A DNA stretch of 63,725 nt, filler included, from Reticulomyxa filosa (Eukaryota > Protista > Foraminifera), in assembly GCA_000512085.1 (NCBI GenBank). It is 20 parts of 20 records of this genome, joined end to end, with 100 filler letters (N's around TTAATTAATTAA, not from the genome) between each part and the next. Parts side by side here need not be neighbours in the genome. Positions count along the whole stretch, not along the records: positions 54,897 to 62,569 come from ASPP01020149.1; 19 more parts are not named here. One strand, written 5' to 3'. The position numbers were made by a program, and so were the translations under genes. The notes under the pieces were generated by a model. The model made no database searches. It had not been told where the DNA came from and was given only the letters and a program-made list of their open reading frames with translations. Of this stretch, positions 1 to 63,725 are shown piece by piece; position 1 is the first letter of the stretch, and every line of letters starts with the position of its first letter.

Positions 1-466
1 GGGAGAACGGCTAAAACAAGTATTTATTGAAAAGATTTACTGACAATTAAAAAAAAAAAGTGAAAGTTTTCCAATGAAAACTCTATTTAAATTAAGTGAA
101 CATATTTTTGCAAAACGTGGGAGGAAAAAAAAAACAAGAGTCGGATTGAATAATAGCGGTGAAAATTTGCACATAGAATTAAGAAATAAATTGGACGAAA
201 AAAGAACAAAAGAATAGAAGCAGCTTATTGTTGTGATGTAATAGCAGCAAAAGAAGCCGATTTGCCATAGCCACAAGAGAGACAAAAGAAAAGTCTAGGT
301 TGAATCACAAACTTGGATAAGTTTTTTGAACTTGTATGCTCGAAAGAAGAAGGAGAAGAAGAAGAAGAAGGAAGAAAAGGAAAAGGGAGAGGAAAAGAAA
401 GAGAGAGATTAACAAAGAGAAGAGATAAATATATTTGAATTATTGATTAATGTAATAAATAAGTAT

Positions 467-562
467 TTATTTGTTTGATTGGGTGTGCAAAGAAGGAGAA
501 GAATTAGTATCAATGATCGCTTCAAACTCAGGTTCGTTATCACGTTCACGTTCATGTTCATG

Positions 563-601
<39 letters not shown>

Positions 602-1238
602 ATTTTCATTTTCATTTTCGTTTTCATTTTCAATATCACTTTCATTGTCAATTTCGGGGTCCCCTCGGGGGCTTTTTTTTCATTGCCGTCGATCCCATTT
701 TTGGTTTTGTTATTTTCTTCGTACAAAATCCATGGGACCATTTGCTTTTTGTCCAAAGGCCATTGGATCACTTCGACGTCAAACAATTCGATAAACTGTT
801 CGTTCATCAATCGAACTTTGTTGCCTGCATGTCTGCGGTACTCTTCGAATATGCTGCTCAAACTCCACCGTTGCAATTTGCGCAAGCATCCAATCACTAC
901 GCCAGTTCGATGGCGTCCCAAGTGACACATTATATGTAACGGGTAGTTGTTATTGCATAGGATTATTTGCAGCGCCTCTTTCACTACGCCCTCGCTCAGA
1001 GGCTTCCACGGCGTCTTGTGACGCTCGGTGCCAAGGTGCAATAAATTTATCTCGTGTTTCTCGATAAACTTCATAAACTCGTTCGACGGCTTTTCAGGCG
1101 CTAGGCAGACCACTGTTTTCAACTTCAACTTTTCGAGAAAGGGGAAGTTGCAACTTTCTGGTATGCCACTTCGATAGAGATCTTCCTCCACTATGCTGAA
1201 ATTTGGGGGGGGATATACCCCATATGTGGATTTGTCAT
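467..1238 (-). CDS. OCA1: OCA1/SIW14-family (PFA-DSP, Y_phosphatase2) cysteine phosphatase
   Basis: Motifs PPPNFSIVEEDLYRSG, the CX5R loop IMCHLGRHRTGVVIGCLRKLQRW, and EYRRHAGNKVRLMNEQFIELFD. The likely start is ATG 1238 (MTNPHMGYIPPPNF) if the G8 run at 1205-1212 is really G9. The likely acidic (EN)n C-terminus ends at TAA 467-469 after a second homopolymer slip near 660-680. Confidence 0.88.
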
Positions 1239-1514
1239 CTTTTTTTTTTTTTTTTTTTTGGAAAGGGGGACGAAAGGAAAAGCTCAGTTTGCCCTTTTTC
1301 CGATTATGTGTTTTAAACGTTGGGATCAAACTTGAAGACAAGCAAAGTAAAGCAAAAGAAACTTATCTTGGGAAGTTGTTTTTTTTTTATAGCAAAGATG
1401 AGTGGATGTGACAGAAGCGATAATGTTATGCAAGCAAAAAGTTAATCCTAAGACAGTGATAAGAAAAGTTGTAGCTTACAATCACCAAAGAGAGGGAAAA
1501 AAAAAAAAAATGTA

Positions 1515-3403
1515 TTACCACCCTAGATTAACATTTTTAAGAATCGGATAGTATTCCTCACTATTCCGTCCACTCATAGCACATAAACTTAATAGTGTAG
1601 AGTCCTGTTCAAAGTCACTCCTTTCGCCTAAACTTTTCATAATATTGGCGACATTGGCTTGTGAAAACACGCTTTGATGATTGTCATCAAACAACTCACT
1701 GGCAAATTTCCTCCAGTTTCTTGTGTCCCGAGTCTCGGAGGAGTCTTTGGGACGCCACATTGGACGACGATCGGCCTGTTGCGCTTTGTGTTGTTCTTGC
1801 AGCTGCGCAGCTTGCTGTCTGGACATTTTCGAAAACTTGCACAGCGTGCAATGGGGTTTAAATGACTCTTTTGCAGTTGCAATGCGCAAGTGCACACAAC
1901 ATAAGCGAATCATTGCAAATAGTTGTTCCAGCAACTCGACGACATTGGGATCTCTCGAAAAGTCCAAAAATACAACCCTCCTTTCAAAGTCGCCGATGCC
2001 CTCTGTGGCCAAGGTTAAGTGCTGCTTTTGCGAGCGCTCTTTTCGGTACAATGCAAGCAACTTTGGAGCCAGTTGCAAGTGTTGTCCAACCGCGTCAACG
2101 ACCTCTTCCATCGTCGCGGTTGGGTTTAATGAAGGCAGCTTGGTTGTAGCTTCCTCTTCCTCCTCTTCCTCCTCTTCCTCCTCGTCCTCCTCCTCCTCCT
2201 CCTCTTCTTTCTTCTTCTGTTCACTTAAGTCCTCAGTGGAGGCATTCTCGGAAGATTGCAAAGACTCATTTCGTCGCAACGGCCGAAGCACATGGATTGC
2301 TATCCATTGCTCGATGCAATGCAGCAAATCGATGAATTGCAACAGCAATTGGGTATTTGTCAAGGACAGCACATTCAGTGTTACATGCATCGTCGGTAGA
2401 TCGACAATGCTTGTGTCCATTGTAGGGCATTGTTCTCGGAACTGTTCCTTTTTTTTTTTTTGGTTTATTATTTGATTGGGTGCTCGATTAGAAGTGTGTG
2501 TGTGTGTGAAAAAAAAAAAATGGACATACCTGCAACGTGCCCGCCAATTCCAAAATAAGAGGATTGGTAATGCGAATCGCCAAAAAATGAGTAAACTTTT
2601 GATCTCGGTCGTCTTTTCCCTTTCTTTCTTCGGGTCCCGATTTTTCCTGCATTTTCGTGTCTACTTCAAGTTGTGTTTGCACCTCCGTTATTGTCTGCAA
2701 TTCACTCGTTTTCGAGGATGCAGACTCTGTTATGCTCACATTCGTGGTTGCTTGTTGTTCTTTTTTTTCTCGCTGCTCTGTGATTGTCACGTCTTCAAGT
2801 CCAGATATACCAGCTTTCAATGCTTTGGATTCATCTTCTACCACTTTGTCCTCCGTACTCACATGTCTCTGTCTCTGTCGTCTTTGCTGAAGCATCAAAG
2901 GGGGCAGAAACTTTTCATTTTGGCTCAAATCTGGATATTTGGATAACAATTCCAATGTGTCACCAGACTTGAATACTCTGTCAAATCGATACCATCGATG
3001 CCATAACAACTCATCGTGCATGCGAAAATGGTTAGTTTCGATAGGGTATATTACCTCCTTTTTTTTTTTTGCATGTTGTGTACATACATGATAAGCACCG
3101 TGGCAAGATAATACCTTCGGAAACTGACTTGAATTGCACAAACGAAATTTCGCAATCCCCATGCTCTAGGTCATTGTATCCAATCAAAATGTCATCCTTT
3201 GGGCGAGAAGAAAACACTTCATTCCAATACGTTTCGTCACATGACAACAATTTGTTGTAATAATCTTCACACGTCAAAAACGAGTTTTCTGTTGCTCGGT
3301 CTTGTGCCCTTCTACCTCCATATCGTGCTGGCCTCCTTTCATTGCTATTATATTGTCGTCGCTTTTTATTTGATCGCGGATATCGATTACGATTGCTAGA
3401 CAT
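1515..3403 (-). CDS. LENG9: LENG9-like protein: MJ1316 RNA cyclic-end recognition domain + AKAP7-type 2H phosphoesterase
   Basis: MJ1316-like LTCEDYYNKL..ILIGYNDLEHGDCEISF..GNIPY..HFR..LLWHRWYRFDRVFKSG, followed by THFLAIRITN and two HxT motifs (MHVTL, FKPHCTL). Introns lie at about 3058-3114 and at 2448-2529. One apparent 1-nt frameshift near 3032-3042. Confidence 0.8.
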
Positions 3404-3886
3404 TTTAGCTTTATATTATATTGAGTGCTGGTCCTTTTTTAATTGTTTGTATTTTGCCTTCCACAGAAAAGAAAAAACTGTTTCTAACAAATTGTCGTAC
3501 ATCAACTTTTGTAAAATTGCAATATTTGTCAAATTGTAGTATCCGAACAGTTTATAAATGATACTCTTAAATAAATGCAACAGTAAGTATTGAGAGAGTG
3601 AATTTGAATGAAAAAAAATCAGAATACTAGTTTCTAAAAATATTATTTTTTTGTATGTTTCATTAGTGGAACCGATAGTCCATTCTAGTCAAAAGAACAT
3701 CGAAGATGAAGATATTACTGACGATACCAATCGGCAACATATCATAGATTTTTCGCACAAAAAAAAAATAATAATCGCACACACACATACGTAAACGAGG
3801 CATTGCTCAACACCACTAGCACCACTCAGCAACATATGATAGCACTTTTCGCATAAAAAATTATAACATTTTTTTAAAAATAGACC

Positions 3887-3986
3887 NNNNNNNNNNNNNN
3901 NNNNNNNNNNNNNNNNNNNNNNNNNNNNNNTTAATTAATTAANNNNNNNNNNNNNNNNNNNNNNNNNNNNNNNNNNNNNNNNNNNN
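3887..3986. other. Artificial contig-joining linker (first of 19)
   Basis: The identical 44N-TTAATTAATTAA-44N block (stops in all six frames) starts at 3887, 5389, 6970, 11271, 13809, 24174, 25727, 26862, 28909, 37841, 38941, 42597, 43713, 45071, 48246, 50768, 52927, 54797 and 62570. Confidence 0.99.
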
Positions 3987-5527
3987 AACTGACGAGCAAT
4001 TCTATTGCAAGTCGGCCGTGATGCATATACCTTTTTGTGCAAAGAAGCGCGGATTTCTCCAATAAGTGGCGTCCAGTGGCATCTATGCAGTCAATGCAAC
4101 ATTAGTATGACTGTGGGCACCAACCGACTCGCTTGCCTCACACATTGCTCCAGCTCCAACACGACAATTATATTTACATTTTCACAATCAATAATACTAT
4201 GCATGCTTACAAATCATTCTATTGACATCCAATCTACGTCAACTATGTCCTGCTGCCAGGTTATCTTTCTTTTCTTTTTTTTTGTCTATGCGATATAGAC
4301 ATTTTCCCTTGGCTGTGACTTGTGTATAGTGTACATGTGGAGCTTGGAGATATAAACAAAGCGGCGCAAATAATTGTACAAATTAGAGAAGCCGCAAATG
4401 AGAATTGAATTCCACCATTTATCGTTGTGGCCACGCAATGCGAGTGGTGGATTACATATTGTGCACCAGATAAGGTAGAATCTTTTTTTTGTTTATGTGC
4501 GATCTGTAAATATATGTTGTGTGTTTGTCACAATAGAATCCTCCCCAATTGTGATTAGAAAAAAAAAAGAAGAATAAGGGGTAGAAACCACCTCCGTCTC
4601 CGAAAGGATAAAAAAAGGTTTGTCTTATTTATGTCTTTTTCTTTTATGTACATATAAAAATGTTTTGTGTTTTGTACATAGGTTCCCCCGTCCGCAATGT
4701 CGTACCGTCTGGTCCCTATCTTCACACACACAAAATAAAAATAAGAAAATAAAAAATGAAAAATTAAAAAGAAAATTGGGGTCGAAATCCACCCCGCCTC
4801 CAAAAGGAGCAAAAAAAGTATGTTTGTGTTTGTATGTATGGTTTTATATATACTTTTATTATATAATATGGTATGTTTGTGTTTATGTGTGAAGCAATAG
4901 GAATTCCCCCTTCAAAGAAAAAAAATTTATATGTTCATATTTTTATTTATTGTATTACCAATCCCCACAAAAACAAAACAAAAATTTGTTAAGTGTTTAT
5001 AGTAAAAAAAAAGATACCTGAACTCGAATGGACCACTTGCTGCAGTTAAACGTTTCTTTTTTTGTTTTTAAAAAAATTATAAAATGTAAATTTGTTTGTG
5101 TTTGTGTAAAGATAGGTACAATGTGTGAAAAGTTTAAGTGGGTGGTGGGGGGAAGAAAAAAAGATTTAAGGGGGGAGGTGTTAAAAAATGTAGTAAAAAA
5201 AAATAGAATAATAAATTCAAAAAAAAGGGAAATGAATAAGAGGGAAAAAAGATGATAATGAAAAAGAAAATAAAATTGAAAAAAAGAAAAAGAAAATAGA
5301 AAAAGAAATATAGAAAAAAGAAAAAAATAAAATATGAAAAAAAAAAAAGAAATAAAAATAAAATGAAAAAAAAAAAGAAAGTAGAAAANNNNNNNNNNNN
5401 NNNNNNNNNNNNNNNNNNNNNNNNNNNNNNNNTTAATTAATTAANNNNNNNNNNNNNNNNNNNNNNNNNNNNNNNNNNNNNNNNNNNNATATGTATATAT
5501 GTATATAATATAAATTTAAAATTCAAA

Positions 5528-6142
5528 TTAAACTTGAACGTCCGAATTCGTTGCACTCGCGTCAGTCTTGCTCGTGGTCGACCTTGCTTGGATTGGTACA
5601 TCAGGTGGGGGAGGTGTATTTTCGTCGCTTCTCGTCCATCCCATTTGGGATTGATGCGACTCTCCGCTTGCACTTTTTTCGGGTGCGTTGCTTTTCTTTT
5701 TATCTTTGCTATTGCTTTCTTCTGCATCTATCTTCGGTCGAATGGCGCTTTTGTCATGTCGGGGGGTCTGTTTTAATCTCATAAAATTACCTGTTTCATC
5801 ATATATTGCAGTACTTTTCAGAGAGACCCCCTTCTTCTTCTCTCCTTCTTGTTAATAGATGCCGAAAACTTGACAATGAAAAACATACCGACAAAATATT
5901 GCACTTCAAGCCATTCGCCCTCTGCGTCCCAAAATGTTCGAAAGATTTCTCCTGGGTACCATTGCTTCGATGAAACTGAATACACTTCTACATGAGACCC
6001 TAATGTCCAAGATTTACGTATCTTTGTCCATGTTTTTTATTGTGGTTTTTCTTAAGGATAGCTCTGGAGTAGAGAACATGGAAATTTTTATGTCTGAAGG
6101 TTATACCTCTGAATCATCCAGCTCTTTTTGCGATTGTGCCAT
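5528..6142 (-). CDS. Tudor/Agenet-like (SH3-type barrel) domain protein, spliced, missed by the ORF track; may continue past the contig end
   Basis: Exons 6142-6107, 6021-5889 and 5790-about 5528 splice in frame through GT-AG introns. Product: MAQSQKELDDSE-IRKSWTLGSHVEVYSVSSKQWYPGEIFRTFWDAEGEWLEVQYFVG-NFMRLKQTPRHDKSAIRP, with the WxxGsxVEVYS..W..G.I..WLEVxY pattern. Confidence 0.75.
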
Positions 6143-6588
6143 TGAATGATCGTTTTTGCTCACTTTGTAGCAATTGATGGTCAACAATTGCAGCCCCTTT
6201 TTCGAAGGCGAACGTCAAATCACATCGAGATAATACATTTTCAAGTTTGCAAAGGCTCTAATTTGTCAAAGTAACTTTGCAAATCTAAAAAAATATTCGC
6301 CATTACAAAAATATTCTCAGATTTCTTTTTTTTTTGCTAGGCATTCTTAATGGTAAAGAAATGATTTGCATTGAAGGTATTCTTTGTCAAACTAAAATCT
6401 GTAGCTTTTATGCTGTAAAAGTTGTAAAAGAACTTTCTGGTTTTTCCCTCTCTTTGTTGTCCGCGAACAACAGGAATTCGGTTTGAAATTGTGCGACCCA
6501 CACCTGGAATATAGCATTCAGTGTTAATAAGCGCATCCTTATTTTTCCAGTGTATCCTTATTTTTCAGTGCATACATACAAAGACAAA

Positions 6589-6969
6589 GATGATGAAAGG
6601 ATCGGTACCGGGAAACACTCTAGGGCTAGAAACCACCACAGACGAAGGAACGTCTGGTTCGACGATAATAGCAACAGCGCAGCCATTTTTTTCTTTTGAT
6701 GTAGATGCGAGCAATGAAACGAACGAATGGTGTCCACCTGTGCTTCCATTATTCACATTTTCCACAGAAAGAACGTGTGAAGAAACTGTGACATTAGCAA
6801 ACGACATAGGGCCAAGCAATCATTTCCAGAGCAGCAATGATGAAGCAACGAACAAAGTTTCGAAAGCAACGACAGAAAAGGCCGAGACAAAAGAGCAGAA
6901 TCATCCAAAAAAGAGAAACTTGTCGACAATGCAATCCGAAAACATACTGGAGTTAATCGTGGCTGCAAA
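6589..6969 (+). CDS. Hypothetical protein, N-terminal fragment
   Basis: Open hydrophilic frame from ATG 6589 (MMKGSVPG) to the contig end, divergent from the Tudor-like gene. No family recognised. Confidence 0.45.
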
Positions 6970-7069
6970 NNNNNNNNNNNNNNNNNNNNNNNNNNNNNNN
7001 NNNNNNNNNNNNNTTAATTAATTAANNNNNNNNNNNNNNNNNNNNNNNNNNNNNNNNNNNNNNNNNNNN

Positions 7070-10000
7070 ACACACACACACACACAAAATTTTTATAACT
7101 TCAGTGACCAAAGCAATTAAACGTAAACAGTGCACAAGAGTATTTTGCGTGAATCTCTTAGTGTCATTGACGCACACATGATGCAATAGACAAGTCCAAA
7201 TAGTTCCCATCCATGGCGTACCGAGCAAGCCAAGAGTATGACTATTGCTGTACTCAACAGTAGGCCACTGCAACGAGGACAATAGTCCTTCATCTTTTCC
7301 TTTTTTCCTGCTTTTCGAACCGGAAACGTTTTCTTGGTTCATCAAAAAAAAAAAAAATAAAAAATAAAAAAATAAAAAAAGTATACGTCAAATTTTTTTT
7401 TTTCAAAAAAAAAAAAAAAAAAAAACATTACCATTGGAGACAATTTGATTAAGTTTCTGATCAGCCATTTCAAGAGCTTGCTGGCGTTCTTCAACAGTAT
7501 ACTTATGAAAGTACGGGTTAAACTTGATGTAGTAATGATCTTTCAGACAATATTTAGCGTTTTCCAATCCTTGAGGTGCCTGAAACACGGCAATTCGTTC
7601 CAAAACGGGTTTGCAGTCAATTTCCTCGTCAAGCATGGACAGTTTGTTGACCAGTTCGCTGTAAGTTGCTTTTCCCAACACCAGCCAATGTACGAGTTCG
7701 TACTCCAGCCACTTTTTCTCATCAATCGATTGCCGTTCGAACAGTGTGAGTTCCGTCTCATGTTGTGAGGACTTGCATGTCATTTCAACTTCATTTATAT
7801 TTGCATTTATATTTGCATTTGTATTTGCATTTGTATTTGTATTTGTATTGTCATGTTCGGTTTTATGTTCGTTTTCGTTTGGATTGTCGGATTTGCTGCC
7901 ATGTTGTTCCAAGGTGATAACATGATGGACGCGATAGGTAGGTTCGGAGATCAAGCTGATCAAATTGATCAACAGCGATTCGACCATTTTTAAGGTGTGA
8001 TCGAGGTCGCACCAATGGACCCATCCTGACTCATACGCGTCCCAAAGCTCTTTGCTTGTTTCCAATAAGCTGTTGTCATGCGGTGGCATTATGCATAGTG
8101 TCGCCACGTCCTTTCGAAACCTATCCAATATCCACACAAATCGGGATATGAACGGAAGAAACAAAAGTCGGAAAGAGATACCAACCAATCATGCAATTGA
8201 TAAAAATACAAAAATTTGGTGATAAAGTTGGACGGCCCATTCCATTCCAATGCTTGATATAGCCCACCTACATCACTGCCTTTCAGCAGTGGATACCACC
8301 CAATTTTCTCGTAACCCTCGACAATATTGAACACATCGCTCCCGTTCCTTTTCCACAAATCACTTTGCGTTTGGCTCACAAATGCATAGATTTTCATAAA
8401 CTGGTCCACATACACGTCCATCCATTTCTCACTTGCATCTTCGTTTTCACTGCTCGTTGTCGTCTTTTCCTCTTCTTTCTCTTCTTTTTTTAGGTCTTGA
8501 AATTGCGTCATAAACTCGTGAAAACTTTGTGATGATCTGAAAACAACATTCATTTTTTTTTTTAATAAAAAAAAAAAGTTATGTCACCCAATCAATTTCA
8601 TAAAAAAAAAAAAAAAAAAAAAAATGTTTTCTCAACCAATCAAAATCAAACCATTAAAAACAAAGGAAACAAAAATACTCACGCCTGGCAATAAACAGCG
8701 ATGAGGTTGACGACGAAGCGTGACAACGGCACGAAGACGGACAATCTGTCTCTGTCCACGCGAAAAAAGTCCATTTGTAAAGTTTGGCGATCTGCAGTTT
8801 CCAAGGTTTTCAACACAATTTTGAGACACCCATCTTGCAATTTGAATTCGTCATACTTTTGTTCCGACAATGCTGATGCCTCCTCCTCCTCCTCTTTGCC
8901 TTTGTTTGCATTGTCAATGGAAGCCATCTCTTGTGATGATGATGATGATGATGATGGTGTCGCCAAAGTGGATGACGCAGAAGAGGCTATAACACAATTG
9001 TAGACAATACTTTCCCACGTTTTACAATTGATCATCGTGGATGCATAACGAATGGTACGTAGCAAAACCGACAATGCAAGCTGTTTCAACTCCGGAGGGG
9101 CCTCTTGGAAGAGCAGCAGTTTGTAGACATTGGAAATAAACGAATGGCTAACAAAAAACAATTTCGAACTTACTTCAAACCCAGACGCCCACAGATCTGT
9201 GTCAAAGCTGACATGATCGCCAACCTCACGATGGACCTCTACCACGTTCTGAACTAAGCATAGCACTTGACACCACCTTTTTATTAAGTCTTGTCGATCC
9301 TTGAGAAGATATAATATCTTATCACATATAAACATATATATATATACATATATGTATGTATATACATTTGTTGCTATCATTAGACATATAAAAAACAATG
9401 AAACGAAACTACACTATCATTGGATAGAATATATTCGAGATCGTTTGCAATGGTCGCAAAGGTTTGCGCTTTGCTTGTGCACACGTCCAGGTCTAACTCG
9501 GCTTTGGGGGAGATCAAATTGGAATGGACGCGGGTGACTTCAAAGTCGAACGTGTTTTGATTCGCGAAACGATGGTCTTTCAAGTGCGGCGGTATGGTGT
9601 CACACACGCAGTGCATGAATGCATTGATGACAATGTCCAACAAGTCGTGCGTGCGACACACGTCGCACACCATATTGGGAATGGTAAACAATTGAACCGA
9701 CAAATCAAAAAATGAACCCTGTCCTTCCAATATGTCCAAGTTCCAAGCCAACTTTTGATACCCAAACGTAAACACTTGACACAGTCGATGTTTAAACGCT
9801 GGGATGCACATCAATGCAAACCATATCTCGTTTAGTGCTTTTCGGCATTGTCTATATGGTATTGAAGAAAAACTTACATTATTACATATATATATACATA
9901 TATATGTAATAATGTATTGTGATGCCCCTCCCCCCTCCCTTATTGTAATCGACTCAACTCTCCAACTGCAAAATCGTTCATCATAAAGTACCAAATTGGT

Positions 10001-11253
10001 GTCTTTGTTTCATGAACAAACCCATCGGTTTTGAGTCGATTGTATACATTGTTATTATTTGTTATTGTATTGGTATTTGCATTGTCACTGTTATTGATAT
10101 TGTTATTGATATTGTTATTGAATTGTTATTGACATTGTTATTGACATTGTTATTGACATTATTATTGATGCTGTCTTTGGTGTTGTTGTTGTTATTGACA
10201 TTGGCATTGGTGTCGCACTTTGCATGAGTCCCCTCTATTGGCTCATTGACACAATTGGCCTCCGAGCATTCAATCCAAGTAGAAGTGCGAGTCTCCAAAT
10301 TGCCCAGCCAGCCAGGAATGTGAACGTCCAATGACTTTGCCTGATAAAAGGCATGTTGACAACAGCCCAAAGCATCGACATCTTGCATTAAGCATTGGGC
10401 AATGATTCGTCGGAGGATTTCACTTTTCATCCACGAACCAAGACGTTGAACAAGGTGCAGTATCAGTCGATTCGACAACACCCGCACGTATTGTCCTGCT
10501 TTCACGCTCTTTTGCGACACCACCATTTTATTTCCTTGCCAGGTCTTTTTACAACACAAGAGAAGAGGGGGGAGGGGGGGGGTATCATGACATAAGCGTT
10601 TGGCGACGATATTGAACAGTTTGGTGCAGAGAGCGTGTTGCACATGTGTGCACACACATAAAACTACAAGCTACAAGAGAAAAGGAGGAGAAGAATTGTT
10701 TTTGTGGCGAGTTTGAGTGAGCCTCCAAAACTGGTTGGATAGAATCGACGACTGCTTGTGAAGAGACAGCTAAGCAAGTTTTCTCAAACATTTGCGCTCT
10801 CCAAGCAATTTCTAGTCCATCCGCTCCACTGCATTCCAATGAGACTTCTGAGTAGCTGGTTACTATATATGTACATATACATATACATATATATATATAT
10901 ATATTGATATTGTTTTAAGGTCTACTTAAAAAAAAAAAAAAATTGCGTTGTGAAAATATAAGGATAGGAAAAGAGGTCGACCATCATCAAAGCTATGAGT
11001 GTCGTCATTGTGAAGTATCAACAAGACGTCTGGACAAGTCTGTGGTTGAATCAGAAAGGACGGGAATGTGGCGTATTGAGAGGTAATGTCTTTTCGCAGT
11101 TCGTTGTAGGTGTTATAAAACGATGACTCATTCCTGATTTTCTCAGGCAAATATATCACGTCGTCATGGTCACTACTAAATGCATGACTCAATAGATACA
11201 CCATAAACCCACACACCAATCGACAACATGTTTCAATGTTTGGGTCCAATCCT
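7070..11253 (-). CDS. UBR1: UBR1/UBR2-type N-degron E3 ubiquitin ligase, internal multi-exon fragment
   Basis: In UBR1 order: ClpS-like ILHNDDTHSFDD, FFDLSVQLFTIPNM, HREVGDHVSFD..W, LSVFVPLSRF, LWKRNG, and the winged-helix segment YELVHWLVLGKATYSEL..LERIAVFQAPQG..YCLK..FNPYFHKY. Confidence 0.88.
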
Positions 11254-11584
11254 TAAAAAAAAAAAAAAAANNNNNNNNNNNNNNNNNNNNNNNNNNNNNN
11301 NNNNNNNNNNNNNNTTAATTAATTAANNNNNNNNNNNNNNNNNNNNNNNNNNNNNNNNNNNNNNNNNNNNAAAAAAAAAATTTGTGGATTTTTTGCAGAT
11401 GTGACCAAGTACTTTGGGAAAGACAATCGGTTTGATATTGAATTGGACGAATTCAAAATGAAAGATCACAACGGCAACAACTAATTTACCACCAAAAAGG
11501 ATCATAGCTTATTTGTCACAAGAGAGATAATTGTCAAATGACAATCACAATGAAGAAATATTCTCGAAGTAGGCGATTGTGTCT

Positions 11585-12574
11585 TGCTTATGAAAAGATT
11601 TACGGCAACGAGTTAAACACTTTTTTCAAAAATATAGAATTGTCTTATTTTCATTTGTTATTCTTTTTTTTTCTTTTTTGCTATGTTGTCATTACAACGT
11701 ATACATCTTTTGTTTTGCTTGGAAATGACCAAGATGTGATAGAGACCAACACAATATACAAATACGAAAAATTTTCAGTATTATTTATATTGGGCAGAAA
11801 AACGTTGTCGAATTGGATAAGTCAATATAATTGATATTTGAACACACACATATCTCATTTCAACGTTCGAGCGTATGCCGACTCATGTAATACACTACCA
11901 TGTCGTCGACCGCATTTGGACCATTGTGGAGAGAAACTAAAAAAAGAAACACCTCCGACAAACATATGGAAAACGAATGATCCAGATAGACGGCAATGGA
12001 AAATCAAGAGAAACATATGGATCGAGTTGTTGGCGACTGAAACACGCCCTTTGCATGGTGTTGGTGCACTTGGCAAAGATAATACCAAAAAAATAAATTG
12101 ACATAGCCGTCGAGAGGACAGATTGAAAAGAAATCAAAGCGCTTGTCACCAGAACTGTACGGACAACTTACACAATAATATGGACATCTCTGTTCCTCAC
12201 AATGTTGATATGAAACTTTGGTCAATGCGTTGAAACAATGCCTTTCCGTATGGACCGTTAAGCGAGCAGACTGATGATATTTGGTAAATCTTGACACACG
12301 ATAATAGCATGCGTAGGGAGTGTCTTATTCCTTGTCATAGCTCCTTCACACCATTGCAATACGCCGATAGAGTCCGCTATAGTTTGATGCGATCAGGCAT
12401 GCTTCTCACTAACAACTTGTCCCACTTACATTACCAACAAATATTGGTAATGATGAGTTTGATGAATTGCGCGTTGAATTAGTTCAATATCGATCAGTTG
12501 TCCATAATATATTTTTTTTTTAGTGTTATACATTTCTTCATTATGATCATACACAACACTAAAATCTGCTAACA
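11585..12574 (+). pseudogene. Degraded RluA-family pseudouridine synthase copy
   Basis: Co-linear nucleotide similarity to 51323-52127, including introns. The catalytic region reads FRMDR*ASRLMIFGK (TAA 12259 where the other copy has CAA), followed by MRRECLIPCHS. Confidence 0.7.
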
Positions 12575-12577
12575 GTT

Positions 12578-12853
12578 GCAATTATTCAAAATAATGGTAA
12601 AGAATGAAGTATATTTGCTGGAAAAATGCTGGAAAAGTCAAAAGCAGATTCGAGATATGGCTATGACTGTGCCACTGCTCAATGGTGTGATTTACACGAA
12701 TTAGGAGTCATTGACTCCGTTAAAGTGGTTCGTACTGCTTTGCAAGATGCTGCAAGTGTTGCTAGTTTGATGACCACTACTGAAGCTGTTATTACCAAAC
12801 TTCCAAAGAAAGATGCTCCAAAGATGGATATGGGAGGCGCTGGAGCCTTTTAG
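12578..12853 (+). pseudogene. HSP60: Hsp60/GroEL chaperonin C-terminal fragment
   Basis: [65 protein letters not shown]. There is an in-frame TGA at 12605 and no upstream Hsp60 sequence. Confidence 0.9.
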
Positions 12854-13992
12854 AGACATCATCTCTACATTTGAATTTGACTGATAAAAGATATTATGGG
12901 AAAAATAAATTAAAAGAGAACAATTAAATAAATCGTTTATAGAGTGGCAATTTAACATTTTTTTTTATTAGAGCTATTCCATAACCCAACAAAATACGTC
13001 GTTTGTAAGGATTTGTACTTTTTTCCTTTTTTTTTGTAAACGTTGAACAATTAGAAGTTCATTCCAATCATGGAAACAATAAAATATTATAGCTGGCATT
13101 ATGTTTTGATGTTTTTTTTTTTGCAAACTTGTACTTTTTGTATTACAATAATATCTTTGCTACTCAATCTTCGAGAAAATTTATTCAATTACTTTCTACC
13201 TACATGACGGCAAGAAGATATAACTTCAGATCTTTTTTTGCCAGGAATTCCGTTTTTGCACATTAGACGCTTACACGTCGCCCTTTTGTAGTACTTGATA
13301 TAAATGAACTATCTAATGTTATTTTTTTCTTGCTACCAACTCTAACAATAGAATTCATAAATTCTAGTTGTCAGTTTTTTCAAAGACACAATTACGCTAA
13401 AACATCAAATTCAGAAATTTTTTTTACAGTGAATAGAATTTTAAGAAAGATATTAGGTGAACTTAAAGAAGTGCGTTGAAATTAATTAAAAAAAAACAAA
13501 AATTTCACAAAGAGAAATTTTTTAGTTACAAAATTTGAGACAGTACCAAGCACTACAACAGAACATGCCACCAACTTTGCGTTTGAACTTTGCTTCATCT
13601 TCGCTTACTGGCACCACTTTCCAACCGCTCCACAGACAGTTTTGACCTATGTTGTATAAGTGTGTATTGATCATACATGTTTTCATCACATTATAAGAAA
13701 AACTATAACTTGGAATTACGATAATGATCAGATCACTACTTCCCATTGTTCATGTTCTTCAATTAATCGTTGGCACATTACACAATGTGGATCTTCAATT
13801 TTTTTTTTNNNNNNNNNNNNNNNNNNNNNNNNNNNNNNNNNNNNNNNNNNNNTTAATTAATTAANNNNNNNNNNNNNNNNNNNNNNNNNNNNNNNNNNNN
13901 NNNNNNNNTTACGCAAAATATCCCTCTTGTTTATTGCTGTTATTATTATTATAACGGACATATGCGTTTTTTTTTTTTTTTTTTTTGAAAAG

Positions 13993-14589
13993 ATTCATTT
14001 GGACTTGTACTACGTGATCGAATGCGGCAGGAACTGTTTGGATGGAAGGAAAAGAAAAACACGACGGGAAATGCAGGGAAGGAGGGAAGTGCGCCGCAGA
14101 GATACGCATTGACCCATATATTTAATAGTATGTACGAGTTGAAGCATACCTTGCTTCAAGATATTACCAACATTGCGACCAAGTGCGCAGAAATCACGTT
14201 TTTCGAAACATCAAAAAAGTCTTTTTTTGGAGGGGAAAGAAAAGGCTCAAGAGCGCAAGGAGAGAATGAAGGGTCACCTCACAAAATGAAATCCCAGAGA
14301 TTCTCCATTACGGAGAATGATAACAACCACAATAGCAATAATAGTAATAATAATAACAATAATAATAATAATGATAATAACAATAACAACAACAATAATA
14401 ACAATGATAATAATAAAAGTGAAGAAAACAATGATAATGTATCAGCTTCGTGGATTGATGCCGAGTTAGTGAACATTAGGAATGAAGTGATAACAGCGAC
14501 AGGCAAGGTGGAAGGTGGAGTCAGTAAGAGTGAATTTGCGCAGTGGTGGCAGACCGAAAAGACGGAAGAGGAGGAGGACGAGAAAGCTG

Positions 14590-14626
<37 letters not shown>

Positions 14627-15520
14627 GCAAGCAGAGAGAGAGAAGGAAAGGAGATATTCGGAGTATTCTTACGAAAAGGAGATGGATGAAATGGACGAAA
14701 TCTTTTATGAATTAAAATCCATTTTGTTGTGTTCCGACTTTGTTCGCATGTTTCTCCTATGCTTTCAACATTATATCGAGCTGTATTTCTACGACGTCAT
14801 CAATCCCACTCAGTCACAAAAGCAGCAGCTGCTTGTCCCACCAGCAGTTTCCAACGCCGATCGAAAAAAGGTCGCGCCCAATGACCAGCAACAACAATTT
14901 CCTTTTTCCAAAGTTTTGTTTTTATTTTATTTTCATCCGAGTTCTTCTATCTATCTTTTTTCCTCTCTCGTTTATTCACTCTTTTTTTTTTTTTTAATAA
15001 CATTTCATTCTTGAAATAAGGTGATGACACTCGTGCTTCGACATTTTGACCACCTGACAAAGTTAAAAAATACAGTGGAACATAACATTGATCCGATCAA
15101 AAAACCGAAACTGGCTTTTGAGGAATGGAGCAAGATTATGAAGCGCTTAGACTCTTTTCAGCCCCTCACCGACTTCTTAGCGGTGATTGGTGGTGATTTT
15201 GTTGATCCTTCATCACCTCTTTATATTGATCCCAATATGACTCAAAACTTATCGCTTGCAACGATAGATTCACCTCTTGATCCACAATATAGCTACCACC
15301 AAACCGATTCGCGTGCCATCGGCACTCTAATTTTCTCACAAATGATAACGGAGTTTTTAGTTTGGTTCTCTCTAAAGTTTGGAGCTTGACTACCTTTGCA
15401 TCGCAACAAATACATCCACATGAAGATGAGGAGGTTACCACATCAAACGCTACTGAACGTGTTGTTGATAAATATAAGCAGTCCGCCACTAGTGTTGAAG
15501 TTGGTAATCAAAGTAAATAG
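13993..15520 (+). CDS. PEX3: Peroxin Pex3-like protein, C-terminal part
   Basis: EIFYELKSILLCSDFVRMFLLCF, FPFSK/VMTLV (intron 14913-15020) and RLDSFQPLTDFLAVI parallel the Pex3 LLNETRDxLESPDF, LPLAKIIP and V.DFAA.V segments in order. Poly-N inserts are present. The 3' end is uncertain (15389, or 15520 after a frameshift). Confidence 0.55.
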
Positions 15521-16149
15521 TAAAATAGTTTTCTTTCTTTTCCTTGACCCATTCTCACTTTTCATCTCTTCATCAAAACACGCAAGAAAAACCAAATTTG
15601 CAATACCACCCTGCTTTTTTTCAAATCAGTCAAATCTGTCATGACAACTAGTTGTTTCAATATTTTTAATTTTTTTTTTTGGTATGTTTCTCAGAACAAG
15701 ACCAAAAAAAAAGTTTTATTTCATAATTTTGATATTACCAAAAAAAAATCTTCAATTATTGAGAATTTTACAGCAACAAACATTGCAAAAAAGTCTTACT
15801 TGCAGGTTCAGTACGCAATTTTTCTTTCGCTTCCGATCACAATCAGTAATTCAAGTTTTCACTGAGCACTTTCCTGTATCCAACAGTTGTGAAAAATCCA
15901 ACTAATTTTACTGAAATTAACAACTAATTTTTTTGATAGAGCATAAACTACTATTTCTTAGAGAGAATGATAATCTGGTATCACCAAAATTTGTAATATC
16001 CAACAGTTGTATCATTTCATATTTTATTAAGTTGTATTAAAAAAGAGTATGAGTTTCGTCTGAGGTTATGTATTTAATTTAATTTTTTTAGCTATGGGAT
16101 AGCAGGTTGAAACTTCTTCCATCATTGTATACAATATCTTCGTATTAGT

Positions 16150-19100
16150 ATGCAAAGTTCTGCGTCCTTGCAGAAATTATTTGCCAATGAAAGACGCGAA
16201 AATAATATCAATTCAGATGAACAATATGCAACAGCCCAAAAGGACATAGTATTTGAAAATGAAGATAGATTTAATCAAAATACTGAATCTTTTGCCTATG
16301 GACCCAAATGTGCTGCTACTACAAATGATATCTCACAAGCCATATTGGAGTTAGAAAAAGAAATTCAAACAGCGGTAACAGCCATCCAAAAAGGATTTTT
16401 TATTCAAAATAACGCTGTCAAGAATGAAAAGGAAGAAAAACGACTCAAAAATATCAATAACTCCGAAGAAAAAGAAAAACAAGAATACTATGATTAAATA
16501 GTCAAAAAGCATCAGCAAAACATCTTGTAGCTTCAAGTAACGAGCTTCCAGAGATCCGGAATCAAAAAAGAGCCTTATTGAAGCAATTTTTGTTGAAAGA
16601 CCAACACAACATTAATCCAACCAACGAGTCTTCTACAAAATTGGAAAACACAGATCGCTGGGATTCATCCAGCGCGGAAAAGGAGGCACAAAAAACTAAA
16701 AATTCATATAATGATACAACTGAGTCGCCAGCAGAAGAAAATGATTCTATTACTACTGCCTTGAGGTCCAACGACATCTCTTCAGTGGCCGCACGGGCAA
16801 TAAGAGATAAAGAGGAAGTGGACACAACTCAAGGCACCTGTTTGTGCTCTTTTTTTTCTCAAGCATTTTCTCTCTTTTTAATATCTTAAAAGACAATGAA
16901 AGATTTTTTCACTGTTGAAACTACTTCTGTCTGCCCCAATTGAAATGATACTCGAACCAAATCATAAATATAGACAATCCAAACTCTGCTCCTTGTTCAC
17001 AACAATATTTGCAAGCACAGTTGTCAGAATTGTTGGGTGAAATTGGTATATTTCAGAAAAGAATTCAATCTTTGTTCCTTTTTTTACTATCTGTCCAAAA
17101 GAACTAATATTTCGCCTTGGAAAAAAATGATAGAGACAGCCCAACATGATTTCGAAAAAAGTGTCAAGAGACACAACAAGAACGACTTACTCCCAACAAG
17201 AGAAAGCTACTTCAAAGAGACAAATCCCATCAATTCTCAAGAGAAAGTTGCACATATGGATATAAATCCCACTTGCACTGAAAATGGGAATGCGGTATGT
17301 AGTAAGGTTCGAAAGAACATCACCAAAAGTGCTTTGTGTACCCCTTTTTTTAGTTCGTCTAGTGTTACGTTTTTGTACACTTTTCCAGACGCAATATTTC
17401 GAAAATGATTGTCCGTACAACGCTGACTTTTTTCTTTCGGAAAACAAAGAAGTCAGAAACTCTACAAATGAAAATGACCATGATTGTCTTGAAAAAGATC
17501 CTACATTTTGGAATAAGAAATTGGATGTTGCTGAAATACAGTCCCCAAACACAATAACAAGAACAGGCCAATTTGCAGAATATACATCGAGTCCTCTCGA
17601 AGTTAAATGAGAAAGAATCTTCTCAAAATAGTAGCTAAAAGAAGAATGCAGTTTACTTTCGTTTGTTTTGTGATTAAATATCAATTCAGTATTCATTTCA
17701 AGCAGATGAGGAGACATTACGAAACACAAACCAGTCCAAAGCATTATCAGCTTCATTTTTAATGCGACAAGAAAAATGGAGCCAATTGAAAGAAAAAAAA
17801 TTGGAAATAGAAAAACAAAGAGTCCAAGAGTGGACAAACAAACAGTGTACATTTGTCCCAAATGTTACAAGCAATGCAATTGGTGTTTCACAACATTTGA
17901 TTAGCAACAATGTTGACTCCCCTTTCAGTATCTTTAACAAAGGCAGAAGCGCAATGCACAACATTCGTGCCGAAAGACTTCGAGAAGAATTACAAAAAAA
18001 ACAAGAAAACGAGTTCACTGCCAATTGCACATTCGCACCTCACATTAACAAGAGGTTTGCAAGTGAGGGAGAAGTATTGAATTTTTTTCTGTCTTAATAA
18101 AATAAGGATGTACATACAAAAAATATATTGCAGATCACGTCAAATTGCCAGAAGAGCACGAAGACATCCAAAGTTACGACGGTGTGCGTCCACTCACACC
18201 AATCGAAGACCTCACCACAAATCAAATAACTTTATCCTGCACAAAGATGACAGCAACTTGGAAGAATGTAGCTTTGTTCCTCAAACATACTCCAAAAAAC
18301 CTTGTGTGCGCTCAGTCCACATCAAAGAATACCTTGAGCAAAATCCATTCTACCGACTAAATCGAACTGCGAAACTAACTGCCGGTTCTGAGACAGATAC
18401 CAACAATAAAAATGCTTCATGTGAAGCTGAGAGCAACATGTCAAATGATAATTTAGCGTCTACTATTGAAGCACAAGTTGGCAACTCGACATCTCCCAAT
18501 AGACTGACTTTGGTACTTTTATATGATGACGTTATTTTGTCAAACAAAAAAAACCTAATAAACTTGTTTTTAACGAAAAACAGAAACGATCAAAAGAATT
18601 TTTTGAGAAATTAGAAAAATATAACGAAAAAAAACAAAGAAAACTGGAAAAACTTGAACAAGACTCCATGCCTTCAGTTTAGTAATTTTCGTTTCCGTTA
18701 GTCCTTATATTTTAAGTTTTTTAAATCTCTTTTGTTTCTTACAGTTTCAGCCAGTCATAGACGAAAAGTCAGCAAAAATGGCACAAGAAATACCACAAAA
18801 ATTTTATGCTAGGCAACTGAAAAAACTTGGAAATCCGACAAAATTTTAAACAAAAAGTTTAATCATCCATTTGTTTTTTATTTTTTCTGCAATTTTTTCA
18901 ATTTCTTTTGCTTCATATTTTATAATCCCTTCAAAAAAGGAAATCAAAGAATTTGAGACAGCATTCCGGTTTCAGCCCGAATTGAATAAAAAATCATTGC
19001 AAATAGTGAAAAAGTTGCCTCGTTTAGGGCCAGGCTTGTCTCGTAAGGGTTTTTACGTTTACTTAGCAAAGAACGACGAAGATCCTCAGGATCAAAAACG

Positions 19101-19815
19101 TTATGAAAATAAAAAACTGTTGGAAAGCAATTCCAAATTGCAAAATTATTTATCAGTAAATGTTCACCATAGATTATATTATGAGACCAACAACAGTCAC
19201 AAATCCCAAAAAGATGAGGATCCAAGCCCAACAAATCCTGAAAACTGCAAAGTGGATCCCCCCAGTGAGACAATAAACATTCTTTGTTGGAAAAAAAATT
19301 GCAACTTGTTTTAAAAATTCTTAACTACAGATGAGTGCGAAAAAAAAGAGTGTCCTGAAAATATTAAAACCATAAACGATGCCGAATTGCAAGAATTCAT
19401 ATCTAGACAAAGGGAATATGAAAATTGCCGCAAAAAACGAATACAAAAATTGTGGCAAATATTTCACGAGCAAGAATGTGTTTTTGATGACTCTGTTGGA
19501 GAAGATAAGGACAGTGAAAATACAAATCTTACGAATCAAGAAAATACACCGACAAGCAATCAAGGTAAGTGAATATCACCACAAAAATTTATTTTGGATG
19601 CTTTCATTAAGGCCAAGATGACAATTAGACAAAAAATTTTTAAATTTATGTGTTTGTTTTGTGGAGTGCCTAAGAAAAAACGAAGAAACCAATCAGCGAC
19701 AAACAATAACGACGCCAAACAAAAAAATAAACATAGCAAGAATGAACTTCCGATGACTTATACAAAAATTTTCACGAAAAACGAAAAGTCCAAACAAAAC
19801 TTCACAACAGAGTAA
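16150..19815 (+). CDS. Multi-exon CTFxPxIN-repeat protein (TPX2/FAM161-like repeats), frameshifted in the 5' half
   Basis: Repeats CTFVPNV, CTFAPHINKR, CSFVPQT, PS/FQPVIDEKS and FRFQPELNKKS, plus FYRL and HHRLYYE motifs. Several GT-AG introns. Frame breaks near 16495, 16940, 17300-17400 and 17610. Confidence 0.6.
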
Positions 19816-20124
19816 ATACCTACTCTAATACCTATCAAAACCTCATGCAAAAATATAATTAAAAGTAATCAAATGTCGTTATACCAATATTATCGACTTT
19901 CTACGCATGTTACAAACATTGTTATTAATATATTGCAATTGAGATAATTACTCTTTACATCATAATTTATTTGAAAATAAACTATGCTTATCAAAACTTT
20001 CTATGATTTCCAATCTTAATTAGTTGAAAAATTTATTTTTTTGTGAAACAAAGTTTAATTATATGTAGATTTTCCAAGTCAAAAATCGACATTTTTTCAA
20101 AAAATATACAAATATTCAAAATAC

Positions 20125-20321
20125 TGTATGTCAAGTCCATATTATAAGTATCTGAACGCCAAGGGAACGGAAGAATCCACAGTAGGTTAAACTTCATCGA
20201 CATACTTCTTACTTTCTTACTTTTCTTTTGTTATCTTGTTTTATTATTTAAATTACTTTCGTTTTACGAAACTTCGATTCTCTTCTAAGTAAACACCTCT
20301 CGTATTACAGTTGGTGCACCA
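20125..20321 (+). mobile_element. LTR-like dispersed element, copy 1
   Basis: Starts TGTA at 20125, has TACA at 20306-20309, then the TTGGTGCACCAA palindrome. ATAC flanks both sides (20121-24 and 20322-25). About 170 bp are homologous to the reverse complement of 43813-43990. Confidence 0.6.
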
Positions 20322-21480
20322 ATACTATCAGCAGAAATCACAAAATACATTTCATTTTATTCTACAATTTTTTGTTAGTTATAAATATTTTTGCAACATT
20401 TTATTTTACTTCATTAGTTTTTGTAAGTTTTAGCCAATCTTGTTTGTTTTAATTTTTTTTAATTTAAGTCAGTACGTTAGAATAAATCTTTATATATTTT
20501 TAAAGGTTTAAGTTCGTGTTTTTACAATTTGTTTTATTTTTTGTTGTAATTATAATTATAACTTTGACACGAATTTTTGTTATTGTTAACATTTAGACTT
20601 ATGATTATTTTCGATATTTAAAATATATTATCTTCATAATGTGCTATTTTGATTTGTTAGTACTTTTGCCACTACAAATACTTGTCAACATCTACAATAT
20701 ATATAATCATGTCAAAGCAATATCGTTATAATAAATCATACTAAAATTGAAAAATAACGAAAATAAATACTAATATATACAGCAAAACTCATTGGATAAA
20801 ATTTAATTTTAGCTATAAGATCCAAAACAATAATCGTTACAAACTTGATTAACTGACATTTAGAAACATACTAACAACGACAATATCCATAACATTTGAA
20901 ACGACATTGCATATGTATATAATAACTACGTCAACAACAATAGCGTGTAAGACAACAAAAACTTAATTTAACGAGTACAAATGAAGAATGAAAATGTTAT
21001 GATATCAAACGTGTTACTATATCTTAAATTTATTTAAGTTAATATATCTGTGATAGATTGCGTTTTAAAAAAAAAAGGAACGACAAAAGTTTAAACAAAA
21101 AAGACTGGACCCTTTTTTAGTACGTTTTCCTTGAGTATAATTTCTCATTCATTACTATTACCTTAAAACCAAGGCAATATTTGACATATCTTTGGATCAA
21201 TCAATTTTCTCTCAGACGAAATAATAGTATTTTTTTCGATATTTTTCTCACTTAGGCAGGAGTAACTCGTATTAAATCGAGCAACAAAAAAAGACGTGCA
21301 AAAATGCTGAATAATAAATACTGAACCCCCAAAGTCATTTCAAAATCACTTAAATAAATTTAAAAAACTAGGACTTGGACAATGCAAAACACACTTGTCC
21401 AAAGCCGACAAAACCCAAACCAAACAAATAAACAATATCAAAAACACAACTACTTTTTTTCACAAGACCAAACGGCACGT

Positions 21481-24173
21481 TTAAAACTTGGCTGATTGGT
21501 CACTGCCAATGCTGTTTTGTGCAAGACTTTTCCGACTGTCCATCAAGAGCGGAGCACTTGCATTAGTTGGGTGCAATGACTGGGCAGTGGCTGATACTGG
21601 AGACTGGACATTGCTTTTAGACGAAGAAGCGGAACTTATTGCGTTCTTTTGATCACGTGGTTTAACAAACCTTTGGTCTAAAGTGATGAGTTTTGCTTTC
21701 AATTCCTTGTATTTACTCTTCGCAAAATCTCTTTGAGCTCGCCATTTTTCTGCCTTGCTGCGTATTTTCTCCATTTCTATTTGTACTTTTTTCAGTTTCT
21801 CTTCGTTATCGAAAGTGGAGTGTTGTTCTTTTCTATTGTAAACAAATCCATTTTTTCAAATTAAAAAAGTCTTCTTAGTTACAACAAACAAACAAAATAC
21901 TAAACGAATTTGCAGAAAAGGTGTTCTTTTCTTCTTCCAGCTGGTTCAATTGAGCCACTCGTTTTTCAATTTCTGTTTGCAGCTGCTTTTTTTCCTGGAC
22001 CAAACGCTCACTATGCATAACCAAATATGTAGTGTGCATTTCTTAAAAAAAAATTTGTGCTGATCAAAACAAGTTGAGGAAAATTTAGGCTAAATAAAAA
22101 TGAAAAAAAAAATAATATATATATATGTACATATGTAAAATACCATATGCCTTCCCAATCGGATTGAAGTTGCTTGTTCACTTGTTGCAGCTCTGTCAGT
22201 TTCAGTTGTAAATCATCTCGTTCCTTTTTGAGAAGCTGTAATTGAGCCTGTGCGTTCAAATTCTTGTCGGCGTTGATGCCTTGCTCTTCATCCATTTTGA
22301 AAGATAGTTGTGAACGCCTTTCTTCCAATGTGTCATCTGTCTGCACTGCGCTTTCTTGCTTTGACGAAACTGATCTTTGTGGATCATCTTCAAAATCAGC
22401 CTCTGACTCTTCTTGTTTGTTCTGGAAGGCTTCCAAGTGTTTTAACTTGCTGGTCAATCGCAACTGTGAACAAACAAAAAAAGATTGTTTTTTTTTTCCT
22501 TTTCCCCTGTCAAGTCATTTGTATACGTTTGCACTGTATATACGTATACAAACACAAACCTTTAAGTCGCTAATTTCAGAACGCAGCTCACTGTTTTCTT
22601 TAACCAAGCGTTCCAACTCTTGCGTATTCTGTATGGAGAGTTGACTCAATTGTTTGTACTTTTCTTCGTATTTATGGCACTGTTGTTGAAGAGTATCACC
22701 ACGATTTGTGATGGAAGCAATTTGAGCAATCAATTGGCGCAAGTAGGAAGGCATGTTTGCGCTAGAGTACGTCGGTTGGATATGTTCGTCAGCAAACGAG
22801 GCACCCATAAACTCGAACACGCCAGAAGTTTCCAAGTCTTTCAATTCCAACTTTTCTTTCAAACGACCAATTGCTTCGTCCAAGGCTTTCATTAATTTTT
22901 CAATGGACGTGTCATTGCCGGACAATGTCTTTTGCAGATTCAGCAAGTCACGTTTCATGGTTTCGTATTGTTTCGAGATTTTCTCAACACTTTGGATCTC
23001 TCGAGCGTTTGCGTCTTTCAATTTTTGGTTGAGTGCGTGCAGTTGCAAATCTTTATCTTTCGCAATTGTTTGCAGCTCTTTCAATTCTTTTCGCTGTTCT
23101 TTTCTGCGCACATTATGGTGCTGCATCTTTTCGTGAAGTTTCAGCTGTTCGTTTTGGCTCTCTTCCAGCTGCTTTTGCACCTGTTCGACCTGGCGCGCCA
23201 AATCTTGGTTTTGCACCTGATAGCCCTTCAACAGTTCATTCTCTTTCGCCAATTGCTGGTATTTTTTCAATGTCTTTTCCAATTGGCTGTCCATACCATT
23301 CACTTTTGTGTCGTGCAGACGTTGCAACTCCTTCAACTCAACATCCACCGACATTTTTTGCTGCAATGCATTTTCCATTCTCGTTTGGCAATCTTTAATC
23401 ATTTTTGCTTGTTTTTCGGTCAATTCTTGGTTCATCTGATTTATCCATAATTTATTTTATTTTATTTTATTTTATTCAGTTTGTGTAGTTTCATTGACAT
23501 AATAAACAAGTACGTATACACATATAAATTGTTGAAACTGAATGCAATTTTTTATTCTCTTGTTTGGTGTTTTCAAGCTGTTCCATGACATCATTGAGCT
23601 GTTCTTCCATATCGTTTCTTTGTTTGCCATGTGTGGACAGTTCATCTTTGGCCAGCTGCAATTGGTTATGTAAATTGTCTCTTTCGGTGGTTAATTCGGT
23701 CATTCGAGTCGCCGACTGCTCCAGCTTTTTTTCCAAATCTTTTTTTTCATGTTCCAAAGCGCTGACATTGATTTTCATGGACTCAATGTCTTGCTTCAAT
23801 TGGGTGTGAATTTGTTCGTATTTCTCGCGAATGTCGTCCTCTTTCTTTGTCCATATATTTCGAATTCGGTCCAACTCTCTTTCAAAATCTTGGCATTTAC
23901 GTTCATGCTCTTCCAGGCCATCCTCTTTCTGTTTCAATTGCACCGTCAGTTGTTCGATCTCTTTGGACAACTTCATTCGCACATTGTTCAACTTCGTCAC
24001 CGCAACGTTCATCGTTGCGATTTTTTCTGTGTATTGCTGCTTCATATGTTCTATGCGTTTTTCATATTTGGCCTTCAAACGCCCTAATAACTCGTTCAAT
24101 TTCTTCACATGATGTCCGTCGCCAGTTGTGCTTTTTGCTGTCAATTCAAACTTGATTCAAACGCACACACACA
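21481..24173 (-). CDS. Long coiled-coil protein, C-terminal exons
   Basis: Successive E/K/Q/L-rich heptad exons (24144-23510, 23437-22560, 22465-22150, 22010-21910, 21835-21481) separated by AT-rich introns. Boundaries are approximate. Confidence 0.8.
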
Positions 24174-24273
24174 NNNNNNNNNNNNNNNNNNNNNNNNNNN
24201 NNNNNNNNNNNNNNNNNTTAATTAATTAANNNNNNNNNNNNNNNNNNNNNNNNNNNNNNNNNNNNNNNNNNNN

Positions 24274-24313
<40 letters not shown>

Positions 24314-24510
24314 GGATGACAGTGGCTGTGTTGAGATAGAACGAACCTTGAAAAGTAGAGTCCTTGTCGAACAGCGACGACAGTCCACGCGCCTTGGACG
24401 CGTTCAACTTCTTCAACTGCTTGTTGAAGTCGTACTGGTGCATTGCTCGAATGCCGTCGTTCGAGCGCATTCGTCCACGCACGCATTTATTGGCTTGGCT
24501 CTGTTCACAT

Positions 24511-24546
<36 letters not shown>

Positions 24547-25104
24547 GCACAAATAGACAAAGTGTTCGGATTTCCACGATCTTTGCAACACAAACACACA
24601 AGTACAAATGATGATAACAACAACAACAACAACAACAAAAAGAGAAATGGAAGTTTATCAACTTGGGACTCAAACACGACAAAAGCACTTCTCAAATGAT
24701 GAAACTCATTGCCACTGGAATTTAATGAAGAAATGCTATGTTGTTGTTGTTGCTGCTGTGATTGCTGTGATTGCTGTGATGATTGGGATGGACTAAGGTT
24801 GTCATGATTGCTCGTAGATACAATGCCTTGATTGATGATCTTTCCTTCTTTTGTGGGAACGTCACCTCGAAACTGCTTCTGTCCTTGCGCTTGTACGTGC
24901 ACAGAGTCCTCCGTCTCGTTGGTCTTTACGCAGCTTATCATTGGACTGTGACTCGACCCAAACTTTTTTGACATTACCAATTGCGCGGTTTCACGATCAG
25001 GAGGTTTCATTTCATTCCCTTCACTATTGTCATTTTCATCGTCATCATCATCATCATTGTCATCATCATCATCATCATTGTCATTGTCATTGTCATTGTC
25101 ATTG

Positions 25105-25138
<34 letters not shown>

Positions 25139-25680
25139 CATTATTATTATTATTATTATTATTATGACTCTTCTTTTTCTTTTTCTTTTTCTTCTTCTTT
25201 TTTTTTTTCTTTTCATCCTCATTGTTTGTCGAATGGATAATCTCTTCCCCATCATTGCTTTGATTGACACTCTGTTCTTTTTGGTTCGATGTACCATTGC
25301 CGCCATCGTCGTCTAAATACACTTTTCGTACGACTCCATACTTGCTGCAAAGCTTGGCAATGTGTTCTTCGGTGGCATTATGCGCCAATCCGTACAAAAA
25401 TACCGTCCGACGCAAGTCACGGTGCTGCTTCGGCTTTGGAGGCTCAAAGTTTGGACGCTTCACTTTCGTCTTGTCCTCACTTAGTACCACTTTGGTCGAG
25501 TTGCGGATTGCTTCCAACACCAGCTCCTCCTTCGTCGTCAGCGTCTTTATCTTCGTCAAATTCGCCACCGTCTTCAACGGCACCCAATACTCGGGGTCTT
25601 CGTGCATTCGTGACAACAGATAATTGTCCATTTTCAAGTTTTCATCACTGAAATGATACTCCACTTGGAATTGAATTTGT
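24274..25680 (-). CDS. La-related RNA-binding protein (La motif + RRM; LARP6/7-like), partial
   Basis: La motif QVEYHFSDENLKMDNYL..WVPLKTVANLTKIK..STKVVLSEDKTKVKR. RRM with RTVFLYGL..KYGVVRKV and RSAFVVFES/QSQANKCV. Intron at about 24502-24663. Confidence 0.9.
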
Positions 25681-26067
25681 TGTTTCTTTTTTTTTTTTTT
25701 TTTTTTTTTTTTTTCTTTTTTAAAAANNNNNNNNNNNNNNNNNNNNNNNNNNNNNNNNNNNNNNNNNNNNTTAATTAATTAANNNNNNNNNNNNNNNNNN
25801 NNNNNNNNNNNNNNNNNNNNNNNNNNCTCATCTTTAACAATAAATGTTTTATCTACTTTCTCACATGATTTCGCTAATTAGAATATACTATCTTTTTTAA
25901 TTTTAATAGTAAAAACAACTTTTGAAATGAATTTTTTTCAAATAATGTGATTTTTGTACCAAAAAAAATTAGAGTTGGTCACAACAAAACTTCTCCAGTT
26001 CAAAAAAACTCCAAAATCAATTCATCTACGTCATCTAATTAAGAAACCAAGAACTAAAAGAAAGAAA

Positions 26068-26861
26068 ATGAGTAAGATGGAAGAAGAGAAAAGCAAAGAC
26101 AATGCGAAAATTTATTCGAAGTCAATTACTGAACAACAGGCTTGCTTTAACAAAAATTGGATTTTACAATTGAACAAGCAGGAATCCATTCGCGACTTTA
26201 TTTGTTTGATTTGCAAACAAGTTGCCAACAACCCAATGGAAATCGATTGCCCTCAACATAAAAACATGGATGAATCATTGATCGTTGGAGAGAATTGCCT
26301 GAATCAATTCCTTAATCAAAACCCAAATTCTTGTCCAATCGAACCTCACAACAACTGTTTGTATTCTCAAAGTCGAATGGCGAGACGATATATTAATGAA
26401 TTAGATGTTATATGTCTACGACAATTTCAACAAAAACAAGAACAAAAACAACAACTACAAATGTCAACACAACAAAGACATGAAAAAGGAGAAACACTTG
26501 GAATTGTTAGTTGTAATTTCAAAGGAAAAGTAAAACAGGTAAATGATCATTTGGAACATTCTTGTTGTTTACAAACGGTTAAATGTTGGTTTGGATCATT
26601 TGGATGCAATTACACATGTCTAAAATATGCGATTCATGATCATTTGACATCAAATATGAAATTACATTTGGATTTGGTTATCAAATCATTTGATGCATTA
26701 CAGCAAACTATTCAACAATATCAGGTATAATTATTTATTCATGATTTTAACAAAAAAAATCTATGTTCATTTTGAAAAAAAAAATAAAAATAGGAAGAAA
26801 TTAGGAAATTAAATTTGGAAAATGAAACACTTAAAGTGGAGTTACAATTGAAAGGCAAAAA
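26068..26861 (+). CDS. Degenerate RING + TRAF-type zinc finger + coiled-coil protein, N-terminal part
   Basis: FICLICKQVANNPMEIDCPQH..GENCL..SCPIEPH, then CNFKGKVKQVNDHLEHSC..VKCWF..GC..HDHL..MKLH. Intron 26725-26793 leads into EEIRKLNLENE. Confidence 0.8.
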
Positions 26862-26961
26862 NNNNNNNNNNNNNNNNNNNNNNNNNNNNNNNNNNNNNNN
26901 NNNNNTTAATTAATTAANNNNNNNNNNNNNNNNNNNNNNNNNNNNNNNNNNNNNNNNNNNN

Positions 26962-28840
26962 ACAACAACAACAATTGGCTTCGAACCAAAACACAAGCTC
27001 ATCTCAGGCGAAACATGAAAACTCAAAAGACAAGGCACAGCAGCATCACTATCATGACGATGATGATGAGGAATTAAATGACGAATCAAGTCAGGGACCA
27101 GAGGTATTGAAATATTTTTTTTTTTTTAATTATATGTGATGTAACGAAAACAGCATCTGTTTGATCTCTTTAAAAATAAATAATAATAATAATAAATTGT
27201 GAAAAGTCACGTCAGCCTCAATCCCAATCACAACAAAGTGCAAATGCGACACAACAACAACAAGCTGCTCCTCGCTTTGCCTATCAAACGAAACCACCCA
27301 AGGCACGAGAGGTGCCACAATTAATCCACCAAGATGTCCACGAACCTATGTTACAAGTGGACATGTTGGTGCCAGAGCCAGAATTAAATGAAGCCACAAT
27401 CAAGTCCTCTCCATTAGCATTTATGAGTGTATTCGATTCGCTCCAAGGCATCAGCGATACTAAAATTGATGTTGCTAATCAATATATTGAACAAATGAAG
27501 GAAAAAGCAACAGTTTTGCAACTATATCTTTCATCGACCCAAGGGAAGGCATTATTATTATTATTTTTACTTTTGTTTCTATGTTGTGCTGTTGATACAT
27601 TGTAATGCATAGAAATTGTTTGAGATGAAGTCCTTATTTCAGAAAATCGAAAAATACGGCTTGGATCATTTGGACGTGGAGTTTACATCTTGTGGAGATG
27701 TGGACGCCGATTTGGAAAAATTGAAGAATGAGATCATACAATTGCAAAACGACTTGTTCAAGTTGGACGAAACCTATGCACCGGTGCACGCAAAATTGCG
27801 CGAAATTAATTCGGTGGAGACCGAGTTGGAAAGATATCAGGATGACTATTATTCGTCAATTGTTCAGCTACGACGTATCCATTCTCGTATCAATCAAGTG
27901 TTGCAAGAACATCAAATCCAACGAGACAGCGCGATGACGGCGTTGCAAGCCACGGAGTTGCAACAAGGCTTTATGAAATCCAAAATCAGCGACAAAATTG
28001 CGGAAACGTCGATCAAAATAGATACTTTGCAGCAACAATTAGCGGAGGCCAAACAAGATAGAATTGCCAATCAATCGTATGCAACTACAATTACGGGATT
28101 GTATTCAACGTATTTCTCTGCGACACCACAAGACGAAAAGGACTACAAGTCCCAGAAAGAACTCGAATTGGAGGAAGAGCTGAGCATGTGCAACAACTTT
28201 TTGACTGGGCTGAACGAGTTTTTGAAGGGATTGAAGAAATTAAGAAAAGAGCAGCGAAATCGTATCACACATTTGGAACAGGTCATTGAGCAACTTCATA
28301 ACCAAAGAGCAGCTGTGGCTGAAAAAATTGGAAAATCCGAAAGTGATACCATCGAAAAGCTTCAAAGCATTCGACATGAATTTATCTTGCCATTGAAGCA
28401 GCAAATTGAAAAGAGAATGAGGAGAGCAAAGCTGCCGTCGAGTTAAATGTCCATTTATATTTTTTCTCCCTTCTCCTACTGTCTTGTTAACAGTTTAAAA
28501 CATACTTTTGATTTTTAATCGTGTGCAGAGAAGAAGACGATGAACTTGTGAAGTCGAATCGTGGCGCTGCTTTGTCTCTTGAACGCATTGTGACAAAGCG
28601 AGTGAATCGAATGAATCAAGTCTACAAAAAGCTACAAGACTTGGAAAATAGAGCCATGACGACGGGAAGCCGAGAATACTTGCGTGGATTAACCGAAATT
28701 CGTGAGTTGCAGTTGATTATGAACAATCAATACTTAAAGCAATTTTTCGTTCACTTTGTCAGCAAAGCCAATCAAATCTTCCATGATTTCCAACTTGCGT
28801 CCATGGCTCTTATGGAACAAACTACCAGTTGGAGCTATAT
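26962..28840 (+). CDS. Coiled-coil hypothetical protein, internal exons
   Basis: Exons at about 26962-27103, 27206-27548, 27613-28435 and 28530-28830 encode heptad-rich sequence. No family recognised. Confidence 0.7.
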
Positions 28841-29137
28841 TTTTATTTAATTTTTTTGCTTCCTTTTCCCTCGCTGTCTTTCTCTTTTGCATTCATTTCT
28901 TCACTTGCNNNNNNNNNNNNNNNNNNNNNNNNNNNNNNNNNNNNNNNNNNNNTTAATTAATTAANNNNNNNNNNNNNNNNNNNNNNNNNNNNNNNNNNNN
29001 NNNNNNNNAAAAAAAAAAAAAAAAACTTAAAAGTTTAAACAAAGGGACATTTGACAGTGAACTTTTTTTAATTAATTTTTTTATTTAATTTTTTGCTTCC
29101 CCCCCCCCTTTTCTTCCTCTTTCCAAAAAAAAACTTA

Positions 29138-29359
29138 CCTTATGCCTTGCATGTAGGTCATGTCGATTATCCTCAGGAGGGTATTCACTTCTGAGGAAGA
29201 TATTCGAACAACTGCACTATGTGGGGATTGCCCCTGTGCTGATAGTTGAATAATGTGTGATTCTGCTTGGGACAGTTTGTTTTTCAATGAATCTAGCTCA
29301 GTTGTGGTAAAAGTAAATGACGTCGGTTGTTCAATTAACACATTTGCTGTTGCTAACAT
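29138..29359 (-). CDS. First exon of a hypothetical protein
   Basis: Open frame from ATG 29359 ending at a GTAAGT donor near 29138. The intron runs into the contig end. Confidence 0.5.
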
Positions 29360-29580
29360 TGTTTATTCCCTTACGTAATACGTAATTCAACACTAATATC
29401 TCTTTAAAGGGGGGAACACAAAAAAAACTTTTTGTGCACAAACAAAAAAAAGGTGAAAATGTCAAATTTATTTTTTCTTTTTTATAAAAAAAAAAAAGAA
29501 TTACATAGATTACAACACAAGAAAGAACAAAATAGTACAGAAGAACGCAACAAAAAAAAGGGGTTGAGCATAAATATCAA

Positions 29581-31141
29581 ATGTCCGAGCTGACAGAAGA
29601 AACAGAAAACGATGACAAAACATCATCACAGAAAGTGTTAAAATCAAAGAAAATAGCGTGGCTGGGTTATATATGTGTATTGTCCTTGTCATTTTTCCAA
29701 GTGGGTATAGGAGAGTTAGTACAACTAGCAACGAAGCAATACCCGCACCCGTTGATAGTGCGTTACGTGAACAGTAGCATGAACATACTGTTGTCGATAT
29801 TTCCGTGTATATACATCCACGAGCAAAGAAAGCGAAGCAAGTCCACAAAAGAAGAAGAAGCAGGACATGGATTGTTGGCATTGAAAGCGAATGAAGAAAG
29901 ACGATACTTGATGTTGTGTACGTTGGGTGGGATCGCGACAACATCGTATGGCGTGCTTTGGTATGTGTCATTGGATTACACCAGCATTCCGACCAACACG
30001 ACGTTGTATCGATTGCGAACCGTGTTTGTGTTTTTGCTGAGTGTGCTATTATTGAAAGAGCGTGTGAATATGTGGAAATGTGCAGCAGTCATTGTGAGTT
30101 TCGCAGGAGTGATTGTCATCGCATATCAACAAAAAAGTAGTCATAGTAGTAGTAGTAGTAGTAGTAATGATAATGATTCGGATAAAGACACATGGTACGG
30201 AATTATATTGATTTGCATTGTCGCCGTTGCGAGCGCAGCAACCGACATTTTGTTCAATTACTTGAGCAAACATACCTTCTTACCAAATGCAACGCACGCG
30301 CAAAAAGCTGTCAACACCTTCGCTTATCAAGCGTGGAATGGACTCATCACCATTGTCTTTTTCATTTGGGTGTTTTGGGTTCATACTGGTCATCATCACA
30401 GTATCATCCCTGATACGACATTTGAATACATTCTTATTTTTGGTTACTTTATATATGTATATATACATATATGTACATATATGTATGTACATATATATGT
30501 ATGTACATATATGTATGTACATATACATATATATATACACATTAGGAACTGGATTCTTCTTACTTTTGGCCGACGTCACCTATAACTTCACTATTTCCAT
30601 TACAAGTGCCTTGTTTGTCAATTTGGGCATTTGTCTGTCTGTTCCTGTTGGGTTTGTTGTCGATGTGTTTGTCAACGGTTACCAAATCACCATTTTGAGT
30701 GTCGTTGGGTCCTTGTGTGTTGTCATTGGCTTTTTGATGCTCGTACGTGTATATTCTTTACTTTTGCATTTGTATTTTTGCATATTTACATGCATATATA
30801 TATATACATATATACATATACACATATACACATATATATATATATATATGTATATATGTGCATGTGCGAAGGGTCATACTCTCTTTTGTTTTTCTACATG
30901 CTCGAGATAGGAAGTGATTAAACCGGCCTCTTTTTTGCATTGCCAGAAACAACATTCATCCACATCAACGTGCTTGCAGCTGCTTTGCTACTTTTGCGAA
31001 AAAAGTTGCTGGAATGATGACAAGTCTCCACAATTTGATCACTCCCGCCATCGTCTCTTGCTTGCTTCCAATGCTCCTGAAAATCAAAGTCTTGATGGTG
31101 TGGGAGACTATAAAAGTCAAAGCTCTATCTCTTACGCGTAA
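29581..31141 (+). CDS. SLC35F3/F4-like DMT (EamA) transporter, 3 exons
   Basis: Exons 29581-30442, 30546-30742 and 30911-31141 splice in frame, with about 10 hydrophobic helices. Motifs YVSLDYTSIPTNTTL..VFVFLLSVLLLKER and NFTISITSALFVNLGICLSVPVGFVVD. Confidence 0.85.
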
Positions 31142-31701
31142 ATCTCTTTTTTTTTTTTTTCATCACTGCCTCCAATATTTCTGCATGCACGGCAACTACC
31201 TTCCTTGCCTCTCCGACAAGTACTCTTCTTTTTGGAGATTTTTAGCTTCTGATTAGTGGTTGTTGTTGTTTTTTTTTTGTAGAGCTGATTTTAGAAAAAA
31301 AAAAAAAAACTGCAATAAAATTTCTTGTTGGTCCAACAAAGGTACATTTTTGTTGCAATGAAACGTTCTAATCCACTTATTCACTACTCCAAGTTTATTA
31401 TATGTATGCAACTGCTGTCGTGACTGTACTGTTTCTGTTTTAATGCTTACGAGATTAACACGCGTTTTTCTGTCTGAAAAAAATATTTGTTCACAAACAC
31501 ACGTAGGTGTTCAGGTTTAAACGTGCTGTCCATCAACGCGGGTCATAAATAAAAATACAAATTAAAAGTAATTTTGTTAGTCCACACCAAAAGTCTCTTC
31601 AATGTACTTATTTATTTTTATTTTTTTTTTTCGAAGAGCAATAACAAAAACACTTAAAACTAGTGTCCCTTGACTCATATTTAAAAAAAAAATCTCACCT
31701 T

Positions 31702-32208
31702 ATGGCATCAAATATGCGCAAGAGAAAAGGTACAGGAAAGGGGAATGCATTAGTTGGAGAATCTGCCGAAATCGCCCTTTCATTGCGTCGGACACGACAG
31801 ATGATTGGAAATGCCATTCAGCAAGCGGGGGACTTGGCAGACCACGTAGCAGAGAGTACAGAGCAATTGAAAAAGATATGTGGTTTGCATGACTTGGTTG
31901 CTTCAGAGGCCCAAAAAGGGAAGGGAACAATTCGTGTTCTCTTGACTCGTGCATTTTGGGATAAGTACATCTATCATGTAGTATTTTTCATATACATGAT
32001 CGTAGCACTTTATATCGTTTCTAAACGAGTTGGAAACTTATTTTACAGATTCTATGATTGGATTTGTTGGTTGTTGTCTTGGTTTTTGTTTTGGGTGCCT
32101 GGTTTTCAATATGTTTGTTGGAATTATGGGGCTCAATGCACTGACGAGCTGAGTTCTCAATCGTCGTTTATCAACACTACCTTTGACGTGCCCCCTATCT
32201 CTTCTTAA
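31702..32208 (+). CDS. SEC20: Sec20/BNIP1-type ER SNARE
   Basis: SNARE motif SAEIALSLRRTRQMI..AESTEQLKK, then WDKYIYHVVFFIYMIVALYIVSKRV (a TM helix ending in KR). Confidence 0.8.
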   Translation: MASNMRKRKGTGKGNALVGESAEIALSLRRTRQMIGNAIQQAGDLADHVAESTEQLKKICGLHDLVASEAQKGKGTIRVLLTRAFWDKYIYHVVFFIYMIVALYIVSKRVGNLFYRFYDWICWLLSWFLFWVPGFQYVCWNYGAQCTDELSSQSSFINTTFDVPPISS

Positions 32209-32526
32209 ATGCTTTAATGTTACACCACTTAAGGGAAACTTAAAATCAAAACGTTCCATTTTTAGGCTAATAATGACCTCTTACTTTTTAAGTCTTTTGC
32301 GATCCAAAAAGCAAAAAATAACAAAAAAAATTATATTGTAATTACATAATAAAAAAAAATTTTACTAAAATAAAGTGCTATTAAAAAAATGTACAATTAT
32401 GAATCAATTTTTCTTTCGCATGCCTCTTACATATTTAAAAAATAGAAATGCTAAAATATACGTGTATTGAAAAATTATTTCATTTCAAAAATAAAATAAT
32501 TTTATTGTATAAAAAAAGATACTACT

Positions 32527-32890
32527 AATAAGAATGAATTGTATATGATCAAAGGAAATGAGAAAGAATATGATGGAATATATTGTCTTAAATTTATTTT
32601 ATTGAAAAAGAAAGACAAGACAAAGAATGTTAAATATGATTTGAATTTGTGTTATGGTTCATACAATGGTCTCGTTTGTATTTGGGGATAACTTACGTTT
32701 TGTTGAATAAGAAATGAAAGTATTTTTGTTTGAAAAGTTTGATTGAAAGAAAAGTAAGTTGATATTGAATTTATTTGATTTGGTTGAATGCAAGCATTGA
32801 AAGATGTGTTTTATCTTATTTTATTATTCAAAAAATTCAAAAAACTGCGTTCGATGTTTTTAAAGAATTGAAAAGCATAATAAATGAAAA
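32527..32890 (+). pseudogene. Orphan 3' end + 3' flank of the WD40 family gene
   Basis: NKNELYMIKGNEKEYDGIYCLKF..DLNLCYGSYNGLVCIWG* and the downstream DNA are highly similar to 37427-37790 and 39205-39500. No 5' part is present. Confidence 0.85.
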
Positions 32891-33492
32891 TTAAATTCGG
32901 CAGTATCTGTGGCTTCATTAAAAAGTTTGAAAAAGTTTAAAAAATGTGAAGTGAGTCATGATTGTGTGGTGACCCTACGGAGTCAGTATGACTCCAAATA
33001 TTGCAATTTTCTTTTTAATTTAATTTCACAAAACTCATTTTCACTTTTCTTAAAAACGTGCTTTCTCGCTCCAGATTCTTACAATTGTTACATTCTTGGA
33101 ATGTCTATGGAAAAAATGCACTATGGCATGTTTTTTCAAGAAGAAATATTTGGCTACGTCTTTATAAAGTAAAATGTTGGCTAACTTTCTTTTTACAATG
33201 AAGTGTCTTTTCTGTTTTTTCAAGACAGACAAATCTGGAACATATTTTAAATTTCAATATATATATTCAAATTTGTCAAAAAATCAAAGATCCAAGAAAC
33301 ACATCAAAAAATGGTCAATTTTCATTTTTTCACTAACCTAGTTTTGAACTTGCGAAATTATTTTCACTCTGTAGTACTTTTGAATATTACAAACTGAAAG
33401 AAATACCAAAATATACATATTAATTAGTGGAAGAAAATTGTAATTTACCCAAAAAGAATCAGACAATTTTTTTTATTTGTAGAAAAATTAAA

Positions 33493-34840
33493 CTATCCCC
33501 AAATATAAATTGAACGCATTGAACCATAACACAAACTAGCACTACAGCCACTGTTATTGTTGCTTTTTTTATTTTTTCTTAATTGTAGAAATTTAAGAGA
33601 CATTACTCCATTTTTTTTTTCATTTATTTCATGCAATTTATTCTTATTTGATCGAATATCCCAAAATAAAATTGTATTATCTCCTGACACAGAACATATC
33701 ACATTTGAACTACCACCAACTTCGATATTATTTACTACAAATGGCGAATATTCAACAGCATAGACATAGTTTACATGTCCATTGAACCGTTGAATTTGCT
33801 GACCGGATCGAATATCCCACAAACGAACACTGCTATCAAACGATCCAGATAATATCGTATTTGCACCTCCACCAATTCCTAGTTCATTTGATCCATATTT
33901 TAGGCTCTTCACATAATATTGATGTCCTTTGAATACAGTCAATTGTTTGGCTGTTTCAATATCCCATATGCAAATCGTATTATCCCATGATCCAGAACAA
34001 ATAGTATATCCACTTCCACCAATCACACCAATACTATTACTTTCACTGTTATTATTGCTGATATTACTTTGCAATGGTGACATATCCACACACCAAACAC
34101 CTCCATGTTCATTGAAAACATTTAATAATTTGGATGTTTCAACATCCCATAAACGAATAGTTTTATCGAATGACCCAGAACACAAATATCTACCACCACT
34201 AAATGATGAAAATTCAATATTACCAATCCAACTTTTGTGTTCATTGAATATTTGAAATTGTTGATTTTTTTTGATGTCCCAAAAACGAATAGTACTATCA
34301 CCTGATGAAGAACAAATAACATTGCGATGATGATTATAATAGTGATATGATGAAAATTTCACGCAATTCACATCAGATGAATGTCCATTGAATGATCGAA
34401 TTTGTTGACTGGTATCTACGTCCCATACACATACTTTTTTATCAAACGATCCAGAACAAATATACTGGCCACAATCAAGTGTTGAGTAATCAATACTACT
34501 CACCCAATCTGTATGTCCGGTAAAAGTTTTGAGTAATTTAGACGATGAACGAAACACTTCAAACATGAAGAAGTTAGTTGCCTGTAATTGTGAACAAATA
34601 AATATTTGTCATTGAATAAAACATAATAAAAGCTTAACATATTTAACAACAATTTTATCAAAATACTGAATCCATCCCAATTTAATTTTTAATCTTCGAA
34701 TCCAATGTTGAATAACTGTTTGGATCTCTTCTTCTTCTGACTAACTCAATCACAATACAATTTACATAACATAAAAACATAAAGAAGCCAACTTTTAGAA
34801 AGATTGAAAAGAATCTTACCAATGATAGTTGAGTTGACAT
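33493..34840 (-). CDS. WD40-repeat protein with N-terminal adaptor motif, 3 exons
   Basis: Exons 34840-34820, 34740-34639 and 34581-33493. Seven GH..WD repeats. Confidence 0.92.
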
Positions 34841-36213
34841 TTCTTTTTGTTTTTTTCTTGAGTTTTTTTTTTTGATGATTTAGAAGCCAAAATGTTTGAA
34901 CTTTTTTATTCAAATATCTCATTCGTTACTGTGCTTTGCCTCACTACAAAAATATACTTCTGGTTTTTCAACGTTCAAAATAGTAAAAGAAAGAAATTAA
35001 AACAATAACTTACTAAAATATATCTAACACGAAATCGTTAAGCATGCCAAATACAACCTTTCTTATAAATAATTGATTTAATTTATTTACAAAACGATAG
35101 AATAGAAGAAGTGACATCACAACAAAGAAAGAATATTGTTCTTCAAATCTGTTTGTGCAACTTGCACGATCATTTTTTTTCTAAGAAAATGAAATCACTA
35201 AGTAACAAGTGAACAAGTAGATCAAATACCTTCTCCTTCTTACAAAAGAACAAAAAAAAATACCAATTCAACTTTTGAATTTTTTTTGCTTGAATAACTT
35301 AGGCGTATAAAATACCGTTTTTTGTTTTTTCAAAGGGTCGTATCCCACTTTTTTTAAAGTTACTTAAAAAAACAGTAATATTAAAAGTGTAAACAAAAAT
35401 AAAAAAAAGGAGATGGAGATGTTTATATCAGCTGCACCGATAAAGTTTTGTTTGTTTCTTCATCTCCTTTTTTAAGTTTTTCAGTACCACTTGGTTGAAC
35501 CCTGGACAATTTTATTAATGACAGTAATTTCCTTTGTTAGGTGTAAAAAAAAATTTATATTTTATGAACTTATTGAAAGTTTTTGTCATTTTTACAATTA
35601 AAACAGTAAAAATATTAAATGATTATTTATTTACCGCAGTTCATAATACATTTATTATGTTTCTTTGTATTGTGTAAATTACAAGTCATCATGCTACGAC
35701 TTGGATTTTATTTTCAGACATTTATAAACAAACCTTGAATAAGAAAAAGTATAACATTTAAAACAAGAATTTTTTATTAAACTCTAAACCCAAAAAATAT
35801 CAAAATAAAAATAAAAACGAAAGTAAATCAATACATTATGTTTCCTTAGCTTTATTATCTAGAGATTGTTTACAGAAACAACTTTTTTAACTGTTCAAAA
35901 GTTGAACCAAACGATGAAAAAATATCTGACAATTTCTATGTTTGGATTTTAAAAAATTTTTACTAAATATTAGTTAAAAAGTCATGAAACAATTTTTTCT
36001 CCTGTTTTTATGATGCAATGCAACAAATTTTTTGCAATGACGTATGCATTAAATATGGTCGATTTCTATATAAAAAACAAATATTTAAACTTTTTTTTGA
36101 AAATTTTTTATTGTTTTAAATTCTATTGCTTCATTGAACTTGAAAAAAAAAGGTAAAATTTTCCATTTTACACCATTGAAAACGATTCAAGAAAAAACAA
36201 AAAAAGTTGCAAA

Positions 36214-37590
36214 ATGACAGCTCTTATCAATCATGAACAAACTTTACCTCCACTAGTAGTGGTAAGTTTTATTCCAAGTTGATTGTCTTCAAGTTTTTAT
36301 TGTGTTGCTTATGATTGACTTAGCCAGAAAAAAACGAAATCCAAATCATTATCCAGAATTGGATTCGAATATTACACATTAAATTTGGATGGATAAATGA
36401 GTTCAATAAATTGGTTGTCAATTATGTTACGTTTTCTTTTATTTTTATCTTTCATTTAATTACAACAAAAATAAACAAATATATTTGTTATTTTTATCAT
36501 CTCTGTTAACACAGGCAACTACATTCTTTATGTTTGATACATTTCGTTCATTATCCAAATTAATCAATACATTCACTGGACATACAAGCAATGTGTGGAG
36601 TATTGATTACTCAACATTTGATAATTGTCAATTCATTTGTTCTGGATCAGATGATCAAACAGTTCGTGTATGGAATGTTAATAACAACAAACAAATTCAA
36701 TCATTCAATGGGCATTCATCCATTGTGTATTGTGTGAAATTTTCGCCATATCATTATCATAATCATCGCCAACATGTCATTTGTTCATCATCATGGGACA
36801 ATACTATTCGTTTTTGGGATTTCAAAAATAATAAGCAATTACAAATATTCAATGGACACACAAAAAGTGTTTGTGGAATTGAATTTTCACCATTTAGTGA
36901 TGGTAGATATTTGTGTTCTGGGTCTGTTGACAGAAAAATTCGTTTATGGGATGTTGAATTATCAAAATCATTACATGTTTTCAATGGACACGAAGATGGT
37001 GTTTGGTGTGTTGATGTTTCACCATTACAAAGCAATAACAAAAATAATAATAAAATGAATAATATTGGTGTGATTGGTGGAAATGGATATACAATTTGTT
37101 CTGGATCATGGGATGATACCATTCGAATATGGGATATTGAAACAACCAAACAATTTAGTGTATTCAATGGACATAAATATGTTATTAGGAGCGTAAAATA
37201 TGGATCAAATGAATTAGTGAATACAATATTATCTGGGTCAGAAGATAATAGTATTCGTTTGTGGGATATTCGATCTGGTCAACAAATTCAAATGTTTAAT
37301 GGACATACAAATACTGTATGGTCTGTTGAGTATTCACCATTTGTAATAAAGAATAGCATTGGTAATTCAAATGTGATATGTTCTGGATCAGATGATAGTA
37401 CAATTCGTTTTTGGGATATTCGATCAAATAAGAATCAATTGTATATGATCAAAGGAGATGAGAAAGAATATGATGGAATATATTGTCTTAAATTTATTGA
37501 ATTGAAAAAGAAAGACAAGACAAAGAATGTTAAATATGATTTGAATTTGTGTTATGGTTAATTAATGGTCCCATTCGTATTTATGGATAA
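36214..37590 (+). CDS. WD40-repeat paralogue (divergent pair with 33493-34840)
   Basis: Same intron positions as the paralogue, with the motif exon at 36324-36425. A 1-nt deletion near 37560 gives an early TAA; paralogues continue ..GPIRIWG*, which would end here at 37590. Confidence 0.88.
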
Positions 37591-37940
37591 TCACTTTTTT
37601 GTCGGATAAGAAATAAAAAGTGTTTTTGTTTGAAAAGTTTGATTAAAAGAAAAGTAAGTTGATATTAAACTTGTTTGATTTGATTGAACACACACTAAAA
37701 GCTGTGTTTTATCTTATTTTGTTGTTAAAAAAGTTGAAACGCTGCGTTCAATGTTTTTTAAAGAATCGAAAAGCATAATAAATAAAAATGTATCTAAATA
37801 TCAAAATATATTGCACGATATTTCAAGTATTGATTTTTTTNNNNNNNNNNNNNNNNNNNNNNNNNNNNNNNNNNNNNNNNNNNNTTAATTAATTAANNNN
37901 NNNNNNNNNNNNNNNNNNNNNNNNNNNNNNNNNNNNNNNN

Positions 37941-37980
<40 letters not shown>

Positions 37981-38834
37981 ACAGTGAGTGATACAAGAAC
38001 GTAACACTAGGGAAGATTGATTTCGTCAAAAAGGACAAGTGCACATTTTCGGAATGCGTGTTCGGATTTACGTGACATACAGCCCTACAATGAGGACACT
38101 TCTTCGCGCATTTTTGCATGGAGTAGATTAAACAGCAACGACAAAATGTATGGCCTTGTATACGTACGTGTGGCAACATATAATTGCATTACATATATAC
38201 ATACATATACATATATGTATAAATATACGGTATATACGTATACACATATATACATATATGCGTATATGTATATGCATACCACATGGCAACGTGATAGGCT
38301 CCACCAACAGCGATAAACACAAAGAACATTGCAACCACTCCGACAGGTTTGAAGTCAAAGAAGCGAGCGACTCATGACTCTCTTGCTTTTCCTCTTTTTG
38401 AATGGTCGAAATGTCACCCTTTTGCGCTTCTTTTACTTCCATGTCTTGCTTCGCCTTCTGGTTGTTGCTCTCACTTTTCGTTGGGACTTTCGTCAACAGC
38501 TCTTTATACAATTGCTGCAATGCACGATTCGCCGTTGTCCATTGCTCGTCGCCATTGCACATTTCTTCCACTGTCTCTAAACTGTACTTCTTCCATATCC
38601 GCTTGCACTTTAACATTTCTACGTCGTCCATCTCTTCGTTTTTCTCTCCTGTCCTCGTGACCTTTTCTTCCTCACTCTTCGGGTCGCGTCCATCTTCCGA
38701 CTTTGTGCTGTTTTTTTATTTTGAGGGGGAGGGAGGGGGGGGAAGAGCCTTCGTTCTCTGTTTGGACAGTTCTCAATTGCCCTTTTTCCCACTTGCTTCA
38801 AAAAGTACACCCAAACAATCATTGCTCTTACCAA
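37941..38834 (-). CDS. RING-HC finger protein, LONRF-like, partial
   Basis: Splicing intron 38279-38155 yields LQCSLCLSLLVEPITLPCG/HTFCRCCL..KKCPHCR..NVHLSFLTKSIFP. Confidence 0.75.
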
Positions 38835-39040
38835 AATGACGTCATTTTTTTGATTTTAACGCTGGAGGGCTTTCACAGATAGCGACAATATTTCTCTTTT
38901 CCCAAAGGGGATGCAAAGCAAAGTTTTTTTTTTGGTAATGNNNNNNNNNNNNNNNNNNNNNNNNNNNNNNNNNNNNNNNNNNNNTTAATTAATTAANNNN
39001 NNNNNNNNNNNNNNNNNNNNNNNNNNNNNNNNNNNNNNNN

Positions 39041-39369
39041 GGGATATTCGATCTGGTAAACAAATTCAAGTATTCAATGGACATGCACATTATGTGTATG
39101 CTGCTGAATATTCACCATTTGTAATAAAGAATAGGAATGGTTATTCAAATGTGATATGTTCCGGATCATTGGATAATACAATTCGATTTTGGGATATTCG
39201 ATTAAGTAAGAATGAATTGTATAAGATCAAAGGAAATAATAAAGAAGATAATGGAATATTTTGTCTTAAATTTATTGAATTGAAAAAGAAAGAGAAGACA
39301 AAGAATACGACATATGATTTGAATTTGTGTTATGGTTCACACAAAGGTCCCATTCGTATTTGGGGATAA
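39041..39369 (+). CDS. WD40 family gene, 3' end (cut by the contig start)
   Basis: WDIRSGKQIQVFNGH..ICSGSLDNTIRFWDIR..GPIRIWG*. Confidence 0.85.
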
Positions 39370-42300
39370 TTTATTTTTTGTCGAATAAGAAATGAAAGTA
39401 TTTTTCTTTGATTAAAAAAAAAGTAAAATGATATTAAACTTGTTTGATTTGATTGAATGCAAGCATTGAAATATTTGTTCTGTCTTATTTGTCGTTTAAA
39501 AAATTAAAAAATTTACATTAAATGTACATTATCAAAAACAACATTTTCTCCTGAAGCAAGATATAAGCGATCAGTGTCAATAACATAGATTTTTCCAAAA
39601 TAATTTTATTTTTTGTAGACTTTTTTTTAGAACTTATTTCTTGAAAACCATAAATAATTCTTATTCAATTCAACCACATGACAATTGTCAATAAGTGTAC
39701 TTAATTAAAAACTCCAAAACATTTTCGTCACTGTGGTATTACACTTAGTCTTACTCACTATTCTTACATCATCATTAGATGTCTACTGCTCCATCTCAAG
39801 TTGTATTTCATAATATTTTAAAAGAAACTTATTTGTGTTATTTTTTGCATTGTTAAAGCAACTCCAATGACATTGATTGGAAGGATATTCCATAATTTTG
39901 ACGGTTTTGCAATGATACCAAATCGAGAGAACAATTGCAAAAGATTTTAAGTGGAAATGTTACATTTACGAAAAAATATGCAATAATAACCTCCTAGCAA
40001 AAAAGAACGCGAAAGATCAAATGTTGGTTGTGACAACAAATGACGTGGAACGTAACATTCCTTTGGAATGAGATTATTACACCAAAAATATTAAACAAAT
40101 TTGCAGAGGACGAGTTGCAGAATGATATGAACTTGTTGTAGTATGTATCGGACAAAGAGATAGAGACACATTGCTCAATCCACATATCGTGGTTATGGTA
40201 AAGGAAGGCCACGTGAAACAATTAGTGATGTCGACAAGGAAGAGAAGAAAGTAGAAGATTCAACAAAATCATCCACAACAATAATTCCAAACGATTTTTC
40301 TATTTTCAGAAAATTTTATTGCATTAAAAAGAAAAAAACAATCATTTGCATTCAAAATTCGCTTTTTGGATGAATTTGTAATTATATGAACTACTAGACC
40401 CATTTTTCGTCCTTTTGGATTAGCAGGAGCTGAAGGGGTTTAGCAGGCCTGTGCTTAATTTGAAAGGTTGCTTTTGTTAGGGTGCATAAGTTGTAAATTC
40501 ATTCGTTTTTTTTTGTAACATCAGTATAGAAAAATGAATAATTTAAACCAGTTGCCTTTTCATAAACAAAATGGAAGTCAACAAAACAGTAAAATTTTTT
40601 TAGGGAGGAAAAAAAATTCCACATTCGAACACTGGAACGTCCCTTTACAATTTAGTATAGAGCATTTGTCTTAAGCTTCGCACATTTTTTTTAAAAAAAA
40701 GATCAATACATTAAATACAATTATGCGCTGTTTAGACAAACTCGAAGAAAACATTTGTTTTTTTGATATTAGAAAATCCGCATTTCAATCAGTTTTATCA
40801 AATAAACTTATCTCATTCTTATCATTCTTGGCATTTCCACAAACAAATTATTAAAATATTATTTGGTTAACGAATAAACATTTGAATTGAATGAAATCCA
40901 TTTTTATTTGTAGATTTCTTTTACATTCATACGCATTCATATATTAATTCATTCCAAGTTCTTCATAACAAAAATGAACTTCCACTTAAAGAGCCCTTAT
41001 TCAATGATTTTGAAACAAAGACTTGAACGTCTCAATCAAATATCATTTACAAATAAGACAACAGTCTATAACTAATGAAGATAAATCAATATTATCTGAA
41101 TGTGAGTTTGATAAGTGTGATCCACCAACGGAATCAAAAACGGATGGGTCTGTATTATTGAATGACATTGAACTTAAACATTGGCATCTTGCAGCTTGAG
41201 CCTCTCAGCATCAACGACATCAGCAAGGTTCATGATCTTTGGTCAATTGGACAGATTCAACTTTACTGTAAGTCTTCCAAGCAATGTTCTTCTATCGCAC
41301 AAATTGGCCAAATACAGCTTATCTCCAACTCGGAGCCCATAAATCAAAGTGGAGCCACTGAATTCGATATCAAACGTCAGGATGGATATCCTTCACTGTA
41401 GTTGTGCGTGGCGTTTTGCCAGGCTAAAAAAAGTCTAGTTTTAGAATATTCAGAAATATCAGCTCGGATTTGCGATGTTGTTTGTAGTCCTCACGAATGA
41501 TAACACCGAATACTTGAAATGGTGTCCCCCCAAACTCGCCACTGTTTGCAATGCAGTTCATTTATCTCAGTCATTTGTGCATCGTTTTTCTTTTCACTGT
41601 TGTTATTATTGTCACTATCAGTGTTTTCTTTCTAGTCTTCGTCGCTCATGAATTGCATTTCGATATTGCAGAGTCGTTCGTTATCTCTTGATCCGACACT
41701 CTCTTTCTCTCTCGGTTTGATACAACAATTTGTACGCAAGCGTACTGAACGTCTTTTGTGATTGGTACAATAACATTCCATCGTTTTCCTACAGTAACAA
41801 GGGTAGCATTCTTGCAACATATTGCGAGACTTTATCTCCTTGCAAACCTTTTTTTCCAATATAACAAAAACAAACAATCACATATTATTAAAAAAAATAA
41901 ATTAAAGTTTGTGTCAAAACGAATATTTTCAAAATTAACAAATAAGTGTTCTTTTTTTGATTATTGAATTGTATCAAAAAAATATCAAATAATTTTTAAA
42001 AACAAATATACTTATCAAAAAAAAATTTTCTTTTTTGAAAATTGACTTATACCAAATACAAATGGGACCTTTTCATGAGCCATAGATCTGTTGATAATTA
42101 ATTATTTAGAACTTTCAATTGAAATAAATTTTAACATAACAACGTTATTTTATTTTCATCAAATTTACCATTCATAAATATTTTGTTAAAGAATATTTGC
42201 ATTTTATAATTAAAAAAAAAATATATTGGTCTTCACATAATTGTAACATTTTGAAGAAGGAAAGTGGGGGATGATTGAGCATGAGACATTTATTTAAGTG

Positions 42301-43153
42301 ACAACATTCTAGTCAGTCATTCAATATCACTGCTTTTTGGATTTTTGTTGCTTGTTTTTTTTAAAAAAAAGTGAACGGTGGAATTCTCGATGGTCGCAGG
42401 AACCCCGATTAGTTAAAAAAATATTTAACAAAAGAGATATTTCCAACTATGTTCATTCTTTTAATAAAAATATGACTGACATGAATAACATACATTCTTT
42501 GATTAAAACATATTACACGTAAAAATAGTTTGAACGTGTTCTCCCCTTTCTTTCAATACTCTAATAACAGAAAAAAACATTATAAAGTTATATTTTNNNN
42601 NNNNNNNNNNNNNNNNNNNNNNNNNNNNNNNNNNNNNNNNTTAATTAATTAANNNNNNNNNNNNNNNNNNNNNNNNNNNNNNNNNNNNNNNNNNNNCAAA
42701 TGGATATTATTTCTACTATTATTAACAGGTTTGTAAATATTTTGAACTTTATTTACACAACTTTAACATAATGATTTGTTAATAGGTCTTAAAGCTATTT
42801 TTGCAAAAGAAAAAAAACTTTTGCATTTAAACACTAATAACGTTGTTTCTTTCAAGGACTTTGTAAAGTAAATTGGTATTTATGTTGAAACTGTGGATTG
42901 GTATGTGCTGAAATACATTTGAGTAGTTCTAATTTGCTCACATTCAACAGTATTAACAGCAATGGCAATGTGATGAAGCAAAATAGATTGTTTCATTTTT
43001 TTTTTAAACGACAAATCATAAATAAAAATATTGCAGGCGCAAAGCAAAAGAAGAGCGTGAAAAAAAGTTCACTTATTTCCACACGACACAGAACGAAGAG
43101 TGAAAAAAATAAATTTATTTGATAGTAGGAAATTCATATGTCGATTCCAAATA

Positions 43154-43712
43154 TCAACGTACTTGTTGCAATTTATCAAATACATGAATGCATTGGAGTA
43201 GTCTCTTATTTCTTTCTTATTAAATCGATTTAATAAGATTGCCTCCCAATGTCTTCATTGGCAAAATATCTTTATTATAATTATCTCCGATGTATACCCA
43301 CCATTCATTAAGCTCAAAGCCTCCATCACGTTTTGCGTATTTGAGCATTTTCGGATCAAGTTTTTTTGCACATGCGCTTTTGTTGTCAGCCACAAACTCG
43401 AAATAGACGTCTAAAATCTGTAAAATGATTGTAACATATTTTTTCAAACCAATCAAAAAAAAAAAAGAGCAATTGAATTGAAATTGGAATGCAATAAATA
43501 AATAAATAAAAAAGGAATACATTTAACTTACCCAAAATAGGTAAAATGGTATCACGATAACGTTCACTATCGTTAGTGATCACTCCCAACTTGATTTGAT
43601 ATTTTTTGATGTATTCCAGAAAATCAAACACGTCAGGGAACACATCATAGGGCTCCTTGCTTCCAAACAGCGCATATAAATTGGATTGAAGATTTTTGGA
43701 TCGTCTTCATTG
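43154..43712 (-). pseudogene. HAD-superfamily hydrolase (HDHD3/REG-2-like), C-terminal part, frameshifted
   Basis: VFPDV..LGVITNDSER..YFEFV..KKLDPKM..YIGDNYNKDI. The expected AILLNR tail is out of frame near 43242, and KPDP has become KLDP. Confidence 0.7.
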
Positions 43713-43812
43713 NNNNNNNNNNNNNNNNNNNNNNNNNNNNNNNNNNNNNNNNNNNNTTAATTAATTAANNNNNNNNNNNNNNNNNNNNNNNNNNNNNNNN
43801 NNNNNNNNNNNN

Positions 43813-43990
43813 GTGTTTACTAAGAAGAGAATAGAGGTTTTTGTAAAATGAAAGTAGTTTAAATAATAAAACAAAAGAACAAAAGAAAAGTAAAGAAAAG
43901 TAAGAAGTAAGTTGTTGAGGAAGTTTAACCTGCTGGGGATTTCTCCGTTCCCTTAACGTTCAGATACTTATAATAGGGACTTGCCCTATA
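43813..43990 (-). mobile_element. LTR-like dispersed element, copy 2 (truncated by the contig end)
   Basis: The reverse complement aligns to 20125-20296 (e.g. caagtcc.tattataagtatctgaacg..aagggaacgg and ttctcttct.agtaaacac). Confidence 0.6.
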
Positions 43991-44434
43991 CTATTGATTG
44001 ATTTGGATTAAAACCCTTAAGATTTGTTTTTTTGATATTTTAATGCTATATCGGTCCAATTTGACTATCTTACAAAAAATGAAAATAGCATTAAAGCACG
44101 AAGAAAAAGAATTGAATTTCTGTTTTGCTATGATCTCAGTATCTGTGTGTTCTGTTACTGAATGTAGAGCGAGTAGATTTGTGACAAAGATCCAATTAAA
44201 CGACAATACTTTATTTAATCAAAAAATTAGCAACCCAATTTCATTCACTTTGAAAATATTGAGTATTAAAAAAAATGCATAGAATCTTTCGTCACAATAG
44301 TTCCATCTACAATATCAAAGCGATTAGGAAGTTTATTTTTGTTGGGGCGCTGATGATGTGCAGAACCTTTTTAAAAAATTACCATTCAAAAAAACACAAA
44401 CTTGTCTTAAATAAAAAAAATACGTGCATACACA

Positions 44435-45026
44435 TTATAAACATATATATTTGACACCTTCATTGGAATTTGATCCACGATTTTGATCAGCAGAGAAACG
44501 GTTGTCAAATTGATTGTTAAAACGTGCGCGTATGTCGTGGGAATGATCTTTGGTGGGTTTCCGAGAACACTGATATTCTTTTTCGTCCAATGTGGTTGCA
44601 AGAAACACTAAGTCTTGTTGTAAATATAAAACTTTGGCTAAAGCGTATAATTGTATATCGTAAATGTTGTGCTTGGCGATATCTTGTAGTTCTTCTTTGG
44701 TAGCCAATTTACTTTTCTCTGTCAGTTGTTCCTTTTCATTGTGTTTGCTTTCATCTGCAGAGACTATGTTATCTTTTTGTTGAATATACCACTTGTCCAC
44801 ATTGGCATTGACTTTTCGTGGGATCATATCGGAACACAAACCCCAAAAAACTGTCAACTGTCGTATCGATTGATCAAACGTCTCCGTCAATCCAACCCAA
44901 CTCATTTGTAGCAAATGGTGTCTTGCCAACAGGAAGTGCTTATACGTGAGCAGATGCTCCCGCACGATATCCATTTCGTGTCTCAAATACGCCATGACAC
45001 TTGGGTATTGCAAAATCTCGGTTGTG

Positions 45027-45030
<4 letters not shown>
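44435..45030 (-). CDS. Sulfotransferase (HS6ST/Sulfotransfer_2-like), C-terminal part
   Basis: ARHHLLQMSWVGLTETFDQS..FWG and IAKHNIYDIQLYALAKVLY match the AKxxL..F.GLTE and I..LN..D..LY..A motifs. Confidence 0.7.
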
Positions 45031-45070
<40 letters not shown>

Positions 45071-48000
45071 NNNNNNNNNNNNNNNNNNNNNNNNNNNNNN
45101 NNNNNNNNNNNNNNTTAATTAATTAANNNNNNNNNNNNNNNNNNNNNNNNNNNNNNNNNNNNNNNNNNNNGCTCTTGAAACTGTAACTTTCTAATTTCTT
45201 GAAAAAACTCACTCCTTAAACTTTTCATAAGACATTATCTTTAAATATGCTATTAAGAGCTTTGGAAATTTTACTATAGAAAAATGTGCTCTTTTATATT
45301 GTAATGTGTATTTCCGAAACATAACTTAAAAATAAGTATATCGAAAGATTTACATAAGCGAATATAAATTTTATTTGCTTTGACAATGGATAGTTGCATT
45401 ATTGAATATAAAAGAAAAGTGTGTATTTTTTTACAAGTTCTCATTCAGTATTTTGAGAATCCACGTGACCATTCGCTGTGGCAGGGTGTGTGCAAACACG
45501 ATCGTTACTCATGGACTTTGATTTTTTGAAAAGCACTAACATCAATCCCGCAAAAATAAATAGACAAAATAAAATAAAATATACATACAATGTATAGTTT
45601 TTCTGTTCGAGAATTTTTAGAATACTTTGACCACCTTGATCAAAGATCAATTGAGGAAGAAGTTGCAGAATAATATCCTCACAAAGACCAAAACATAAAT
45701 ATTAGAAGAAAAGGATGAAAACATTTCAAATAAGAAGGCTGATATTCTATTGGTATATTGATTGTATTTTTTAAATGTTGTAGCGTTTGTAAATAAATTT
45801 TGGAGGTCAAAATATAAACTTTATTGCAAGGCTATGTAGGATAAACACGTGAAACCTTGCAATGTATTTAACACAATATTTGATATAAAATGTTATTGTT
45901 TCATATTCGCTTGGAATATCAAACCTAACATTTGTACGTTTTTTTGCAGTGTTTTTCCAGTTCGCTTATGGGACATCTTTCTTTTTTTTTGCTATCCAAA
46001 CGAAAGTTTAGTGTTATGTGCTCACATTCAATGTTTTTGCAATTACATTCAAAGGAAAAATATGTTGTATCATTACTAACGTTTTAAATAAAATGTCACA
46101 CTGTATGTCTGTACTTCTAACTTATACAAGCGTTCAGTTTAAGAAATGTGGTAGGATCATTTGGATGGATAAATGTATTGACGCCAATCTTCACGTGGGA
46201 TGTGTCATATTGCTAAGCTATATCATGGCAAAATCGAAATGTCATGGGTATTGATTGCAAGATTGGAGTTTGATATTTTTATAGGACAATATATAAGTTG
46301 AATGCATACATTCGATCTGAATTTATGAAGTATCAACAAGCATAAAGCCTCATGCGTTGAGAAATCCTGACATCGCATTTCATGTCGTCGAAATGATCAT
46401 TTATATTAACTTTTTATGTGGATGGCTAGTATCTATTGTCTACATCCCATTACTGTGTTATCCGAAAATCAAGAAGACAGTCAGAACAGCGATAGAGGAT
46501 CAACTGTGTCCCCACAGCATCAAAGATATACACAGGCACTTAGCCAATTCAAAAGCAGAATAATGAAGACATTAAAATGATTTTAAATATTCGCAAATCA
46601 ACTGTCCTTGCATTACAAGTACATAATAAACAAAATGCACATATAATAGATACATATAGGTATGTACAGATTTTTTTTAAGATGTACGTCACACGCACCC
46701 AAAAAAAAAAAAATTAAAAATAACATAGCTATGACAAGCACTGCGATCTATGGACTGGGAACTACGTGTACATGTTGCAACAATTTAGCTTTTTTTGGAG
46801 GGTTTGATGCGGTAGTATGTCTTTGATTTGTTTGTTCAAATTTGGCGAACGGATTTGTGACCGCACATTGACATTTAGAGACATGTATTTGTGTATCCAC
46901 TTCCAGAAAAACTTGCAACATCGATTGACCATATTTGGAGACCTCTGCAATTACAGTCTACCATTTTTTTAGAGCGATAAACTCGAGCTCCTCCTTTGTC
47001 TGGATCGCCAAAAAAGATATTGAAACTATTGATCTGGCCGCACTGTTATCTAAACTCACTGTATTTTTACTTGATATTAATTGTGTGGGTTGGGCAATTG
47101 AATTTTTGTTGAAAAGTGCGATACATTTCAACTCTTCATCTCATTTTTTTTTAATAAATAAATAAAAACGATTAATATCAAACCGCAGTACTTCTTCTTA
47201 TGAATGAACTATTTAATGTTGTTTTTTTGGCATAAACCCTAAGTCTATTGCATATTATTACACGTAGTTAATTTTTTTCAAAGACACAAGTGAACCAAAT
47301 AGACGTATTTACATATTTTCCGCTTAGATTTTGAAATTTTTTGCGATGATATAATTTGATGAGAATGCTGTCAGGTGAGCTGGAGAATGTGTTGAATTAT
47401 TTTTAAAAAAAATTAAAAGAACAACAATTTGACAAAAAAACAAAAAATGTAAGGCAAGCATCAAAAACTTGCAATACCACAAACTTGTTGACTTCACTTT
47501 ACCATTCACCGCACAACAACCACTTTTCAATTGCTCGATAGAAGACACTTGATTCTATGTTATATACGTGTGTATTGATCACATACATGTTTTAAGTTTT
47601 TCCAATCACGTTACAAAAAAATAAAAATATTATAACTTGGAACATAGGTTGCGCACATAATATGACAATATCAGCTCACCACTTTCAAATTACTCGATTT
47701 CATTTCAATCAGCAATTCGATCATGACGTTGCCTCCACTTTTATTATTTCGTACTGCAACAATAATCGAACTGCTACTACTGTTGCTGCTGTTATCACTG
47801 CTATTATTGCTGGAGACTAACTGCACCATCAATAGCAATACAAACAGCAACGATTTGTCCATGTGCAATCCACACTTCATGTAGTATACGTCCATTTTCA
47901 TACCTTTAAATACCTATTCAAATATTTCAATCAATACATAAATAAATAATCAAATATACATATAAAAATATTATATCAAAGGTGTATATAAAGAAAAATA

Positions 48001-50867
48001 AAACTTTTCAAGAATGAATCCAATCACGATTATAGCATCACATAACATGAAAGAGGACATGCGCACAAACGATAAAAGAATAACAGCAACTCTTGGATTC
48101 TTATATTCAAATGTGCGCTTTTGATTTCAACGATAATGCTTCCATCGAATATTCCGTTATTCCGGGCGACTGAACGGATTTGGAGGAAGCTGATATCATT
48201 GAACGCTCTTGTCATATAGAGTTACCACTTTTCGAGTATCGGTCTNNNNNNNNNNNNNNNNNNNNNNNNNNNNNNNNNNNNNNNNNNNNTTAATTAATTA
48301 ANNNNNNNNNNNNNNNNNNNNNNNNNNNNNNNNNNNNNNNNNNNNTTTTTTTTTTTCTTCTCCCCTTCCATTCTTAATCTCCAAACCTATTTAAATCACT
48401 TCACATTCAAAGGGTTTGCTTTGATGGAGATATATTATAACAACTAAAAATATAACACAAATGACACACATCCACGCCGACCTTCAAATATCATGTACAA
48501 TTATATCCAAGTAGTTTTCCACATCTATCCGACGACAACGATGGCGATGATATCGGCGAATTGGAAGTCGTGATATAATACTTTGGTTGATCAAGTTCAA
48601 TTTTGATTGCTTGTGGCAATATAAGTTTAGATAGGATGCAATTTGAGCAGCAAATTGTTGGAGGTACTCAAGTATATGCAAACAGTACCAAATACCACCA
48701 CCAAATTTCTGAGAATGAGAATAAGGCATTCAATGCCTCCCACTACACTATTGAAATCTTGCATGGTTCGATGCTTGCACAATCAAAGATGTATGACTCG
48801 TGGATACGATGGTGAAGAGTGGAGTTATACGTGTTATATACTGATGATGCTTTGGACAAGATATTTTTTTAATCTTTAAATATTTCATTTTAATCAATGT
48901 TCCACTTGAACAAAAAGCTTTTTGGATTACTGTCTTTTTGTCTTGTTATCCAAAATATGTAATCACATGTCAATTTGCTTTTCCGTACATGTCAACGATA
49001 ACGGCGACCATCTTCATTGCGCTGATAGACAAACTAGTCTATATACAATGTTATGAATTGCATTGTCATAGTGCACAAGCCTACCACTGTGTAGAATAAA
49101 TCGGTTGTGTGCATTGCAATGGTGCCACATAAAAAAAAAAAAGCGAGTCATTGACTACCATTGTCGTCGTCCCAGCCATATTTGCATACACGCAAAGATT
49201 GTGTTTAGCGCGTTTCCATTCGAAAGCGATATTGGACCATGTGGAGTTTGATTTTTGTGTCGTTGCCTGGAGGATTGTTTGTTTGAAACGAAATTGATTA
49301 TCCACACGTATCTTGGAGGCAATGTTCAAATGTGTAAAGACATCCAAAAGATACGACAAATTGAGATCCCAAGTTACAGATATCAATGAGTGTATTTTTT
49401 TGTTTGAGCGTGGCTTTTTTTCTGTAATACGCGCTCGAGCTGCTGATTACTTGCTTGATCGCATGAATCGGGTTGACTTTCGAGAATAGAGAAAGCAAAA
49501 TCTTTTGTACACTTTTTATACGATTGGTCGTCAAATTGATAGTATGATCAACCAATATCTATAATTTGTACGCAATAGAACTGCAAATTTGCACCAGCGT
49601 TGGTGTCGACAAAAAAAAAAGTGGGAGCAGCAATTGAATTAAAGTGCACATGGCGAAAATAGTGCCGTTATTGATTGTGCGGTGACCATCAAACCTCCTT
49701 GCACTGCGCACTTCTTTTCAACAATCCATTTGAAGCATTCTTCAATACATCGAATTTGATATATGCCCATGTTTCACAAGTAGGTTAGCCATAACATGAC
49801 TCAATCTTTGTTTCTTGTTGTGCCAATTTGATGAATATTCTATGTGCCTTGCAACGAGGGTCTTTGTTGCTGTACCATCATATTCAAATCCATTTGTACA
49901 ACAGACACGCTCTTATTCTTCACTGTCGACACAAGTAATCCGCAGGTAAGATAAATCTTACAATCGGAAAAAACAAGATGGACTGGCACACTCCAAGACG
50001 ACTTTACAACAACCATAATCACCACGATACATTGACAGCTCGCAATACGCATCATCTTCACAGAATATGCTCTGTTCGACTTGTGCCGATATAACTAACT
50101 GTTGTTATCAACAGTACATGTGCTCTCGAAACCCAATCCATTCTATAGCAAGTGTTTCTTTGTCACACATATCTTTGACGGCACCCCACGCGAAATGTTT
50201 TTGGCGCACACGTAAATGCTTCCTCTGGATATACGTCGAATTGATAATATGCCCCCCTATCCAAATACGCGAACAATTTCGGCTATTAGCTGAGTATGTA
50301 TATCACAAAACAATGTACCTTAGTGACAACTTTTTATTTTGTTTTCGATTTGTATTTTTTTTTAAATTTTTTTGAATTGAAATGAACTGCAATACTAATG
50401 TGAGAATACGTGTAGTCCGGAACAATTATAATATTTCAATATCTCACAAAGCATCCACCAATGTACATTTTATAACAACCGATCTCTTGCAACATCGACA
50501 ATCTTTTTCTTGTTAAGGCCTTCACACTAGCATTCACGTATACTTTTTTTTTCTTTGTCACCTATACGTAAAAATAAGTTATTATTTTATTGTTATAAAA
50601 AAAAAAGTTAGTGAAACACACAATGATGTTATATATTTGTTTATTTACTTAACTTTTTATTAATATCAACAAAATATAATAATTTTTGGAGACATTGCTT
50701 CAGCGTTTAATAAATAAAAAATATAAAACTTTCAATTTCTTTTTTTTTATCACTTTTTTTTTCATTTNNNNNNNNNNNNNNNNNNNNNNNNNNNNNNNNN
50801 NNNNNNNNNNNTTAATTAATTAANNNNNNNNNNNNNNNNNNNNNNNNNNNNNNNNNNNNNNNNNNNN

Positions 50868-52300
50868 CCCCCCTTCGAATGTGCCACCTGCGATACAAAA
50901 AGCCCCGGCTGTGAAAGCCGGTGATAGAGTCATTCTCGACACCAGGCGACATTGGCAAGATTGTGTTTGTGGAGTCGGTCAGCTTTGACGACCGAGAAGT
51001 GTTTTGCATTTTGTTAGATAATTGGTTCGCTCAACGGTCACGACGGGAACTGTGGATGCCACGCAATACTTTGTGGCGCATGAAGGAAGAAATTGTACGA
51101 TGAGACCAAAATGATAACCAAACAAAAGAATGTGAAAAGTGACAAGCGACGGAAGTTGATGGATTTGAAGCCTGTCAATAAAGACGAACCAAAGTCTGTT
51201 CAAATATATCAAGGCGATAATCGAATGTATCCTGATTTGTCATCCAAACACCACTACATAAGAAACATCCATTTCATGATGACCAGTCCAGTTATAACTA
51301 GCACTGCCAATTATTTGCAATATGCTTATGACAACAAGTTAAACACTTTCTCAAAATTATAGCATTGTTTTATTTTCATTTATTTATTTATTTATATTTT
51401 TTTTTTTTTTTGTCATCACAACATATACATCTTTTGTTTTGCTTGGGAATGATTAAGATGTGAACATGTACAAAGACAGTATTATTTGCGTTGGATGAGT
51501 AAATAAAATTTATCTCAACACACATCTCATTTATGAATTGCATTTCACAATTCGAGTGTCACTCCAAACCAATTGGTTTTGAAAGTTTGGAGTCAATGTT
51601 TAAATATATGTGTGTTTGGTCCATATTCCTGATTATGCATTGTTTATTTGTTGGTGAAAAAGTAGATAGACACGAGTACCTCTCAAAAATATATTGGCCA
51701 CTGGGAAGAATTGACTATGTATAAATACGAAGAAATAGTGGTAGTGAATAAATATCAGGAACAATAACAAGTATCAAGACAATGCATTGACATTAGTCTG
51801 CACATGAATGTATTTAATTTCACAACGACACCCGAATGAATTCATCATATGGATCGTCAAGCGAGCGGATTGATGGTGTTTGGTAAATTTTTAATTACTA
51901 TCAAAGAAGCTCTCGGTCAGTGGAACAACTTTAACAAAAACAATTTCATGCGTAGGGAGTATCTTGTTCTCTGTCATGGCTCCTTCACATTACCAACAAA
52001 TATTGGTGATGCTGAGTTCGATGAATTGCTCATTGAATTAAACCAATATCGATCAGTTGTGCATAATATTTTTTTTATATATACATTTCTTCATTGTGAT
52101 TATACACAGCACTAAAATCTGTTAACATCAATAATATGGGGAAAAAAAAAAATCAAGAAATAATGGAATGGCTTCCGAATGATAGAACAAGCGCTTATTT
52201 TGATCTCAAGCGTTTTAAAACAAAAAAATATCATGTAGTAGCAAGAAGAAAAGAAATCGGCTTAACGGAAATTGGATTGTTTTAGAAAATTGACTAAGCC
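50868..52300 (+). pseudogene. RluA-family pseudouridine synthase pseudogene
   Basis: HSKPIG (motif I), IHHMDRQASGLMVFGK (HRLD..SGL catalytic motif II) and RREYLVLCHG. Multiple stops and frame breaks. Confidence 0.7.
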
Positions 52301-53026
52301 CTCATACGCCACTTGACACTACTGTGGAGCTGGAGTGCTTTAATCTTGCTCAAACCAACAAAAACTATTGGCGTGGAAGATAGAAAAACAAAAACGCAAT
52401 AAAAACGGAGCAAAGAAGAAGAAGAAGATTATTATTATTATTGGCAATATGTTTCAAGTTTTTTTAAGGCTGAAAAATTTTGAAATATGTCAATTATCAT
52501 CGTGATGAAGCCTTTGAAGAAAATGAAAAAAAAGTCAATTGCCACAACATGGAGAAACACACATGATCTCTTATATTAATTGTGACATGGAAATGTCAAG
52601 AATATATCAAATACGTTTGTCATCCACCATTTCTAATCCGAAGTACGATGATTGCAAGCTTTATTGTCGAAAAGAAGTTATCAAACATTGGGATTTGTAA
52701 AGTGAAAAAATTATTGTTGATACAGATTATTGCCATTATCACTTTCTTCATGCTTTTGATTTTTTCATAATCTTCTTTTTTCTCCTTTTTTTAAAATTCT
52801 TTTGTTAGTTTTCGTAGCCAAAGAATTTGCACTTCCAATCACTAATATTACTGCCATTTTTGTTTTTGTTGGCTTAATTGGATTTAGACTCTACTTTTTC
52901 TTTATCGTCTTCTTGTTCCTTTCTGTNNNNNNNNNNNNNNNNNNNNNNNNNNNNNNNNNNNNNNNNNNNNTTAATTAATTAANNNNNNNNNNNNNNNNNN
53001 NNNNNNNNNNNNNNNNNNNNNNNNNN

Positions 53027-53745
53027 GGGATAAAAAAAAAAAATTGCGGGACAAAAATTTCCGGAAATCGAAAGAAAGAGAGAGAAAGAAGGGAAAGGAC
53101 AATGGACCAATTTTTTACTAACAAAGATAACAGTTGCCACACCAGTTGGAAAGATCTTTGCCTTGGCTCTCTGCTGACATGGGTTCTTTTGGTTTGTATG
53201 TTTCTCTGCGAATTGGTATGTATCGCTCGTCCGTTGTTTGCAGGTCCACGTTTCATAACTCGTCGAAAAGGCTGCTGTCCGGGTCGGCCTCTTGGTCTCT
53301 CTCTGTTAATCGGCATGGAATTGTTTTGGCCATTGTTTTTGTAGGAGCTGTTCACGTGGCTGTTGTTACTGTTACCCCTGCTTTGTCTGTTGCCACCGTA
53401 CTTTGATTGTCCGCTGTACCTGTTTCGGTTCACAAAGCGACCTCGGTTGTCATTTCTCGTTCGGTTTTGGCTATCCCCACGATTACCGCCACTGCTTTTG
53501 CTTTGAATCCTTCCTCTTCCTCTTCCTCTTCCCCGTCCACGTCCACGTCCTCTTCCACGAGAAGAGCTTTTATCTTTTTATTTTTTTATTTTTATTTTTT
53601 TTGAGACTTGGGGGTTTGTTTTCGTACTTGCGTTAAAAATACTGTCTGGTCAAATGTTTTTTTGTTGCACACTTTCGCGTATCATGTCATCAAGGGATTT
53701 ATTCAAAGCCGTATTCAAGTCGTCCATTCTCTCCAGACCAGACAT
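53027..53745 (-). CDS. ALYREF/Yra1-like mRNA export adaptor, N-terminal part
   Basis: From ATG 53745: MSGLERMDDLNTALNKSLDDMIRE (UAP56-binding LDxSLDDII-type motif), then (RG)n RGRGRGRGRG and an R/N/G-rich region. Needs the A7 run near 53660 to be A8 to splice in frame. No RRM is visible before the contig end. Confidence 0.62.
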
Positions 53746-54896
53746 TTTTGTTTTATCACCAACCCAAATCAAAGGAAAAAGTACACGAAAAATGAGAAAT
53801 AATAATGGAAGGGGGAAACGTTCTCAAAAAACCAATTGAACGAAAGCTCTTGTTAAGTTTGCTTGCAGAATTTCAAAAAATCAAAACTTTAAAATAAGCA
53901 CTTGTTTTTATTTTTGTTTTTTGTTTCTTCATTAGTAAGGTAAAATAAAGCTGTATTAATTGCAAAGTCTACTTTTTATTTTTTTGGTCGTCGCCATCCA
54001 TCAGCACAAAGGAAAAAAAACTTCCTTAGATGATTGTCAAGACCTTGCGCTCTGTTTATCCAATGATAAGCAATAATATGATGCACGCCAAGTTAATTCC
54101 GATTAGTGGGACTGTATTATTATCAACAATAGAAAAAACTGAAAAGCTGCCGTCGTTCGAGTTACAAGAATAAAATTAGTAACTCTTAGGTTAATTTGAT
54201 AGATAAAAATAAATATACAAGATTTTATGCAAGAAAAAAAAGGGATAGTAACGTTGTAACAATGTGCGAGCGGAATATAACAAACTAACGATTTTTCCCT
54301 TTACACTTTGATCTTCAAAAGACGGCTGGTCCCATCCATCTGTTTTATAATGTGTCTGATATTAATTACTAATGTTTGTTTGTGCTTTGTTGAGAAAATT
54401 TACTAACATTTGGCAAGAAATCGCTTTTCATTTAACACTGCCATACTATTTACCATCAACGTGATGGCAAGAGCAAGATCGTACAAACCAAATCCCATGT
54501 GATCGAGAAAATGATTCAACAAGCTCAATCAAAAAGTTTTTCCAGGGGTTAAACAGAGAACGCAGGTGTTTTCACGTGTTGTCCGTACGTTACATCAAAT
54601 AAACTACTTCAACACCGGATCATTGCAGACCATCGTTTTATCATGGATTAGAGGCATGAAAAAAGGTATCAATGCTATTAATTAAAGCTTTTTTAGTGTC
54701 CTTTATCATTTGCCAAAAAAATATATAGTTTGTTTTACAATCAAAGTGAAACACTAAGCAGTTTTTTAAAGAACTGTGAGTTAATCCATCAAAATGNNNN
54801 NNNNNNNNNNNNNNNNNNNNNNNNNNNNNNNNNNNNNNNNTTAATTAATTAANNNNNNNNNNNNNNNNNNNNNNNNNNNNNNNNNNNNNNNNNNNN

Positions 54897-55477
54897 TTTT
54901 TTTTATACCTCCCCCCCCCCCTTTTTTTTTTTTTTAAAAAAAAACTTTGAACTTTCGAGTTTGGGACAATCGTCTGGATCAATTGCGTGTGGTCGTAAAT
55001 TTCAATGCCGGTGTTGTTTTTGTCGTCCCCTTTCTTGTCGCTTGGCAGCGCCAACTTGGTAATCACGGCGAACTTGGTGTTGGAGGGCGATGGGAAAACC
55101 GTAGACGATTTGATGCTGAAAGACCACGGCGTCTTATGGTATGCCAACAAACCCTTGTCGCTTTTGCTCGTTGTGTCCCTCGCCGGAATACTGATGTACG
55201 AGTCCAACAAAAGGCGCTTCGTTTGCTGTCGGATGTTCCTTTGTGATCGCACTAAAAACACGGATGAGGGAAGCACTGCTGACGAGGACGAGGACGAGGA
55301 CGAAGACGATGACAACTTGCTGGCAGTCTCTTTGTTAATGTTGCACAACCATCCGTTTGCTACCAACGGAACTTGACTCACCTTTTCATACAAAGACTCG
55401 ATTTCGGAAAGCTTTGTGGAAGGAAGCTCCTTCTTCACATTGAGCGAATGGGTTAGTCGTTGCAATGCTTTTTGCAT
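54897..55477 (-). CDS. APEH: Acylamino-acid-releasing enzyme (APEH)-like, N-terminal exon
   Basis: LYEKVSQVP, VRSQRNI, FPSPSNTKFAVI and GIEIYD..LIQTI follow the order of APEH N-terminal propeller motifs (SQRD, SPSG..AV, LEVW). Confidence 0.6.
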
Positions 55478-55739
55478 ATTTTATTTTATTTTTTCCCTCC
55501 ACTCTAATGATTTTAATATATAAAAAAAAATCTTCCTGGGAGCCCCCCCCCGCTAAAACTCAGTGTCAAGAGTAATTGAACAGTATCTTTTATCGCAATA
55601 CCATAAACTAATAAATAACTTTCTTTTGCAAATATTTAAACACAAAACGGAATCAAATCATTTTACTCTACACTTTTTTATGATTAGTACACTTGGCTAC
55701 TTTACTTTGATACTTTTTGTGTATATTTGCACAATAATC

Positions 55740-56065
55740 CCCACTGTATAACTGTTTGGTCTACAGAAGATGACACAATCGTATTACCATCTCGTAACAT
55801 ATATATTCCTTTCAATTTTGTATTTCTACAAATTTCACATCCATCAGCATAAGAATGTCTTTTCAATATATGTATAGTCTCTATTGATGCGTAACCAAAA
55901 CACAATTTTCTCCAGATAATAATATAATTTCATCTTTGTTAATTCTGGAAAAGTAATTTAAACATTTTTTGGACATTCACTTGATGTACAATTTTCACCA
56001 GATGGCCAAAGGCTGGTGTCAGAGTCTTCAGACAAAACAATTCAAATTTGAGATATGCAATCAGG
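55740..56065. pseudogene. Degraded WD40 fragments on both strands
   Basis: Minus strand DGNTIVSSSVDQTV. Plus strand GHSLDVQFSPDGQRLVSESSDKTIQI*DMQSG. Confidence 0.65.
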
Positions 56066-56099
56066 TAAATCATTACTTCATCGCGTTTGCCAATGATAT

Positions 56100-56703
56100 G
56101 CACCAAAGTGTAATCTTAATTCAATACAATGGAACAGATTGTGTGGGCTCAAATTTTATCCATTTATTTCTTTTCATGGAATATTTGCATATTTCATCAG
56201 TTAGATTACACGACAAATTCCATCCACCAAAAAATATATATTGCCATCGATACACACAAATGCTTACGAATTGGATGATTTAATTGTTGCGCAAGTCCTT
56301 ATCTTGCTAAATCCCAATACATTATTACTTTCATCAATTGTGATTAATAATCCTGTTTTTTCATAAAATAAAACCATTTCATTCAGCGATATTCCATTTT
56401 TTGCAGTTGTCAAATGCATATTGTCCACCAAAAGATAACAAAATGATATCATTTGAATCATTGCTATTCATACACTTCACCACACAGCGCTCAAGTAATG
56501 TTAAATTACTTGGATAAGAGTAAATGTATTTATACTTGTTTTGATGGCATGGTAGGAATAGCAGTTGCTGTTTTTGTAACCCCCTTCCTACAAATGAGAA
56601 TTTCATGCCTGTGAACTATATATTGATCACCGACAAGTGGAGTAAGTAAAGAATTCAAAATCTCAACAAGCGCTGCAGTACCTAAATTTACACTCGTAGG
56701 CAT
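56100..56703 (-). pseudogene. Kelch-like pseudogene with internal deletion
   Basis: VHRHEILIC, CYSYH, IILLSFGG, EMVLFYEKTGLLI and IYFFGG..KYS..NKW match 61185-62306, with stops and frameshifts. Confidence 0.8.
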
Positions 56704-57435
56704 TATATCATTCATTTTATTTCTGAACTTTAACTTTTTCAACAATTTGTTTTTTACCCTGTCTAGTTTTCGGCAACTATTTAAAAATTTACATTTTATG
56801 ATTCATTTGTTGGGTCACCAGCTTTCACGTACAATTGAATACGCCAACAAAGAAAAATGCATTGTTGTTGTGCAACATAATGTGAACGTTGTTTGTCAAT
56901 GCAAAATGCAACGACGTTTTATTTTTTATTTCAAATAAAACAAAATTGTTACCCGTTGCTTACAAAACTAGAAAAAAAAAATCTGAAGAAATCAGACGTC
57001 CACAAAAATAAACGTCGTACGTTTTGCATTTTAACTATTGAAACGGAGTGGTCCACAAAAGAGATTTAAACCTAATCATTGAGTTCGGAAGGTAAAATAG
57101 AATTTAAATAAACACTATATTCTCAAAAAGAAATAAGATGACCGAATTGGAATCCACTGCGTTGCTAATGTATTAATAATTCAGAAAACTTATTGATTAT
57201 CTTTTTTTGGTTTTGGTTTGGAGTCCATCTCATTTTTAAAGCAAGTCATATAAATATGTTTCAAATGCTGATTTTTCTCACTTATTGCGGTGCAGAAACA
57301 AAATTATGCGAAATACGACAAATTGAACTTTAGTAGTGCCCCTTGAAGTTTTGAAAGAACAAACAAAAAGCAAAAAAAAAAAACAACTTCTGTAGTTCAT
57401 TTAGTGTCTGTTTTAAGATTTGAAAAATAGAAAAC

Positions 57436-59393
57436 ATGCCAATTGAGTGCAAAGATTGGCCAACAGATGGTTGGTATTGTGGTCAAAAAGGGAGCAGTGA
57501 CATACATTATGGGGGTATGGGTGTAAACTGTGCTCAATGTGGTAACGGTTGGAAACAGCGAGGCTGGTTTTGTGGCTGTCAGTGGGAAACAAAACAACAG
57601 CTCGAAGATCAAATTAGAGTGTTAGCAAATTCCAGAGCCATTGCAGAGATGAAAGTTTTACTTTTGTTTTTTGTTGTTGTTTTTTTTTTTGCATCAAAGA
57701 ATGAAAATCTTTAAAAACAGGCAAAGGAAAAAGACGAAGAGTTGAAAAGGAACGAAGAAGAGTATAAAAAAAAAATGGAGGAATTGAAAAGAATGGATGA
57801 GGAAAGCGAACAATATAGAAACCAAATACTTCGAGAAGAAAAGGAAATAAATAAACAAAAAGAAGAAGAGCTACGACGTCGAAAAGAATTGGAGCAACAA
57901 CAGCGTGAAAGAGAGGAGGCACTGCGAAAAGTGGAGCCACCAGCAGCTGGTCAAGTATTTGGAATTGTATGTGATTCGAGAGGAAATGGGATAAAGGGCC
58001 TGTCTATCGAATTGTGGAATGATAAGGGAATGATACCTGTAGAATCCGATGCAGAAGGAAGATTTATATATACCAATTTGAGTCCAGGAGAGTACACAAT
58101 TAGAATCGATGATAATGCTTGGACCAAGCAAAATAGAGTCATTTGTATCCCTGATGGTGGCTCCATTACCGAAGAGATTACGTTATCGCGAACCAAGGCT
58201 ACGCAATCTGCAAGTGATACGGAAATTAAAGTTACAGCAGATAGCAAAGCTGATATCACGGTAGCTGCCAACTCGCTTAAAAATTTAGATGGGACTCCAT
58301 ATTTTGGAAAGGTGAATGTGTTTACAGCAACAATCGATGCCACTTCTCCAGCACAAGTGAGAACAATGCCCCATTTCCGAACCAGTATCGATCCAAATGG
58401 TCCTCTCTTAGAAACTGGTGGTGCAATATTTTCGGTATTCACGGATGAGTCTGGAAGACTCTTGGAAGCCACAAATGTTCGTGTGACAATACCTCTATCC
58501 AAATATGACCCGGATATGGGATTATGGTATATGGGCTTGAATGATCGAGTTTGGAGACCACTGAAAAATGTGACGAGAAGATCTGGTGTCCTTTCAGGCA
58601 CATTCTCAGGATCAGGATGGGTTAACGCAGATAAGCGATATCCTCCCAAATGGAGAAATTCAAGATTGACAGACAGAAAGGGAAGAGGTATACCTTTTGC
58701 AACTGTGACAAGTAGCGGAGTGGGGTATGCGAGCAATTATGTAACTAGAACGGATAGAAAGGGATGCTTTCAAATACCAAGTTATAAAGGAAGAGATGTT
58801 CAGTTAGACATTTCGTTGGGTCATGACAAACTTTCAGATTCACTCCAAATTAATCCTTTGAAAAATGAGCCCATTTCATTGGATATTATTATTGCTCCAA
58901 GTCAATCCCAATCTCAAAGTGACGATAATCTTGCCAAGACTACCATTGATCTAGTGCCATTGATACCTGGACCTCAACAACGTCGTGATATCCTTGTTAT
59001 TACCACGAGATCTTTACAAAAGTATGTCGATTTTGCACATCGTATACTTCGTTCCTACGGAAATTTGACTATCATTGGGCAAGATAAATGTAAGTATACG
59101 TATACACCTTAGGGATCTATTTTTTTATTTATTTTTTTTTTTTTACAAAAAAATAAAAAAACGGAGCTGTTCTCAATAAAAAGGAAACTTTTTTTTTTTT
59201 TTTTTTCAAAATAAAAGATATGGATAAAACACACGCATTGGTTGAGCGATTACGTAATCAAGGCGTTAAATTAATTGCAAACGAAGAAATAAAAAACAAA
59301 ACGGTGCCATATGGTTTTTACAGTCGTCGTGATGAATGCCGAAAGGTACAACCCAGGCCGACAATTGTATTTCACTTCGAGCAAGGACAGTAA
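57436..59393 (+). CDS. Multidomain protein: Cys/Trp mini-domain + coiled coil + carboxypeptidase-regulatory/CILP-FAM171-like beta-sandwiches + Alba-like domain (587 aa)
   Basis: Exons 57436-57654, 57721-59089 and 59218-59393 splice in frame through GT-AG introns with no internal stop. Domain calls are by motif resemblance. Confidence 0.8.
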
Positions 59394-59687
59394 CTTTTAT
59401 TTGCAATTCGTGCATTGTTAGTAAAAAAAAAAAACCATTTGAAACTGTTCTCAAATTTCTCCAAAAAAAAAAAAAGTCTGTGCTTTAAATAACGTTTTCG
59501 TTATTTTGAGTATTTTTTTCATTAGTACAATAAATAAATCTTAACTTGAAAATTTTTTTTTTCTAAAACTTGGGAGTCCTTTTTCACTAAAAAACTCAAT
59601 TTTTTTATATTCTTGAAATTGTACTGGAAGAAAGTTATATTTTTTGGACCCACAATTGAGCGTTGTACTAACAGGCTGTGTGAAAGA

Positions 59688-60903
59688 ATGACTACTACAA
59701 CTTCCATAAACACAATCTCGAAACAGAATAGCACGTGCAGCACATATCCCGTAGATTTGATTTGTTACAAAAAAAAAAAAAAATCTCAATTCTATGTTGT
59801 GACGTATCCACTCAAAAAACAAAACAAATAGAGCGAAAAGGAAGCATCATTAATTTTGACGAATTGGATTCGATGCTCTCTATTTATTGGGGATGGATTG
59901 ATGACTTCAACAAAATTATTGCGAAATATGTTTAGTGATAACTTAACTTATTTGCTTTATCTTTTTGAAAAGTGGGAAAAAAAAAAAAAAAAAAAAAAAA
60001 AAGAGCAAATTTAAAACAGGCCAAATACTTTAAGTTATTGCAAATCTTCGAAGGACATTCAGATACAATAAATAGTGTAAAATTTTCACCAGATGGCACC
60101 AAAATTGTTTCTTCTTCTGATGATGGAACTATACGAATATGGAATATTGGATCCACAAACAACAATTAAAATATTGAGAGGAGAAGCAAATGCTATAGAC
60201 AATGCTCAATTTTCACCAGATGGAAATACACTTTTGGTATGCTCAAGAGATGAAATAATCCGATTATGGGATATACAATCTGGCGAAGAAATTAAAAAAT
60301 TTAAAGGACATTCCGATAGTGTCACAAGTGCTCAATTTTCACCAGATGGACAAAGTATTATTTCATCATCATGGGATCAAACAATACGATTATGGGATAT
60401 AAAATCAGAACATGAGATGAAAAGAATACCAGGACATTCACATTGTATAAACGATGTACAATTTTCATCAGGGGGCCAATTACTTGTATCAGCAGGAGAT
60501 GATAAAAAAATTAAAATTTGGAATATGAAAACAACTAAAGTAATACATACACTGAAAGGCCATTCGCATCATGTCTTAAAAGCACAGTTTTCACGAGATG
60601 AATGTTTTGTCGTATCATGCTCAAGTGATAATACATGTCGGATATGGGATGTACAATCAGGAAGAGAATTATTTAAATTGAAAGGGCATTTTCATGTTGT
60701 AACAGATGTGAAATTTTCATCAGATAGTCAAACTGTTGTATCTTGTTCATATGATAAAACTTCGATTGTGGGACGTAAAATCAGGAGAACAAATCCAATC
60801 ATTGGAAGGCCATTCTGAAAATATAACAGGAGTTGATACTGCACCAAATGGTAACATAATTGTGTCATGTTCTAATGATAAGACCATTCGATTATGGGGA
60901 TAA
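59688..60903 (+). pseudogene. WD40-repeat gene with adaptor exon and three frameshifts
   Basis: Repeats of GHS..V.S..FSPDG..I.S.S.D.TIRLWD. Frame breaks near 59873, 60160 and 60760. Family-typical TIRLWG* end at 60903. Confidence 0.75.
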
Positions 60904-61184
60904 TTACAGTAAATAAAACAATGTTGTTTTCATCTGCTATTTTTTTAAAAATGAATTGTTGAAAGTTTGCTCATGCTAAAAGAATTATAATGTTTATGCT
61001 TGAAATGTCCTTCATCATTCATTATTGATTTTATAATCAATTATTTCATTATACCAAATTAGTACAATTATTTTACAGTTTGAGGAAATGTCAAACCACT
61101 GCTCTTTTTTTTTAAAGTTCCTCAATGTAAAAAAATTCAAACCCCCCCTTAATCATTATCAAAGTGTAAATAATATTCATTTAA

Positions 61185-62508
61185 ATGGGTACAAGTGCTA
61201 CGAAAGCGCAAAAATTTACGGATATGGACGATGCAAGTCCTTTTCAAACTGTAGCTTCTTTGCCAATTCCTCTTCGACATGCGCAATGTGTTGTTCACAA
61301 GCATGAAATTCTCATTTGTGGTGGTTATAATCATAATGTATGCTATTCTTATCATACAGTTAAAAACCAATATAAGCGTATTTGTTCGTATCCAAAGTAT
61401 CTCGAGTTAACTGGACATTATGTTGTGAGACACGTGACTAGCGACAGCAAAAATGACAAGGAAATACTTTTGTTGTCCTTTGGGCAATCTGGATATGAAA
61501 AGAAGTATATATTGGCGATGAGGTATATTAGTGTTTGGGAAAAAGATAAAAATAAGAAATTGAAAAACAAGCACAATAAGTGGCAGTTTCTAACAGACAA
61601 TAACGATCAAGCGATTACCATTGTAGGGAATGAAGACAATTTCGTAGGAGCACGTGCAACAATTGGCGGTGAAAATAAGCACTTGTTGTTTATTACCTAT
61701 TATCCAAATAATATTAGTGTATATAATTTGAACACATGGCAATACGTCAAACATGCAACCTTGCCAGTTGACTCAATACTGATAAGTCATTGCTTTGTGT
61801 CAAAAAACCATAAGAAAAAAAAGTCAAGCGAAATGATGTTATTTAATCAACGTGTGGGACTATCAATTGAATATGATGAAGACAATAATGTGTTTAATTT
61901 TCAAAAGGTACGAGTTTGTAAAACAATTGGACAGCTTTGTTTTTATGGATACGTCTGTGTCAACAATTCCATTTTATTTTTTGGTGGAAAAAATGGTCGT
62001 GGTGCAACTGTAAATGAAGTCTATCAATATTCAATTTCTGATGACAAATGGACAAAATATGAGCAAACTTTACCCATGGCGCTGAGAGATTGTACGGTCG
62101 TATTGAGTGATGATAATGCATTTGTACATATTATCGGTGGGTTTGATGGTGAAAATAAGCTTGCGATACATATGAAAGCTGATGTGAAGAATTGGATTAG
62201 AGGAGAACAGCAATTGATGATTGAAGACCAAGAAATTGTAGATATTGAAAAGATACATATGGAATTAGAAGGAATGAATCACGACTTGGATATTAAAAAA
62301 TTGAAAGTTTTGCAATTTCAAAATTGTTCAGTTTTTTTTGATTTGATAATTATGTCGATGAAAGAATATTGTGATATAAAGGTACAAAAAAACAAAATAG
62401 AAACAAAAAGAAATTGAAAAGATCATTGAATATTGGATGCGTTCATCATCAATTAATAAAATGGGATGGATTCCTGATTTCAATTTCATTGTTTTACGTT
62501 ATATTTTG
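61185..62508 (+). CDS. Kelch-like propeller protein followed by the adaptor-motif exon (continues past the contig end)
   Basis: GG-containing Kelch blades (ILICGG, ILFFGG, VHIIGG..). Intron 62307-62400, then exon 62401-62508 KEIEKIIEYWMRS..MGWIPDFNFIVLRY. Confidence 0.85.
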
Positions 62509-63353
62509 GTATATATTATTATTACTATTTATTATTATTATTTATTATTATTATTTATTATTTATTATTNNNNNNNNNNNNNNNNNNNNNNNNNNNNNNN
62601 NNNNNNNNNNNNNTTAATTAATTAANNNNNNNNNNNNNNNNNNNNNNNNNNNNNNNNNNNNNNNNNNNNTCCATCTACAAGTTTAGATTTATTTTTGGGA
62701 AAAAGGTCTTTGCAATACTTCAATTTTTTTAAATATTAAAAATCTTGATAAATAAAAAAAAAAAAGTAAGACGCTGGTATTATTGTCCAATTTTTTTCAA
62801 TTTCACCACGTTTTTTTTATGATGAAGTCATCCCTTTACTTCTTGGACGGCGGTCAAAAGAATGAATTACGCTTTGTACTACCCAACTTAATTATTTCAA
62901 CTTTTCAAGTCAGAATAGTTTTATTTGTATCCATGAAAATTCATATTCTTCAATTTTGTAATATTGGAATTGCTTTTTCTTTTACTGAATTTACGATAGA
63001 CTGTATTATTTATGATGTGATAAAATTATTATATAGTTTATATGAATTTATTCACGAAAAATCAACATTTTTCAATAATATTCCAGAAAAAAACAAAATA
63101 AAACTTGCAATGTTTTTAGTTTTTAATAATGATTAACTTTTCAAAAATGAAAAATACACAATTTTTCTACTTTTATTAAAAACAAACTACTTTTGATTCC
63201 CAGCATGCACATATCATTTAAAAAAAAATTTTACAAAATATTAATCTTTCATGAACATATGCTTATGTGGATTCATTTTAAGACTGCCTATTGTGTTTAG
63301 GTCACCGAAGACAGCATACAAAACTTTCAAATAGTTGCAAATTTTCTTAAAGA

Positions 63354-63725
63354 TCAAATCTTCCCTCCACGTTGCTCTACAAGCAGTGCCTGTTGAGACG
63401 TTAAGCCGTTGGAGTCTTTCCAAATACTACCTTTTAATGACAGACCGCTTTGAACACCTGCTCGCCAAATACATTTCGTTGAGCATGTATTGATTGAAGA
63501 TTGCGTTTTCTTGGATTGTTCACGATTGACAATGTCTTCAGCCACAATCTCCACATTTTTCCCATCGACATTGGACTCAATACTCCACAACCGAATTGTT
63601 TTATCTACAGAACATGATACAATTTTGGAACCATCAGGAGAAAATTGTACATCCATTACCCAATTGGAATGCCCTTCTAATACTTGAAGTTGTTTTCCTG
63701 ATAATGCATCCCATATTCGGATTGT
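63354..63725 (-). CDS. WD40 protein C-terminus with STAND (NACHT/NB-ARC)-WD40-type tail
   Basis: TIRIWD..LEGHSNWVMDVQFSPDGSKIVSCSVDKTIRLW, then CIWRAG..LSLKGSIWKDSNGLTSQQALLVEQRGG*. Confidence 0.8.
   Translation of the reverse strand, partial: TIRIWDALSGKQLQVLEGHSNWVMDVQFSPDGSKIVSCSVDKTIRLWSIESNVDGKNVEIVAEDIVNREQSKKTQSSINTCSTKCIWRAGVQSGLSLKGSIWKDSNGLTSQQALLVEQRGGKI

What the first reader, a model, noticed from the sequence alone, without database searches (positions are those of the whole stretch)
57436..59393. Hidden Alba-like domain fused to CILP/FAM171-type beta-sandwiches and a Cys/Trp mini-domain
Seen: removing intron 59090-59217 (GTAAGT..AAAAG) extends the protein with a final exon the ORF track misses. 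The C-terminus becomes DILVITTRSLQKYVDFAHRILRSYGNLTIIGQDKYMDKTHALVERLRNQGVKLIANEEIKNKTV..KVQPRPTIVFHFEQ. Known: eukaryotic Alba domains read roughly IQVSNTKKPLFFYVNLAKRYMQQY..VELSALG..VTEILKNNG..VQKAKIEI, and YVDFAHRILRSY, LVERLRNQG and the last beta strand align with this. Upstream are two transthyretin/carboxypeptidase-regulatory-like domains (GIVCDSRGNGI..ESDAEGRF..LSPGEYTI; LTDRKGRGIPFATV..RTDRKGCF) flanking a CILP/FAM171/bacterial-lipoprotein-like module (ITVAANSL..DGTPYFGKV..MP..LETGG..LWY..W..WVNAD). Those modules are normally extracellular, yet there is no signal peptide or TM helix. Inference: a cytosolic or nuclear nucleic-acid-binding protein built from a repurposed, possibly horizontally acquired, secreted-protein scaffold. 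I know of no described protein with this architecture.
Basis: partly seen in the sequence, partly recalled or inferred. Interest (0 to 1): 0.85.

Follow-up and report, generated by a model that had tools for sequence, protein, structure and literature searches.

The report
Foram ZU5 scaffold with Alba-like tail
A single-celled marine-type amoeba (the foraminiferan Reticulomyxa filosa) has two copies of a gene that joins a protein module otherwise seen on cell surfaces (as in the brain receptor FAM171) to a small end domain that probably resembles the RNA/DNA-binding Alba proteins, a combination I could not find described.

Summary
The gene is real: three exons, 587 aa, in Reticulomyxa filosa. 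NCBI's model ETO14238.1 already uses the 59089/59218 junction but has a wrong name and another tail. No RNA run was listed, so splicing is not directly shown. Two CarboxypepD_reg domains are confirmed. New: the middle module has a ZU5/GAIN fold (Z 10.5 to ankyrin ZU5); with the first domain it forms the FAM171 ectodomain tandem. Bacterial lipoprotein relatives keep the H-F-S/T self-cleavage motif, which this protein has lost. No signal peptide or membrane helix. The Alba call is likely but unproven (about 65%): ESM Atlas features and structure point to Alba; Pfam, HMM, hhalign and my fold of the truncated domain do not, and Alba's conserved glycine motif is degenerate. Horizontal transfer is unresolved. 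Best reading: an intracellular adaptor with a dead ZU5 scaffold and a divergent Alba-like RNA or partner-binding end.

The parts
57436..57654 (+). Exon 1 (73 codons): Cys/Trp mini-domain and start of the long helix
   Evidence: same ATG-to-donor length (219 nt) and GTTTTA donor in the paralog L003
57436..57591 (+). Cys/Trp/Gly-rich mini-domain, 6 Cys, 5 Trp, two W-x3-GW-x-C units, one CxxC and one CxC; probably metal-binding (inference)
   Evidence: dN/dS 0.16 against the paralog; no family or fold found
57655..57720 (+). Intron 1 (66 nt, phase 0). NCBI's model uses a donor 24 nt later and so adds 8 hydrophobic residues; the paralog supports the earlier donor
57721..57930 (+). E/K/R-rich long helix (63% E+K+R; coiled coil or single alpha-helix spacer)
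57946..58194 (+). First transthyretin-like CarboxypepD_reg domain (P0001 157-239)
   Evidence: Pfam PF13620 33.7 bits alone; Z 12.6, rmsd 1.5-1.6 A to carboxypeptidase D 5aq0/1qmu
58195..58647 (+). ZU5/GAIN-like beta domain (P0001 240-390), FAM171 domain-2 type
   Evidence: Z 10.5/10.4 to ankyrin-B ZU5 (4d8o, 6m3q), 10.2 to ADGRB2 GAIN; profile match to FAM171A2 9y6n
58609..58617 (+). Position of the H-F-S/T self-cleavage motif of bacterial relatives, here G-S-G (lost), in the turn before the last strand of the ZU5-like domain
58648..58896 (+). Second transthyretin-like CarboxypepD_reg domain (P0001 391-473)
   Evidence: PF13620 23.5 bits, E 7e-5, below cut-off alone; all-beta in the model
58984..59089 (+). 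Alba-like domain, first half (predicted beta1-alpha1-beta2)
   Evidence: dN/dS 0.22
59090..59217 (+). Intron 2 (128 nt, phase 1), splitting the Alba-like domain
   Evidence: same sites in paralog, 116 nt there; same junction in ETO14238.1
59218..59393 (+). Exon 3: Alba-like domain, second half (predicted alpha2-beta3-beta4) and stop
   Evidence: 176 nt, no indels and same TAA in paralog; dN/dS 0.31, also 0.31 in the 26 codons NCBI omits

Best explanation
A functional, lineage-restricted, intracellular adaptor protein. Shown: a three-exon gene kept under purifying selection in two paralogs, with no signal peptide or membrane helix, made of a Cys/Trp mini-domain, a charged helical spacer, a transthyretin-ZU5-transthyretin beta module and a small alpha/beta end domain. 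Shown by fold: the first two beta domains repeat the FAM171 ectodomain tandem, and the ZU5 self-cleavage residues are gone. Inferred: the uncleaved beta module is a rigid protein-binding, possibly trimerising scaffold (as ankyrin ZU5 binds spectrin and FAM171 forms trimers); the end domain is a divergent Alba that dimerises, with itself or an ordinary Alba, and binds RNA through a basic surface; the Cys/Trp domain binds zinc and a further partner. The protein would thus tether RNA or RNP particles to another cell structure.
For: Paralog conservation of both introns, exon 3 and stop. Lowest dN/dS in the two end domains (0.16; 0.22-0.31) against 0.45-0.54 in the beta module. ESM Atlas: top feature hits all Alba (0.86, 185 of 256 shared features) and top two structure rows Alba (TM 0.72, 0.73 over 66-68 residues), SpoVS 0.65. 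Strand-helix-strand-helix-strand order in the model. Forced alignment to 104 archaeal Albas lands in the Alba register with near-equal length. Net basic domain, K+R 17 against D+E 10. The relative P0003 has a basic tail (13 K+R in 30 residues) in the same place. ZU5 fold Z 10.5; FAM171A2 match E 3.6e-7 through bacterial relatives; FAM171 = carboxypeptidase-regulatory + ZU5-like, trimeric (bioRxiv 10.1101/2025.09.18.675241).
Against: No Pfam, NCBIfam or PHROG Alba hit at E up to 10. Archaeal Alba HMM gives 3.3 bits, off register, 11 of 1000 shuffles as high; hhalign probability under 1%; reversed sequence scores nearly as well in the forced alignment (9.2 against 10.4). My single-sequence model of the domain without its last strand (pLDDT 63) matched generic alpha/beta folds, not Alba. 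Exon 3 alone drew Amidase_3 fragments, not Alba. The conserved Alba Gly43 aligns with Asp. No RNA evidence. Location and binding are untested.
Confidence: 0.45

Rival explanations
1. The end domain has the Alba fold but no longer binds nucleic acid; it only dimerises or binds proteins, and the whole protein is a structural or signalling scaffold.
For: Gly43 motif degenerate and no sequence signal to Alba profiles; P0003 and P0036 carry the same beta module with quite different ends and no Alba, so the ends are exchangeable.
Against: Domain remains net basic and is strongly conserved between paralogs.
Confidence: 0.22
2. The end domain is not Alba but another small alpha/beta domain (IF3-C/YhbY/SpoVS-like or unrelated); the Alba likeness is a chance pattern.
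For: All profile searches blank; own fold search finds DsrE-like and Rossmann-like rows only; exon 3 alone gives Amidase_3; shuffled proteins reach 0.8 in the Atlas a third of the time.
Against: Features and structure of the Atlas both rank Alba first, from archaea, eukaryotes and viruses; element order and spacing fit Alba; my model lacked the last strand, which lies inside the Alba sheet (own knowledge), so it could not form the fold.
Confidence: 0.2
3. The protein is exported without a signal peptide, or works in the secretory lumen, like its bacterial lipoprotein and FAM171 relatives; the Cys residues form disulfides.
For: All five bacterial relatives have hydrophobic leaders with lipobox-like Cys; FAM171 modules are extracellular; NCBI's donor choice would add a hydrophobic patch (KD 1.53).
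Against: No leader or membrane helix in either paralog or in P0003; the hydrophobic patch is not kept in the paralog.
Confidence: 0.08
4. Intron 2 is not spliced or the gene is a decaying duplicate; the protein ends at 59112 with half a domain.
For: No RNA run listed; neighbouring WD40 and kelch genes show frameshifts and remnants.
Against: Canonical sites, AT-rich intron, identical sites and open exon 3 in a paralog with dS about 0.2-0.3 and dN/dS 0.31.
Confidence: 0.05

Closest known systems
FAM171A1/A2/B ectodomain (PF10577; PDB 9y6n, 9y63; bioRxiv 10.1101/2025.09.18.675241)
   Same: Carboxypeptidase-regulatory domain followed by a ZU5-like domain; sequence link through profiles (E 3.6e-7; E 3.8e-4); no self-cleavage motif seen in the aligned stretch.
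   Different: No signal peptide or membrane helix; a second transthyretin-like domain; Cys/Trp domain, helical spacer and Alba-like end instead of a cytoplasmic tail; no direct PF10577 hit.
ZU5/GAIN/Nup98 autopeptidase superfamily (ankyrin ZU5, adhesion-GPCR GAIN; Zhang et al. 2012, PMC3482391)
   Same: Fold of residues 236-390, Z 8.7-10.5, rmsd about 3 A over 120-136 residues; followed by a beta-sandwich as ZU5 is by UPA.
   Different: H-F/L-S/T motif replaced by G-S-G; 7-12% identity; no death domain or 7TM part.
Uncharacterised bacterial lipoproteins with the same three-domain beta module (P0107, P0123, P0141, P0152, P0154)
   Same: Same transthyretin-ZU5-transthyretin module, 29-31% identity, E 1e-10 to 5e-9.
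   Different: They have leaders with a lipobox-like Cys; three keep H-F-S/T; different C-terminal domains; none has Alba.
Alba family / Alba-like superfamily (PF01918, IPR036882; Jagadeesh and Vembar 2024, PMC11621453)
   Same: About 90 residues, predicted order of strands and helices, basic charge, Atlas TM 0.72-0.73.
   Different: No profile hit, Gly43 motif altered, C-terminal position behind beta-sandwich domains; this partner is not among the co-occurring domains listed (thioredoxin-like, TAXi, HHH_5, TULP, RGG) and Reticulomyxa is not mentioned.

Membership tests
Alba (PF01918 / IPR036882) | Match to the Alba profile at the curated cut-off | tested here: not met
   No Pfam family at E up to 10 for P0001:495-570 or the exons; control archaeal Albas score 63-82 bits; own HMM 3.3 bits; hhalign under 1%
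Alba (PF01918 / IPR036882) | beta1-alpha1-beta2-alpha2-beta3-beta4 fold | tested here: inconclusive
   Atlas model TM 0.72-0.73 to Alba clusters; own model of the domain without beta4 gives the element order but no Alba match; the complete joined domain was not folded
Alba (PF01918 / IPR036882) | Conserved Gly43 at the beta2-alpha2 turn and conserved dimer interface | tested here: not met
   Forced alignment puts A-R-G-R-A-I against G-Q-D-K-Y-M, Gly43 against Asp536; the alignment is weak and Gly534 lies two residues earlier; feature from PMC11621453
Alba (PF01918 / IPR036882) | Electropositive nucleic-acid-binding surface | tested here: inconclusive
   K+R 17, D+E 10; archaeal mean 13.8 and 12.3; surface not mapped
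Alba (PF01918 / IPR036882) | Dimerisation and DNA/RNA binding | not testable with these tools
   needs experiment
CarboxypepD_reg / transthyretin-like (PF13620) | Pfam gathering score and fold | tested here: met
   51.7 bits against 32.3; Z 12.6 to 5aq0
FAM171 (PF10577) | Carboxypeptidase-regulatory plus ZU5-like tandem | tested here: met
FAM171 (PF10577) | Signal peptide and type I membrane helix | tested here: not met
   maximum KD19 0.58 in the exons
FAM171 (PF10577) | PF10577 gathering score | tested here: not met
   no hit for P0001; the relative P0152:118-275 passes, 33.3 against 31.2
FAM171 (PF10577) | Trimer formation | not testable with these tools
   monomer prediction only
ZU5/GAIN autopeptidase superfamily | ZU5/GAIN-B beta fold | tested here: met
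   Z 10.5 (4d8o), 10.4 (6m3q), 10.2 (8oek), 9.6 (4dlo); model pLDDT about 85-90 there
ZU5/GAIN autopeptidase superfamily | H-x-S/T self-cleavage motif before the last strand | tested here: not met
   G-S-G in P0001 against H-F-T/H-F-S in P0123, P0152, P0154
CILP | CILP Pfam domain, secreted multi-domain build | tested here: inconclusive
   no CILP hit for P0001; E 0.033 for the first domain of P0036 only
LRGUK (name given to ETO14238.1) | Leucine-rich repeats and guanylate kinase domain | tested here: not met
   neither domain found

The most novel reading that the evidence does not exclude
An RNA-binding, Alba-tipped, trimeric scaffold built from a bacterial self-cleaving ZU5 lipoprotein module that was disarmed and moved into the cytosol of protists; the same module family would be the source of the animal FAM171 ectodomain, and the protein would anchor RNPs in the giant reticulopodial cell.
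Probability: 0.25. Interest if true: 0.75.

Novelty: new variant of a known kind. Interest (0 to 1): 0.52.

Why it matters
It would add a new partner architecture to the Alba superfamily and the first Alba-like protein noted in a foraminiferan in the papers I could search. Independently of Alba, it links the FAM171 ectodomain, called a novel two-domain architecture in a 2025-26 preprint that does not mention bacteria, to a family of bacterial lipoproteins, some with an intact ZU5/GAIN self-cleavage motif, and to leaderless protist proteins. That makes testable whether FAM171 is a dead autoprotease and whether its trimer is ancient. The limits: two copies in one genome, no expression data, no assay.

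Tried and rejected
RNA check: no run listed. As the operators required, the joined 587-aa model was neither searched nor folded; I used single exons and the stored NCBI protein P0001, which crosses the junction but lacks the last strand. Alignment A4 (exon pieces side by side) was not used as a query. Homolog searches with the Alba-like part found nothing. A first hhalign script timed out. Scans for the beta module in metagenome and viral contigs were blank. A tree of eight module sequences put the three eukaryote-like rows on one side with 68/69 support, long branches, no root and no animal rows: no statement on transfer. The Cys/Trp domain matched C2H2 fingers only through tag and CxxC letters, rejected; a motif scan of viral contigs gave chance hits. 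No Rfam RNA in the piece. Chimeric assembly rejected because a second contig carries the same beta-module-to-Alba-like junction. The NCBI name LRGUK rejected.

Full report
Source and gene model. The piece is contig ASPP01020149.1 of Reticulomyxa filosa. NCBI's protein ETO14238.1 (P0001, 592 aa, named 'leucine-rich repeats and guanylate kinase domain containing protein') already uses the 59089/59218 junction, so the exon is not hidden from the annotation. It differs in two places: a later donor in intron 1 that adds eight hydrophobic residues, and an extra intron from about 59313 that replaces the last 26 codons. Residue numbers below are those of P0001; subtract 8 after residue 81 for the 587-aa model.

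A paralog decides between the models. P0002 (contig L003) and P0007 (contig L004) are two halves of one gene: the contigs overlap exactly by 33 nt, and their neighbours differ from those of the window. The paralog has the same exon-1 length and GTTTTA donor, the same GTAAGT donor and AAAAG acceptor for intron 2 (116 nt there, with indels), and an exon 3 of 176 nt without indels that ends in the same TAA. dN/dS is 0.16 in the Cys/Trp domain, 0.54 and 0.45 in the beta module, 0.22 and 0.31 in the two halves of the end domain, and 0.31 in the 26 codons NCBI leaves out (3 synonymous, 4 replacement changes, a small count). Direct proof of splicing is missing: no RNA run was listed.

The beta module. 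Pfam CarboxypepD_reg matches twice, 51.7 bits against a cut-off of 32.3. An AlphaFold2 model of P0001 with 12 sequences has pLDDT near 85-90 over most of residues 160-390 and 70-80 to 450. Residues 157-239 match the transthyretin-like domain of carboxypeptidase D (Z 12.6, rmsd 1.5-1.6 A). Residues 236-390 match ankyrin ZU5 domains (4d8o Z 10.5; 6m3q Z 10.4, rmsd 2.8 A, 122 residues; 3ud1 9.9) and GAIN domains of adhesion GPCRs (8oek 10.2; 4dlo 9.6). ZU5, GPS/GAIN and Nup98 form one self-cleaving superfamily that also occurs in bacterial surface proteins (PMC3482391). The closest relatives over this module are the paralog, a eukaryote-like transcript contig (P0003, 41%), a gene on a C4A4-telomere nanochromosome (P0036, 29%) and bacterial lipoproteins (29-31%, E 1e-10 to 5e-9). 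A profile of three bacterial relatives finds FAM171A2 at E 3.6e-7, one relative passes the PF10577 cut-off, and the FAM171 ectodomain is described as a carboxypeptidase-regulatory plus ZU5-like tandem that forms trimers (bioRxiv 10.1101/2025.09.18.675241). Three bacterial relatives carry H-F-T or H-F-S just before the last strand of the domain, where ZU5/GAIN cleave (own knowledge for the site); P0001 has G-S-G there, and P0003, P0036, P0107 and P0141 have also lost it. The bacterial proteins have hydrophobic leaders; the exons of this gene have none.

The end domain. For Alba: the ESM Atlas ranks Alba clusters first both by features (0.86, 185 of 256 shared; ten of ten best family hits agree) and by structure (TM 0.72 and 0.73 over 68 and 66 residues; SpoVS 0.65); the two count as one source and a score under 0.9 is a lead. 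The predicted order is strand-helix-strand-helix-strand. A forced alignment to 104 archaeal Albas fetched here falls in register, Y-V on Y-V and exon 3 spanning alpha2 to beta4 with a two-residue gap, z 2.0, 8 of 300 shuffles as high, but the reversed sequence scores almost as well. Against: no Pfam, NCBIfam or PHROG Alba hit; local HMM 3.3 bits off register; hhalign under 1%; exon 3 alone draws Amidase_3 fragments; my single-sequence model of the truncated domain (pLDDT 63) matches generic alpha/beta folds only. That model lacked the last strand, so it is a weak test. Alba's conserved Gly43 (PMC11621453) aligns with Asp536. I put the Alba fold at about 65% and do not file the domain as a tested member of PF01918.

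The N-terminus. Residues 1-52 hold six Cys and five Trp in two W-x3-GW-x-C units; no family, solved relative or confident model was found. The motif C-x2-W-P-x2-G-W-x-C occurs, among all proteins fetched, only in the two paralogs and at the C-terminus of P0036, which also has the beta module and a charged helix but in reverse order. The likeness does not extend beyond the motif, so it is a lead. The spacer is a long helix, 63% E/K/R.

How it most likely works. Shown: conserved gene, domain order, ZU5 fold, lost cleavage motif, no export signal. Inferred: an intracellular adaptor in which the dead ZU5 tandem binds proteins and perhaps trimerises, the Alba-like end dimerises and binds RNA, and a zinc-binding Cys/Trp tip sits at the end of a helical arm (0.45). 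Rivals: Alba fold without nucleic-acid binding (0.22), a different alpha/beta domain (0.20), export without a leader (0.08), unspliced or decaying gene (0.05). Horizontal transfer is open: the eight-row tree has weak support, long branches and no animal rows, and the module's presence in animals and other eukaryote-like sequences allows old inheritance.

Novelty. The parts are known; the combination is not in the 2024 Alba survey's list of partner domains, which does not mention Reticulomyxa, and no paper held both 'Reticulomyxa' and 'ZU5'. It is seen in two paralogs of one genome only. Verdict: new variant of a known kind, interest 0.52. No contig taken for human was met or used; FAM171A2 appeared only as a database hit.

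Noticed in passing
P0123, P0152, P0154, P0155 (L133:1169-3283): Bacterial lipoprotein-like proteins with the FAM171-type tandem keep an H-F-T/H-F-S motif at the ZU5/GAIN cleavage position; they may be self-cleaving and are candidate ancestors of the FAM171 ectodomain.
   Followed up: partly
L007:216-1931 (GCA_003202625.1, QFZN01011542.1): Single-gene contig with C4A4-type telomeres (ciliate-like nanochromosome, organism not identified) encoding P0036: beta module, then charged helix, then a Cys/Trp domain with the same C-x2-W-P-x2-G-W-x-C motif, i.e. the reverse order of this gene.
   Followed up: partly
L001:36-1742 (SRR32069676): Intronless, transcript-like contig encoding P0003, the closest non-Reticulomyxa relative: unrelated N-terminal beta domain (C1q-like by eye only, no hit), helix, beta module, and a basic tail instead of the Alba-like domain.
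   Followed up: partly
model residues 238-435 against PDB 8glv chain AE: The ZU5-like plus following domain also matches a chain of the Chlamydomonas doublet microtubule repeat (Z 8.7, 142 residues), another intracellular protist case of such a fold.
   Followed up: no
window 59972-60903 +: WD40-repeat gene whose repeats lie in three frames (ORFs 59972-60169, 60093-60818, 60736-60903): frameshifted or mis-assembled.
   Followed up: partly
window 61185-62508 +: Kelch-repeat gene of the expanded Reticulomyxa type.
   Followed up: partly
window 55960-56060 + and 56379-56745 -: A stop-broken WD40 remnant and a frameshifted kelch-like remnant (by eye; no Pfam hit for the latter).
   Followed up: partly
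window 54947-55477 -: Ser-rich ORF at 44-51% GC near the contig edge, no Pfam hit, not called by NCBI.
   Followed up: no
L008:827-1099 and L009:11927-12202: Two IMG/VR viral contigs carry archaeal-type Alba genes.
   Followed up: no
window 59090-59106 and 59480-59530: The first 17 nt of intron 2 and a block of the 3' region are nearly identical in the paralog while the rest has indels; possible splice or 3' UTR signals.
   Followed up: no
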